Assembly: GCA_965223705.1 (NCBI GenBank)
Contig: OZ245015.1
Coordinates: forward strand, 3,200,001 to 3,264,000
DNA length: 64,000 nt
DNA from: Myxococcota bacterium
GTDB taxonomy: Bacteria > Myxococcota_A > UBA9160 > UBA6930
Direction of reading: 5' to 3'
This document shows positions 1 to 64,000 of the stretch, piece by piece. The stretch's first letter is position 1. The number at the start of each line of letters is the position of its first letter. The notes beneath the pieces are model-generated. The model was not told where the DNA came from, did no database searches, and saw nothing but the letters and a program-made list of their open reading frames with translations. The position numbers and the translations under genes are program-made.

Positions 1-787
1 AGGCGAGCTCGTCCTCGCCCTGCCAGGCGATCCCGCCGAACCGAGGCAGGTGCCGCTGAAGAAACTCGAGCACGTCGGTCGCGGGCGTGATCGGGTAGCC
101 GGCCATGAATCGGCCTCCCGCTACCATGAAGCCCATCCCGATCGCCTCGTTTCCCGTCATCAGCAAGCGTTCGCCGATATCGCCGCGCTCGAGTTCGAAG
201 AAGCCACCGTCACTGGTGAAGCCCATGGAATCTGCCAGCTCGTAGCCCAGGTCGAGCGCCTTCACGTTCTGCTCGACGATGGCATCGCCGAGGCGTTTGA
301 AGCGGTGGCGGAATTCCGTGCGGACGTCATCGTCGGGAATGCTGAGAATCCGCGTGACCACACCCGTCGAAATCGAGTTCTTGTAGAGGATGCGTCCCAG
401 TCGACGCACCGCGAGGCGACCGAACGGGGCGGTCACCACCTTGACGTCGTCGGAGATCACGCCTTGGGGCATCGGGCCGTCGGACTCGTCGTAGACGAGG
501 ACCGAGTCCGAACCGAGCCTGCGAGCGACGGCGCGAAGCCCCTCTTCGTCCATGATGATTGCGAGTTGAAGATGGTCGCGAACCACCAATCGCTCGCGGA
601 CACACGCACGAAGGCTCGCCGCCGCCTTACCGCCCTTGATGCGGGACAACACGTCGCGTTCCGTGTACACGCCCATTCCGCGATCGCGCAACAAGTCGCC
701 CAGCATGTTCGTCACGGTCAACGAGCCGTCTCCGCCTTGGCCGGAGACCACCAGATTGACGTCGTCGATGCGAATCGGATCGCTCAC
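1..787 (-). CDS. 2-oxoacid:acceptor (ferredoxin) oxidoreductase alpha subunit, gamma-alpha fused type; partial, runs off the window start
   Basis: Not in the ORF track because it has no stop inside the window. Manual translation from GTG at 787 gives MSDPIRIDDVNLVVSGQGGDGSLT...SRIKGG...LMTGNEAIGMGFMVAGGRFMAGYPITPATDVLEFL...QGEDELA. GxGGxG, GNEA, GYPITP and EDE are OFOR-alpha motifs. It starts 2 nt after the upstream stop. Confidence 0.9.
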   Translation of the reverse strand, partial: MSDPIRIDDVNLVVSGQGGDGSLTVTNMLGDLLRDRGMGVYTERDVLSRIKGGKAAASLRACVRERLVVRDHLQLAIIMDEEGLRAVARRLGSDSVLVYDESDGPMPQGVISDDVKVVTAPFGRLAVRRLGRILYKNSISTGVVTRILSIPDDDVRTEFRHRFKRLGDAIVEQNVKALDLGYELADSMGFTSDGGFFELERGDIGERLLMTGNEAIGMGFMVAGGRFMAGYPITPATDVLEFLQRHLPRFGGIAWQGEDELA

Positions 788-789
788 GT

Positions 790-2031
790 CTACTTGTCCT
801 TCCCGCCTGCGACGGCGCCCTGAAAGTTCTTCGGATCGAGATCGCCACTCGCAACGCGCTCTTGCAGGGTCGGCAACTGCGCGGGCAGCGGCTTGTTCGC
901 CTTCTTCTTGCAAAGACGCCCGAGGAGCTTCTTCGCGCGCTCGGGGACTTCAATCGTCTCGATCGCGCCCGACGCGAGCAGCGACTGCGTGGCCTTGTGG
1001 CCCGCCTCCGTGCGCACGACGACGTAGGTCCAATTGTCGAGACCGATGCCGCCGACGCCGATGTCCGCCTGATCGCACGCATAGTCGGTGCAGTAGAGGC
1101 AAGCGGGCCGGGCGTACCTCTGATAGTCCGAGAGGGACAGGATTTCCTCGCGGCCACCTTTGAAGCGCACGATCACCTTGCCCTTGATGTTGATGTTCTC
1201 GATGTCCGTCAGCGGAACTCCGTAGTCTTCCGCGATCGAGGTGACGGACTCGAGCGTAAACGCCTCGGAGCAGAACAACCCGACGACAAGGGAGATGTTC
1301 TTCCGATACCACTTGTTCACTTCGAGACGAATCGAACTGTGTTGCTGCTGGCGTACCCCATTCACCTGGCAGGGCACCCCGACGACGGCGATGGGCTTGA
1401 TGTCGTTCTCCATGGCTTCTTTCAGCGCCATGGTGTTGGGTGAGTACGTGTAGCGGGAGCCGGCGCAATCCATCACTTGCTCGGCGTTGCGCGCCAGACG
1501 CTGGTAACCGAGTTGCGGATTGTCCTCGTACGTGTCGCCGAGTACCGCGCCCTCGATTTTTCCCTCGTTCAGCAAGTGGATCAGCAATTCGCTGGTGAAA
1601 CCACCGTCCTGAGTGGCCTTGACCATTCCGTCCTGCTTGCTTCGAGCCAAGAACTCGTAGCTGTAGGGACCGAAACCGTCGTCTTGTTGGGGTTTCCGCA
1701 AACCGATGACGTCGTTCGCGTCCGGATCCGGAGGCCGCAGCGAAGGACAGACGTCCGCGCACAGCACACACCGGACGCACGCCCCTTCGCGCGTGTCGAC
1801 CGGGCGCTCGTCGACGTAATCGAAAACGTCTGTCGGGCAAATCGTCACGCAGGCCGCGCACCCTACGCACTTTCCTGTCTCGACGATCTCCTCCATCAGG
1901 AAATCGACGGCGCGGAAGCCACCGCGGTTGAGCTCGGACCGCCAGGCGTAAGCCCAGTCGCCCGGGTCCTCTCCGCTATCTACAAGTGAGCGATACCGGG
2001 CCTTGATCTCGTCAGGTCGATCGGAATCCAT
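790..2031 (-). CDS. Coenzyme F420 hydrogenase/dehydrogenase beta subunit (FrhB/FdhB/FpoF) family protein with N-terminal 2x[4Fe-4S]
   Basis: Ferredoxin motifs [12 protein letters not shown] and [12 protein letters not shown]. FrhB-family motifs QDGG, GSRY, VGVPCQ, GLFCSE, CLYCTDY and ADIGVGG. Confidence 0.88.
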
Positions 2032-2217
2032 TCGGTTTTCATTCCCTGCGTGAAAATCGGGCTCTGGCCGCCCCTAAGCCTCGGAGCGGGCGTTCGCCGC
2101 GTCTGGAAACGGACGGAGCCCGGGCGGCGTAGTGTAACGGAGATTGATGCCCTCGGGGCCACCCCGGGGAAGCGGCTCCGAAAGTACCCTCGGGTAAGCT
2201 GGGGGTCGGGAGGCTTT

Positions 2218-3585
2218 GTGAGCGAAGCAGCATACGACCTATTCGTGATCGGTGCGGGATCGGGCGGAGTCCGAGCGAGTCGAATGTGCGCGGGCCTCGG
2301 CGCACGCGTCGCCGTCGCCGAGGAGCGCTACCTCGGGGGCACCTGCGTCAACGTCGGTTGTATCCCCAAGAAGCTCCTCGTCTATGCCTCCCACTTCCGA
2401 GAAGAGCGCGAACAGGCCATCCGGGGCTACGGGTGGAGTGTCGGCGAGGCGACAGCGGACTGGGCCACGCTCATCGCGAACAAAGACCGCGAGATCGCGC
2501 GCCTCAACGGAATCTATGGGGATCTCCTGGACGCCGCCGGCGTGACGCGGATCGAGGGCACGGCGCGGGTGCGGGGCCCACACGAGGTCGAGGTCGGCGA
2601 TCGGGTGATCCGGGCCGAACACATCCTCATCGCGAGCGGCGGCTGGCCCTCGGTCCCGGACATCCCGGGCATCGAGCACGCCATCACTTCCAATGAAGCC
2701 TTCCACCTCGAAAAGCTCCCCCGGCGCTCCGTGGTGGTCGGGGGCGGTTACATCGCCGTCGAGTTCGCCGGCATCCTCCACGGACTTGGCTCGGAGGTCA
2801 CCCAGCTCTACCGGGGCCCGCTGTTCCTGCGCGGCTTCGACGACGAAGTTCGTTCTCACCTCGCCGACGAGCTCCGAAAGCAGCGGCTCGATCTGCGGTT
2901 TGAGACCAACGTCGAGGCGATCCTGAAGCGCGAAGACGGTCTGCGCCTCGAGTTGACGGACGGCACGCACTTGGACACCGACGTGGTGCTCTTCGCTACC
3001 GGCCGGCATCCGAAGACGGCCGGGCTCGGCCTCGCGGAGGTCGGCGTCGAGACCGACGCGAGCGGTGCGATCCAGGTCGACGCGTACTCTCGGACGAACG
3101 TGCCCTCGATCTGGGCGATCGGGGACGTCACCAACCGCCTCAACCTGACGCCCGTCGCCATCCACGAGGGCATGTGCCTCGCGAAGACGTTGTTCGGCGG
3201 TGAGCCCACCGCGCCGGATCATCGCGACGTCGCCACGGCCGTCTTCAGCCAGCCTCCGATCGGAACCGTGGGTCTGACGGAGCAAGAGGCGGCCGCGCGG
3301 TTCCCGCGGCTCGACGTGTACACCTCGACGTTCCGGGCCCTAAAAGACACGCTGACGGGGAGCGACGCGAAGAGTCTCATGAAGCTGTTGGTCGATCCGG
3401 AAAGCGACCGGGTGGTCGGGCTTCACGTGGTCGGACCCGACGCGGGGGAAATGGTCCAAGGCTTTGCCGTCGCCGTGAAGTGTGGCGCCACAAAGGCGCA
3501 GTTCGACGCGACGATCGGAATTCATCCCACCGCTGCGGAAGAGCTCGTCACCATGCGCGAGCCCAGCCGACGCATCGGCGGGTAG
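2218..3585 (+). CDS. gor: Glutathione-disulfide reductase
   Basis: FAD motif GAGSGG, redox disulfide [24 protein letters not shown], and C-terminal [13 protein letters not shown] start at 2218 follows a GGAGG RBS. Confidence 0.93.
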
Positions 3586-3608
3586 CCAGAGCTTGCTATC
3601 CTCGGGCG

Positions 3609-4136
3609 ATGCGATTCCTTCGAACACTCGTCGCGTTGTTCGCCGCCGGGGCGGCCCAAGCCGCGGAAGTGCCCGAAGTCGGCACTAAAGCTCCCGCTTT
3701 CTCGCTGATGGGCTCGGACGGAAAGACCTATCGCCTGGCCGACTACGTGGGTCAGCGAGAAATCGTGCTCGCCTGGTTCCCGAAAGCGTTCACCCCTGGC
3801 TGAACCCGAGAGCTCACGGCGCTGCGTGACAGTGCCGACGACCTCGCCGCCTACGAAGCCGTCGTGTTCATGGTGAGCCTCGACTCGGCGGAAAAGAACG
3901 CCGAGTTCGCGAAATCGCTCGAAGCGCGTCACGTCCTGCTCTCGGATCCCGAGAAGAAGGCCGCGAAGGCCTATGGGGTGCTCGCACTGGGGGGCCTGTA
4001 CGCAAAGCGCTGGACGTACTACATCGATCGGGACGGCGTGGTTCAGGCGGTCGACAAAGACGTTTCGGTCGAGACCGCAGGGCAAGACATCGCCGCGAAA
4101 CTCGAGTCGCTGGGTTTTCAAAAACGGGAGAACTAA
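3609..4136 (+). CDS. Peroxiredoxin (BCP/PrxQ-like) with signal peptide; probable selenoprotein, Sec65 at TGA 3801-3803
   Basis: Track ORFs 3480-3803 and 3864-4136 share a frame. Read-through gives WFPKAFTPG-TGA-TRELTALRD, with TGA at the peroxidatic Cys of PxxxTxxC. The second half has Prx motifs LLSD, AYGV and RWTYYIDRDG. Confidence 0.9.
3814..3829 (+). promoter_or_regulatory. Candidate bacterial SECIS hairpin
   Basis: TCACG-GCGCTG-CGTGA: a 5-bp stem whose loop starts with G 16 nt after the TGA. Short and weak. Confidence 0.4.
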
Positions 4137-4762
4137 CCCCGTCCGATCAGCTGTTCCATTCGATGGGCATCGAATCCGCGCACCACTTCGCCGTCGATGA
4201 CGACGACGGGCACCGAAGTCCCGCCGCTGTGGCTGACGAGTTCTTTGCGATAGGCCTCGCTCGCCTCCACGTCCCGGTTCTCGTAGGCGATGCCCCGCTC
4301 ATCGAGCCACTCCACCGTCTTGCGGCACCAGCCGCACCACGGGGTCGTGTACACCGTAACGCTCGCACGAGCCGGTGCCGCAGCCGTCGCCGCAAAGGGG
4401 CGTGCCTTGGCCGCGGTCCGCGCCGCTTTGGGTCGAGGCGGTGCTTTCTCGACCTCGAGCCGGCCCACCTGATCGCGAAACTTCGCCGGCACCTCGTGCA
4501 TCGACTTCACGAAATGGACGCTTCCTCGGTCGTCCGTATATTGGAAGTACTCGGTTTTCCCAGGGCTCGATGTTGCCGAGGCGCTCTCGCCACCTTGAGA
4601 AGTGTCGTCTAGGACGCGCCCTGCGAACCCCTTGATCGCGTCGAGGGCGCCCTCGCCTTCGCCGGATGACGATTCGAGATTGAGAACGTTGCATGCGCTG
4701 AGCGCGAACGCGCAGGCACCGATTGCGATCGCACGGGTTAGACGAAAAGTGGCGAGCTGCAT
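4133..4762 (-). CDS. Glutaredoxin-domain lipoprotein (DUF4124-like N-terminal part plus Grx CGWC)
   Basis: Lipobox ALSAC. YQYTDDRGSVHF resembles DUF4124. YTTPWCGWC and SVPVVVIDG are glutaredoxin motifs. Confidence 0.8.
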   Translation of the reverse strand: MQLATFRLTRAIAIGACAFALSACNVLNLESSSGEGEGALDAIKGFAGRVLDDTSQGGESASATSSPGKTEYFQYTDDRGSVHFVKSMHEVPAKFRDQVGRLEVEKAPPRPKAARTAAKARPFAATAAAPARASVTVYTTPWCGWCRKTVEWLDERGIAYENRDVEASEAYRKELVSHSGGTSVPVVVIDGEVVRGFDAHRMEQLIGRG

Positions 4763-4996
4763 ACGGCACCTCCGAATCGGCCGGACATCCGCGGTATCGG
4801 CGATTTTGGCGGTGCGCTGGAGCGAGGGTGAAACGTCAACGCAGCGGGCGCGCAGGCGATCGGCAGCGCTAGTTCGTTTCGGCGCACCAGGCATCTGCGG
4901 TGGCGGAAAACGCGACGTCGTCGACCGATTCAGCGTGTCCCAAAACACCCCCGTCGCGCCATACGGCAGGTTACAATCTTCGCAGGAGGTTCCCCG

Positions 4997-5557
4997 GTGG
5001 CAAGACTCAGCACGCTCCCGCTCGACCAGCTCGGCGACGATCTGCGAAGTGTGATGCGAGAATACGACGTGGAGCTCGGCGGCTCGGGCTTCGTCCGGGT
5101 ACTCGCGCACGCTCCGGAGACGTTCCGGGCGTTTATCGATTATTACTTTCCGCTCGTGTCGGAAACTCGCGGCCGCGTCGACATGCGCCTCACGGAGCTC
5201 GCGCGGATCAAGGTGGCCGAACACAACGATTGCGATTTGTGACTGGGCGCCCGGTTTGCCTTGGCAAGGCAACAAGGTCTGACGGAAGCGATGATCGCCG
5301 AGCTACCCCGCTACCGAGACAGCGACGCGTTCACGCCCGCCGAAAAGGCGGCGATCGCACTGGCGGATACGCTCGCGGGCGATCACAAGGCCGCGTCCGA
5401 AGAGCTATTCGAGGAACTTCGAGAACACTACACCGAATCGGAAATCGTCGACCTCTCCTTCCGTATCACGGCGTTTATCGGCTACGGAAGAATGATTCGC
5501 GCCCTGGACCTCGAGATCGGCGAGACCTGTCCGATTCCGCCCGCTTCGAACGAATGA
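4997..5557 (+). CDS. AhpD/carboxymuconolactone decarboxylase family protein; probable selenoprotein, CxxU with Sec82 at TGA 5240-5242
   Basis: Track ORFs 4997-5242 and 5261-5557 share a frame, and the gap LGARFA is open. ELARIKVAEHNDCDL-TGA matches the AhpD CxxC motif. The downstream half (FTPAEKAAIALAD, LREHYTESEIVDL) is typical of the CMD family. AGGAGG RBS. Confidence 0.9.
5256..5272 (+). promoter_or_regulatory. Candidate bacterial SECIS hairpin
   Basis: Perfect 7-bp stem TTGCCTT-GGC-AAGGCAA, with the loop G 21 nt after the TGA. Confidence 0.6.
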
Positions 5558-5567
5558 GGAGATCATC

Positions 5568-6854
5568 GTGACCGCTTCTTTTGACCGCCTGGAAATCCAC
5601 AGTCCACAACGTTTGCTCGAATCGGGCTATCCGTGGCAGGACTTCGATCTCCTGCGCCGCGAAGCGCCCGTGTACTGGTACGAACACCCGGACGTCGAGC
5701 CGTTCTGGGCGATCACGAAGCACGAGGACGTGCAAACGATCTCCCGTCGTTCGGACATCTTCATCAATGGCGGTCCGAGGTTGCGGCTCACGCTGAAGGG
5801 ACAGACAGAGCCACTGCGCGGCGGGATCGATGAGTTCGGAAAGAAGCGCGGTTGGGATCCGGACGAGCCGCCGGACTTCGTGTTCATGGACGATCCGCGC
5901 CACAAGAAGTTCCGTTCCCTCGCGAGCCGCTCGTTTACCCCAGGCCGCCTGCGGTGTTCAGCGGAGCACTTCGCCAGCTTGGCCGAGGCGTTCACGGCGC
6001 GGTTCGCTGACCGGCTCAGCGCGGGCCCGTGTGATTTCGTCCCCGAACTCGCCACGAAGCTTCCGGTCGCCGCCATCTGCGAGATGATGGAGATGCCGGA
6101 AGACGTGTGGGAGAAACTGCTGGTCTGGACGAACGCCATCGTCGGCGACGTCGAGGAAATCGCGTTGCCCGGAGAGAGCAAAGAAGAAACGATGGCTCGC
6201 GCGATGAACGAGTTTCGCGCGTTCCTCGAGGGGTTCATTGCCGAGCGCAAAGCCAAGGACTCCCATCGGCCGGATTCTCTCGTCGACAACATCGTCGGTG
6301 GAAAGGTCGACGGAAAGGGACTCACCGATCAGCAGCTGATCGGCTACCTCCTACTCATAATCGGCGCCGGCAACGAAACGACTCGCAACGCCACGAGCGG
6401 TGGCGTCATCGCGCTCCTCGAGAATCCGGAACAGCGCGACCGCTTCTGCGCAGATCCTTCGCTCCTCGACACGACCATCGAAGAAATCCTCCGCTGGACG
6501 TCGCCGGTCTATCAGTTTCTGCGGACCGCCACCGAAGATTACGAACTCCGGGGTCAGAAAATCCGGGCGGGAGACACGGTGTGTGTCTTCTACGGTTCGG
6601 CGAACCGCGACGAAGACGTTTTCGACGACCCGTACCGCTTTGACGTCGGTCGCAGCCCCAACCCCCACCTCGCCTTCGGCGGCTACGGAGCACATTTCTG
6701 CCTCGGGGCGAACCTGGCGCGGGCGGAACTGCGTGCGGCGTTGACGGCACTGCGCCCGATCCTGCCGAAGATGGAGCTCGCCGGGCGACCGATACGCAAC
6801 CCGGACCTTCATGTGCCGGGCTACGTCTCGGTGCCGGTCCGCGCGGCCGCCTAG
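5568..6854 (+). CDS. Cytochrome P450
   Basis: I-helix AGNETT, ExxR motif EEILRW and haem-thiolate motif [20 protein letters not shown]. Confidence 0.95.
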
Positions 6855-8533
6855 AACAAACCCTCGATCTGTCCTTTGGCGTCGAGCCCGATGTGGTTCG
6901 CGGCCGGCTCTCGGGGGAGACCGGGCATCGTCATGATGTCGCCGCAAATCGCGACGATGAACTCGGCGCCAGCCGCCAAGCGGACTTCGCGGACCGGAAC
7001 GGCGTGATGGCTGGGCGCACCGAGCAGTTTGGGATCCGTTGAGAAGCTGTACTGCGTTTTCGCCATGCACACCGGGAAGTGGCCGAAGCCGTCTCGCTCG
7101 AGCCGGCGCAGCTCGTCGCGCACCTTCTTGTCCCCGATCGCTTCGTCCGCTCCGTAGACGCGCGTCGCAACGGTGTTGATCTTTTCCCAGAGCGGGAGCT
7201 CATCGTCGTAAAGCGGGGCGAACTGACTCCCGGACCGCTCGGTCAACGCGACGACTTCGCGCGCGAGCTCCTCGGCGCCGGCCCCGCCGTCGGCCCAGTG
7301 CGTGCAGGGCACCGCCCGAGCACCGGCTTCGGCGACGGCGTCCTCGAGGACGCGCCGCTCTTCCTCGGTATCTCCTGAGAACCCATTCACCGCGACCAGG
7401 ACGGGGACCCCGAACGACTTCACGTTGCGGATGTGACGAACGAGGTTCGCGGTGCCCTTGCGCACCGCTTCGGCGTCGGGTCGCGTCAGCTCCCCGAGTG
7501 CTATGCCGCCATGCATTTTCAGGGCGCGGATCGTCGCAACGATTACCGCGAGTTCCGGTTTCAGTCCTGCCTTCCGGCACTTGATATTGAAAAACTTCTC
7601 CGCACCGAGGTCCGCGCCGAACCCGGCCTCGGTCACGACATAGTCAGCCAGCTTGAGCCCCGCCTTCGTCGCGATCACCGAGCTGCAACCGTGAGCGATA
7701 TTCGCGAAGGGACCGCCGTGGATGATGGCGGGATTTCCCTCGAGGGTCTGGACGAGGTTCGGCATGAGCGCATCGCGCAGCAGGGTGGTCATCGCCCCCG
7801 CGGCTTCCAGCTGCTCCGCCGTGACGGGCTCGCGTTTGCGGGTTCTTGCGACGACGATATTGCCGAGTCGTCGGCGGAGATCTGCGAGGTTCTCGGCCAG
7901 ACACAGAATCGCCATCACTTCCGATGCGACGGTGATGTCGAAACCATCTTCCCGGGGATAACCGTTGCCAAGCCCGCCGAGCGCGACGTTCACCTGGCGT
8001 AGCGCGCGGTCGTTCATGTCGAGCACGCGCCGCCACGAAACGCGTCGCAAGTCGATCCCTTGAGCGTTGCCCCAATTGATGTGATTGTCGATCAACGCGG
8101 CCAACAGGTTGTGCGCCGCCGTAATCGCGTGGAGGTCTCCGGTGAAGTGGAGATTGATGTCCTCCATGGGGACGACCTGGGCGTAGCCCCCTCCCGCCGC
8201 ACCGCCTTTCATGCCGAAACACGGACCGAGGCTCGGCTCCCGCAGCGCCGTGAGCGCGCGCGCGCCGATTCGGTTCAGGCCGTCGCACAGCCCGACGGAG
8301 GTCGTCGTCTTACCCTCGCCGGCCGGCGTCGGTGTCATTCCTGTGACGAGAATGAGCTTCCCGTCGGGTCGGCCTTCCTGCTCCTCGAGAAAGTCGAAGC
8401 CGATCTTGGCCTTCGTGTGTCCGTAGGGAATGAGCGCTTCAACGGGAATTCCCAACCCGTCGCCGATCTCCTGGATGGGCCGCAGCGTGGCATCGCGCGC
8501 GATCTCGATGTCCGGCGGAACTTGGTCCGGCAC
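6851..8533 (-). CDS. fhs: Formate--tetrahydrofolate ligase
   Basis: Motifs [49 protein letters not shown] and MTMPGLP. Confidence 0.97.
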
Positions 8534-8732
8534 AGAGCCTCCTCAACTTGCCCCCCGGATACGATAGCTCCGCGGTGATCCGAAGAACGGGCTCTCCTGA
8601 CGCGATGTCCCGGCGATCACTGCACAGACGGCGGGCAGGTACTGATCGCTCTTTAGGCGAGCTCACCTGTGAGCGTGCGAGACTGCGCGCACGAGCTTGG
8701 CTCGTTTCTTGCTGCTTGGAATCACCGGGCGC

Positions 8733-8814
8733 GGCGCCCGTGGATTCCGAATGCGTGAGCGGCCTCACTCCCCTCCCCTCGAGCGTGGTTCGCCCCTGGA
8801 TTTCCACGGGCGCC
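8733..8814. repeat. 12-bp perfect inverted repeat in the 300-bp intergenic region upstream of fhs
   Basis: GGCGCCCGTGGA (8733-8744) pairs with TCCACGGGCGCC (8803-8814). Confidence 0.6.
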
Positions 8815-8831
8815 ATCTCTTTGGGTAGGGG

Positions 8832-10544
8832 TTACGCGCTTCCGTGTCGCAGGAGCTTACCGGGCGTCGAGCCCGTGCAGTCGCCCTCTTGGAACGTCAC
8901 CTCTCCGTTGACCATGATCCAGCGGTAGCCCGTCGCCTTGCGGATTCTCCGCCACTCGTTCGCCGGAAAATCGTGCGCGACTTCCGGATCGGTCGCCTGG
9001 AGGCTTTCGAAGTCGTAAATCACGAGGTCGGCGGGTCGACCTTCCGCGATCGTCCCGCGATCGTTGAAGCCCGCCATCTCCGAAGGAAGACCCGACAACC
9101 GGTAGTGCGCTTCCTCGAGGCTCATCATGTCCCGGTCCCGCACGAAGTCGGAAATGAACTCCGTCGTGAAAGCGCCGAGGGTGACGAACTTCGTGTGCGC
9201 TCCGCCGTCGGACACGCCGGGCACGGTGTACTTCGATTCGAAGATCTCGCGGTTGAGGTCCGTATCCGTGTTGAAGGGGGGCGTGAAGATCGTGGTTTGC
9301 AGCTTCTCATCGACGACAAGGTCGAGGAAAGCGTCGATCGGGTGCCGACCCTGGGCCTCTCCGAGCTGCTGCAGGTTCATCCCTTCCCACTTCTTGTTCT
9401 CGGCCTTGACCGTCTCGAGAACGGTGAACTCGCGAATCGGACCACACGCGACGGGCATGCGGCCGTGATCGTAGTCGTGCCGCAGACCTTCGCGAAGCGC
9501 GGGATCCTGCATCTTCTGCATCCGCTCTTCGACCGTGCCGAGGGTGACTTCCCGCCAGTCATCCTGTCCGTCGAGCAGGTTGAAGTCTTCGAACGTGTAC
9601 GTCAGGTCGTTCGGCGCCGTGGCCGCCTGCAAGTAGATCTTTATGCCCTGCTTCTGACACTCCTCGGCCCAATCGAGCAAGCGCCGGCTCTGGTGCGGGT
9701 GATAGTTGTTTGCGGCGACGACGTTGAAGAGAATCGGACCTCCGGAGCGCTCACCGAGTTTCGCCAAGAACTTGAGATCCTCGCGGAAGTCGTCTTTCGC
9801 CTGGGTGATCTGGATGTGGCCTCCGCCGCGCTTCTTCAGCACGTCGGCGAAGGCAAAGCACGTCTCATCGCTCATGCAGTCGGTCACCATCGGCGAACCG
9901 TCGAAGTCGCGCTGGACGGACGTAAAGCCGTCTCCCAGACGCTGGACGGACCAACCGCACGCGCCAGCGTCGAGGCCCGCCTCGAGAAGGCGACACATCT
10001 CCGCGAGCTCCTCGGCCGTGGGCTCGCGCTTCTTCGCGTCTTCGAGACCCATCACCCAGATCATCAGCGGGCCGACCGGAACGTACGAAATGACGTTCAC
10101 ACCCTTGGGCATACGTTCGAGAGAATCGAGCCATTCGGGGAAGGTCACCCAATCCCAGAGCATGCCCGCCTTCATCGAGTCGAAGGGGATCGCCTCGACA
10201 CGCGACATGCTGAGCATGGCGCGGTCGCGATTCTCAGGCGTAACCGGAGCGAAGCCAAAGCCGCAATTGCCGAGCACGAGCGACGTCACGCCGTGCCAAC
10301 CGGAGAGCGTGCAGTAGGGATCCCACTGGATCTGCGCGTCGTAGTGCGTGTGCAGGTCGACGAAGCCCGGCGCGACGACGAGGCCTTCCGCGTCGAGTAC
10401 GCGATCTGCATCGGCCGGGTCGAGGGACGACCGGGAAATCGCCGCGACCTTTCCGTCTCGGATCGCCAGGTCTCCGCGGAAGCGCGGGGCGCGGGTCCCG
10501 TCCACGATGGTGCCGTTCTGAATGATGGTGTCGTACTGGGCCAT
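8832..10544 (-). CDS. N-acyl-D-amino-acid deacylase family amidohydrolase
   Basis: Motifs PGFVDLHTHYDAQ, HGVTSLVLGNCG, SDGGAH and DRGTIAEGRPADLV. Confidence 0.9.
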   Translation of the reverse strand: MAQYDTIIQNGTIVDGTRAPRFRGDLAIRDGKVAAISRSSLDPADADRVLDAEGLVVAPGFVDLHTHYDAQIQWDPYCTLSGWHGVTSLVLGNCGFGFAPVTPENRDRAMLSMSRVEAIPFDSMKAGMLWDWVTFPEWLDSLERMPKGVNVISYVPVGPLMIWVMGLEDAKKREPTAEELAEMCRLLEAGLDAGACGWSVQRLGDGFTSVQRDFDGSPMVTDCMSDETCFAFADVLKKRGGGHIQITQAKDDFREDLKFLAKLGERSGGPILFNVVAANNYHPHQSRRLLDWAEECQKQGIKIYLQAATAPNDLTYTFEDFNLLDGQDDWREVTLGTVEERMQKMQDPALREGLRHDYDHGRMPVACGPIREFTVLETVKAENKKWEGMNLQQLGEAQGRHPIDAFLDLVVDEKLQTTIFTPPFNTDTDLNREIFESKYTVPGVSDGGAHTKFVTLGAFTTEFISDFVRDRDMMSLEEAHYRLSGLPSEMAGFNDRGTIAEGRPADLVIYDFESLQATDPEVAHDFPANEWRRIRKATGYRWIMVNGEVTFQEGDCTGSTPGKLLRHGSA

Positions 10545-10664
10545 GGGGTCTCCTGAGGATCCGCCGGCGGCAGGCGCACGGGCGGGAGGTTGGAGTCATC
10601 GTAGTCCTCGGCCTATGATCCGTAAACACTGTCAATGCGATCGTTACGATCGGTTTTTCGATTA

Positions 10665-11603
10665 ATGGAGACCCCCGTGGATCACCGCGAAGAACTCGAG
10701 GCCCTCGTCGAAACCGCGCGGATCGGAAACATGCGGCGAGCCGCCGAACGCCTCGGCCTCTCCCAGTCGACGTTGTCGGAGGCGATCACCCGCCTCGAGG
10801 GTTCCTACGGAGCGCGCCTCTTCTCGCGCGATCGTCGCGGTACACGCCCGACGGCGTACGGCGAGGTGGTCGTAGAAGCCGCCGAGCGCGCCCTGCGGAT
10901 GCTCGTGGCCGCTCGGAGGGAGGTGGGCCTGATCAAAGGCGCCGAATCCGGGCGCCTCGCGGTGGGCGGAGAGCCCGCGCTGATCGGCGCGTATTTGGCC
11001 GACGCGATTGCGCGCAGCTTGAACCGCTTCCCGAAATTGCGCTTCCGCCTGCACCCGGCCGACGCGGCGGGGGCTATCGAGGAATTGAGGGAACGACAGG
11101 TCGATATCGTCTTCGGACTGCGCCCGGACGGCCCGACGGAGGGAATGACGCTACGAGAGGTCGGTACGGCGCACGTCGTTCCTTTCGCGCGCGCCGGTCA
11201 TGCGCTGTCCGCTGCGGGGCGACGAGACCTCCGTGAGGTCTTCGAGTTTCCCATCGCCCAGGGAGCGGCACCTCGTTGGTATCTCAATCGTTTGGCGGAA
11301 ACGCTCGGCGGAGCCGACACGCGCAAGCGGCTGCCGAACGCAGCGGTCATCGTCAGCGATTTCTGGGCCGTGCGCGCGATCGTACGCCGGAGTGACGCCG
11401 TCGGGTTCTTTCCGCTGGCGACGCTGCAGGAGGATCTCGATCGCGCCGAGCTCGTTCGGATCGAGCTCAAGCCCGAACAGGAGAGGCTCCTCCGCGTCCC
11501 ACTGATCATCGCGACCCTGGAGGACCGCGCCCTGCCCCCTCTCGCCGCTCACCTGATCGGCGAGCTCGAGCGCGTCATCACGAGCCTCTCACCAGACCGG
11601 TAG
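10665..11603 (+). CDS. LysR-family transcriptional regulator
   Basis: HTH motif RRAAERLGLSQSTLSEAITRLEGSYGARLFSR..PTAYG. Divergent from the deacylase. Start could be 10635, 10665 or 10677. Confidence 0.9.
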   Translation: METPVDHREELEALVETARIGNMRRAAERLGLSQSTLSEAITRLEGSYGARLFSRDRRGTRPTAYGEVVVEAAERALRMLVAARREVGLIKGAESGRLAVGGEPALIGAYLADAIARSLNRFPKLRFRLHPADAAGAIEELRERQVDIVFGLRPDGPTEGMTLREVGTAHVVPFARAGHALSAAGRRDLREVFEFPIAQGAAPRWYLNRLAETLGGADTRKRLPNAAVIVSDFWAVRAIVRRSDAVGFFPLATLQEDLDRAELVRIELKPEQERLLRVPLIIATLEDRALPPLAAHLIGELERVITSLSPDR

Positions 11604-11629
11604 GGCACACGCGCAAGGGCGGTGGTGGC

Positions 11630-12727
11630 TCAGAAGGCGCCCGGGCGGCCGCGGCGCCTCAGTTTCCAGACGAAGCGCGAGGCGCCGAGATCGAGGCGAT
11701 CGGAAACGTCGATTCGGAAGTCGCGGTCGTGGACGGCGAGGACACCTTCGAGAACACCGCGCCAACCCTCGAACCACTCCGGCTGACATTCTCCTTCGAG
11801 CCCGCGAAACAACCGCCAGTTCATCTGTTCGATGCGCGCTTCGTCGTCATTCGTCTCGAGCGTGACCTCATCGCCGTGGGCTGCCAGCAAGGTCGCCAAG
11901 AGTGCGGGCGGCGATCGCTCCTCCGAAAGCTCCGCGACACGTTGCGCGTACTGCATTCCGATCCGCCGTCCGACGCGATAGAGCACCGTGCGACATTCGA
12001 GGGGCCCGAGCCGCTCGGCGAGGACCGGGACGATATTCCGGATGTAGTCCATCGCGTAGTTCCGCTCGACCTTGGCCAAACGCTCCGGCGGCCAGGCCGA
12101 CGCCGGCAGTTCCGGCAACGCCTCCGCTCGGATCGGGGGACACATCTCCCCAAAACGAAAGCGAACGCGCTCCTCGGGAGCGAGCGGGCGGTCTTCCTCG
12201 ATGTAGTAGCCCTCGAGTCCCGGTGCACCGTCCATCGTTTGACCTGTGCACACGAAGCCGAGCTTCGGGTTTCCGAGAGAGACTCCGTTGTGGCCGTGCC
12301 AAGCAAAAAGCATCGCCCGAGCGACGTCCGTGGGAATCGCAGCCAGCGCCGTCCCATCGAAGATCCAGCGTGGGGGCAGATACCGGACCCAGGCTTTCCG
12401 GTCCGTCTCCCGGACGTAGGCGACTCGCACCCCGCCCAAGTGGTTCGACAGGTAGTGATATTTCGCGCATGCGACGGCCGGCGGATCGTCCGCGAGGCCG
12501 AGCTTTTCGAGCCCTGGCAGAAAGCGCTCAAGGTGTTGTCGGCGAAACAACCCGAACAGGACGTCGGCCGCCTGACTCGGCCCGCGATCGACGATGAGAT
12601 CCAGGATCAAACCGGTGAGATAGCGGTGGTAGAGCTCCGCTAACGCGGCGTAGGCGCGGCCATTCTCGGCGACCGGCGTCGCCCGGGGCTGTGTCGCCGC
12701 GCGGGTGTTACGCTCGGGGGGTGTCAC
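11630..12727 (-). CDS. Hypothetical protein of about 360 aa
   Basis: Long ORF with protein-like composition (ACAKYHYLSN, RYLPPRWIFDG, WHGHNGVSLGNPKLGFVCT) filling the gap between LysR and the GrdB-like gene. Start is uncertain. Confidence 0.7.
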   Translation of the reverse strand: MTPPERNTRAATQPRATPVAENGRAYAALAELYHRYLTGLILDLIVDRGPSQAADVLFGLFRRQHLERFLPGLEKLGLADDPPAVACAKYHYLSNHLGGVRVAYVRETDRKAWVRYLPPRWIFDGTALAAIPTDVARAMLFAWHGHNGVSLGNPKLGFVCTGQTMDGAPGLEGYYIEEDRPLAPEERVRFRFGEMCPPIRAEALPELPASAWPPERLAKVERNYAMDYIRNIVPVLAERLGPLECRTVLYRVGRRIGMQYAQRVAELSEERSPPALLATLLAAHGDEVTLETNDDEARIEQMNWRLFRGLEGECQPEWFEGWRGVLEGVLAVHDRDFRIDVSDRLDLGASRFVWKLRRRGRPGAF

Positions 12728-13593
12728 AGGAAGAGCACCGCGTCGATCCGCTGCGTTTCACGGGCCGCACGATCGGGCGACTGATTACGGAACGCATCGA
12801 AGCCGAGAAGCCGGTCACCGATTTCCCCTGGACGCCGATCGAAAGGCCCCTTTCCGAGGCCAGGGTCGCGCTGCTCTCGACGGCGGGCATCTCGATGCGG
12901 GGGGATCCGCCGTTCGACATGGAAGGCGAGCGCAAGCGGCCGACGTGGGGCGACCCGAGCTGGCGCGCGATTCGGGCGGACGCCACGCCTGCTGACGTCG
13001 AGATCCATCACCTGCATATCGACACAGGCTACGCGAAACGCGATCTGAATGTCGCCCTGCCGATCGATCGCCTGCGGGAGCTCGCGGCAGCTGGCGTGGT
13101 GGGCTCCTCTGCTTCGCGCCACTACGCGATCATGGGTTTCCAAGGCAACGACCCGATGCGCGTCGTACGCGAGAGCGCAGACGAGATCGCCGCCTCTTGC
13201 CGTGAAGAAGGCGTCGATCTGCTGGCACTGGCGCCGGTCTGACCCGACTGCTGCCGGTCGGTCGGACTGGTCGCGCGACGGATCGAGGAGCTGGGCACTG
13301 CGACGGTGTGCGTCAACTTGCTCTGGAGCTTCCAGAAAATCGTCGGCATGGCGCGCGTCGCGGCGGTCGAACACCCGTTCGGTCGTCCCTTTGGCGACGT
13401 CGGCGATGCGGAGACACAGCGGGCCGTGCTGCGCGCCGCGCTCGAATTCGCGGCGCGCTGCCGCGCGCCGGGCGAAGTTGCGCACCTGCCGTTTCGGTGG
13501 CACGAAGAACCGAAGCAGACGAAATGGCATCCCCCGGAGCCCGCACCGATCATCCAGCTCATGAAGGCGCAGCTCGCGAAGAAAACCCGCTGA
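12721..13593 (+). CDS. Glycine/sarcosine/betaine reductase selenoprotein B (GrdB/PrdB)-like protein; probable selenoprotein, UxxC with Sec174 at TGA 13240-13242
   Basis: Track ORFs 12691-13242 and 13306-13593 share a frame. Motifs PLSEARVALLSTAG, GDPSWRAI, DLNVALPIDRLREL, EGVDLLALAPV-TGA-PDCCRSVGLVARRIEELGTATV and PFGRPFG match the PrdB/GrdB pattern. Confidence 0.88.
13254..13270 (+). promoter_or_regulatory. Candidate bacterial SECIS hairpin
   Basis: CCGGTC-GGTCG-GACTGG: a 6-bp stem with one G-U pair, and a loop starting GG 18 nt after the TGA. Confidence 0.45.
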
Positions 13594-13632
13594 CGGGCGC
13601 AGGCCGACGATCGCCCGACCGAGGAGACCCGC

Positions 13633-15369
13633 ATGCATGATCTCGTGATTCGTTCCGGACGCATTGTCGATGGCAGCGGCCAGACCTGTGAGACGGGAGA
13701 CATCGCGATCGACGGCGGTCGTATCCGACAAGTCGGGGGCCGCGCGGGCCCGGCCCGCCAAGAAATCGTCGCCGACGGAGCCCTGGTGACTCCGGGATTT
13801 GTCGACGTACACACCCACTACGACGGTCAAGCCACGTGGGATCCCCATCTGTCGCCTTCGGGATGGCACGGCATCACGACCGTCGTCATGGGCAATTGCG
13901 GCGTCGGCTTCGCCCCCGCGCATCCGGACAAACGCGACTGGCTCATTCAGTTGATGGAAGGCGTGGAAGACATTCCCGGCAGCGCGCTCGCGGAGGGCAT
14001 CCGCTGGGAGTGGGAAACCTTCCCCGAGTATCTCGATGCGATCGAGCGCTTTCCGCGCGCCGTTGACGTGGGCACCCAGGTTCCCCACGGAGCTGTCCGT
14101 GGCTACGTCATGGGCGAACGTGGCGCTGCAAACGAGGACCCCACCGACGAGGACATCGCGGCCATGGCTGCCATCGTCGAGGAAGGACTCCGCGCCGGCG
14201 CCTTGGGATTCACGTCTTCACGCACCATGCTGCACCGCGCGAAAGACGGCGAACCGGTTCCCGGGACGTTCGCCGGCCACGAGGAACTCATGGGATTGGG
14301 TCGCGCGTGCGGTCGCGCGGGCCACGGTGTCTTCGAACTCGCCGGCGATTTCGGCATCGGCGGTATGCGCGGCCGGTTTCATGACGACGTCGTGTGGATG
14401 CGCGATTTGTCCCGCGAAACGGGCCTGCCCGTGAGTTTCGTCGTTGCCCAGGCCAGCCATCAGCCCGACGAGTGGCGAGAGATCTTTCGTTGGCTGGAGG
14501 GCGCTGTCGCGGCGGGCGCGAATTTGCGCGCGCAGGTGGCGACACGGCCGGCGGGCATGCTGCTCAACTTCGGAAATCCGATGCATCCGTTCAAGAGCCA
14601 TCCGACGTATCGCGCCGTCGAGCACCTCCCCTTCGCAGATCGGATCGCCGCACTCTCGAAGCCCGAAGTTCGGGCGCGGCTCGTGGGGGAATCCGCCGAA
14701 GCAACGGGCAAGTTCGATGCCTTCTTCATCCGACACTTCGAAAACATGTACCCGCTCGGCGATCCTCCGGATTACGAGCCGACCGCGGACGCGAGCATCG
14801 CCGGGATCGCGACGCGGACAGGCCGCGAGCCTCAAGCGGTTCTACTCGACGCGATGCTCGCGAACGGTGGAACCGATTTCGTGTACTACCCGATCATCAA
14901 CTACGCGGAAGCGAGCTTTGAGCCGATCCGCGAGATGTTGTGCCATCCGCTGGCCCTGCTCAGTCTCTCCGATGGCGGAGCTCATTGCGGCGTGATCTGC
15001 GACGCGAGCTCGCCCTCCTACATGTTGAGCTATTGGGTACGCGATCGTTCGCGCGGTCCACGCTTGCCGCTCGAGTTCGCGGTGAAGCTTCAGACCCGGG
15101 ACACCGCCGTTGCGTACGGTCTCCACGATCGCGGTCTCCTCGCTCCGGGCATGCGAGCGGACGTCAATGTGATCGACCTCGACAACCTCCGCCTTCACGC
15201 ACCCGAGGCGGTACACGATCTCCCGGCGAGTGGGCGCCGGCTCGTACAGCGAGCCGACGGCTACCTCGCGACGGTGCAGTCGGGAGAGGTGACGTACCGA
15301 GACGGCGAAGCGACCGGGGCCCTGCCCGGTCGCCTCATCCGCGGCCCCCAGGCAGCGCCTACGCACTAA
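13633..15369 (+). CDS. N-acyl-D-amino-acid deacylase family amidohydrolase (second paralogue)
   Basis: Motifs [38 protein letters not shown] and [24 protein letters not shown]. Confidence 0.9.
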
Positions 15370-18300
15370 GGCGCGGGATCGAGCTCCCGCACGTAGGCGG
15401 CGAGTTCAGCCCGCTGCTGTGCCGAAAGGCCGGCGGCGCCGCCGTGCGCCGCGATCGCTTCCTCGAGCGTCTCGGCGGACCCGTTGTGCAAATACGGCGC
15501 CGTTCCGAAGGCGCCGCGGAGCCCGGGCGTGTCGAGTCCGGTGAGCGGCGCGCCGGGCCTTCCGCTGTCGGGCACAACCAGCGTACCGACGTTGTGACTC
15601 ACCCCGCTCGCGCTGTCGGTGAGCTGCGAACCCGTGTGGCAGCTCGCGCACGCCGTGCCGAAGAGCGCCTCGCCGGCCTGCGCCGCCGTCGTCATGGTTC
15701 CGTCCCCGTTCCGATGCGGGCTGAAATCGGTGAACGCGAGCGATGCGACGTACGCGGCCAGGGCGTCGAGATCCGCGCTGATTCCCGCTTTGGGATCGCC
15801 GAGGGGTTGTGAGCGCGTTCCGGTGTTGAACTCCGCGTCCGTCATGAGCCCGCTGCCTCCGCCGAGGGTGCGAATTTGGCTCTCGAAATCCTGAACTTCG
15901 TCGAAGTTCGCGGTCCAGTGGAGCCGTCCGTGCGCCGCCCCTCCGCGGCCGCGGAGCGAGATCGTGTTGCGCAGGCCCTCGTCGAAGCTCGTAAAATCCC
16001 ACACCCGGCCGTCATCGTCGCCTTCGTTGTGACAGCTGGCGCAACTCAGGTAGTTGTCGGTTGCCAAGCGATCATCGGCGGCATCATAGAAGTGCTGTTT
16101 GCCCAGCAAGATCGTCGGTGACAGCGTTTCCGTCGCCACGACCGAAGCCGTTACGAGCCGTGGCGCGCTCGGTGCACCCGCGCTGACCAGGGTCGCGATG
16201 TCGTGGATCCCGATGGAGCGATCCATGAACTCGTGCACATACAGACGCGTGCCGTCCGCTGAGACCGCGACGCCCTGGGGCGCGCGCCCGACCGGAATCC
16301 GCACGATCTCGGACGGACCGTTCAGATCCAGCACCCCGACCTCGCGGCTCGTTTCGAGCGCGACGAACAGATAGCGGCCGTCCGGCGAGAACGCGGCGCC
16401 GGTCGCCAGGCTCGCGTTGTCGTGGTCCCAGCGTGTAGCCACGGAAGTAGCACCCGTCGCGAGGTCGATTCTCGACGTCACGGCTCGGACCGTGGAATCG
16501 AAATCGAGCTCACCGCCGCCGCGCAATGCGCCGGCGAGGATGTTGTCCTGCTTCGAGGGTACGAAGCCCATGCTTCCGTCGGGCGAGATCACCAGTGCGT
16601 TCAAGTAGTTCGGAACGCCCGGTCCGCTCACCTCGGTCGGCGGCGCACCGCTGTGCGGCAGCAACCACGTATCCTGCCACGTCAAACTCGAGGCATCGAT
16701 CACGAGCACTTCGCCGCCGCCGCCGGCGACCGTCACGGACGCGGTCGATTCGCCGATGAGCGGAGGCGTGACGAAACGCGTCACGTAGACGCGCGAGCCG
16801 TCCGCCGACACCGAGACGTGTCGGGGGCGGACACCGATCGCAACCGCGGCTTCCGTGGCTCCCGTGACGCGATTGATCCGCACCAACTGCCCCGACGCTT
16901 CGAGGACGACAAAGAGCGTGTCACTGCCCGGAGCGAACGCCAACCCGTGGGGTTGGCTTCCCCGCGGCAGACCGACGACGCGCGTGACGGAGAGCGTTCC
17001 CGTGTCGATCACGCTGATCGTCGACGAACCTTTGTTCGCCACCCAGACCTCGTCGGCGAGGGGCGCTTTCGCGAGAGCCCAGGGCCTCGCGCCGACGGGA
17101 ACTTCGGCGAGCGTCGCGCCAGCCGCGCTTACGACGCCTACGCTGTCGTTGTCGGGGTTGACGTTCCAAGCACGCTCGGCGCCGCTGCTGTCTTCGAGGA
17201 GCAAGGTGCTCGACGCGGTGGGTGCGCCCGCGCCACCCGGGGTGAGCAGTCGCGCATCGGCCCAGTTGCCCTGATCGCCGCAGATATCACCCTGCGCGTT
17301 GTCGACGACCAACCGCAGCTCGTTCACGCCGGTGACGTCCAGGTCGACCGACTGCGTCGCGCTGTCGGGCGCGAGTGTCGAGCTGGTGAACGCCTGCACG
17401 GCGTCGAGGTACACCTCGAAGCGCACCGATCCGCACTGCCCGTCTTGGATGTCGTCCACGCCGATATCCGAGAGGAACCGCACGTAGCTGCCAGCCAGAT
17501 CGATCACGATCTCGGAATCGGCGTGAGCGCCGATTCCCTTCACGTAGGTCGTGCCATTCAAGGTGAGCGTGCCGCCGTCGGCGGGACCGGTCTCCCCATT
17601 GCTGCGGTCGCGTTCCGCCGGCCCCCAACCGTTCGTTTCCGAAAGCCAGGGCAAATCCGACAGGTAGACCGTCTGGCCCGGCGGTGGACCGGGCGGATCC
17701 GGCGGATCCGGCGGATCGGGCGGATCGGGCGGGTCCGGAGGATCGACGGGCTCTCCCGTGAGTAGTCGCGCGCCTGCCCAGTTGCCCTGATCGCCGCAGA
17801 TATCGCCCTGCGCATTGTCTTGTACCAAGCGGAGCTGTGATGCCCCGGTCACGTCGATATCGACGGACTGCGTTGCGGAGTCCGGGTACATGATCGGGCT
17901 CTCGTACGCGAGGGCGCTGTCGACGAAAACCCGGAAGATCACCGAACCACATTGGCCGTCTTGAATGTCGTCGATCCCGACGTCCGACAGAAAGCGCGTA
18001 TAAGCGCCGGCCAGGTCGATCACGATCTCCGAGTCGGCGTGCGCCCCGATTCCTTTGGCATAAGCGACACCGTTTAGCGTCAGCGTTCCGCCATCCGTCG
18101 CGCCTTGCTCGCCGTTGCTGCGATCTCTCTCCGCCGGTCCCCAGCCGTTCGTTTCCGACACCCAAGTGAGATCCGAGGCGTAGACGATGTCTCCCGTCGG
18201 TGGATCCACCGGAGGTGCTGTGGTGCGGACAACCTGGATCGTCTGCCCTACCGAAGGCACGCCGGCGCCGTCGATCGCGAAGAGCCAGTAGTAGCCGGGC

Positions 18301-19763
18301 AACAAGACGTTCGCGTTCGCGTGCATCGTGAGGTCGTAGGACCCACCGTTCGACGTGAACGAAACCGGGATGAAGCGCTGGTCGGTGTTCGTCGCATGCG
18401 TCGTTCCGGAAAGCCGGACGAGGCTGAACGCCGCGAGGTTCGCGCTTCCCGTCACCGTGACCGTCTCGCCGGCGCTGACCTGCGCGGGCGGGGTATCGAG
18501 CACAGGGCGCGGAGCGAGCGAGCCGTCGGGCGCGAACAAATAGGGCGGCGAATAGATCTGGCCGTCTTGATGGTTCTCTTCGTTGCACGATCCGCACAAG
18601 CCGCCGCCGGCGGAGAGGACGCGCCCGTCTTTCAAGAGCAAGGCGATGGAGTGGTAGTTTCGCGGGATCGCCATGTCGGCGAGCACCGTCCACGTATCCG
18701 TCGTCGGATTCCACAGTTCTGCGGCGTAGACCGTTCCGTCATCGCTGAAAGCGACGCCCGAGGTATTTCCCCCGATCACCAGGACGTCGCCCGTCGGCAG
18801 GGTCACCGAATTATGATACGCGCGCGGGAAGTTCATCGGCGCCGCGGTGGTCGTCTGGGGAGCCGGGCCGGTCAGGTCGACCCGATACACGACATTCGTC
18901 GTCGGCGGGTTTTGCGTGCGATCGGCGCCGCCGATCAGGGCGACTTCGCCCGGCGCGAACGCCACCGTGTTCCCCCACATGCGCGTGCGATTCCCGGCAG
19001 GCTGACCCAGCGTTTGTACGGAACCGCTGCCCGAGGCGTCAAAGAGATGCCAGGTCTGCGTCGGCCCCCCGTGGAAGACGCGCCCGTCCGGCATCACGGC
19101 CATATGCGGCCACCACTGCAGGTTCGATGCGGCGTTGACGGTCGGCTGCCCGTTCTCGGCGTTCTGCTCGTCGAGAAGGTCCTGCATGTCCGCACCCGGT
19201 GTGCGGATCCACACGTCATCCGTGGGGTCGTACCGTTCCGACGTGCTCCCGGCCGCACGCCCGAAGGTCTGGAAGATCGCGTTGTCGGGCATCGCGAGGC
19301 TGGTGCTGTACCAGCGCTCCGTCGTCATGTCGCTGAGGCCCTGCCACTGCAGCGAGAAGGGATTGAACGTGCTGGTCCGCGAATCCTGGGGATTGCCACC
19401 CGACGCGACGATGCTGCCATCTTCCAGGAGGGAAATCCCAGCGCAAAACATGTCGTGAAAGTTCGAGTCGACGTTGAGAAAGCTCTCATCCGTGGGATCG
19501 AAGAGCGATGCGTACGTGAAGTTCGGGCCGCTCGGGAAATCGTCGATCTCGGTGGACGCCCACGTGAGAATGCGGCCGTCCGGGAGGGTTGCCGCCGAAA
19601 CGGCGATCTCGGGCCACGCGATGACGGGACCCCAAGCGCCGACCGCGGCGGGACCGACTTGAGCGCGGGATGTGTGGGGGGAAAAAACGAGCGCTATCAG
19701 CACAAAAACCGAATGAACCAAACGCCGACACAGCGGCGCGTAGATCGCGGGTCGCTTTCGCAT
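15366..19763 (-). CDS. Secreted multidomain protein: galactose oxidase-like (AA5) Kelch domain with C-terminal Ig domain, 2x NPCBM, YVTN beta-propeller, di-haem cytochrome c
   Basis: Signal peptide ending SRA-Q. Copper-radical oxidase motifs HDMFCAG, RWYS, RNYHSIALLLKDGRVLSAGGG and THATNTDQR. Two repeats of YxSDLxWxSETNGWGPAERDRSNGE...KGIGAHADSEI. Propeller blades VPVGARP and IPVGRAPQGVAVS. Haem motifs CASCH x2 and APYLHNG. Confidence 0.88.
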   Translation of the reverse strand: MRKRPAIYAPLCRRLVHSVFVLIALVFSPHTSRAQVGPAAVGAWGPVIAWPEIAVSAATLPDGRILTWASTEIDDFPSGPNFTYASLFDPTDESFLNVDSNFHDMFCAGISLLEDGSIVASGGNPQDSRTSTFNPFSLQWQGLSDMTTERWYSTSLAMPDNAIFQTFGRAAGSTSERYDPTDDVWIRTPGADMQDLLDEQNAENGQPTVNAASNLQWWPHMAVMPDGRVFHGGPTQTWHLFDASGSGSVQTLGQPAGNRTRMWGNTVAFAPGEVALIGGADRTQNPPTTNVVYRVDLTGPAPQTTTAAPMNFPRAYHNSVTLPTGDVLVIGGNTSGVAFSDDGTVYAAELWNPTTDTWTVLADMAIPRNYHSIALLLKDGRVLSAGGGLCGSCNEENHQDGQIYSPPYLFAPDGSLAPRPVLDTPPAQVSAGETVTVTGSANLAAFSLVRLSGTTHATNTDQRFIPVSFTSNGGSYDLTMHANANVLLPGYYWLFAIDGAGVPSVGQTIQVVRTTAPPVDPPTGDIVYASDLTWVSETNGWGPAERDRSNGEQGATDGGTLTLNGVAYAKGIGAHADSEIVIDLAGAYTRFLSDVGIDDIQDGQCGSVIFRVFVDSALAYESPIMYPDSATQSVDIDVTGASQLRLVQDNAQGDICGDQGNWAGARLLTGEPVDPPDPPDPPDPPDPPDPPGPPPGQTVYLSDLPWLSETNGWGPAERDRSNGETGPADGGTLTLNGTTYVKGIGAHADSEIVIDLAGSYVRFLSDIGVDDIQDGQCGSVRFEVYLDAVQAFTSSTLAPDSATQSVDLDVTGVNELRLVVDNAQGDICGDQGNWADARLLTPGGAGAPTASSTLLLEDSSGAERAWNVNPDNDSVGVVSAAGATLAEVPVGARPWALAKAPLADEVWVANKGSSTISVIDTGTLSVTRVVGLPRGSQPHGLAFAPGSDTLFVVLEASGQLVRINRVTGATEAAVAIGVRPRHVSVSADGSRVYVTRFVTPPLIGESTASVTVAGGGGEVLVIDASSLTWQDTWLLPHSGAPPTEVSGPGVPNYLNALVISPDGSMGFVPSKQDNILAGALRGGGELDFDSTVRAVTSRIDLATGATSVATRWDHDNASLATGAAFSPDGRYLFVALETSREVGVLDLNGPSEIVRIPVGRAPQGVAVSADGTRLYVHEFMDRSIGIHDIATLVSAGAPSAPRLVTASVVATETLSPTILLGKQHFYDAADDRLATDNYLSCASCHNEGDDDGRVWDFTSFDEGLRNTISLRGRGGAAHGRLHWTANFDEVQDFESQIRTLGGGSGLMTDAEFNTGTRSQPLGDPKAGISADLDALAAYVASLAFTDFSPHRNGDGTMTTAAQAGEALFGTACASCHTGSQLTDSASGVSHNVGTLVVPDSGRPGAPLTGLDTPGLRGAFGTAPYLHNGSAETLEEAIAAHGGAAGLSAQQRAELAAYVRELDPAP
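17683..17745 (-). repeat. 9-nt tandem repeat encoding a (DPP)n proline-rich linker
   Basis: About six GGCGGATCC/GGCGGATCG-like units on the + strand, lying between the two NPCBM domains. Confidence 0.85.
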
Positions 19764-19873
19764 CTCGATCGTTCCTCTGTTTTCCGGTCCTCCTGAGACG
19801 TCCGGTGACTACACGAGACTATTTCGACATATATGGATTTCGAAATGGGCAAAAACCCACAGAAGCAAAAAAA

Positions 19874-21004
19874 CTACAACTCGCCGCTCAGTGTGTGGAG
19901 AAAGTCGATGAGTTGTTGTTGTTGGCCTGCATCGATCGCCAACGAACTGGGCAGCTCGTGGCTCGAACGCGACTTGTCCGGAGGGCGAACGTAGTGGCGA
20001 ACGACTTCGGCGAGTGTCTTGAAGCGTCCGTCGTGCATATAGGGCGCCGTCGCTTTCAGGTTTCGCAAGCCCGGAGTGAGGAACGCACCGCGCATGAGCG
20101 AAGGCACTTCCGTTTTCAATGACTGGGCTACCGGCGTGCAATCGCCGCCGATTTGGAACCGCTCGGACGCGTTCATGCAACTCCAGGGTGACACTTCGAG
20201 TGCGGACGCTGCCGCCGCGCGACCGAGGTCTTCGCTCGGCCGGCCGAGATCACCGGTTCCGATGTTGTGGAACCGCCCATCTCGAAACAGGGGACCGTTG
20301 TGGCACGACGCACAACCGGCGGCGCCGCTGATGAACACGCGCAGCCCCGCCACCTCGTCGCCGGCAAGCCATGAGGTTTCGGGCGGTTCGTCGGGCGAGG
20401 CCGCTACGGCGGCGACGTACCGATCAAAGCGGGTCGGCGGGGACAGCAGGGTCCTCTCGAAGGTCGCGATCGCCCTACCCAAATGGACGAAGGCGAGGTC
20501 CACGCCATGCGCGCTCGTCGAAGCCCCAAAACTCGCGCGATAGAGCTCTTCGAGGCGCGCATCGGACCGAACGAAGTCGACGACAGCCGCGCGGTTCCCG
20601 GCCATCTCATCCGCCGCCTCGATCGCCATCAGCGCTTGTGCCCACAAGCTGTCCGCTCGCCCGTCCCATAGAAGCCAACGGGAGAAGGCTACGTCGAGAA
20701 GGCTCGGCGTGTTGCGCCGGAGGGGCTTCAGTCCGCGAGCGGTCGGCAACCCGTCGGCAAAACTCCGCTCGGGGATGTGGCAGGTACTGCACGCGACTTC
20801 GCCCGACCCGCTGAGCGCCGGCTCGAAAAACAAACGGCGTCCCAATTCGACAGCTGGAGCGGGTGCCTCCGGTAGATCCGGGAGCGCGCTGATCGAAAAA
20901 CTTGCGAGCAAAGCGCGCTGCGCGGGAGACCATGGCTCAGATAGGGCGTCGACCGAGGTCAAGAGCACCACCGCGACCGCGGCCTCGAGCCACCAACGGT
21001 TCAT
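19874..21004 (-). CDS. Di-haem cytochrome c peroxidase/MauG family protein
   Basis: Signal peptide, then LGRRLFFEPALS, CSTCH, RNTPSL, WDGRADSLWAQ, CASCH and FLTPGLRNLKATAPYMHDG. Confidence 0.9.
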   Translation of the reverse strand: MNRWWLEAAVAVVLLTSVDALSEPWSPAQRALLASFSISALPDLPEAPAPAVELGRRLFFEPALSGSGEVACSTCHIPERSFADGLPTARGLKPLRRNTPSLLDVAFSRWLLWDGRADSLWAQALMAIEAADEMAGNRAAVVDFVRSDARLEELYRASFGASTSAHGVDLAFVHLGRAIATFERTLLSPPTRFDRYVAAVAASPDEPPETSWLAGDEVAGLRVFISGAAGCASCHNGPLFRDGRFHNIGTGDLGRPSEDLGRAAAASALEVSPWSCMNASERFQIGGDCTPVAQSLKTEVPSLMRGAFLTPGLRNLKATAPYMHDGRFKTLAEVVRHYVRPPDKSRSSHELPSSLAIDAGQQQQLIDFLHTLSGEL

Positions 21005-21041
21005 TCGGAACACCGTCACCGGGCCACGATACACTGCGCGA

Positions 21042-22310
21042 ATGCGGAGCGAGATCCCCGCGCCGGTCAGAGCGTTCCTCGCGGCTTTCCTCCTCATCGC
21101 CGCCGCCTGCGATCGCGGCGCTCCGCCGGTGAATCCCGCGGAGCTCGAGATCTTGCGTAGCCTGTCCATCGCTGTACCCGAACCGTTGCCCGCCTCGGTC
21201 TCGAACCGCGTCGGAGACGATCCGGCGGCCGCTCGCCTCGGACACGCGCTCTTCTTCGACCCCGGCCTCAGCCGGGGCGGGGCCGTCGCTTGCGCGACGT
21301 GCCACGAACCGACGCGCTACTTCACCGATGGGCTCCCCCAATCCCAGGGGCTCGGTCGAATGACGCGAAACGCGCCGACGTTGGTCGGCGCCGCCTACGC
21401 CCCTTGGCAGTTCTGGGACGGCCGTCGCGACAGCCTGTGGGCACAAGCTCTCGCGCCGCTCGAAGCACCGCGGGAAATGGGCGGAACACGCCTCGGTGTG
21501 GTCCGCTACGTCACGCGAACGTCGCGACACGCGGAGGCGTACGCTGCGCTCTTCGGTGAACCGCCGATGGTCAGCGACCTTCCAGCCGAGGCTTCGCCGT
21601 TCGGTTCCGCGAAAGAACGATCGGCTTGGGCGTCGGTGTCGCCGGCGCGACAACACGCGGTCGACACGGCGTTCGCGAATATCGGCAAGGCACTCGGTGC
21701 GTACCAGCGGCAGCTTCTGCCGAAGGCAGGGCCTTTCGATCGAGCGATCGCCGCACTTGCGCGAGGCGACCTGAGCGAGGCTCGACACCTCGATCCCGAG
21801 GTCTGGGAAGGAGCGCGCCTGTTCGCCGACAACGCGCGCACCCAGTGTCTTCGCTGCCACAACGGCCCTTTGTTGACGAACCAAAGCTTTCACCGGATCG
21901 CAACGTCCCAGGGCGAAGGCGCGCGAGACCTCGGTCGCTTCATCGGTATCCAGGCGGTACTCCTCGATCCGTTCAATTGCGCCGGTCCGTTCAGCGACGC
22001 AGCTCCGGAGCAGTGTCGGGAGTTGCGTTTCGTATCGCGGCGACACATCGAGGAACTCCAGGGTGCGTTCAAAACCCCGACCCTCCGCGGCTTGGCGAAG
22101 AGTGGGCCCTACATGCACGACGGGCGCTTCGACACGCTCGTCGAAGTGATGGAGCACTATCGAAACCCGCCGCCGCCCCAACGCGAGCCGCATGAGCTCA
22201 TACCGCTCGAGATGTCGGACGAAGAAGTGGCCGCGATGGTGGTATTCCTCCTCGCGCTCGGCGACGAGGTGGCGGCCGAGCCACACTGGCTAGTCGCTCC
22301 GTCGGATTGA
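21042..22310 (+). CDS. Di-haem cytochrome c peroxidase/MauG family lipoprotein
   Basis: Lipobox AAAC, then LGHALFFDPGLS, CATCH, RNAPTL, FWDGRRDSLWAQ, CLRCH and FKTPTLRGLAKSGPYMHDG. Confidence 0.9.
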   Translation: MRSEIPAPVRAFLAAFLLIAAACDRGAPPVNPAELEILRSLSIAVPEPLPASVSNRVGDDPAAARLGHALFFDPGLSRGGAVACATCHEPTRYFTDGLPQSQGLGRMTRNAPTLVGAAYAPWQFWDGRRDSLWAQALAPLEAPREMGGTRLGVVRYVTRTSRHAEAYAALFGEPPMVSDLPAEASPFGSAKERSAWASVSPARQHAVDTAFANIGKALGAYQRQLLPKAGPFDRAIAALARGDLSEARHLDPEVWEGARLFADNARTQCLRCHNGPLLTNQSFHRIATSQGEGARDLGRFIGIQAVLLDPFNCAGPFSDAAPEQCRELRFVSRRHIEELQGAFKTPTLRGLAKSGPYMHDGRFDTLVEVMEHYRNPPPPQREPHELIPLEMSDEEVAAMVVFLLALGDEVAAEPHWLVAPSD

Positions 22311-22329
22311 GTGGGGCTACACTCGAGGC

Positions 22330-23481
22330 ATGGCGTTCAGCTTCTCCGACGAGCAAGAGGAATTTCGCGGCGTCGTTCGGCGCTTCCTCGAACAGAAGTC
22401 ACCCCCGACGGAAGTCAGGCGTTTGATGGAGGAAGACGCGGGTTACGACCCGGCGGTCTGGCGGCAGCTTTCCGAGGAACTGGGCCTCCCCGGGTTGGCG
22501 ATCCCGGAGGCGTACGGAGGGCAAGGGTTCAGCTTTGTCGAGCAGTGCATCGTGCTCGAAGAGATGGGGCGTGCTCTCTTGTGCGCGCCCTACCTGAGCT
22601 CATCCGTCCTCGCCGCGCACGCGATTCTGCTCGGTGCGACCGAAGCGCAGAAGAAAGAGTGGCTCCCCGACCTCGCGTCGGGCACCCGCTTGACGACGCT
22701 GGCTTGGGCCGAGCCCGGTGGCGGCTTCCACACCGCCGGAGTCTCGATGCGCGCGAAGAACGCGGGCGGCGGCGGGTACCGACTCGACGGCGCGAAGACC
22801 TTCGTCCCCGACGGTCATATCGCCGAGCGGCTGATCGTCGCCGCTCGGACCGCGGTGGACGCGGAGCCCTCGCTATTCGCGGTCGACGCTACGTCACCGG
22901 GTCTCGAAAGGCGCTTGCTCAAGACGCTCGATCCGACGCGAAAGCTCGCCGAGATCGCCTTTTCGGACGTTCCCGCTGAGGTGCTGGGCGAAACGGATTC
23001 CGGAGGAAGCGCACTGGCTACCGCGCTCGATATCGGCGCCGTTGCCCTCGCGAACGAATCCGTCGGCGGTGCGGCGAAAGTGCTCGAAACTTCCGTCGAG
23101 TACGCGAAGACGCGGATGCAGTTCGGGCAGCCGATCGGGACGTTCCAGGCGATCAAGCACAAGTGCGCGGACGTGCTGCTCGACGTGGAGCTCGCGAAAT
23201 CGGCGGCCTACTACGCAGCCACGGCTGTGGCCGAAGCCGACCCGGAACTTCGCGAGATCGCGTCGCTCGCGAAGGCCCTGTGTTCGGACGCCTATCTGAA
23301 AGCCGCGGCGGAGAACATCCAGATTCACGGCGGCGTCGGATTTACGTGGGAGTACGACGCACACCTCTATTTCAAGCGGGCGAAGGCATCGGAGGTGTTT
23401 CTCGGTACCCCGGCGATGCACCGCGAGCGCTACGCACAGTGCATCGGAATGGGACCCATCGGGGGAGGAACGGCCGAATGA
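22330..23481 (+). CDS. Acyl-CoA dehydrogenase family protein
   Basis: Motifs YAKTRMQFGQPIGTFQAIKH and IQIHGGVGFTWEYDAHLYFKRA. Confidence 0.92.
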   Translation: MAFSFSDEQEEFRGVVRRFLEQKSPPTEVRRLMEEDAGYDPAVWRQLSEELGLPGLAIPEAYGGQGFSFVEQCIVLEEMGRALLCAPYLSSSVLAAHAILLGATEAQKKEWLPDLASGTRLTTLAWAEPGGGFHTAGVSMRAKNAGGGGYRLDGAKTFVPDGHIAERLIVAARTAVDAEPSLFAVDATSPGLERRLLKTLDPTRKLAEIAFSDVPAEVLGETDSGGSALATALDIGAVALANESVGGAAKVLETSVEYAKTRMQFGQPIGTFQAIKHKCADVLLDVELAKSAAYYAATAVAEADPELREIASLAKALCSDAYLKAAAENIQIHGGVGFTWEYDAHLYFKRAKASEVFLGTPAMHRERYAQCIGMGPIGGGTAE

Positions 23482-24731
23482 GCGACGTCACGGAAGAAGT
23501 GGTTCGCAGTGAAGTCCGCGCTTGGCTCGAAGAACATTGGGATCCGAATCGGTCGCTTCTCGAATGGAGAAACCTTCTCGCAGATTCCGGCTGGGCCACC
23601 CCGACGTGGCCGAAAGAGTGGTACGGGCGCGGTCTCCCCGTCGCCCTCGGCGACGCGGTCGCGGACGAATTCCGGAAGATCGGAGCCGTCGGCCTTCCCG
23701 GTGGCGTCGGGGCCGGCCTCGCGGCGTCGACGCTCCTCGAGCACGGTTCGGACGAACTCAAGCGGAGCTTGTTGCGGCCCATCATCACGGGTGAGGATTC
23801 CTGGTGTCAGCTCTTCAGCGAGCCCGGCAGTGGTTCCGACCTGGCAGGCCTCACGACACGAGCCGATCGTGACGGAGATGAGTGGGTCGTCAACGGGCAA
23901 AAGGTCTGGAACACCAGCGCACACCACGCAAAGTGGGGAATGCTTCTCGCGCGCACGGACTGGGACGTTCCGAAACACAGCGGCATCAGCTACTTCGTGA
24001 TCGACATGCATCAGCCGGGCATCACGATCCGCCCGCTCCGGCAGATGAACGGCTACGCATCGTTCAACGAAGTCTTCATGGAGGACGCGCGGGTGCCCGC
24101 GCAAAACGTGGTCGGCGAAATCAACCGCGGCTGGACCGTCGCGTTGACTACGCTCGCGCACGAACGCCGCTTGTCACGCATTGGCGGCCGCAAAGTCAAG
24201 GGAGAGGGCCGCGCCCTCGACGAATACCGCGCGGAACTCGACGAAGTGATGGAGCCCTACGTCTGGTACCCGCAACGAGCGGGGCGACCCGATCTGGTCC
24301 TGTCCCGTGCCGAGGAGACCGGACGCGCCGGCGACCCGACGGTGCGCCAGGAAACCGCGAAGCTCATGGCGCTTGTGCGTGCTTCGGAGTGGACGTTCCA
24401 GCGGGCCAAGGCGGCGCAGAAACTCGGCCGGCCTCCCGGACCGGAGGGCTCGTTGGGCAAGCTCTGCACGAGTCATATCGCGCGGGCTTCCGCTGCGGTC
24501 CACACGTTGATTTCCGAAGGCTCTGCGTTGCTTGCGGGAGACGACGCCCCGCTCGACGGCACGATCGCGGAGATCTTGATCTCGGTTCCGGCGCAATCAA
24601 TCGCCGGCGGCACGGACGAGATTCAGCGAAATATCTTGGCCGAGCGCGTTCTCGGGTTGCCCCGTGGCCCCTCGGCGGATTCGAAGAAACCGTTTCGAGA
24701 CGTGCCGAAAAACTTGGCGACACCGGACTAG
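23478..24731 (+). CDS. Acyl-CoA dehydrogenase family protein
   Basis: Motifs WCQLFSEPGSGSDLA, VNGQKVWNT and IAGGTDEIQRNILAERVLGLP. ATGA overlap with the upstream ACAD. Confidence 0.92.
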   Translation: MSDVTEEVVRSEVRAWLEEHWDPNRSLLEWRNLLADSGWATPTWPKEWYGRGLPVALGDAVADEFRKIGAVGLPGGVGAGLAASTLLEHGSDELKRSLLRPIITGEDSWCQLFSEPGSGSDLAGLTTRADRDGDEWVVNGQKVWNTSAHHAKWGMLLARTDWDVPKHSGISYFVIDMHQPGITIRPLRQMNGYASFNEVFMEDARVPAQNVVGEINRGWTVALTTLAHERRLSRIGGRKVKGEGRALDEYRAELDEVMEPYVWYPQRAGRPDLVLSRAEETGRAGDPTVRQETAKLMALVRASEWTFQRAKAAQKLGRPPGPEGSLGKLCTSHIARASAAVHTLISEGSALLAGDDAPLDGTIAEILISVPAQSIAGGTDEIQRNILAERVLGLPRGPSADSKKPFRDVPKNLATPD

Positions 24732-25804
24732 TAGATCTTCATCACCTCGGTGAAGTCCCGCATCGTCTCGCGCAGCCCGGTGAGACTCGGCAGAATCGAG
24801 AACTCATCGAGCCCGGCCGCCTCGGCCTTGTGGAGGCGATCGGCGATCTCCGCCGGCTCGCCGACCATGCACACGCCGCGCACCGTGTCTTCGGTAATGA
24901 ACCGACGCTCGTCGGGCGGATAAAACGTACAGTGACCGTCGTGGATCCTTAAGTGCCGCCTGTCTTTCGGCCCGTCCATGTTGTCGACGTGGTCGCAGTA
25001 CTCCTCCCACACTCCGTGAAAGTACTCGGGAATCATCTCTTCGTTTCGCGTGTACTGATAGATCTCGTAGACGAAGTGCAAGATCGCGACGGTCCAAGCC
25101 CCGCAGTTCTCGACGACGCGATCGGACGTGGCCGCTTCACCGGGTCGCAGAACGGCCGCGTTCGTCAGCGTCGAGGCGTAGTAGTCGTCGGGTAGCTTGC
25201 GGCCGGCCGCTTCCGCCCCCGCTCTCACCATTCCGAGGTGATACGCGAGCGCTTCCGGATCCTCGTTGAACGCTGCGATCAGCCCGTCTCCGTACTCGCC
25301 CGCGGCGGCGAGGGCCTTCGGACCGTTCGCCGCGACGTAGATCGGCACGGGCTGCTCCGTGTTGCGAAAGCCCAGGTCTTTGTGGATGAAATCGATCGTG
25401 CGGGTGACGCCGTCCAAGGTGTACTCGACGGCCTCGCCGTGAAGAAGCGCCCGCAAAACGCGCAGATACTCCCGGAAATCGGCGACCTTCATCGGATCCA
25501 TACCCATCACGCGCATGGCGGTATGCCCGGTCCCGATGCCGATAAACACCCGCCCCGGGGCAATCTGATTGATCGAGGCGATCGAATGCGCCGTCACCGG
25601 CGCGAGGCGCGTGCCCGCGATCGACACCCCTGTACCGAGTCGGATCCGAGACGTCGTGTGAGCCGCCAAGGCCATGGTGGCGTAGCAATCCGACCAGACC
25701 ATCTGAGTGTCCGGTAGCCAAGCCGCGTCGTAACCGAGCTCTTCGATCTCCTTGTAGACCTGCCAATCGTCGATCTTCGTTTGAACGGTGATGCTGAATT
25801 TCAT
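24728..25804 (-). CDS. LLM-class (luciferase-like) flavin/F420-dependent oxidoreductase
   Basis: Motifs TSRIRLGTGV, APGRVFIGIGTG and PIYVAANGPKALAAAGEYGDG. Confidence 0.88.
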   Translation of the reverse strand: MKFSITVQTKIDDWQVYKEIEELGYDAAWLPDTQMVWSDCYATMALAAHTTSRIRLGTGVSIAGTRLAPVTAHSIASINQIAPGRVFIGIGTGHTAMRVMGMDPMKVADFREYLRVLRALLHGEAVEYTLDGVTRTIDFIHKDLGFRNTEQPVPIYVAANGPKALAAAGEYGDGLIAAFNEDPEALAYHLGMVRAGAEAAGRKLPDDYYASTLTNAAVLRPGEAATSDRVVENCGAWTVAILHFVYEIYQYTRNEEMIPEYFHGVWEEYCDHVDNMDGPKDRRHLRIHDGHCTFYPPDERRFITEDTVRGVCMVGEPAEIADRLHKAEAAGLDEFSILPSLTGLRETMRDFTEVMKIY

Positions 25805-25918
25805 CGGGGCGCCTCCGCGTTAGGCGGAGCCTAGCGCGCTGAGGACACGCAGCTGCGGGCCCCTTTTTGTGGTAGACCTCCGCTCGAATTCCGTTGCTTT
25901 TTACGCGTTGAGGAATGA

Positions 25919-30059
<4,141 letters not shown>

Positions 30060-30063
<4 letters not shown>

Positions 30064-31880
30064 CGGAGGTCTAGCCCCTTGAGCCCGCCGTCGTCGCGCC
30101 ACGCTTTCAGGATCTCGAAGAACTCGACCGGCCCTCCGCCGTAGACGTTCGAGAGAAAGCCGCTTTCAGCATCGAGGTTCCCCTCGTTGTTGTAGTAGCC
30201 CGGCGTGCATTCCGCAAAGAAACGACGACCGAGTCGCGCCTTTCGCTTGATCGTCTCGACCCACGCTTCTTCCGCTTCGACGCTTGCCTCCACGGTCTCG
30301 GCGCCGCGCTCACGCGTCTGGCCGATGGTATGGGCGATCTGTTTCGCTTGTTCGTTCAACAGGTGCGGGAAGTTCGGCGAGAGGCCGCTTTGAATGAGGC
30401 CCATAAAATAGCAGTTCGGAAAACCGTGTACGTGTAGCCCGTGGAAGGTTCGCGGTCCGTGCGACCATTTCTCCGTAAGCGTCATCCCCTCGCGGCCCAC
30501 GACTTCGTAGCCGGTACGACGCGTGTACGCGGTACCGACTTCAAAGCCCGTGGCAAAAATGATGCAATCGACCTCGTAGTGAATGCCCTGGGCGACGAGA
30601 CCCGTCTCGGTGACGCGCTCGACGCCCTGCCCCCCCGTATCCACCAGCGTCACGTTGTCGCGGTTGTAGGTATCCAAGTACTCATCGTGGTAACAAGGTC
30701 GCTTGCAGAACTGGCGGTAGTAGGGCTTTAGCGACTCTGCGGTGACCGGGTCTTTTACGATCTCGTCGACGCGGCTGCGAACTTGCTCCATTTTTTCGAA
30801 GTCCGCGATCTCGGTCATCGCGGCGATCTGCTCCTTCGACATACTCTCGTAGCCATCCGGCGGAACGATCTGCGCGAGTTTTCGGTAGATCTCCGTCCAG
30901 CCATCGCCGACGAGATCCTCCTTTTGGTAGCCACCGCTCACGAGGACATTGAAGTTTTCCATCCGCCGCTGCTGCCAACCCGGCTCGAGTGTTTCCGCCC
31001 ACTCGGGGTCCGTCGCGCGGTTCGCGCGAACGTCCACCGAGGACGGCGTGCGCTGGAAGACGTAGAGATGCTTCGCTCCCTCGCCCAAATGGGGGATGCA
31101 TTGGATCGCTGTGGCGCCGGTTCCGATGATCGCTATGCGCTTGTCGCCCAAGCGATCGAGCCCGCCATCCGAGTCCCCGCCGGTGTACGCGTAGTCCCAA
31201 CGGCTCGTGTGGAAGGTGTGGCCCTTGAATTCCCGAATGCCCGGGATTCCGGGCAGCTTCGGGCGGTTCAAGGGACCGTTTGACATCGCGACGAAACGCG
31301 CCCGCAAGCGGTCGCCGCGATCGGTGGACACGATCCAGCGGGACGAATCTGCGTCCCAGCGGAGCTCGGTGACTTCGGTCTGCAAGCAGGCATTGTCGTA
31401 GAGACCGTAGTGGCGGGCGATTCTTCGGGAATAGTCGAGGATTTCGGGCGCGTGGGAATACTTCTCTTTCGGGACGTACCCCATCTCCTCCAACAAGGGG
31501 AAGTAGATGTAGGATTCGATGTCACACATCGCGCCGGGATAGCGATTCCAGTACCAGGTCCCGCCGAAGTCTCCCCCTTTTTCGATCACGCAGAGATTCG
31601 TGATGCCGGCTTCTTTCAAGCGCGCCGCCGCCAATAGACCGCCAAATCCCCCGCCGATGATTGCGACTTCGATCTCGTCACTTCGCGCCGTTCGGTTCGC
31701 CTCGGCGGCGACGTACGGATCCTCATCGTAACGCTCGAACTCGCCCGCGATCTCCTGGTACTGCCGGTTGCCATCCTCTCGGATCCGCTTGTCGCGCTCT
31801 TCGCGGTACTTCGCGCGCAGGAGGTCGGGGTCGAAGGGAAGAGTCGAGGTATCCATCAAATCTCGGATCTGCTGCGTCAC
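30060..31880 (-). CDS. Baeyer-Villiger monooxygenase
   Basis: Motifs GGGFGG, GGTWYWNRYPG, FKGHTFHTSRWD, GTGATA and ECTPGYYNNEG. Confidence 0.93.
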
Positions 31881-31932
31881 GGTGTGTTCCTCTCTTCGGG
31901 TTCGCGCGGCAGGATAGCGCTCGCGAGGGGGG

Positions 31933-32682
31933 TCAGAACCAGAAGCGAAAGCCCGCGACCAAGCTGAAGGCGCGCCGTTCTTCGCCGGAACGCCTCGCCG
32001 CGTCTTCGGTCCCGCCCATCAATTGATACCAATGAGCGCCGACGTAAGGGGCGAACTCCCGCTTCCACTCGTAACGAAGACGCAAGCCGAGCTCGAGTTC
32101 ACTCAGGCCACTGCCGATTCCGAACTCATCGGCGGACGACGCCGCTCCTTCGATCTCGAGTCGAGGCTCGAGAATTGCGCGTCGTGTGATCCGCACATCG
32201 CGCGCCGCGGTCAAGCGCAACGAGAGGTCGCCGTCGTCGCTGAAGAACACCTCTGGCGTGAGATCAAAGCCGTAGGGCGCGTGCCCTCGGAAGCCTACCG
32301 CGGCGAACGCACGTCCGCGGTCGGTCTCTGGCCCGAAAGCAAGATCCTGGCGAATCCCGAAACGGACGTCCCAAAACGGTGTCAGCGATCGGCCGTACAG
32401 GAGTTGCACCTCTGCTTCGCCCCCCGCGGCGCGCGATGTGCGATGCTCGCCCTCCGTCCGGAGCCAGAGTTTGTGGAGGTCGCCACCGACGAACCCTTCG
32501 ACCTCCCAACGCAGCAGCTCCTCCCCGTCACTCAGCCGGAACTCGAGCTGCTCGGCGATGAGGAAATGAAGAAGACGGTCGCCGTGCGGCATAGCGCCAT
32601 GCCGGGTCGCTTGGGACGCCGCGCCCTCCGGGCACACGACGAAGAGGGCGACCATCAAAAACGCAGCGCACTTCTCGGTCAC
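31933..32682 (-). CDS. copB: Copper resistance protein B (CopB/PcoB outer-membrane protein)
   Basis: Motifs KLWLRTEGE, EVQLLYGR and GLRLRYEWKREFAPYVG, with a C-terminal FWF. Directly follows the multicopper oxidase. Confidence 0.88.
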   Translation of the reverse strand: MTEKCAAFLMVALFVVCPEGAASQATRHGAMPHGDRLLHFLIAEQLEFRLSDGEELLRWEVEGFVGGDLHKLWLRTEGEHRTSRAAGGEAEVQLLYGRSLTPFWDVRFGIRQDLAFGPETDRGRAFAAVGFRGHAPYGFDLTPEVFFSDDGDLSLRLTAARDVRITRRAILEPRLEIEGAASSADEFGIGSGLSELELGLRLRYEWKREFAPYVGAHWYQLMGGTEDAARRSGEERRAFSLVAGFRFWF

Positions 32683-34427
32683 GAAGCGTCTCGGGGCGGA
32701 TTGCCCACCTCGATCACTCGAAACATGCCCATTTCCATGTGGTAGAGAAGGTGGCAGTGGAACGCCCAGGGGCCGGGTTCGACTGCATCGATTTGAAGTG
32801 CCATTCGCTCCGCGGGTTTGACGCTGACCGTGTGCTTGAATGGTGCCTTCGGACCGTGCCCATTCTCGAGTTGCATGAACATGCCGTGCAGGTGAATCGG
32901 ATGTTCCATCATCGTGTCATTCACCAAGATCAAACGAACGCGCTCGCCGTAGTTCCAGCGGATCGGACCATCGACTTCGGAAAACTTCTTGCCGTCGAAC
33001 GACCACATGTACCGTTCCATGTTTCCGGTCAAGTGAAGTTCGAGCTCTCGGTCAACGGGACGCTCGGGGAGCGGCGGTTCGAGGGCGCGGAGATCTCGAT
33101 ACACGAGCACACGGTGCGGTAGGCCGGCAAGGCCGATGCCGGGTTCGCCGAGCCGATCTCGCGAAAACTCGGCGACTCCGATGTTGCCGAAGCCGTGACG
33201 ATCGGGGCCGTGGGGGACGCCCATATCGACCATCGGATGGTGACCGTCCATCGAGCGGTGGCCCTCGTAGTGGTCGGCCTCCATCGAGCCGTGGCTCGCG
33301 TGGTGCCCCGGTGCCATCGCGTGCCCCATATCCGCCATCGTGCGAACGGGCGGTTCACGGAGCTCGGGAACGGCTGCTTCGGTGTGCGCTGCACCCGGAG
33401 AGAGCGTGCCCCGCGCAAATCCGCTCCGGTCCATCGACTCGGCGAATACGGTGTACGCGCGATCTTCGGTGGGCTCGACGACGACGTCGAATGTTTCGGC
33501 GACGCCGATCTGAAACTCATCCGTCTCGACCGGTTCGACCCGAGGACCGTCCGCCGCGACTACGGTCATTGGAAGTCCGGGAATCCGTACATTGAAGAAC
33601 GTCATCGCGGCGGCGTTGATGAATCGCAAGCGAACGCGCTCCCCGGGACGGAACGCGCCGGTCCAGTTGCCATCGGGGTGAACGCCGTTCATCAAATACG
33701 TGTAGGTGGCACCCGTGACGTCGGCGATATCCGTGGGGTCCATTCTCATGGCACTCCATGCAGCGCGATCCTTCCACGCTGCCGCGAGACCCGACGTCGC
33801 GGCGTCCTTCAGGAAATCGCCGAGCGTCTGGCTCGACGTGTTGTAGTAGTGGCTCAATTTCTTGAGTTTGTCCGCGACGGTGCGTGGATCTTCGAACGTC
33901 CAATCGGAAAGCAGCACGACGTAGTCTCGATCGATGTGAAGGTCGTCGTCTTTGGCGGGGTGAATGACGAGCGGGCCGTACGCACCCGATTGTTCCTGTA
34001 GCCCGGAGTGACTGTGGTACCAGTACGTTCCGTTTTGCCGGACGGGGAAGCGCGCCTCGAACGACTCTCCCGGCGCGACTCCCGGGAACACGACGCCGGG
34101 GACACCGTCCATTTCGAACGGCAAGAGAATGCCGTGCCAGTGAATCGACGTGTCGACCGCCATTTCGTTGGTCACCCGAAGCACCGCGTCTTCGCCCTCG
34201 CGCAACTCGATCAGCGGTCCGGGAACCGAGCCGTTGATCGTCACCGCGGAGCCCGTTCCGCCGGCAATCGAAATCGCTTCCGCGCGAACCGCGAGTTCTC
34301 GCGCACCCCGCCCAGCCCCAACACGGGCGTCGAATGGCTTGGGGAGGGGCCCAGCCCACGATGCGGTTGAACGTCCGCCGAGCAGGCTCGCGGCGACGGC
34401 TCCTTGAATAAAACGTCGTCGATTCAT
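32679..34427 (-). CDS. copA: Copper resistance multicopper oxidase (CopA/PcoA), Tat-exported
   Basis: Tat signal RRRFI and cupredoxin motifs HWHG, WYHSH, HPIHLHG and [12 protein letters not shown]. His/Met-rich linker. Confidence 0.95.
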
Positions 34428-36697
34428 ATCGCCTGTGCTCCGGCGATCTTGCGAAGGCGAAGTGCGTTCGAGATCACGGATAGCGAGCTCAGACTCATGG
34501 CTGCCGCGGCGAGAATCGGGCTCATGACCACACCCAGAATCGGATAGAGCGCGCCGGCCGCGACGGGAACGCCGAGAGCGTTGTAGACGAACGCGAAGAA
34601 GAGATTTTGGCGAACGTTCGCCATCGCCATACGGCTGAGACGTCGGGCCCGAAGGAGCGCGCGTAGATCGCCTCGGAGAAGCGTCACCCCTGCCGATTCA
34701 ATCGCGATATCGGTACCGGTTCCCATCGCGACCCCCACGTTCGCTTCGGCGAGCGCAGGCGCATCGTTGATCCCGTCTCCGGCCATCCCGACGATGCGGC
34801 CCTCGGCTCGGAAGTCCCGGATCACCGCCGCCTTTTCTGCGGGGAGCACGCCGGCGCGTACCTCATCGATGGAAAGCGCTTCGGCTACGTGCTCTGCGGG
34901 GGCGAGATCGTCCCCGGTCAACATCACGATGCGCAAACCCTCGGCCCGAAGGGCGGCCACGACCTCGCGCGACCCCTCCTTCAGGGGGTCCGCGACGGAA
35001 AAGACGCCGACGAACTGCCCGTCGACCGCGACCGGGAGCGACGTCTCGGGGCCGCTCCCCCCGGTCGGCTCCGGGACATCTGTCCCCCCGTCGCGAAGGA
35101 ACGACGCTTTGCCAATAGCGACCCGATGCCCGGCGACCCGCCCTCGCACGCCTCGCCCAGGCTGATAGTCGAAATCTTCGACCTTCTCGAGCGGAAGTCC
35201 GCGCTCTCTCGCCGCGTGGACGAGAGCGAGGCCAACGGGATGCTCACTGAGGGATTCGACGCTCGCCGCAAGCTGCAGGAGCCTCGCTTCGTCGAAGCGG
35301 CCCACGGTCGTCGTGCGAACGAGTGCGGGTTTGCCTTCGGTCAGTGTGCCCGTCTTATCGACCACCAATGTGTCGACGTCGCCCAAGACTTCGAGAGCCT
35401 CGGCGCTTCGAAAAAGCGCACCCTGGGTCGCTCCAATTCCCATCGCCACCATCATCGACATCGGAGTCGCCAGTCCCAGAGCACACGGACACGCGATGAT
35501 GAGAACCGCGACGGCGCTGACGATGCCGTGAGTCAGTCGCGGTTCGGGACCCCAAAGAGCCCAGGCGACCAACGCCGCCAAGGCAACGGCGACCACCGCC
35601 GGAACAAACACCCCGGCGACGCGATCCGCGACCGATTGGATCGGCGCCCTCGTTCGCTGGGCGGTGGCGACGAGTGCGATGATCTGCGACAGCACCGTGT
35701 CCTGGCCCACCCGCTCGGCGCGAATGACCAAGGCACCGGTGGTGTTGATCGTGCCACCGATCACTTCGGCGCCGACGGCCTTCCCAACCGGTAGCGGCTC
35801 GCCGCTCACCATCGACTCGTCGAGAAAACTCGTGCCTTCGAGTACGACACCATCGACCGGGACGCTCTCCCCCGGGCGAACGCGCAACCGATCGCCCACG
35901 GCGACCGCGTCGAGAGGAACCGCTCGCTCGGCTCCGCTCTCTTCCAGCCGATTCGCTGTCCGCGGGGCGAGTTCGAGCAGCGCTCGAATCTCTCCACCCG
36001 TCCGATGCCGCGCGCGCAGCTCGAGAACCTGTCCCAAAAGAACGAGCGTGACGATGGCCGCCGCCGCTTCGAAATACACGGGGACGCCGCCGCCCGGCGC
36101 GCGAAAAGCGGGGGGGAACGTGTCCGGAACGAGAAGGGCCGCGACACTGAAACCGAAGGCTGCTCCCACCCCGATCGCGATCAGGGTGAACATGTTGGGG
36201 TTCCGTTCGACAATCGACGACCAACCGCGCTGGAGGAGAGGCGCTCCTGCCCACAACACCACAGGTGTCGCAAGGACGGCTTGCGCGATGTGTGCCACGG
36301 TCGACGGCACGGCGTTCATCCACGGTCGGCCGGGCAACATATCGAGCATCGCGATGGTGACCGCGGGCACCGCCAACGCCGCGCTCACGCGAAACCGCCG
36401 CGTCATGTCGATCAACTCTTCCGAAGGGCCCTCATCTCGTGTCGGCATCAAGGGCTCGAGGCCCATCCCGCAAACGGGACAGCTCTCGAACGCATCGCGC
36501 ACTACTTCGGGGTGCATGGGACACGTAAAGGGACCCTCCGAATCTTTGGGGGCGGAGAAATCCGCGTCCGGGTCCTCGAGAAACCGCGCGAGGCAGCGCG
36601 ATGAGCAGAAGGCGTAGCGCTCGCCGGCGTGGACCGTTTCGTGGTCTCCTCCGGTAGCGACCGTCATGCCGCAGACGGGATCGCGCAGGGAAGCCAA
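34424..36697 (-). CDS. Cu(I)-translocating P1B-type ATPase with N-terminal YHS and heavy-metal-binding domains
   Basis: Motifs [40 protein letters not shown] and MSLSS. Confidence 0.95.
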
Positions 36698-36985
36698 CTA
36701 ACGCCCCCCGATGTGAGCGAAGCGGGAGAACACCTCGATCAGCTCGTCGAGCTTTTCCCTGCGCTCCTTGGCGCGGCCACTCTGGATGGCGTCGGCGACG
36801 CACGTCTCGACGTGCCCTTCGAGCAGCAGCTTGCCCGCCTTGTCGAGAGCCCCCCGCACGGCTGCGATCTGGAGCAGCACATCAACGCAGTAGCGATCCT
36901 CTTCGACCATGCGTTCGATTGCGGCCACCTGGCCGGCAATTTTCCGGAGACGCCGCCCCGCTTGGTCTCGGACTTCGGGTGTCAT
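36698..36985 (-). CDS. csoR: CsoR-family metal-sensing repressor
   Basis: [28 protein letters not shown]...LEGHVETC carries the Cys/His/Cys ligands. Heads the Cu operon. Confidence 0.9.
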
Positions 36986-36995
36986 GACGACACCC

Positions 36996-37014
36996 TATAC
37001 CCCTATGGGGTATA
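36996..37014. promoter_or_regulatory. CsoR-type operator palindrome
   Basis: Perfect inverted repeat TATACCCC-TAT-GGGGTATA, 10 nt upstream of the csoR ATG and overlapping its putative -10 (TAGGGT). Confidence 0.85.
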
Positions 37015-37026
37015 CCGCAACAACAC

Positions 37027-37845
37027 CTACCAGCTGTTCCGGAGCTCGCGCAGCTTCAGGAACACTTCCTTGGGAGACGCCTTCTCGGAAAGCTCGGGAA
37101 AACGCTCCCGGAGCCTCGCGATCACGCTCGCACTGGTCAGGCGGAAAAAGGTGTTGAATTCCTTTTCGTCCGCGAGGGAAGTAACCCGGGCCCGTTCCGG
37201 GTCGTGGTTCTTCTCGAGATCGGCGAGCAGGGCCGCTGCCGTCTCGTTGTCGGGCTCGCGGTCCAAGGTGAACTGCAAATTGTTCGTGATGTAGTCGTGT
37301 CCCGGGTAGATCAACGTCGTGTCGGGCAGTTCCGAGAGCTGCCGCGCGAATGTCTCATACAGCTCCTCGGGATGGCCACCCCCATGGCAGTTCCCAGCGC
37401 CCGCATTGAACAGCGTATCGCCGCTAAAGAGCGCCGGTGTATCCGTCTTCGACAGGAGGCACACGTGGCTCATCGTGTGACCCGGCGTATCGAGAGCGAG
37501 AAGCTCGACGGTTTTGCCCACGCGGATCACGTCCCCAGCGGACAATCCGCGATCGATGCCCTTGATGCGCGGGCCGGCGTTGCTGTGGGCCAGGAGCTTC
37601 GCCCCCGTGGCTTCGATCAGTGGGCCGTTCCCTCCGGTGTGATCTCCGTGCTCGTGCGTATTCACGATTTGAGTGATCCGCCAGCCCTTGGCTTCCGCGC
37701 GGGCGAGGCACTTCTCGTAGTCGAGGGGATCGACCGCCAGCGCCTCCCCGCTCTCTCCGCACGCGATCAGATAGTTGAAGTTGCGGTAGTCGTTTCCAGT
37801 CCAGATCTGCTCGACGATCAAAGGATGCTCCTCGGGTGCGGACAA
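37027..37845 (-). CDS. gloB: Hydroxyacylglutathione hydrolase (glyoxalase II)
   Basis: Metallo-beta-lactamase motifs THEHGDHTGG, TPGHT, GDTLF..GAG and YPGHDY. Confidence 0.85.
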   Translation of the reverse strand: MSAPEEHPLIVEQIWTGNDYRNFNYLIACGESGEALAVDPLDYEKCLARAEAKGWRITQIVNTHEHGDHTGGNGPLIEATGAKLLAHSNAGPRIKGIDRGLSAGDVIRVGKTVELLALDTPGHTMSHVCLLSKTDTPALFSGDTLFNAGAGNCHGGGHPEELYETFARQLSELPDTTLIYPGHDYITNNLQFTLDREPDNETAAALLADLEKNHDPERARVTSLADEKEFNTFFRLTSASVIARLRERFPELSEKASPKEVFLKLRELRNSW

Positions 37846-37902
37846 ATGTCCGGCTTGGCTCGCGCGATTCTATAATGTACCGGACCCACTCGGGAGGGAA
37901 GG

Positions 37903-38268
37903 ATGAGCAACGCCGAAGCTGTCTTTCAACATCACCTGGCCGCATTCGCAGAAGGTGACATCGACGAAATCCTGAAGGACTACACCGAGGAGACGATCGT
38001 GATCTACGACGATCGGGTGGCCCGAGGAATCGACGAAATTCGGAAGTTCTTCGCCCACTGGATCGACGATCTCCTGCCCCCGGGCTGCCGCTTCGACCTG
38101 GAGCGAATGCAAGTCGAAGACGACCTCGTATTCATTACCTGGACCGCGGAAAGCGAGCGCCTCCTCTTCGAACTCGGAACCGACACGTTTCTCATTCGAG
38201 ACGGCAAGGTCGTTCGCCAAACCGTTGCCGCAAAGATCCGCGCAAAGGATGCGGCCGGAGTTTCGTGA
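37903..38268 (+). CDS. SnoaL/NTF2-like protein
   Basis: Motifs HHLAAFAEGDIDEILKDY and GTDTFLIRDGKV. GGAAGG RBS. Confidence 0.85.
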   Translation: MSNAEAVFQHHLAAFAEGDIDEILKDYTEETIVIYDDRVARGIDEIRKFFAHWIDDLLPPGCRFDLERMQVEDDLVFITWTAESERLLFELGTDTFLIRDGKVVRQTVAAKIRAKDAAGVS

Positions 38269-39413
38269 GCGCACTTCGCCGCATCAACGTGAGCTCCGGG
38301 CGACCCCTCGAAGCGAGGGCGTACTACTCCCGCGCGCTGCGGGTGGGAAACTCGGTCCTTCAGTCCGGTACGACATCGATCGACCGCGAGGGAAACGTGC
38401 TCGGCGAGGACGACGTCGCCACACAAGTCCGGGTCATCCTCGAGCTCGCGCGCCAGAGCATGGGTGCCGCCGAGGGCAACTTTCGGGACGTGGTTCGCGC
38501 GAGACTTCATCTGACGGGATCGGCCGAGGAGTCGCGCGCCGTCGCGACCCTCCTGGCCGGCCTCGACGGCGCTCGACCCGTGCTGACGGTCGTTCCGGTC
38601 AGTCGCCTCGCGCGTCCGTCACAGCTCGTCGAAATCGAGCTCGAGGCCATCGACGATGCCTCACAGCGCGCGACCCGCCTAGGCGACGGGCCGGCCGCGG
38701 AAACTCTGCGAATGGGCGACCGAGTGTTCGTCGGGGGGCGCTCCGACGGCTCCGGACTGATGCCGGAAGTACAAGTCGAAAAGACCCTCGCAGCGATCGG
38801 GGAGCAGCTCGCGAATGCCGGCGCGGCGCTCGAAGACTGGGTTTGCGCACGTGCATTTGTCACGGAACCCCTCTCCTTCAAGGGCTACCGAGACGCGGCG
38901 CGAGAGGCCCTCCATGGCGTGCGACCGGCGGGGTCGATCTTCGGAGTCTCTTCTCTCGGCGGTGCGGCGGTGCGAATCGAAGGCGAGGCGGTTATCGGCG
39001 CAGGTTCCCGGCGAACGGACTACGGCGGTTCCGATCTCCTGCCCTTCTCCCGGTGCGTGCGCGCCTTCGATCGGATCTTTGTCGCGGCGTCGGGAAGCGT
39101 CGACACCGACAACGCCATCCCGGTGGGAGATTGGGGAGGGCAACGGGACCGATGCACAGAAGCGTTGGAGCGCCAGCTCGTCGAGGCCGGCGCCAGCCTC
39201 GATGATGTCGTCGTCCGCCGCTACTTCACCCGCGCCGATGCCGACATGAACCGAGGCTACGGCGACGGGCCTTCGTGGTTCAAAGGGACGCGACCCGTCG
39301 CCCTCGGTTGCCGCGTTTCCCATCACGCGGACCCGGCGATACTCATTTCACTGGAGGCGGAGGCGCGCGTCGGAGCCGCGCAGCACATCGAATGGAGGGA
39401 GATCGCGGTCTAG
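38265..39413 (+). CDS. RidA/YjgF-family protein with three tandem Rid-like domains
   Basis: Domain 1: SSGRPLEARAYYSRALRVG...LVEIELEA. Domain 2: AGAALEDWV...VRIEGEA. Domain 3: FSRCVRAFDRIFV...AGASLDDVV...ISLEAEA. Confidence 0.75.
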   Translation: MSALRRINVSSGRPLEARAYYSRALRVGNSVLQSGTTSIDREGNVLGEDDVATQVRVILELARQSMGAAEGNFRDVVRARLHLTGSAEESRAVATLLAGLDGARPVLTVVPVSRLARPSQLVEIELEAIDDASQRATRLGDGPAAETLRMGDRVFVGGRSDGSGLMPEVQVEKTLAAIGEQLANAGAALEDWVCARAFVTEPLSFKGYRDAAREALHGVRPAGSIFGVSSLGGAAVRIEGEAVIGAGSRRTDYGGSDLLPFSRCVRAFDRIFVAASGSVDTDNAIPVGDWGGQRDRCTEALERQLVEAGASLDDVVVRRYFTRADADMNRGYGDGPSWFKGTRPVALGCRVSHHADPAILISLEAEARVGAAQHIEWREIAV

Positions 39414-40210
39414 AGCACTGCGAGGATCCGGAGTTCGATGCTGCGCCGCCCCAACGCGTCAGGCGGCGCGGTCGGGTCATCGAACGACGTGTGTGGACAC
39501 ACGAATGCGCGGTCCGCACGCGGATCGAACTGCTTGAACACGATCGCCTCGTCTGGCTGCATTTTCGGGAAGTAGCAAAAGCGGTGGTTCGCGTTGAACA
39601 CCGGCACCGAAGATACAGCGTCTCTTCCAGCGGCGGCGTAGACGTAATCCACCAAGTCGTCGCGCGACAGAGTCGCCGCATCGATCAGCGTGAGCGGGTT
39701 CTGCTGCACTTCACGCTCGATGGGTTGCCACACGTTGAGCCAGACGAAATCGCGGTGCGCGACTCGGTCCGGAGAGGTCCCCACGTGGGTCGCATACATC
39801 CTCTGAGCGATCTCGACAGCCAACTCGGCGCTGTAGTCGCAGTGTACGAACCGCGCGTACGCGTCGTTGAAGTCCTCGGGATTCTCCGTTCGAACGACGT
39901 GCTGCAGAAAGAGTACTTCCGAGGCGCCGGTGAACCCCCGAACGCGCTCGGCCCATTCGGCGTAGTAGCGCCCCTCGACTTCTTCGGCGTTGCGGAAATC
40001 CGAAACATCCGTCCGGTGGCGTGTGAGAAGGAAACCCGATCGGTCGAGATCGAGCTCGCCCGCGACGCTCCGGGGGCGCGCATCGGTGATGATGACCTCG
40101 CGGAACTCGGTCATCTCCCGCCGGCTCTCTCGGGATCCGATCCGCGGGAGCTCTTCGCGACCCTTCCACTCCGACTTCAAGTAGCGAACGTTTGCCCGGA
40201 TTTCGGCCAC
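39410..40210 (-). CDS. CmcJ/NvfI-family oxidoreductase/methyltransferase-like protein
   Basis: Motifs LDLDRSGFLL, FVHCDY, LNVWQPI, PLTLIDA, PHTSFDDP and RRSIELR. Confidence 0.8.
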   Translation of the reverse strand: MAEIRANVRYLKSEWKGREELPRIGSRESRREMTEFREVIITDARPRSVAGELDLDRSGFLLTRHRTDVSDFRNAEEVEGRYYAEWAERVRGFTGASEVLFLQHVVRTENPEDFNDAYARFVHCDYSAELAVEIAQRMYATHVGTSPDRVAHRDFVWLNVWQPIEREVQQNPLTLIDAATLSRDDLVDYVYAAAGRDAVSSVPVFNANHRFCYFPKMQPDEAIVFKQFDPRADRAFVCPHTSFDDPTAPPDALGRRSIELRILAVL

Positions 40211-40255
40211 GGCGGTTCCTCTTCGTTCCTACTGTAGCTTCCGCCGAACCAGAGG

Positions 40256-41530
40256 CTACGAGGGCATGGACTTCAAGTAAGCGCGCAGGCCCTCGTTCGC
40301 GTCCGTCAGCCGCTCCCGATCCGCTACGTCGAGATATTCCGTATCGGGTGAGTTCGCGTGGTGCGCCAGATCTTGCGTCCAGGGTTGCCCGCGTTCGCGC
40401 GCCGATTCTGCCAAGACGCGATTCAGCTTCTTTCCGGATACGAGACAGCTTCGATGCTCGAGCGCCCAAGCGCGCGGTTGAAACGTATTCTCCCCGCGTG
40501 CCATCTCCGCGATCGTTCGGGCCAGACGGCCTTCCGGAACGACACGACCGGTGTCTTCGACGATATTCTTGTGGATCCCGCCTACGTGATCGTCGAGTGA
40601 GATCACCGGAACGTCGCAGAACATGCTCTCCGATAGCGCGCGGTTGCTTCCCTCCTTGAGACTCAGCAGCACAGAGCAGCGTGCCCGGCACGTGACATTC
40701 ATGACTTCTTCGAACGGGATCCGCTCGAAGAACGAGATCTGAGAGCGCACTCCGAAGTGTTCCGCGAGTCGTTCGATATCGACGCGGGTCCCCCCTTCCC
40801 AAGGCCCGCCGATGAGAGCCACCCGGTAGGTGGGATCGAGTTCGGTCAGAGAGCGAAACAACACGTGATGGCGTTTTGAGGGCCCCCAGTGGGAGTTCAT
40901 GACGAGATCGAATTCTTTCGGTTGCCCGAGGTAGGGCTCGGCAATGGAGGGATCGACCCAATCGCAAGGGCCGAGTGGAATCGGAACGAGATTGCTGTCG
41001 AGCCTTTCCAAAAACGTGAAGTCGCCTGCTTCGCCCGACAAGACGAAAATTGGATCGTCGAACTGCGTGTAGTAGAGAAGGTCCCGATCGAAGTAGCCCG
41101 ACCACGACGGCTCGAGCACCAATGTGTAGTCGTCGAGTAGCCGCCGCACATCGAGTTGGGCAGCGATCGCCGAGAGGAGCTCGGAAAACATGACGAACAG
41201 CACTCCCCGCTCGTCGCTCTTCGGGGCCTTCAACACCAGGAGGCGGCGGCCGAAGACAGACTCGAGAGGCACGGTGCTTCCGGTGGTGGCGGCGTGGGCA
41301 AGAGGCAGGAGTTCTTCCAGGTGTCCTTCACAGCGCTCGCGTATACCCGGCACGCGCGCCATGCGGTGCGCCCGGGAGATCAGCGACAGCGCTCGCTCCG
41401 AATCGCCGAGCGCCCCCAGAGCGCGACCCAAGGGATAGGCGAACCGGCTGATGGCGCTCGACCGGGTGACCCAGTCTGTGAGGTCGCGCAGGCCCAGGAC
41501 GACCGGTATCGGTAGCGCGCTTCGAAACAT
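40256..41530 (-). CDS. Glycosyltransferase (GT4/GT-B-like)
   Basis: Motifs KRHHVLF and LSLKEGSNRALSESMFCDVPVIS (EX7E), and IVEDTG. Confidence 0.72.
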   Translation of the reverse strand: MFRSALPIPVVLGLRDLTDWVTRSSAISRFAYPLGRALGALGDSERALSLISRAHRMARVPGIRERCEGHLEELLPLAHAATTGSTVPLESVFGRRLLVLKAPKSDERGVLFVMFSELLSAIAAQLDVRRLLDDYTLVLEPSWSGYFDRDLLYYTQFDDPIFVLSGEAGDFTFLERLDSNLVPIPLGPCDWVDPSIAEPYLGQPKEFDLVMNSHWGPSKRHHVLFRSLTELDPTYRVALIGGPWEGGTRVDIERLAEHFGVRSQISFFERIPFEEVMNVTCRARCSVLLSLKEGSNRALSESMFCDVPVISLDDHVGGIHKNIVEDTGRVVPEGRLARTIAEMARGENTFQPRAWALEHRSCLVSGKKLNRVLAESARERGQPWTQDLAHHANSPDTEYLDVADRERLTDANEGLRAYLKSMPS

Positions 41531-41622
41531 GTCCCCCTCAACGACTCGGCGGAGTATTGCGAATCGATTCGTATCGACCCAGGCGTTGACCCACTCCTAG
41601 TGGACGCCGTAGTCTTCGCTTT

Positions 41623-42024
41623 GTGACAAAGACAAACGACAACAAAGCTCTCATCGAATCGATGTACCGCGCTCTCGCAGAGCATCAACCCGAGGGATTT
41701 CTCGACAGTCTCGCCGAGAACGTTCGCTGGACGATTATCGGAACGACCGAGTTCTCGAGAACCTATGAAGGAAAAACAGCGCTGATCAAAGGGTTGCTCG
41801 AGCCGTTTATGGCGAAAATGGACGGCCCCGCCGTGATCGAGCCGACGAATCTCATCGCGGAAGGTGACTTCGTCGCGATGGAGTCTCGCGGACGCGCGCG
41901 AACGGTCTACGCGAAGGACTACAACAACACCTACTGTCATATCTTCCGAATTCGCGACGCGAAAGTCGTCGAAGTCACGGAATACTTGGACACCGAGCTC
42001 GTAACCGAAGCCTTTAGCCCCTAG
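41623..42024 (+). CDS. SnoaL/NTF2-like protein
   Basis: Motifs IAEGDFVAME and YNNTYCHIFRIRDAKVVEVTEYLDT. Confidence 0.88.
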   Translation: MTKTNDNKALIESMYRALAEHQPEGFLDSLAENVRWTIIGTTEFSRTYEGKTALIKGLLEPFMAKMDGPAVIEPTNLIAEGDFVAMESRGRARTVYAKDYNNTYCHIFRIRDAKVVEVTEYLDTELVTEAFSP

Positions 42025-42026
42025 CT

Positions 42027-42779
<753 letters not shown>

Positions 42780-42798
42780 GGCTGGTACAATCGGACCC

Positions 42799-43476
42799 AT
42801 GCTTCACCTTTTCTACTTCATCACGCGCAAAGCTTCGATGGCCGAAGAAGAGTTCCACCGCTATTGGCGCGAGGTCCACGGACCCATCGTCGAGAAGATC
42901 CCCATGCTTCGGCGCTACCAACAGAGTCACCAGCTCCCCGGAACGTCGATCGCTTCGAACTTTGACGGGGCCGCCGAGGCGTGGATAGACGATTTCGGCA
43001 GCCTGGAAGCGCTTCGTTCGAGCCCTGCGTACCTCGAGGGCGCGCTGGCCGACGAGCCAAATTTCATCGACATGAAGCGTGTCGAGTGGTTGGTGACCCG
43101 GGACAACGTCGTGCTCGACGGCGCCCAGACAGGAAAACAGGTCAAGACCGTCACCCGCGTCAAACGCAAGGAAGGGGTGACCGTCGAGGAGTTCCGGAAA
43201 CACTGGGCGGAAGTTCACGGGCCGATCGCTCTGCGCCTCCCGGGCATTCAACGCTACGTACAGAGCGCGACCGTCGACGAAGCCTATCAGTACGGCGAGC
43301 CCCGTTGGGACGGCGTCGCGCAAATTTGGGTGGATAATCTCCCCGCCTTGAAGGCGGTGCGGGAGTCCGAGACCTACACAGTCGACGCGATGAGCGACGC
43401 GTCGCTGTTTCTCGACGTGTCGGCGATCTCGGGGTTCGCGGCTGAAGAAGTCCTCGTCCGCTGGCCCAGCATCTAG
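42799..43476 (+). CDS. EthD-family protein with two EthD domains
   Basis: Repeated unit EEFHRYWREVHGPI..RRYQQS..FDGAAEAW / EEFRKHWAEVHGPI..QRYVQS..WDGVAQIW. Confidence 0.85.
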   Translation: MLHLFYFITRKASMAEEEFHRYWREVHGPIVEKIPMLRRYQQSHQLPGTSIASNFDGAAEAWIDDFGSLEALRSSPAYLEGALADEPNFIDMKRVEWLVTRDNVVLDGAQTGKQVKTVTRVKRKEGVTVEEFRKHWAEVHGPIALRLPGIQRYVQSATVDEAYQYGEPRWDGVAQIWVDNLPALKAVRESETYTVDAMSDASLFLDVSAISGFAAEEVLVRWPSI

Positions 43477-43488
43477 CGGGGGACCGGC

Positions 43489-44556
43489 ATGAAACGATCG
43501 GTTCTTTGGATTGTGCTCAGCCTCGCTCTCGCGACCGGCTGCCGTTCCGCGAACGAGGGCTGCGAACCGGCGGGTGGCATCACTCCGATTTGCGGTTTCT
43601 TGGCCCCCGAGGACCTCGAGGTCACCGGAGCCGGAGACGCAATCATCGTCGGCGGGTTCAGTCTCGACAATGCGAACGGAGACATCCGGGCTCTCTACCT
43701 TGCCGACGAGGCCGCGGAGATCATCTACGCCCCCGACCGTGGCGGAGACAGCGTTCCGGCAGAGGCCCGCTGGGGCGACCCCACGTGCGAGGGTCCGTCG
43801 GATTCCTTCGCCGCCCACGGCATTCACCTATCTCAAAACGAGTTTGGCACCGAGACGCTCCTCGTCGTGAATCACACGGGGCGCGAGTCGATCGAATGGT
43901 TTGAAGTCTCCCGCGACACGGCTGGTCGTTACGCCGCGGAATGGAAGGGCTGCGTGATCATCGACGAAGAGCTCTGGGTGAACGATGTCGCCATGCTCCC
44001 GGAAGGCGGGTTCGTGGCAAGCCATATGATGCCTCGTGAACTGGCCAGTACGCTGTTCGACCGAAAACCCAATGACGACGTCGAGACGGGCTACCTGGTC
44101 ACATGGAAACCGGGTGACGGTTGGCAAAAGATTGAAGGTACGGAGGGGGCCCTCCCGAACGGGGTACAGGTGTCGCCCGATGGCTCGGTCATCTACAACA
44201 ATCACTATTCGGGCGATCAGACGATTGCCTTCGACCGCGTCCGCGGAAGACGAATTTGGACGACCGAGGTTCCGGGTGCTCCCGACAACATGAGCATCAC
44301 TCCGGCCGGGAAACTTCTCATCGCCGCGCATCTCGCCACACTTCGCGAAATCCGCGACTGCATGAACGAAGCGGGGCCTTTTTGTGCGCTCGGCTTCGCC
44401 CTCTTCTATCTCGACCCGGCGGACGGCGGGCTGACCCCGGTCTTCGAGTCAGCGGGGCCGCCCTTCGGAGGCTCGACAGTCGCCGTCGAAACCGGCGGCT
44501 CGATCTACATGGGCGCCTTCGCGGGGAACCGCATCGGTCGCATCGCGGCGCCGTAA
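43489..44556 (+). CDS. SMP-30/gluconolactonase/paraoxonase-like beta-propeller lipoprotein
   Basis: Lipobox LATGC, then PEDL, AHGI, LLVVNH, VNDV, PNGVQVSPDG and PDNM. Confidence 0.8.
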   Translation: MKRSVLWIVLSLALATGCRSANEGCEPAGGITPICGFLAPEDLEVTGAGDAIIVGGFSLDNANGDIRALYLADEAAEIIYAPDRGGDSVPAEARWGDPTCEGPSDSFAAHGIHLSQNEFGTETLLVVNHTGRESIEWFEVSRDTAGRYAAEWKGCVIIDEELWVNDVAMLPEGGFVASHMMPRELASTLFDRKPNDDVETGYLVTWKPGDGWQKIEGTEGALPNGVQVSPDGSVIYNNHYSGDQTIAFDRVRGRRIWTTEVPGAPDNMSITPAGKLLIAAHLATLREIRDCMNEAGPFCALGFALFYLDPADGGLTPVFESAGPPFGGSTVAVETGGSIYMGAFAGNRIGRIAAP

Positions 44557-44564
44557 GCCGAATC

Positions 44565-46136
44565 GTGGCGAAACGGAGCTTCGTCGACGACAACGAGCGC
44601 GGCGTCCTCGCGGCCGTCTCTCGTCTCGCGACATCGAACCCGTTCCTTCCGGACCGCGTCGACGACGAGCGGAAAGCGCTCGGGAAAGCCTTCGTACGCT
44701 ACGCGCCCGTGTGGCACATGGACGGCAGACTCGAGGGGATCAACCCCAACCTCGAACCTTTGCGTCGTCTGACGGAGGAGCTCGCCGAAGCTCTACGAGG
44801 ACGCCTCCTATCCGGTGCGAGAGCGACGCGGGAAGAGCTGCAGCTCTACGAGGGCTTTGTTCGACACCTGCTCTTCTACCGGTACCACGCCGACCTCACC
44901 GAACTCATCACCGACCGCGAGCGCGGCAAGAAGGCGACGCAACGCGTCGCGCGCTGGGATTCTTTCGAAGCGGACTACTCACATTTTCTGGTCCTCGACG
45001 GAATTGAATTCCCCGTCGCCATCGACGCCGCCCACGTGTTTGCTTGGGGCTTCCAGATACGCCGCGCGTTCCACCACATCTACTGGCAGATCTACGGAAG
45101 TTCCGCCTGCATGGCCGATCTACGGGCGGCCGTCTGGCGCTCGATCTTCACGCACGACATCGACCGCTACCGGCGTTCGCTCTACGACAAGATGTCGGAC
45201 ATCCCAACGCTCGTGCTCGGCGAATCCGGCACGGGCAAAGAACTGGTGTCGCGCGCGATCGGAATGAGCCGCTACATACCGTTCGACCCGGTCAAGAAAG
45301 CGTTTGTCGCGGACTTTGCGGAAGGCCACCAGGCCGTGAATCTGCAGGCGCTTTCTTCATCGCTCGTCGAGTCAGAACTGTTCGGGCACAAACGCGGCGC
45401 CTTTACAGGCGCGGACATCGACCGTGCGGGATGGCTCGAATCGTGCGGTCCGTTTGGGACGATCTTTCTCGACGAAGTCGGCGACCTCGATCCTTCGATT
45501 CAAGTGAAATTGCTGCGTGTCTTGCAGGATCGCGTGTTTCAGCGGATCGGCGAGGTCGAGGATCGCCGCTTCGATGGAAAGATCGTCGCGGCGACGAACC
45601 GAGATCTGCGAGAAGAACGCGACCGGGGGCGCTTCCGCGACGATCTCTACTATCGGCTCTGTGCGGACGTGATTCGAACACCCACGCTTCGCGACCAGCT
45701 TCGCGACGATGTGTCCGAGTTGCGGTCACTCGTTCGAAACGTCTCGCAACGGTTCGTCGCGAGTGAAGCGGATGCCCTCACCGACGAAGTCGTCACCTGG
45801 ATCGGCGAGCACCTGCCGCCGAACTACACCTGGCCGGGGAACGTACGAGAGCTCGAACAATGCGTGCGGAGCATTCTCGTCCAGGGCCGCTACACACCGG
45901 GCGGTTCCGCACGCGAAACAGGCATCGCATCGACCATCGAGCGCGGCGAAGCCACGGCGGAAGAACTCCTGCGGGAGTACGCCACCCAGGTCTACGCGCG
46001 GGTCGGAAGCTATGAAGCGACGGCACGTGTGCTCGGGCTCGATCGACGTACGGTCAAAGCGAAGATCGACCGCGCGCGGCTCGAGCAGTTGCACGCCTCG
46101 CCAGAGGCCCGACCCCGGCGAGCCAAGAACCGATAA
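44565..46136 (+). CDS. Sigma54-dependent transcriptional activator (bEBP) with an unrecognised N-terminal domain
   Basis: Motifs GESGTGKE, ESELFGHKRGAFTGA, FLDEVG, QVKLLRVLQ and WPGNVRELE, with a C-terminal HTH (TARVLGLDRRTV). Confidence 0.92.
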   Translation: MAKRSFVDDNERGVLAAVSRLATSNPFLPDRVDDERKALGKAFVRYAPVWHMDGRLEGINPNLEPLRRLTEELAEALRGRLLSGARATREELQLYEGFVRHLLFYRYHADLTELITDRERGKKATQRVARWDSFEADYSHFLVLDGIEFPVAIDAAHVFAWGFQIRRAFHHIYWQIYGSSACMADLRAAVWRSIFTHDIDRYRRSLYDKMSDIPTLVLGESGTGKELVSRAIGMSRYIPFDPVKKAFVADFAEGHQAVNLQALSSSLVESELFGHKRGAFTGADIDRAGWLESCGPFGTIFLDEVGDLDPSIQVKLLRVLQDRVFQRIGEVEDRRFDGKIVAATNRDLREERDRGRFRDDLYYRLCADVIRTPTLRDQLRDDVSELRSLVRNVSQRFVASEADALTDEVVTWIGEHLPPNYTWPGNVRELEQCVRSILVQGRYTPGGSARETGIASTIERGEATAEELLREYATQVYARVGSYEATARVLGLDRRTVKAKIDRARLEQLHASPEARPRRAKNR

Positions 46137-47379
46137 TCGGCAACAACCCGGGTACGACCCGCAACGTTCCGCTCGCGGCGACGACTCCGCCCTGGGAGAC
46201 GAGCCACAAACCCCACGAGAGGAGACCCGCGCCCATCAACAACCGCGGTGCCGAGGGCTCGGCCGCTCGCGGACGGGGCCGCTCGAAACGCGCCAGAAAA
46301 GGAACGCTCGCCAGGAGTGCCGTCGCGAAGATCGCGAGCCAAACCGGACGCGAAGCCCACCAGAGCGCGCTGTCGGGCACGACGTCGAGTCCGATCCCGC
46401 CGAGCAGCATCACCGCCGCGAACACGACGATCATCGCAGTCATGTGCCAGAGGTAGACCGTCATGATCATCCCGTTCACAAGGATCGTCGCCGTCCACGC
46501 GTTCACGTTCGTCAACCACCGGGCGATCCGGTTTTCGAGGCGCAGCACGATCCCCATCTGTGTCACGCCCAGAGCGAGGAGCGCCAAGCTCGGGGGAGAG
46601 GAGTTCGAAACGATCTCGCCCGGCCCCCCAACCATCGCCAGCGGATAGGGACCGAAGCGGATCAGGCAAGCCGTCGCGAGCGCGCCCCCCGCGGCCCAGA
46701 GAAGGGGTCGACGGATCCTCCCTGCATGCCATGCGAAGCCCAGCTGATGAACCGCGAGCCACACGAAGGCGTAGTTGGCGTAGCGAAGGCCCGGAACATT
46801 CAGTCCGAAGCCCGCACCATCGACGACAATCGCGGCGGCGACGAGAAAAGCGACAGAGCCCATTTCGAAACGGCGCCAAGCCCACGCGCAGGCCGGGACA
46901 GTCATACCGATCGCGATGTACACGGCGAGGAACCAGATCGGAACGAGCGCCGCTTGTGTGGTTTCGTGCACCAGTTTCGGATCGGCGCCGATCGCGACAA
47001 CGGCCAATCCGAGTCCGACCCAGAGCAAAAGGACCGGAAGCACGGGCGCGAACAAGCGTTCGAGACGACTCGCCAACCACGCGCTCTTCGGGGTTCCCTT
47101 GCGTCGCGCGGCCTCCCACGCGACCGCGTTCGCGTAGCCGCCCACGAAGAAGAAGATCGGCATCACCTGCACGAACAAGGTCAGCCACTGCGTCCAGGGT
47201 GCGAGAGCGAGCATGTGCCCGGGCACCAATCGACCGGCGTCGAGGTACGGCGCCGAGACCAGCCAGTGACCGAGAATGACGACCGCGATGGAAATCGCGC
47301 GCAAGAAATCGACGGTTCGGTTCCGGCTTGCAGGGGTCGCCTCAGCAAGGGTTCGGGCTCGTGTCCACAGGCTCTTCAT
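46054..47379 (-). CDS. Acyltransferase-3 (OafA-like) integral membrane protein
   Basis: Motifs RNRTVDFLRAISIAVVILGHW, QVMPIFFFVGG and MTVYLWH, with many hydrophobic helices. AGGAGA RBS. Confidence 0.88.
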   Translation of the reverse strand: MKSLWTRARTLAEATPASRNRTVDFLRAISIAVVILGHWLVSAPYLDAGRLVPGHMLALAPWTQWLTLFVQVMPIFFFVGGYANAVAWEAARRKGTPKSAWLASRLERLFAPVLPVLLLWVGLGLAVVAIGADPKLVHETTQAALVPIWFLAVYIAIGMTVPACAWAWRRFEMGSVAFLVAAAIVVDGAGFGLNVPGLRYANYAFVWLAVHQLGFAWHAGRIRRPLLWAAGGALATACLIRFGPYPLAMVGGPGEIVSNSSPPSLALLALGVTQMGIVLRLENRIARWLTNVNAWTATILVNGMIMTVYLWHMTAMIVVFAAVMLLGGIGLDVVPDSALWWASRPVWLAIFATALLASVPFLARFERPRPRAAEPSAPRLLMGAGLLSWGLWLVSQGGVVAASGTLRVVPGLLPIIGSWLAGVGPLARRATARAARGRSSL

Positions 47380-47408
47380 CGCTCTCTCCTTTTCCGTGAG
47401 CGATCTAG

Positions 47409-47425
47409 AGCAGGAAGCGTGCCGG
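47409..47425 (-). promoter_or_regulatory. Sigma54 (-24/-12) promoter of the acyltransferase gene
   Basis: Minus strand CCGGCACGCTTCCTGCT has GG-N10-GC spacing and is close to the TGGCACG-N4-TTGCW consensus. Confidence 0.8.
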
Positions 47426-47442
47426 AGAATAAAGTCTTTTAA

Positions 47443-47455
47443 AATCAGATAGTTA
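47443..47455 (+). promoter_or_regulatory. IHF-binding site
   Basis: AATCAGATAGTTA matches WATCARNNNNTTR and lies in an AT-rich tract just upstream of the sigma54 site. Confidence 0.7.
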
Positions 47456-47489
47456 CAGAATACTTCGGAGCTGCCTCTCGAAACAACTC

Positions 47490-47524
47490 TACATCCAATG
47501 ATCGGTCGCTGTTCAATAGATGTA
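47490..47524. promoter_or_regulatory. Imperfect palindrome, candidate upstream activator sequence
   Basis: TACATCCAATGA-N11-TCAATAGATGTA, with 10 of 12 positions complementary. Confidence 0.5.
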
Positions 47525-47535
47525 TGTCCGGTTCA

Positions 47536-47943
47536 CTACGAGACCGGTCGGAACTGGGGCAACCACAGGCCGTCGCCCGCATCCTCGAATGTCACTTCGA
47601 CCGGCAGATCGGCGCACACGTCTTCGTGAGCGATGCCCAGGAGATTGCTGATCATCGAAATTCCCTCGTCGAGGGCGATCTGAGCCACCACGTACGGGAC
47701 GTAGTCACGAAAGCCTTCGTAATAAACCTGATGCATCCGCCCCCAAGACCAGACCGCCCCGCGCCCCGAAAGTTCGGCCCACTCGAAATCCGTGGAGCCG
47801 CAGTACGGAGAAACCGGTCCGGGTGGAAACCAAAAGCGGCCCGTCGTCAGGCAGCGTTGGGCAACGAGTCGCCGCTCTCGGCAAGCCTTCCAAAACGGTC
47901 GGTTCCAGGCGTTCATCACCGGACGCGGTCGCTCGGCGCGCAT
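47536..47943 (-). CDS. DUF35 Zn-ribbon/OB-fold protein
   Basis: Motifs PFWKACRERRLVAQRC, LSGRGAVWSW, PYVVAQIALDEG and DLPVEVTF. TGATG overlap with the thiolase stop. Confidence 0.85.
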   Translation of the reverse strand: MRAERPRPVMNAWNRPFWKACRERRLVAQRCLTTGRFWFPPGPVSPYCGSTDFEWAELSGRGAVWSWGRMHQVYYEGFRDYVPYVVAQIALDEGISMISNLLGIAHEDVCADLPVEVTFEDAGDGLWLPQFRPVS

Positions 47944-49061
47944 CAGGCCCTCCGCAGGATTGCGGTGGTCAAGATGTTCGCCGCGCACGCGTACTGGATG
48001 GCTTCGCAATCTGGAATCTGCAGATTGGCTTCGCGCCGGCACTGACGTACCGCTTCGACCATCAGCGCCCAGCCCTGCATGTAGCTCTCCGAAAGATGCC
48101 CACCGTTCGTGTTCGTCGGCCAACGCCCGCGGCCGTGCTCGAGCGTACCGTCGCGAACGAATGCCCCGCCCTCGCCCTGTTCGCAGAACCCGAGACCTTC
48201 GAGGGTAAAGATCACCGTCGGTGTAAAATTGTCGTAGATCATCAAACCCGACAGCGCGTCCTGCGCGATCCCCGACCGTTCGTAGACCTGCCTGCCGATG
48301 TTCTGCAGCGCGGGAAACCAGTAGTCCGTCCGAGCGTAGGAAGCGGTCTCGAACGCGTCTTGCCGCGCAAAGCCACTCAAATAAACCGGGGGCTTACGCA
48401 GGTCGCGCGCCCGCGCAGCATTCGTAACGATCAGCGCGACGCCGCCGTCGTTGATCAAGCAGTAGTCGAGCAGATGCAGTGGCTCGCAGATCATGCGCGA
48501 TTTCTGATGATCTTCGATCGTGATGGGCGTTCTCATCACGGCTTTCGGGTTCGACGCGGCGTGCTTGCGGAACGCCACGGCGATCGACGCGAGATCTTCC
48601 GATCGCGTCCCGAACTCGATCTGGTGCCTGCGGAACATCAAAGCGTGGAGCGCCCCGGGTGACGTGAGGCCCCACGGCGACCAGGGCCATTGTCCGTCCT
48701 CGCCGCCGTACCGAACGCCCGCGGATTTGCCGTTGTTCCCATAGACCAAAGCTACGGTATCCGCCGCCCCGGAAGCGATCGCGTTCGTAGCCAATTGCAG
48801 GGACCCCCCGGCGAAACGTCCCTCGCCGGGCGTCGGCACCGTAAAGCGCGGCCGAAGGCCCGACATTTCGGCGAAGCGTTCGTAGGGGATTCGGTTGGTG
48901 ATCAATCCGTCGATATCGGAGAGGCCGATTCCCGCGTCGACGCATGCCTCATTGAGCGCTTCCAATCCCAACCCGAACGCGTCGGTCTCGGGGAAGACGC
49001 CGTAGGACGTCGTGCCCACGCCGACGAACGCGATTCGGTCGCGCAGCGGCCAGTCACTCAT
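47943..49061 (-). CDS. Thiolase-like (SCP-x/lipid-transfer type) protein
   Basis: Motifs IAFVGVG, HAASNPKA, PLHLLDYCLINDGG, IYDNFT and NTNGGHLSE. No catalytic Cys at the usual position. Confidence 0.88.
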   Translation of the reverse strand: MSDWPLRDRIAFVGVGTTSYGVFPETDAFGLGLEALNEACVDAGIGLSDIDGLITNRIPYERFAEMSGLRPRFTVPTPGEGRFAGGSLQLATNAIASGAADTVALVYGNNGKSAGVRYGGEDGQWPWSPWGLTSPGALHALMFRRHQIEFGTRSEDLASIAVAFRKHAASNPKAVMRTPITIEDHQKSRMICEPLHLLDYCLINDGGVALIVTNAARARDLRKPPVYLSGFARQDAFETASYARTDYWFPALQNIGRQVYERSGIAQDALSGLMIYDNFTPTVIFTLEGLGFCEQGEGGAFVRDGTLEHGRGRWPTNTNGGHLSESYMQGWALMVEAVRQCRREANLQIPDCEAIQYACAANILTTAILRRA

Positions 49062-50631
49062 GGGACGACCCCTCTTCCCAATAGTCGTAAAAATTGAACC
49101 AGTTCAACGGTTCGCTTCGCGCGTGATGTTCGAGCCGCTCGGCGAAGCGCTGAACCGTGGCCGTCTTCGCCGGCAGATCGCCGCGTCGTGGCCACTCGAT
49201 GCTGTCGGAGAAAGTCTCACACCGGAGTTCGTAGTGGTCGGGATCGCGGTAGACGTTGAAGACGAGGAGTACCGGGCAACCGATGACGGAAGCCACGGAG
49301 AATGCACCGGTCGGGAAGCGCGCTTGGCTGCCGAGAAAGTTCACCGAAACAGATTCTCCCCCCGGTACGACGCGGTCACCCAGAAACGCCACCAGTTCCC
49401 CGTCTTGAACCCGACGACGTACTTCGAGCAGATGGTCGATTTCGCCGGGGCGGATGCGGATGACACGGCGTGCGAGCTCCGGGGCGAGGCTCTCGAAGAT
49501 CGCATACGACATCGCCGTGTTGTCGAACCAGGCCACGATCGACAGCGGAACATCGTCCTCCTCGGCGGCCGCGCGAAGCGCCTCATACGACCCGAAATGC
49601 GCCCCGACGAGAATGGCGCCCTGGCCAGAGCGACGCAGGCGCGCCACGTGTTCATGGCCCACGCGCGAGATCCTGAAACGATCGAGATCACCGCGCAGAA
49701 AGAAGATGCGGTCGGTCGCGCAGAACGCAAAGGTGCGAACATGTCGGTACACCGAGAGGAGCGTCGGGGGGACCCCGACGCGGCGCAGATAGCGGCGAGA
49801 GTTTCTGCGGAGCTCCGGGTCTGTCAGCACGTAGTACGCAGCGACGAACCACAGGACGAAGCGAATCGGTGCCCGCCCGAAGTAGCGACAAATGAAGAGC
49901 ACCAATCGCACACTCCGCACTCCGCCCTTCTCCGCCCGGGACATCCAGTCGCCCGATGCGGTGCCCGCGAACAAGCGCGCAAGGTTGCGATCGATCCAGC
50001 CGGGACCGAAACGTCGGAAGAGGAAGCGCCGTACGACGAACTCGACGGCGAAGAACAAGCCGATCCAAACGTAGGCCAGAAAACCGGTGTAGAAGGCCCA
50101 CCAGGAGAGCGGCGCAAACGCCGCGAGGAGCGCGCAAAGAGCCCCGTTTGCGGCGAAGAACAGACACCACGCTCGGGTCAGCGACGTGCAGTAGCGCACC
50201 TCGTCGGGTGACAAATCGCCGTCGATCTGACGCGCAACGTCTTCGACGAGCGTGGTCGGCCGGCGGAGTGAGCGCGCGAATATGAACAACAGGGTCGCGT
50301 TCATCAACACTGGGAAGAGCAAGAGGAACAGGGCATCTCGCGTCCACGCCGCCACCGCGCCGAGCGCGATCGCGGGCGCGAGCGATACCAACCCCTGGGT
50401 CCACCCGAGGGAGTTCGCGCGGCGAGTCGCAGCGACGATCGCGACCCGGAGCCCCAACGCCGCGAGTAGCCACAGGGCGACCAGACGCGTTCCCCAATGT
50501 GTCAATCCCGTATAGACGATCAGCGGGTAGGCCACCGCGAAGACGGTGGCTAGGGTCGCGAGAACCGAGTGACGGCGTGGAGCGGGACTTTCCGAAAGTG
50601 CACGCGCGGGGAGGTCGACCTCGGAGCTCAC
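49054..50631 (-). CDS. Fusion of a COG4648-like membrane protein and an LpxL/LPLAT-type acyltransferase
   Basis: N-half AYPLIVY...PVLMNA...YCTSLTRAWCLFFAANG...WWAFYTGF...EFVVRR. C-half GAILVGAHFGSYE, GELVAFLGDR, FLGSQARFPTG and PLNWFNFYDYW. GTG start overlaps the upstream stop (GTGA). Confidence 0.78.
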   Translation of the reverse strand: MSSEVDLPARALSESPAPRRHSVLATLATVFAVAYPLIVYTGLTHWGTRLVALWLLAALGLRVAIVAATRRANSLGWTQGLVSLAPAIALGAVAAWTRDALFLLLFPVLMNATLLFIFARSLRRPTTLVEDVARQIDGDLSPDEVRYCTSLTRAWCLFFAANGALCALLAAFAPLSWWAFYTGFLAYVWIGLFFAVEFVVRRFLFRRFGPGWIDRNLARLFAGTASGDWMSRAEKGGVRSVRLVLFICRYFGRAPIRFVLWFVAAYYVLTDPELRRNSRRYLRRVGVPPTLLSVYRHVRTFAFCATDRIFFLRGDLDRFRISRVGHEHVARLRRSGQGAILVGAHFGSYEALRAAAEEDDVPLSIVAWFDNTAMSYAIFESLAPELARRVIRIRPGEIDHLLEVRRRVQDGELVAFLGDRVVPGGESVSVNFLGSQARFPTGAFSVASVIGCPVLLVFNVYRDPDHYELRCETFSDSIEWPRRGDLPAKTATVQRFAERLEHHARSEPLNWFNFYDYWEEGSSHE

Positions 50632-51632
50632 GGGTTTTCCGGCGAGCTCCCGAGTGCACGCTCGAGCGCGGCCCACTCATCTTGTCGCCAGCGCCGCGAA
50701 AGCGCCGACTCCGAGACGAACATGTTCGACCCGTGGAAGGCCCCGGGGTATACGTGCAGTTCGGTGGGAACGCCGGCGCGCATCAGTGCCTGGGCGTATG
50801 CGACGTCTTCGTCGAGAAACAAATCGAGATCGCCGACGTTGATGTACGCGGGAGGCAGACCGGAAACGTCGCTCGCGCGGGCCGGGGCGGCGTACGGCGA
50901 GACGTCCTTGCCACCCGCTTGGCCGGCGAGATAGGCCGACCAGCCGAGTTCATTCGCTGTGCGGTTCCACAAGCGTGGATCGACGATCGCGTAACTACTC
51001 GCCGTCTCGTTGCGATCGTCCAACATCGGGAAGACCAGAAATTGAAAGCACAGCGGGACTTCGCCGCGGTCCCTCGCGATGAGCGCGCATCCGGCCGCCA
51101 AGCCGCCTCCGGCGCTCGCTCCGCCGATCGCCAATCGCGTCGGGTCGACCCCGAGGCGACCCGCGTTCTGGTGAAGCCAGCGAAGACCCGCGTAGCAATC
51201 TTCCACGGGCGCCGGGAACGGGTGTTCCGGCGCAAGCCGGTACTCGACGGACGCCACGACCGCCCGGAGACGCGCGGCGCGCGCGATGCACAGATCGTCA
51301 TCGTGATCGACAGCGCCGAGGACCATTCCGCCCCCGTGAATCCAGTACAACGCCGGGGCTTCCGCCGGGAGTCCGGCGGGGCGATAGATGCGAACCGGGA
51401 CTTCGGGATCACCCGGAGGTCCGGGAGCCGTATGGTCCTCGACGACCATGCCGTCGGGCACTTCGCCCTTGCGCAGTGCGCGACGCGATTCATCGAAGCT
51501 GGCACGGGTCCGCGGAATGTCGCTGAGGTCGAGAAAATCCCGCGGAATCGCTTCGAGGACAGCGCGATGAGCGTCGTCCAATCGAGCTAGTAGTGCTTCT
51601 TCCGTCAACGCCGGCGCTGTCTGTGTAGCCAA
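50628..51632 (-). CDS. Alpha/beta hydrolase (HSL-family esterase)
   Basis: Motifs HGGG, VEYRLAPEHPFP, GASAGG, DLFLDE and YPGAFHG. Confidence 0.92.
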   Translation of the reverse strand: MATQTAPALTEEALLARLDDAHRAVLEAIPRDFLDLSDIPRTRASFDESRRALRKGEVPDGMVVEDHTAPGPPGDPEVPVRIYRPAGLPAEAPALYWIHGGGMVLGAVDHDDDLCIARAARLRAVVASVEYRLAPEHPFPAPVEDCYAGLRWLHQNAGRLGVDPTRLAIGGASAGGGLAAGCALIARDRGEVPLCFQFLVFPMLDDRNETASSYAIVDPRLWNRTANELGWSAYLAGQAGGKDVSPYAAPARASDVSGLPPAYINVGDLDLFLDEDVAYAQALMRAGVPTELHVYPGAFHGSNMFVSESALSRRWRQDEWAALERALGSSPENP

Positions 51633-51701
51633 CGAAACCCCTCCTCGTGCGCTGGTATCCGACGATAGCGCGAGGCGTTCGTTCGGCTCGACAGATCGCG
51701 G

Positions 51702-52409
51702 CTACGCGGCGTCGTGGAAAATCACGCCGAGCGCAAAGCGGCGGCCCGCGTCGACCGGGCTCACGCCGTGCCGCAGCGACGCGCGCAACATCCCGCGCGC
51801 CCCCTGCACCGGCCGCCACGAATTCGCGAACAGGATGAGCTCACCGTAACTGGGGGCCAGCGCCACGCCGCGAGATTGCTGACGTGCTCGATTCTCGACC
51901 ACGAGAAATTCGCCGCCGCGAAAATCCCGACCCGGGCGGCTCAACAGCACCATCGCCTGGAGTGGAAACGCGACGTCCCCATAGAGGTCGCGGTGGAGAC
52001 AGTTGAAGCCGTCCGTCTCGTAGCGGAGAAGTAGCGGGGTCGGCCGCATTTGGCCCGCGCGATGACAGCGTTCGATAAATTCGGGCAATCGCGCCGGAAA
52101 CCTCTCCCTTTCGCCCACTGCGCGATTCCAGCGGTTCGCTGTCGGGGCGAGGCGCCGGTAGAGCCCGTTGCGCAGCGTCGCCACGAGCTTCGGCAAAGGC
52201 TCGTCGAAGTACGCGTAGTCCCCGACGCCGAACCGGTGGCGCGCCATCTCGACGCGTTTGCGGAACCGCCGATCTTCCCCATACAACGCGACAAGCGCCT
52301 CGCATTCCGCGGCTTCGAGGAGAGGGCCCGCTCTCGCGCACCCGCGGGCATCGAGCTCAGCTTCGATCGCCGGCCACGACAAGGCTTCGATGCGCGCGGC
52401 GAGCGTCAA
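51702..52409 (-). CDS. 2OG-Fe(II) oxygenase (DUF2086-like)
   Basis: Motifs RPTPLLLRY, LHRDLYG, FPLQ, RHGVS and LGVIFHDA. Overlaps the ada stop. Confidence 0.85.
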   Translation of the reverse strand: MTLAARIEALSWPAIEAELDARGCARAGPLLEAAECEALVALYGEDRRFRKRVEMARHRFGVGDYAYFDEPLPKLVATLRNGLYRRLAPTANRWNRAVGERERFPARLPEFIERCHRAGQMRPTPLLLRYETDGFNCLHRDLYGDVAFPLQAMVLLSRPGRDFRGGEFLVVENRARQQSRGVALAPSYGELILFANSWRPVQGARGMLRASLRHGVSPVDAGRRFALGVIFHDAA

Positions 52410-53482
52410 CGCGCTCGCTCGAGGTCGAGTAGCCGTCTCTTACGCTCCTCGCCCCAACGGTAGCCGCCGAGCCCCCCGCTCTTCGGAACCACGCGATGAC
52501 ACGGCACGGCGAGAGCGACCGGGTTGGTCGCACACGCTCGCGCGACGGCGCGCACCGCCCTGGGATTGCCCAAGCGACGCGCGACATCACTGTAGGAAGC
52601 GGTCTCGCCTTCCGGAATGCGGGAGATCGCGTCCCACACCCGGCGTTGAAAGGCCGTAGCCCGGACATCGAGCGGTAGCGCCGGCAGTCGAGACGTCCCG
52701 GCGAGGTAGGCCAGCAGTGCCTCGAGCGGTTCTCGCAGGCCCGCTTCGCCGCGGCGAATGGACGCGCCGGGGAACTCGTCGCGCAGTTCCGCAACAAGCG
52801 CTCGTGCCCGCTCGCCGAGGCGTACAGCGCATAAGCCCCGTTCCGTACTCGCGACGAGCAGATAACCGCCGATCGGACTTCGAACGGTGACGTAGCGAAT
52901 CGCTTCTCCCGAGCCGCCCCGACGATAGGACGAGGGCGTCATGCCGAGGCGTGCGCGGTCCGTTTCGTAGGCGCGACTGGTCGAGCCGTATCCGGCCTCG
53001 AAGATCGCTTCGACGACCGAGCCTCCCCCTGCGAGCTGCTCCCGGAGGCAGCCTTGGCGAAGTGCGTCCGCGTACTGACGGGGCGAGATGCCGACGGCGC
53101 TCTTGAAGACGCGCTGAAAATGGCTCGGGCTCAACCCGACGAGGCCCCCGAGCTCCTCCAGCGTCGGAATCCGACCGGCATTCGTCTGGATGTGGCGACA
53201 CGCCGCGAGAATCTTCGCGAGCCCGGCGCCATCCGCCTCCGACGCGGGATCGCAGCGCTTGCAGGGCCGGAAGCCGGCAGCCTGGGCGCCCTCCGGGGTG
53301 TCGAAGAACCGCGCGTTCTCCCGCCGCGGACGCCGACTCGGGCACGTCGGTAGGCAGAAGACTCCGGTGGTCTCGACGGCATAGACAAAGGAAGCGACCC
53401 CGGACGCGTCGCGCCGAAGGACCGCGGACCAACGATCATCGTCCGTCTCGGTTCGATTCACGGGTAACAGAGAAGCGGCCAT
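52406..53482 (-). CDS. ada: Bifunctional Ada transcriptional activator / O6-methylguanine-DNA methyltransferase
   Basis: Zn site FCLPTC...GFRPCKRC, AraC HTH and the PCHRV active site. Confidence 0.95.
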   Translation of the reverse strand: MAASLLPVNRTETDDDRWSAVLRRDASGVASFVYAVETTGVFCLPTCPSRRPRRENARFFDTPEGAQAAGFRPCKRCDPASEADGAGLAKILAACRHIQTNAGRIPTLEELGGLVGLSPSHFQRVFKSAVGISPRQYADALRQGCLREQLAGGGSVVEAIFEAGYGSTSRAYETDRARLGMTPSSYRRGGSGEAIRYVTVRSPIGGYLLVASTERGLCAVRLGERARALVAELRDEFPGASIRRGEAGLREPLEALLAYLAGTSRLPALPLDVRATAFQRRVWDAISRIPEGETASYSDVARRLGNPRAVRAVARACATNPVALAVPCHRVVPKSGGLGGYRWGEERKRRLLDLERAR

Positions 53483-53564
53483 GGTGAGCTCCCTCGGAAT
53501 TCATGAGTCATTCTCGACCCACTCGGGAAGCGTGGAACATCTCCCAAATGAAGCGATCCGGTTC

Positions 53565-53577
53565 TTGCGATCGAATT
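53565..53577 (-). promoter_or_regulatory. Ada box
   Basis: Minus strand AAT-TCGATC-GCAA matches A-box AAT, N6, B-box GCAA, about 85 nt upstream of ada. Confidence 0.7.
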
Positions 53578-53623
53578 CAGGATAGCCCGGCTAGAATCGC
53601 GGTGACTGCCGAGGAGGAGCGCC

Positions 53624-54505
53624 ATGCCGGAAACCGGCCGATTCGAACTCCAGCCGATCGACGCGACTTTCGGAGCCATCCTCCGTGGACAGCGCTTGGC
53701 CGCGCTCGACGACGCGGGCTTTGCGGAGCTCTATGAGCTCTGGCTCGAGCACGCTCTGCTCATCTTCCCCGACCAATGGATGAGCAACGAGGAACAGATC
53801 GCCTTCGCGAAGCGCTTCGGCGAGCTCGAGTTCGACCTGGTGCCGATCAGCAACGTCAAGGAAGACGGCACGGTTCGCCCCGACGACAACCGCGATGACA
53901 TGATCAAGATCTTGAAAGGCAATATGGGTTGGCACTGCGACAGCACGTATATGCCGGTCCAAGCCAAGGGCGCCGTGTTTACCGCGCACGTCGTTCCCGA
54001 GGAAGGCGGAGAAACCGGTTGGGCCGACATGCGCGCGGCGTACGACGCGCTCGACCCCGAGACGCGCGAACGGATCGCATCTCTGTCGGCGTTCCATTCG
54101 CTGCACTACAGCCAATCCAAGATCGGACACGTCTTCGACAAGGAAAAGAGCGACTACGGCGGGTATGGCTTTCACGACCAGGATCCGCCGCTGCGACCGC
54201 TCGTCAAGGTCCACCCCGAAACGGGCCGGCGATCCCTGCTGATCGGACGACACGCCTTTGGCATTCCGGGAATGGATCCGGACGAGTCTGAAGAGTTTCT
54301 CGAGGAGCTCGCCGCGTTCGCGTGTCGGCCGCCTCGCGTCTACCAGCATATGTGGTCACCCGGAGACGCCGTGGTCTGGGACAACCGCTGTCTCATGCAC
54401 CAGGCGTGCCCCTGGGATATGACGAAGGCGCGCGTCATGTATCACGCGCGCATCGCGGGCGATCCCAAGAGCGAGTTCGCCGCGTCCGTTTCAACCGCGA
54501 ACTGA
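53624..54505 (+). CDS. TauD/TfdA family dioxygenase
   Basis: Motifs WHCDSTY, GGETGWADM, PLVKVHPETGR and WDNRCLMH. Confidence 0.92.
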   Translation: MPETGRFELQPIDATFGAILRGQRLAALDDAGFAELYELWLEHALLIFPDQWMSNEEQIAFAKRFGELEFDLVPISNVKEDGTVRPDDNRDDMIKILKGNMGWHCDSTYMPVQAKGAVFTAHVVPEEGGETGWADMRAAYDALDPETRERIASLSAFHSLHYSQSKIGHVFDKEKSDYGGYGFHDQDPPLRPLVKVHPETGRRSLLIGRHAFGIPGMDPDESEEFLEELAAFACRPPRVYQHMWSPGDAVVWDNRCLMHQACPWDMTKARVMYHARIAGDPKSEFAASVSTAN

Positions 54506-54519
54506 ATGAGGAGCCTCCC

Positions 54520-55380
54520 GTGAAGCTGGGTGTCATGAGTTTCAATACCGAGTACTCGATCCGGGCCGACGAGCTCGCCGTCGAAGCCGAAGCGCGCGGC
54601 TTCGAATCGGTTTGGTTCCCCGAGCACACACACATCCCGGCGGGTCGGAAGACGCCCTACCCGGCGGGAGGTCCTCTCCCGAAGGAATATGTCCACATGT
54701 CGGATCCCTTTGTGAGCGCCGGGGCCGCGGCTGTCGTGACGACGACCTTGAAGATCGGAACGGGCGTCACGTTGATCCCGCAGCACGAGCCCCTCGCGTT
54801 GGCGAAGACGATCGCCACCGTCGACCGACTCGCCGAAGGTCGATTTCTCCTCGGCGTCGGGGCGGGTTGGAACCAAGACGAGATGGAGAACCACGGCGTT
54901 CGGTACGAAGAACGCTGGGCGGTGTGCATCGAGCACTTGGAAGCGCTCAAGGTGCTATGGACCGAAAAAGAGGCGTCGTACCACGGAAAGTACGTGGACT
55001 TCGACCGGGTATGGTCCTACCCGAAGCCGTATCAGGACCCCCATCCGCCGATCATTCTCGGCACGATGCCCTCCAAATACGGCCGCGCCCGGGCGGCGAA
55101 ACACGCGGACGGGTGGATCCCCGTCGGCGCTCTCCACGACAACATCGAGGCGGATATCGAGGACATGCACGACGCGTTGCGTGCGAACGGGAGAGATCCG
55201 AAGGATTTTCCGATCTCGATGTTCGACATTCTCGAGACATCCGAAGAAGACCTCAAACGGTACGCCGAGATCGGCTGTATCGAGCGTGCCATCCCGCGCT
55301 GCCCCACGGAAGACAAGGACACCGTCCTTCGTTGGCTCGATCGGTACGCGAAGATCGGCGCCGTGATTGGAGCGATGTGA
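54520..55380 (+). CDS. LLM-class F420-dependent oxidoreductase
   Basis: Motifs GFESVWFPEHTHIP, LKIGTGV, GRFLLGVGAGWN and PKPYQDPHPPI. GAGGAG RBS before the GTG. Confidence 0.88.
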   Translation: MKLGVMSFNTEYSIRADELAVEAEARGFESVWFPEHTHIPAGRKTPYPAGGPLPKEYVHMSDPFVSAGAAAVVTTTLKIGTGVTLIPQHEPLALAKTIATVDRLAEGRFLLGVGAGWNQDEMENHGVRYEERWAVCIEHLEALKVLWTEKEASYHGKYVDFDRVWSYPKPYQDPHPPIILGTMPSKYGRARAAKHADGWIPVGALHDNIEADIEDMHDALRANGRDPKDFPISMFDILETSEEDLKRYAEIGCIERAIPRCPTEDKDTVLRWLDRYAKIGAVIGAM

Positions 55381-56591
55381 ACTTCGAACTCAGTGACAAA
55401 GTGCAGGCTCTCCGGTTCCAGGTGGAGCAATTCATGCAGGAGCACGTCTACCCGCACGAGCTCGAGTACTACGCGTGGACCGACGACCAATCGAATCTTT
55501 GGACGTATCCGCCTTTCTTCGAAGGCCTGAAACAGAAGGCGAAGTCCGCCGGCATCTGGAACTGGTTTCTTCCGGCGGAATACGAGGACTGGAGCCCCGG
55601 GCTCACGAACGCCGAGTTCGCCCCGATCATGGAAGTCATGAGCCGCGTCCCGTGGGCCCAAGAAGTGTTCAACTGCAGTGCCCCCGACCGCGGCAACATG
55701 GAGGTGTTGGCGAAATACGGGACGAAAGACCAGCAAGAGCAGTGGCTCAAACCGCTGCTCGAAGGGGAGATCCGCTCGGCGTTCGCGATGACGGAACCCG
55801 CCGTCGCTTCCTCGGACGCGACGAACCTCGAGTGCGAAATCCGCCGCGACGGAAGCGACTACGTCATCAACGGACGGAAGTGGTGGACGAGCAACATCTA
55901 CAACCCGAACTGCCGATTGATGATTTTGATGGGGGTGACCGACCCGGACGCGCCGCGGCACAACCGCCAGTCGACCATCATCGTCCCCGTCGACACGCCG
56001 GGCGTCGAGCGGGTCCGGCCCCTCTACGCGCTCGGTCACTACGATTCACCCGGCGGCCACGGTGAGGTTCAACTCACCGACGTCCGGGTGCCCGCCGAAA
56101 ACCTGATCCTCGGTGAGGGTCGCGGGTTTGAGATTGCTCAAGGGCGACTCGGCCCGGGCCGCTTTCAGTACGCGATGATGTTCGTGGGCATGGCGGAACG
56201 CTGTCTCGAACTCATGTGCCAGCGGGTCACCGAACGCGTGGCCTTCGGCGAGCCGCTGGGCGCCAAGACGAGTATCCAGCACGACATCGCGCGATCTCGA
56301 AGCGAAATCGAACAATGTCGCCTGCTGGTTCTCGCAGCCGCGGACACGATGGATCGCGAGGGCATCAAGAGCGCTCGGGACTACGTGTCGATGGTGAAGA
56401 TCGTCGCACCGGAAATGTGCAACCGTGTAGCCGATCGCGCGATGCAGGCCTTCGGAGGCATGGGCGTGTGCCAAGACACGCCCATCGCGCAAATCCACGC
56501 CCTGAGCCGCTTTTGTCGCATCGCCGACGGTCCCGACGAAGTCCACATGTCTCAGCTCGGCAAACGAACGATCCGAGCCCGGGCGGTCTGA
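55377..56591 (+). CDS. Acyl-CoA dehydrogenase
   Basis: Motifs FNCSAPDRGNMEVL, FAMTEPAVASSDATN, AQGRLGPGR and RIADGPDEVH. GTGA overlap. Confidence 0.93.
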   Translation: MNFELSDKVQALRFQVEQFMQEHVYPHELEYYAWTDDQSNLWTYPPFFEGLKQKAKSAGIWNWFLPAEYEDWSPGLTNAEFAPIMEVMSRVPWAQEVFNCSAPDRGNMEVLAKYGTKDQQEQWLKPLLEGEIRSAFAMTEPAVASSDATNLECEIRRDGSDYVINGRKWWTSNIYNPNCRLMILMGVTDPDAPRHNRQSTIIVPVDTPGVERVRPLYALGHYDSPGGHGEVQLTDVRVPAENLILGEGRGFEIAQGRLGPGRFQYAMMFVGMAERCLELMCQRVTERVAFGEPLGAKTSIQHDIARSRSEIEQCRLLVLAAADTMDREGIKSARDYVSMVKIVAPEMCNRVADRAMQAFGGMGVCQDTPIAQIHALSRFCRIADGPDEVHMSQLGKRTIRARAV

Positions 56592-56645
56592 AATGGGCTT
56601 GCCCTCGGTCCGCGTCCTCGGCAAGATCGAAGTGGAGGTTTATCG

Positions 56646-57410
56646 ATGAGCATGCCCCCGAGCGGCGAGACAAGCGGAGCGCCGGTTCCGCCCCACGCGC
56701 CGCTCCCGCGTTACTATGAGAGCGACGAGACACGTAGCCCCTACGTCATTGATCTTTTCAACAAGACCGCACACCACTACAACACGATCGAGGCGCTGCT
56801 GCTGAACGGCGGGCTCTGGTATCGCTACTACGCGTTGCGTCGAGCCGGCCTGCGAAAGGGCATGAAAGTGCTCGACGTCGCCATCGGTACCGCGGCGGTG
56901 GCTCGAGGCGCCACGCGTCTGGTCGGGCCTACGGGAAAGGTCTACGGCGTCGATCCGAGCCCGGGCATGCTGAAAGAAGCGAAAAAGAACTTCGACGGGC
57001 CGCTCACCCGGGGTTTTGCCGAGACGCTCCCCTTTCGCAGTGACTTCTTCGACTTCGTGACCATGGGCATCGCACTGCGCCACGTCTCGGACTTGCGCAA
57101 GACCTTTGCCGAATACCACCGCGTTCTGAAGCCCGGCGGCAAAGTCTGGATCCTCGAAGGGCACTCTCCCGAGAACCCCGTCGGCAATCGGGTGACCCGG
57201 TTCTTCATGGGGCGCGTCGTGCCGGGCATGACCTACCTGGCCACGCGCAGCCAGGAGGCCAAGACCTTCATGGAATTCTACTGGGACACCGTGGAACAGA
57301 GCGTCCGACCGGAGAAAATTCTCGAGACTATGTCCGACGTCGGTTTTGACCAGCCGAACCTGCGCGTGGTTTCGCCGGTGTGCGAATACACCGCGACAAA
57401 GCCCCTCTAA
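56646..57410 (+). CDS. Class I SAM-dependent methyltransferase (UbiE/MenG-like)
   Basis: Motifs VLDVAIGTA, GVDPSPGML, AETLPF, ALRHV and RVLKPGG. Confidence 0.88.
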   Translation: MSMPPSGETSGAPVPPHAPLPRYYESDETRSPYVIDLFNKTAHHYNTIEALLLNGGLWYRYYALRRAGLRKGMKVLDVAIGTAAVARGATRLVGPTGKVYGVDPSPGMLKEAKKNFDGPLTRGFAETLPFRSDFFDFVTMGIALRHVSDLRKTFAEYHRVLKPGGKVWILEGHSPENPVGNRVTRFFMGRVVPGMTYLATRSQEAKTFMEFYWDTVEQSVRPEKILETMSDVGFDQPNLRVVSPVCEYTATKPL

Positions 57411-57438
57411 TCCGCGCCAACCGATCGAGGAGAACACG

Positions 57439-59529
57439 ATGCGTACGGGAATTCGTCAACTGGCTCTGGCCGCACTGGTCTTGGCCGGTCCCTGGGTCGC
57501 CGGCGGGGCAACCGTCGTCGACGACGCAGCCATCGCCGACGAGTCGGACGGCGCGAACTGGCTCGCGTACGGCAAGACGCACAGCGAGAAGCGCTACAGC
57601 CCGCTGTCGCAAATCAATCTCGAGACGGTCTCCGGCCTCGGGCTCGAGTGGTTCCTCGACCTTCCGATCGATCGCACGCTCATCGGGACGCCGCTCGCCG
57701 TCGACGGCGTGCTCTATTTCACCGGCAGCTACAGCCGCACGCGAGCCGTCGATGCGAAGACCGGGAAGCTCCTCTGGACCTACGACCCCGAGTCGACGAA
57801 ACACGCGGGCGATCGACTTCGCATCATGTGGGATTCGAGCCGTGGTCTCGCTTTTTGGAAAGGCAAAGTCATCATCGCCACGATCGACGGGCGATTGGTC
57901 GCGATCGACGCGAAGACCGGGAAGAAGGTCTGGGAGACCATGACCATCGACCCCGAGAAGGCGTACTACATCACGGGCGCTCCGAAGGTCTTTCGCGACA
58001 AGGTCATCATCGGGAACGGCGGCACGGAGTTCGAGGCGGCGCGGGGCTACGTGACGGCGTACGACGCCGCGACCGGCGAGCTTGCGTGGCGCTTCTATAT
58101 CGTACCGGGCAATCCCGCCGACGGCTTCGAGAACAAGGCCATGGAGATGGCGGCAAAGACCTGGACCGGCGAGTGGTGGAAGCTCGGCGGCGGCGGCAAT
58201 ACCTGGAACGGCATCACCTACGACCCCGAGTACAACCAGATCATTATGGGAACCGGCAACGGCTCTCCCTGGAACCGCAAGGTGCGAAGCCCCGGCGGCG
58301 GCGACAACTTGTTTCTCTGCTCGCTGGTTGCCGTCGACGCGGACACCGGCGAATACAAGTGGCACTACCAGACGGTCCCGGGCGAGACCTGGGACTACAA
58401 CTCCAATATGGACGTCGTCCTGGCCGATCTCGAGATCGGTGGAGAAACCGTCAAGGCGCTCATGCACGCTCCGAAGAACGGTTTCTTCTACGTGATCGAC
58501 CGGAAGGACGGGAAGCTGATCTCCGCCGAGAAGATTGCGAAAGTCACCTGGGCTTCGCACATCGATCTCGAAACCGGGCGTCCCGTCGAAAACCCGGACG
58601 CGCGGTACGAGGATGGGGAAGCCGTGGTCTGGCCGAGCCCGTACGGCGCCCACAGCTGGCACGCCATGTCCTTCAACCCCAACACCGGGCTCGCATACAT
58701 TCCGATCATCGAGCTGCCGGGCCTGTTCCGGGATGCGGACATCGACCTCAAAGAGTACACCCCGCCGAGCTTCACGATCGAAGTCGGCGTGGAGTTCGGT
58801 CTATCGCTCGACCCAGGAGACGAAGGCACCGCGTCCCTGATGGCGTGGGATCCCATCCGCCACAAGAAGGTGTGGACGGTCCCGCTTCCCAACAACTGGA
58901 ACCCCGGAACCATGACCACAGCGGGCGATCTCGTGTTCCAGGGTCGCGCCGATAGCGAGTTCGTGGCGTACAACGCGCGGACGGGCGAAACCGTGTGGTC
59001 GCAGCGACTGGGAACTGGGATCTCGGCGCCGCCGATCACCTACAGCGTCGACGGCAAACAGTACATCTCGATCCTCGCGGGCTGGGGAGGAGCCGGCCCC
59101 GCACTCGGAGGGGTTCTCCACAACCAGCACGGTTGGGCCTACCGGGCTCACCCGCGACGCCTTTTCACCTTCGCGCTGGGCGGCGATACACCGATGCCAC
59201 CGTCGCCGCCTCCCGTCATTCCGACGCCGGTCGACGTAGCGGACTTTGAGATTGACGAAGCGCTCGCAAACGCCGGTTCGGAGATCTACAACGACACTTG
59301 TGTCATCTGCCACGGCGGCGGCGTGATCTCCGGAGGCAAAGCGCCCGACCTGCGGGCATCGCAGGTCTCACTGAAGCTCGACTCGTTTCGGGAAGTCGTA
59401 CGCGCGGGACGTCGCCCGCTCGGCATGCCGCACTACCCCGAGCTGAGCGACCAGGAGATCGAGGGCATCTTCCACTACGTGCGCCAACAAGCGCGGGTCG
59501 GCCTTCAAACCGCTTCGACCGCGCCTTAG
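57439..59529 (+). CDS. PQQ-dependent quinohemoprotein dehydrogenase (type II ADH-like) with C-terminal cytochrome c
   Basis: Signal peptide, RYSPLSQIN, PQQ propeller repeats, TGNGSPWN, ETWDYN, HAPKNGFFYV, GAHSW and haem motif CVICHG. Confidence 0.93.
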   Translation: MRTGIRQLALAALVLAGPWVAGGATVVDDAAIADESDGANWLAYGKTHSEKRYSPLSQINLETVSGLGLEWFLDLPIDRTLIGTPLAVDGVLYFTGSYSRTRAVDAKTGKLLWTYDPESTKHAGDRLRIMWDSSRGLAFWKGKVIIATIDGRLVAIDAKTGKKVWETMTIDPEKAYYITGAPKVFRDKVIIGNGGTEFEAARGYVTAYDAATGELAWRFYIVPGNPADGFENKAMEMAAKTWTGEWWKLGGGGNTWNGITYDPEYNQIIMGTGNGSPWNRKVRSPGGGDNLFLCSLVAVDADTGEYKWHYQTVPGETWDYNSNMDVVLADLEIGGETVKALMHAPKNGFFYVIDRKDGKLISAEKIAKVTWASHIDLETGRPVENPDARYEDGEAVVWPSPYGAHSWHAMSFNPNTGLAYIPIIELPGLFRDADIDLKEYTPPSFTIEVGVEFGLSLDPGDEGTASLMAWDPIRHKKVWTVPLPNNWNPGTMTTAGDLVFQGRADSEFVAYNARTGETVWSQRLGTGISAPPITYSVDGKQYISILAGWGGAGPALGGVLHNQHGWAYRAHPRRLFTFALGGDTPMPPSPPPVIPTPVDVADFEIDEALANAGSEIYNDTCVICHGGGVISGGKAPDLRASQVSLKLDSFREVVRAGRRPLGMPHYPELSDQEIEGIFHYVRQQARVGLQTASTAP

Positions 59530-60392
59530 CAGCTCGTGCTCAGTTGTCGCATCACGCGGCGACCACTCGGGTCGAAGGCGTCGCGGCGGTGCAACGCGCC
59601 GAGTGTGTCAAAGACGACGAGATCGCCGACTTCCCATTCGTGCGAATAGATGGCGTCCGGCTGCGTCGAGTGAAGATGGAGCTCTTTGAGTAGCGCACTG
59701 CTCTCGTCGCGCGGCATTCCGAGTATGCCCCGCGTCGCGCCCTTGCTCACGTAGAGTAGCTCGCGACCGGTTTTCGGATGGCGCATCACCACCGGATGCT
59801 CGGCCTCGGGAATCGGTGGGCGCTCGACGCCTTCCCGCTCGTCCCGCTCGCGCTTGGCTTCATAGCCCGGAGAGAGATCGGAATCGCCGGAGTAGTAGGT
59901 CGAAATGCTGTGGCGCGCTCGGAGCTTCCGCAACATTCGTACCTTCTCTTCTGGGAGGTCCTCGAGCGCGCGATACTGACTGCAGAAGTGGGTGCGCGGC
60001 CCGTCCTGCGGGAGTTCAACGGCGTTGAGGAAGCTCTCGAGGCCGGGTTTCGGCACATAGGAGTAATCCGCGTGCCATTCGAGCTCGGCCGAGCCGCCTG
60101 TTCCCAGCGGAATGCCGTCTTCTCCCAGCGCGTTGCTCACGGGCAAGATCTCCGGACGTTCTCCAGAATCGCGAAACCACTCCGACCCCTTGATCAGCGG
60201 ACCGAAGCTCGCGGCAAACCGCGCCAACGCTTCGTCGCTCGGCTGGGCATGTCCACGGAAGACGAGGACCAAGTGATCGCGAAGTCCCGCCTCGATCGTC
60301 GCGCGCGTGTCCGCGTCGAGTAGCTCTTCCGGTTGCCAGCCTTCGACCTGTGCCCCCAGCGGCCCGTCGAGCTTCGTGATGTGGAGTTGCAT
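59526..60392 (-). CDS. TauD/TfdA family dioxygenase
   Basis: Motifs WHADYSY, HPVVMRHPKTGR and WEVGDLVVFDTLGALHRR. ATG at 60392 overlaps the upstream stop (TGATG). Confidence 0.9.
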   Translation of the reverse strand: MQLHITKLDGPLGAQVEGWQPEELLDADTRATIEAGLRDHLVLVFRGHAQPSDEALARFAASFGPLIKGSEWFRDSGERPEILPVSNALGEDGIPLGTGGSAELEWHADYSYVPKPGLESFLNAVELPQDGPRTHFCSQYRALEDLPEEKVRMLRKLRARHSISTYYSGDSDLSPGYEAKRERDEREGVERPPIPEAEHPVVMRHPKTGRELLYVSKGATRGILGMPRDESSALLKELHLHSTQPDAIYSHEWEVGDLVVFDTLGALHRRDAFDPSGRRVMRQLSTSC

Positions 60393-61024
60393 CAAAACGA
60401 CCCCTTTGACTTTTGCAGTTGCTCGTATTCCTCCATCGTCAACACGCCGGCCTCGCGAACCCTTTCTTTTTCGTCGCCTTGGAGGACATCTTGGAACATT
60501 TCGATGCGTTTCCACGGAGCGACCGGTTGCGGTACCCCCGGGCGCGGGACGTGCTCGGACGCCTCGAGCTTCTTGTAACGATGGATATAGCGGGGACAGT
60601 TGATGAAGACCTCTTCGACCGACACTCGAACGGCAAGCGCCCCGTCTCGGGTCGAGACCCGTGCCGAACCGTGGACGCGGATTCGGTGGGGTTGCTCGAA
60701 ATCTATGAACAGCAGACCGACCTTGCCGTTCGTCGCGACGTTCCCGGTGGAGAGGTACATCCCGTTCCCATCGAAGATGGGAAACTCGAGGGTCTTTCGA
60801 TCGGTCACGGCCACGAAACCGGGATCACCGCCTTTATAGGAAACGGTGGGCATCCCCCGTTCATCGATGGTCGAGAGAAAGAACATGTCACGGGATTCGA
60901 TAAAGGCCCGCTCTTCATCGCTCACGAAATCGTGCACGGTGATCGAAGCGACGCGATCCGCGAGCGCACGCGAACCGAACTGATCTTGCAGAGCGCGTTG
61001 CTGTGGCGAGTAGAAATTGCTCAT
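60392..61024 (-). CDS. Pyridoxamine 5'-phosphate oxidase-like FMN-binding protein
   Basis: Motifs FIESRDMFFLST, SYKGGDPGFV, GNGMYLSTGN, VGLLFIDF and NCPRYI. GGAGG RBS. Confidence 0.85.
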   Translation of the reverse strand: MSNFYSPQQRALQDQFGSRALADRVASITVHDFVSDEERAFIESRDMFFLSTIDERGMPTVSYKGGDPGFVAVTDRKTLEFPIFDGNGMYLSTGNVATNGKVGLLFIDFEQPHRIRVHGSARVSTRDGALAVRVSVEEVFINCPRYIHRYKKLEASEHVPRPGVPQPVAPWKRIEMFQDVLQGDEKERVREAGVLTMEEYEQLQKSKGSF

Positions 61025-61143
61025 CGGATGCCTCCGATGGACAGGGTACCGAAACCCGTTCGGCGTGGGATTCGCCTCCTCGGCTTTCCGTCCGGAGCCC
61101 CCGTCCCCTATAGTCCCCGACAGACGCTTCGCAAGGAGACGCC

Positions 61144-61539
61144 GTGGCCGATCAAATCCCGTTCGTCGACTACCTGGTTCTGGGAGACTCCCCGCATCTC
61201 GTGGCGCAAGAGTGCGAATCCTGTGGCGCTCGTTTCTTCGACCGGCGCAACGCCTGCGCGTCCTGTTCCGGGACCGCATTTCGCGCGGTCGATATCGCGA
61301 CGCACGGCGAGGTCCGTTCTTTTACCATCGTCGCGTTCGCGGCGCCGGGAATCGAGGTTCCGTTCGTCTCCGCGATCATCGATTGTGACGGCACCAGCGT
61401 TCGCGCCAACCTCGTGAACGTCGAGCCCGATCCCGACCACGTCAAGTTGGGTATGCCGGTTCGCCTCACAACCTTCCCCATCGGCGCCGATCAAGAAGGC
61501 GTCGAAGCAATCAATTTCGGCTTCGAGCCGGCGGCCTAG
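61144..61539 (+). CDS. DUF35 Zn-ribbon/OB-fold protein
   Basis: Motifs CESCG...CASC, GEVRSFTIV and VKLGMPVRL. AGGAG RBS. Confidence 0.9.
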   Translation: MADQIPFVDYLVLGDSPHLVAQECESCGARFFDRRNACASCSGTAFRAVDIATHGEVRSFTIVAFAAPGIEVPFVSAIIDCDGTSVRANLVNVEPDPDHVKLGMPVRLTTFPIGADQEGVEAINFGFEPAA

Positions 61540-61550
61540 AGGAGCGCATC

Positions 61551-62756
61551 ATGGGTTCGGAAGACGTCTACATCCTCGGCATCAACATGACGAAGTTCGG
61601 CAAGCACCACGACAAAGACGTGCTCGACCTGGCGAGCGAAGCGACGCTGGCCGCCTTGGCGGACGGTGGCGTGACCATGGACCAGATGGGTGTGCTCGCC
61701 GCCGGCAACTTGATGGGTGGGGCGACGCCCATCGCGCAGCTCATCCAGAAGCAGTGTGGACAGACCGGTATCCCGGCGTACAACGTCTCGAATGCGTGTG
61801 CGACCGGCGCCACCGCACTCCGCGTCGCGTGCATGTCGGTAAAGGCCGGCGAATCCGATTTCGGTCTCGCCGTGGGCGTGGAGAAGCTCGCGGGAGCGGG
61901 ACTCCTCGCCGGCGGCACGAAGAAGAAAGACGGGAAGACCTGGGAACGTTCGGGTCGCTACGGCGCCGTCGCCGGCGTCGACGGTCGCATCGGCACCGAA
62001 ACCATGCCCGGCGTGTTCGCTCAGGTGGGCATGGAATACGGTCACAAGTACGGCGGCGCGAGCTTCGAGCTATTCGCGCAGATCTCGGAAAAGAATCACG
62101 CGCATTCGACCCTGAACCCCTTGGCGGCGTACACCAAGGCGATGACGCTCGAAGAGATCATGAACGACATCATGATCGCCTACCCGAACACGCGGCCGAT
62201 GTGTTCCGCCAACTGCGACGGCGCCGCTGCCGCGGTTGTCGTGAGCGGCTCGAAACTGAAGACGCTTTCGCGAGAACAACAGCGGCGCGCCGTCAAGATT
62301 CGGGCCTCCGTGCTGACGAGTGATCCTTACCAAGAAGCGTGTCAGGTCCTGCCGGACGTCAACACCTTGACGAAGAACGCGGCGAAGCAAGCGTACGAAC
62401 AGGCGGGCGTCGGCCCGGAAGATCTCGATCTGGTCGAGCTACACGACTGCTTCGCAACGGCAGAGCTCGTTCACTACGACAACTTGATGCTCTGCGGCGA
62501 AGGGAACGCCGTCGATTTCTTCAAATCCGGAGCCCCGACGCGAGACGGGCGCATGCCGGTCAACGTGTCCGGCGGGCTGCAATCGAAAGGGCATCCCATC
62601 GCCGCTACCGGGATCGCGAATATCTGGGAAGTCTGTCACCACCTGCGCGGCGAGGCGGGCCCGCGCCAGATCGAGAACGCAAAGATCGGCCTCGCTCACG
62701 TCATCGGCCTCGCTTCCGCATGTGGCGTCCACATTCTCGAGGGCAACGCCGCGTGA
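61551..62756 (+). CDS. Thiolase family protein
   Basis: Motifs NVSNACATG, DGAAA, VELHDCF and VNVSGGLQSKGHPIAATG. Confidence 0.92.
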   Translation: MGSEDVYILGINMTKFGKHHDKDVLDLASEATLAALADGGVTMDQMGVLAAGNLMGGATPIAQLIQKQCGQTGIPAYNVSNACATGATALRVACMSVKAGESDFGLAVGVEKLAGAGLLAGGTKKKDGKTWERSGRYGAVAGVDGRIGTETMPGVFAQVGMEYGHKYGGASFELFAQISEKNHAHSTLNPLAAYTKAMTLEEIMNDIMIAYPNTRPMCSANCDGAAAAVVVSGSKLKTLSREQQRRAVKIRASVLTSDPYQEACQVLPDVNTLTKNAAKQAYEQAGVGPEDLDLVELHDCFATAELVHYDNLMLCGEGNAVDFFKSGAPTRDGRMPVNVSGGLQSKGHPIAATGIANIWEVCHHLRGEAGPRQIENAKIGLAHVIGLASACGVHILEGNAA

Positions 62757-63784
62757 TTCGGATCGATCGGCGCGGTTTCCTTCGAGCCGCCGCGTTCTTG
62801 CTCGCCGGCGGCCGGACCCTCCTGCATTCGGGCGACGCCCGGGCAGCGCTCTACGCCGCGCGATCCACACTGGGCCGCGAATTGGCTTGGCCCGAGATGA
62901 CCTACCGGCCCCTCGGACGGACCGGGTGGCGGGCGAGTCGGCTCGTCTTCGGTTGCGGCGCCGCGCTGTCGCGGGGACCTCGCGATGATCTTCTCGAGAT
63001 GGCCTTCGACGCGGGGATCAACGTCTTCGACGTGGGCTTCCGCGGTTATTACCGGGACGCGGAAACGAACCTCGCGGGCTTTCTTTCGCGTCACCGCGAT
63101 CGCGTGTTCCTCATCTCGAAAGCGATCCCGATGCGCGACCTCGAACCCGGCGACGCACTCCCCGCGGCACAACGGAAAGAAGCGGCTGCAAACTGGGCCC
63201 GGCAGCTCGATCAAAGCCTTGGAGAGCTCGAGGTCGAGCGCGTCGACGCGTATTACGTGATGGCCGCGAACAACACGGACCTGGTAGCGAGCGACGAGAT
63301 CCGCCGGGCCTTCGAGGACGCGAAGCGGCTCGGAAAAGTGAGCTATCTCGGGCTCAGCACCCATCAGAACGCCGAGAGCGTTCTGACCACAGCCGCTGCT
63401 ACTGGAATCTACGACTTGGCGATGATCGCCATCACCCCCGCCGGCTGGTACGACTGGAAAGAGCGCGCGGTGTTGGTCGGATCACCGCCGATGAAAGACA
63501 TCCGACCCACCCTCGATCGGGCGCGAGAGACTGGGATGGGTTTGATCGGCATGAAGGCCGGCCGCGCCCTCGCCGGCCGACGGTTTTTCGGCCGCGGCAA
63601 GCCCGAGGCGTTCGATCCTTATTACGATGAGAAACTCATGCGCGCGGGCCTATCCGCGTTCCAGCGCAGCTACGCGTACGTGTTGGCCCACGGTCTCGAC
63701 GCCGTCAATGCGGACATGCAATCGCTCTCGCACCTGCACGAGAACGCCGTGGCAGCGACGCTGTCCGACAAGCACTTCGCCTGA
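62753..63784 (+). CDS. Aldo/keto reductase with Tat-like signal
   Basis: Twin-arginine leader DRRGFL, then YRPLGRTG, GINVFD, LDQSL, GKVSYLGLSTH and GLIGMK. GTGA overlap. Confidence 0.8.
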   Translation: MIRIDRRGFLRAAAFLLAGGRTLLHSGDARAALYAARSTLGRELAWPEMTYRPLGRTGWRASRLVFGCGAALSRGPRDDLLEMAFDAGINVFDVGFRGYYRDAETNLAGFLSRHRDRVFLISKAIPMRDLEPGDALPAAQRKEAAANWARQLDQSLGELEVERVDAYYVMAANNTDLVASDEIRRAFEDAKRLGKVSYLGLSTHQNAESVLTTAAATGIYDLAMIAITPAGWYDWKERAVLVGSPPMKDIRPTLDRARETGMGLIGMKAGRALAGRRFFGRGKPEAFDPYYDEKLMRAGLSAFQRSYAYVLAHGLDAVNADMQSLSHLHENAVAATLSDKHFA

Positions 63785-63790
63785 GAAGAT

Positions 63791-64000
63791 CTATTTCTTC
63801 TCGTAGGTGAATGTCTTGTTGACGATCTTCCAGCCCTCTTCGGTCTCGAGGAGCGTCATCAGGTCCGTGTACCACACGTCGAGAAAGCGCGAGACCACGA
63901 TGACGCGCGCCATGTTCTCGCGCACGTCTGCCGACTCGACCCACCAGGCCGGCGAGCTCACCGGCGCCGGGGTGACCTTCGCGTCGTCTGCGGGCTTCGG
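63791..64000 (-). CDS. NTF2-like (lumazine-binding-2-like) protein, C-terminal part; runs off the window end
   Basis: Manual translation ...VRENMARVIVVSRFLDVWYTDLMTLLETEEGWKIVNKTFTYEKK-TAG. YTDxxxL and GWKIVNK are typical of this family. Confidence 0.7.
   Translation of the reverse strand, partial: PKPADDAKVTPAPVSSPAWWVESADVRENMARVIVVSRFLDVWYTDLMTLLETEEGWKIVNKTFTYEKK

Follow-up and report, generated by a model that had tools for sequence, protein, structure and literature searches.

Three unrelated redox genes stand close together in the window analysed here, a 64,000-nucleotide stretch of DNA, and each is interrupted by an in-frame TGA. This raises the question of whether these codons are lesions, reassigned codons or sites of selenocysteine (Sec) insertion. 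The genes and their TGA codons are as follows:

3609..4136, + strand: BCP/PrxQ-type peroxiredoxin (Prx) gene, 175 aa, with predicted Sec65
3801..3803, + strand: predicted Sec65 TGA of the Prx gene, sole internal stop of its frame
4997..5557, + strand: gene of an AhpD/CMD-fold protein, 186 aa, GTG start preceded by AGGAGG
5240..5242, + strand: predicted Sec82 TGA of the AhpD-like gene, sole internal stop of its frame
12721..13593, + strand: stand-alone PrdB/GrdB-like gene, 290 aa, with predicted Sec174
13240..13242, + strand: predicted Sec174 TGA of the PrdB-like gene, sole internal stop of its frame

We hold with high confidence that the three TGAs occupy catalytic Cys positions of intact, unrelated redox genes, that they are very likely read as Sec, and that the genes are largely chance neighbours in a probable O2-respiring host. 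The sequence-only reading had placed a single TGA in each gene, at 3801, 5240 and 13240, within TxxU, CxxU and UxxC motifs and with family-typical sequence beyond, and these points hold. The TGA lies inside the match of each frame to its family, namely Pfam AhpC-TSA for Prx (PF00578; 104 bits, residues 24-147), Pfam CMD for the AhpD-like frame (PF02627; 50.8 bits against a cut-off of 23, residues 40-124) and TIGR04483 PrdB for the third (residues 24-255, E 1e-40, its best family match). Across homologous loci, the column is TGA or Cys at 49 of 50 for Prx (TGA 31, TGC/TGT 18, one uncovered), at 14 of 15 for the AhpD-like gene (TGA 12, Cys 2, Ile 1) and at 7 of 7 for the PrdB-like gene (TGA 5, TGC 2). 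In the 41 genomes examined, the Prx orthologue carries exactly one TGA in all 19 matches (18 genomes), and the PrdB-like gene has TGA in 72 of 74 matches (32 genomes). As had been stated of standard gene callers, a Markov caller trained on the genome itself breaks each of the three genes at its TGA.

If the genes were pseudogenes or products of assembly error, each would bear a nonsense change of its own. Single-genome assemblies can contain errors. The assembled contigs of four public runs show TGA and no other letter at the three sites, with no TGC or TGT, despite nine differences elsewhere; all four runs have long pieces across 3801 and 5240, and three have them across 13240, but the runs belong to one study with at most two samples, possibly the window's own source. 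On the other hand, dozens of genomes from several phyla have TGA at the same column, the downstream halves are 60-80% identical and carry covarying hairpins, and among the best 120 database PrdB-like proteins 117 end exactly before the Sec column, the other three spanning it with Cys. Such cross-phylum conservation refutes the pseudogene explanation in practice and leaves it a negligible probability, in agreement with the earlier judgement that three independent nonsense mutations are implausible.

The genome encodes the Sec machinery whose presence the earlier reading had proposed to check: selA (486 bits), selB (320.7) and selD (269.6) each exceed their cut-offs, a tRNA-Sec scores 78.2 bits, and selA occurs in 38 of the 41 genomes. 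A second explanation is that TGA is reassigned throughout the genome, to Trp, Gly or Cys, or that the sites receive Cys rather than Sec. Database proteins spanning the AhpD-like column have Cys in 14 of 16 cases and W in 2, the latter most likely through another translation table. The Sec pathway may also insert Cys under selenium shortage, which is compatible with the DNA evidence and counts for the Cys variant. Against reassignment, 1694 of 4190 gene calls terminate in TGA, an RF2 with the SPF motif and a tRNA-Trp(CCA) are present, the tRNA-Sec is the only confident call with a TCA anticodon, and the confirmed read-through sites sit on redox Cys columns. We therefore regard this explanation as very improbable. 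One further TCA-anticodon tRNA call, at C1:4419161 with an 8-nt loop, is unassigned.

Judged from the sequence, the SelB/tRNA-Sec system of the genome would insert Sec at the three TGAs, directed by a predicted hairpin 17-21 nt downstream; SelB would bind the hairpin and insert Sec in competition with RF2. The predicted SECIS hairpins are the following:

3817..3837, + strand: Prx, 8-bp stem, 5-nt loop whose second base is G, 21 nt past the UGA
5256..5272, + strand: AhpD-like, 7-bp stem, 3-nt loop GGC, 20 nt past the UGA
13253..13271, + strand: PrdB-like, 7-bp stem, loop GGTCG, 17 nt past the UGA

[quoted passage not shown] The AhpD-like stem alone, at -6.3 kcal/mol, is weaker than the bSECIS model limit of -7.5. 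At its fixed position, the Prx hairpin is found in 28 of 31 distinct TGA sequences and in 0 of 18 with TGC/TGT, a contrast to be read with the knowledge that the position was picked after viewing the TGA sequences and that kin are not independent. Its closing pair is G-C in 18 and C-G in 11 of the TGA sequences. The contrast becomes weak when the position is left free and an energy cut-off is applied (17/30 vs 5/18, P=0.07). For the AhpD-like hairpin, every one of 12 distinct TGA sequences keeps all seven pairs, with two-sided changes at five of the seven, and none of three non-TGA sequences does. For the PrdB-like hairpin, the test is passed by 19 of 21 TGA sequences that are distinct. Genome-wide, a hairpin follows 28 of 33 Sec sites, a figure inflated because some of the 33 were chosen with the hairpin in view, whereas the corresponding counts are 339 of 3000 for Cys codons and 144 of 1666 for terminal TGAs. 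The base after the UGA is U in none of 33 Sec sites and in 280 of 1658 terminal TGAs (P=0.004). Global folding energy over the 60 and 100 nt after the three TGAs was no better than that of shuffled sequences (z from -1.05 to +0.86).

The Prx frame aligns with PDB 3DRN and contains the motif P58-xxx-T62-xx-U65 and the catalytic R134. Because it falls below the NCBIfam equivalog cut-offs (PRK09437 77.2 vs 140, PrxQ 68.8 vs 260, PrxU 48 vs 270), it is assigned at the level of the Prx superfamily only. The motif, the catalytic Arg, the in-frame UGA and the downstream hairpin are shared with the BCP/PrxQ-type Sec-Prx of the ocean selenoproteomes (PF00578, TxxU, COG1225), of which 43 genes were listed in the Sargasso Sea set (PMC1088965) and 253 in the GOS set (PMC2398784). 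Unlike these, the chain contains no Cys at all (many Sec relatives keep one at +4), hence no resolving cysteine of the 2-Cys forms, and its N-terminus resembles a signal peptide (a call made by eye), so that the protein looks exported. Its likely role is that of an exported one-Sec peroxidase, in which the selenol would reduce peroxides; without any cysteine of its own, the protein would need an outside thiol or redoxin for recycling.

In the AhpD-like protein, E67 lies 12 residues before C79-D-L-U82 (CxxU), and alignment to 2O4D and 2IJC bears out the CMD helical hairpin with this motif and the upstream Glu. The CMD fold, the spacing of the Glu and Sec at the second Cys position are shared with the AhpD-like/CMD-like CxxU selenoproteins (TIGR01926, PF02627; GOS "AhpD-like 1/2"); M. 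tuberculosis AhpD is a further named relative. The proton relay of AhpD consists of Glu, Cys, His/Tyr, Cys and His (PMC3141380). Here the five-residue relay is incomplete, since L81 and R86 replace Tyr50 and the relay His55 of PA0269 (PDB 2O4D). A link between the Arg and Sec was considered and rejected, as 14 Cys-bearing full-length homologues carry the Arg as well. The protein falls below all NCBIfam cut-offs. It likely works through a cycling selenenylsulfide between C79 and U82, either as a reductase of disulfides or peroxides or as an adaptor. Its orthologue is confined to the genus among the relatives' genomes searched. In the CMD family, TGAs occur in 6 of 16 matches in the genome itself vs 3 of 51 in relatives (14 genomes), where this search overlooked at least one TGA gene that another recovered.

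The third gene had been called GrdB-like. That name is upheld insofar as the frame matches PF07355 (33.1 bits, cut-off 22) with UxxC as UPDC; the protein is nearer to PrdB, yet it stays below the cut-offs of both TIGR04483 (139.5 vs 300 bits) and TIGR01918 (45.6 vs 65.45). The residue is U174 counted from the start at 12721 and U168 from that at 12739, and in a predicted structure model the U174-P-D-C-C motif appears to begin a helix after a beta-strand. Neither sequence nor Foldseek searches gave a solved relative (best Foldseek E 0.019). The gene might be a true subunit of D-proline or glycine reductase, serving Stickland-type fermentation in a partly anaerobic organism, as its best family and preserved UxxC would allow and as the JGI label "D-proline reductase PrdB" on many homologues implies. 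Yet besides the shortfall against TIGR04483, the PrdA/GrdE pyruvoyl proprotein (PF09338) is absent from all 41 genomes, including its own (95% complete), in a search shown to work by a match in one of 301 genomes in the phylum. The five PrdB-like paralogues of the genome are also divergent and lie amid unrelated neighbours. GrdA (PF04723) gave no match, though the control genomes were silent as well. A reductase subunit is accordingly improbable, and the evidence supports a stand-alone PrdB-like protein that is a subunit of neither reductase. Its selenolate is likely the nucleophile of a reductive cleavage, with the Cys at +3 as resolving partner, and its substrate is likely other than PrdA-bound D-proline. 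Marine "proline reductase PrdB" UxxC selenoproteins (PF07355; 42 Sargasso sequences, PMC1088965; 235 GOS sequences, PMC2398784) and clostridial PrdB (TIGR04483) share the PrdB-sized stand-alone chain and the UxxC in the same column; the differences lie in the UPDCC motif, the five paralogues and the lack of detected PrdA/GrdE in the window genome and 40 relatives.

The proximity of the three genes is a separate matter, for which two neighbours, neither a Sec gene, are relevant:

2284..3585, + strand: pyridine nucleotide-disulfide oxidoreductase, its end 23 nt ahead of the Prx start
4133..4742, - strand: lipoprotein-like glutaredoxin with CGWC, convergent with Prx, start not fixed

The product of 2284..3585 is, by sequence, presumably glutathione-reductase-like. 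A conserved reductase-Prx-glutaredoxin unit was rejected, as the linkage was seen at 0 of 8 loci; the glutaredoxin was absent within 1.5 kb of all eight Prx homologue loci. The three genes could still form a selenoprotein island or share a pathway, with AhpD recycling Prx for example. They lie within 9.4 kb (P=0.059 given 33 genes genome-wide, hardly more than chance would give), a fourth, ArsC-like Sec gene lies within 23 kb (P=0.016), both values being post hoc, and in the same-genus genome G001 the AhpD and PrdB orthologues are 2.4 kb apart. In that genome, however, Prx is on a different contig, and in two single-contig relatives, G014 and G025, Prx and PrdB are about 330 and 700 kb apart, respectively. 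Moreover, unrelated genes of opposite orientation lie between the three, the AhpD orthologue is restricted to the genus, none of the window neighbours is found again within 1.5 kb of homologues of AhpD or Prx, and Prx looks exported while the AhpD-like protein does not. We consider such an island unlikely and favour adjacency largely by chance. The local density, from which a selenoprotein-rich genome had been deduced, reflects a stock that counts at least 33 genes across the genome; the richness is real, but there is no conserved cluster.

This stock emerged from the proposed scan of the genome (two contigs, nearly complete at 95%, contamination 0.58%) by windowed blastp followed by an HMM test of fetched candidates, which gave at least 33 predicted selenoprotein genes with 35 TGA sites. 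The HMM spans the TGA at a redox motif in 30 of 60 fetched candidates, and the stock also takes in the three genes of the window and a single UxxU gene. The other 30 failed and are mostly ordinary adjacent same-frame genes; 17 further motif-plus-hairpin candidates and nine of ten double-TGA candidates were dropped by eye, without HMM. A database search with a read-through double-Sec MerB-like protein returned no match. The set is thiol-oxidoreductase-like throughout, and the scan found no Sec site in FdhA or SelD, both Cys-type. With 33 genes, the organism is selenoprotein-rich in the sense of six or more (PMC5029168), at about nine times the BSepDB mean. Tens of such genes are also found in the BSepDB top ten (46-63 genes: Olavius Delta 1, Desulfobacterota, UBA8248, Dehalococcoidia; PMC13326102), from which this genome differs in its lower count, which is not a record, its thiol-oxidoreductase-like set, its Cys-type FdhA and SelD and its aa3-type oxidase. 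The lineage may already be in BSepDB.

The host had been taken for an aerobe, and gene content is consistent with this: the genome has an aa3-type cytochrome c oxidase operon (TIGR02891 588 bits, below the cut-off of 671; PF00115 445 bits, over its cut-off), KatG and 14 P450-like genes, and oxidase subunit I occurs in 36 of the 41 genomes. The host is thus probably an O2-respiring Myxococcota-like bacterium, which may be facultative because it also encodes TMAO/DMSO-reductase-like molybdoenzymes.

The three families have been catalogued since 2005 and were reported from oxic seawater in 2005 and 2008, as the earlier statement that Sec members are described would have it; the Sec call is right and mostly ordinary. 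In its mix of families the genome agrees with the Sargasso/GOS ocean selenoproteome (PMC1088965, PMC2398784). More tentatively, and with slightly less than even confidence, we propose that this Myxococcota-like order is an unreported O2-respiring carrier of an ocean-type selenoproteome, with Sec almost wholly in thiol-oxidoreductase-like proteins and no Sec-FdhA or Sec-SelD in the genome, and that the five PrdA-less PrdB-like paralogues form a selenoenzyme class of their own, self-sufficient and acting on substrates yet to be discovered, beside a cysteine-free exported Prx and a double-Sec MerB-like protein. Such a carrier, if true, would run against the view, expressed in a 2026 review, that aerobic bacteria rarely retain selenoproteins (78.3% of selenoprotein-rich isolates being anaerobes). 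Families known as loose reads from Sargasso/GOS oxic seawater are now seen in one nearly complete genome, which links the ocean set to one probable aerobe, and the five paralogues offer a compact test set for the function of the abundant marine "PrdB" family. At the least, annotation can be corrected for these three genes and for some 30 more of the genome that standard callers split; of the 120 database PrdB-like homologues, 117 are likewise cut at the Sec codon.

Re-reading of the sequence bore out the in-frame TGA codons at positions 3801, 5240 and 13240, and the finding of the sequence-only reading is, as a whole, real: its interpretation of the three TGAs as selenocysteine (Sec, U) codons is very probably correct. 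With each TGA read as U, the three genes are as follows.

3609-4136, + strand: BCP-type peroxiredoxin (Prx), 175 aa; TGA read as U gives FPKAFTPGU
4997-5557, + strand: CMD/AhpD-fold (AhpD-like) protein, 186 aa; TGA read as U gives NDCDLU
12721-13593, + strand: PrdB/GrdB-like protein, 290 aa; TGA read as U gives APVUPDCC

The TGA is spanned by the Pfam AhpC-TSA profile in Prx (104 bits), by the Pfam CMD profile in the AhpD-like protein (50.8 bits) and by the TIGR04483 profile in the PrdB-like protein (139.5 bits); in the profile scan, none of the three attained an NCBIfam cut-off. When a Markov gene caller was trained on the window's own genome (G000), it cut all three genes at the TGA. Across the contigs of four public runs the three TGAs are invariant, with differences at nine other places; since these runs belong to one study with at most two samples, possibly including that of the window, their agreement at the TGAs lends weak support. 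The three genes are added members of known families: the 119 families of a 2026 review include, in the part consulted, Prx TxxU, AhpD-like and CMD-like CxxU, and D-proline reductase UxxC (PMC13188914).

Homologues carry mainly Sec or Cys codons at the TGA column, as proposed: TGA at 31 and TGC/TGT at 18 of 50 Prx loci (one uncovered), TGA at 12, Cys at 2 and Ile at 1 of 15 AhpD loci, and TGA at 5 and TGC at 2 of 7 PrdB loci. Of 41 same-order genomes, counting G000, 38 have selA, 32 have a PrdB-like gene (72 of its 74 matches contain TGA) and 18 have the Prx orthologue (TGA in all 19 matches); a close orthologue of AhpD is confined to the genus. Records with TGA-containing Prx bear the titles Myxococcota, Pseudomonadota, Verrucomicrobiota, Acidobacteriota and Planctomycetota, and the closest homologues with a name come under Myxococcota or delta proteobacterium, with one under Spirochaetales. 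Of the best 120 PrdB-like entries in the protein database, 117 stop right before the TGA column and 3 cross it with Cys; among 68 AhpD matches, 50 begin past the column, 2 stop before it, and 14 cross with Cys and 2 with Trp.

Downstream of each of the three TGAs lies a local hairpin matching a published bacterial SECIS model (PMC13188914); the folding energies of the whole stretches after the TGAs were unremarkable. At a fixed position, picked after the TGA sequences had been inspected, the Prx hairpin is found in 28 of 31 distinct TGA sequences versus 0 of 18 with TGC/TGT, its closing pair being G-C in 18 and C-G in 11. If the position is left free and an energy cut-off applied, the Prx figures become 17/30 versus 5/18 (P=0.07), and 19 of 21 distinct PrdB TGA sequences pass. 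The AhpD hairpin keeps 7/7 pairs in 12/12 TGA sequences, with two-sided changes at five pairs, and is missing from all three non-TGA sequences.

The Sec machinery was found in G000 (4.56 Mb, 2 contigs, completeness 95.2%, contamination 0.58%): selA, selB and selD exceed their cut-offs, SelD being an Ndh-SelD fusion carrying Cys, and tRNA-Sec scores 78.2 bits. Outside the Sec sites TGA is a normal stop, as seen in its use at the end of 1694 of 4190 gene calls, an encoded RF2 with SPF, and a tRNA-Trp with anticodon CCA. No TGA occurs in the formate dehydrogenase alpha subunit (TIGR01591, 802 bits) or in the other five molybdopterin proteins of G000.

The search for further TGA/Cys genes, also proposed from the sequence, yielded 33 genes with 35 codons, window genes included. 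In G000, 47,113 TGAs having an upstream start were scored for coding signal on both sides, candidates were chosen by paralogue alignments and hairpins, and 60 were profile-scanned (60 in Pfam, 40 in NCBIfam); of these, 30 sites (29 genes) passed and the other 30 did not. One counted gene, absent from the scan output, was recovered by family search: L190 (G000:C1:4397671-4398180, +), a Prx-like gene in which two TGAs, three codons apart, form UxxU and which escaped the single-TGA scan. Of nine PF00578 matches bearing a TGA, the scan had recovered 8, so a few further selenoprotein genes may be hidden. The families are AhpD/CMD (9), Prx-like or TlpA-like (6), PrdB-like (5), Prx TxxU (3), UGSC (3), rhodanese (3), SelW (1), ArsC-like (1), OsmC (1) and MerB-like (1). 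A hairpin follows 28 of the 33 Sec sites collected first, the controls giving 339 of 3000 (Cys codons) and 144 of 1666 (terminal TGAs); the count for the Sec sites is partly circular because the hairpin was in view when some candidates were chosen. The base U directly follows UGA at 0 of 33 Sec sites versus 280 of 1658 terminal TGAs.

The MerB-like gene L185 (G000:C1:4501339-4502049, -; PF03243, 60 bits) has two in-frame TGAs, U115 and U188, whose columns hold Cys in the solved relative MerB2 (PDB 5C17); SaoL, in the part of its description consulted, has Sec at the second position only. Both TGAs are kept at 29% identity in the relatives G387 and G291 (matches in 3 of 151 class genomes); three residues past the first Sec, G000 has Gly and both relatives have Asp. 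The UGSC genes at G000:C1 322673 (-), 1758604 (+) and 2906651 (+) each adjoin a gene of 353-518 aa, and two 350-aa ones among these neighbours have the motif D-G-L-P-V-x-x-P-T in common. Near-identical stretches about 1.3 kb apart (G000:C1:2530088 and 2531423, +), upstream of 371/372-aa frames, suggest a tandem duplication.

The genome is selenoprotein-rich, as the density had suggested, and the 10-kb grouping itself appears to be mostly chance. When 33 genes were placed at random on called genes, a triple fell within 9,439 nt in 5.9% of trials, and four genes within 22.8 kb in 1.6%, both comparisons being made after the fact. In relatives assembled as a single contig, the distance between the Prx and PrdB orthologues is roughly 330 kb (G014) and 700 kb (G025); in G001, of the same genus, AhpD is 2.4 kb from PrdB and Prx is on a different contig. 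The window neighbours recur within 1.5 kb at 0 of 8 Prx, 0 of 15 AhpD and 3 of 24 PrdB loci, the recurring gene being an amidohydrolase in two cases and a P450 in one. Two of 13 amidohydrolase-3 family paralogues (8832-10544, -; 13633-15369, +) flank the LysR and PrdB-like genes, and in 2 of 24 loci a similar amidohydrolase starts at most 1.5 kb from the PrdB orthologue. A 365-aa gene (11630-12727, -), divergent to the PrdB-like gene and with no Pfam match, showed no linkage to PrdB across the 24 homologous loci.

With regard to function, P58, T62, U65 and R134 of Prx align with the BCP active site of PDB 3DRN. Since the chain has zero cysteines and its N-terminus appears signal-peptide-like by eye, Prx is likely a one-Sec exported peroxidase that would be recycled by an outside thiol. 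In the AhpD-like protein, E67, C79 and U82 correspond to Glu36, Cys48 and Cys51 of PA0269, whereas Tyr50 and His55 of the PA0269 five-residue relay, as given in the part of its report consulted (PMC3141380), are replaced by L81 and R86. Arg at the relay-His position is common to the Cys homologues, so the protein represents a subfamily with a non-standard site, for which peroxidase activity is not assured. In an AlphaFold model of the PrdB-like protein (pLDDT 91.7, 14 sequences), Sec opens a helix following a strand; neither a sequence search nor Foldseek found a solved structural relative. The protein would act as a PrdB-type selenol nucleophile. It does not qualify as a D-proline reductase subunit: the proprotein partner family PrdA/GrdE was not found in any of the 41 genomes searched (the same search matches 1 of 301 phylum genomes). 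Among the five PrdB-like paralogues, L098 (G000:C1:150121, -) has UPLD in place of UxxC and lacks the +3 cysteine.

The interest lies in the genome-level selenoprotein picture and the unexplained PrdB-like paralogues rather than in the 10-kb grouping. The 57,630 entries of BSepDB come from 16,621 species, an average of about 3.5, with 46-63 in the top ten (PMC13326102); against this, 33 genes is high, below the top ten and no record. BSepDB may already list this lineage. A literature search on selenoproteins in Myxococcota returned nothing on topic, and the word 'selen' is absent from the available part of a 2026 preprint on Myxococcota genomes.

The claim that the organism is an aerobe finds support in gene content. 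The relevant genes of G000 are a cytochrome c oxidase operon (PF00115, 445 bits; TIGR02891, 588, below its cut-off), KatG, 14 P450-like genes and SOD-motif proteins, and 36 of the 41 genomes have oxidase subunit I; the NiFe-hydrogenase motif matched no called gene of G000 by a crude regular expression. One molybdopterin subunit we take to be alternative-complex-III-like. TMAO/DMSO-reductase-like enzymes are also encoded, so a facultative lifestyle is possible. According to the parts of the sources consulted, selenoproteins are rarely kept by aerobic bacteria (PMC13188914); 40.4% of Sec users are aerobic and 78.3% of selenoprotein-rich ones anaerobic (Peng 2016, PMC5029168); and in oxic seawater (Sargasso, GOS) the same families are most abundant and FdhA few (PMC1088965, PMC2398784). 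At 790-2031 (-), the window of this probable aerobe also encodes an FrhB/FdhB-family (F420 hydrogenase beta-like) protein with a 4Fe-4S dicluster domain. Elsewhere, the 23S rRNA gene in L186 (5155-9147; G000:C1 ~1193154-1197146) measures 3993 nt versus 2925 model positions and contains a match to the group I intron model (RF00028, 61 bits).
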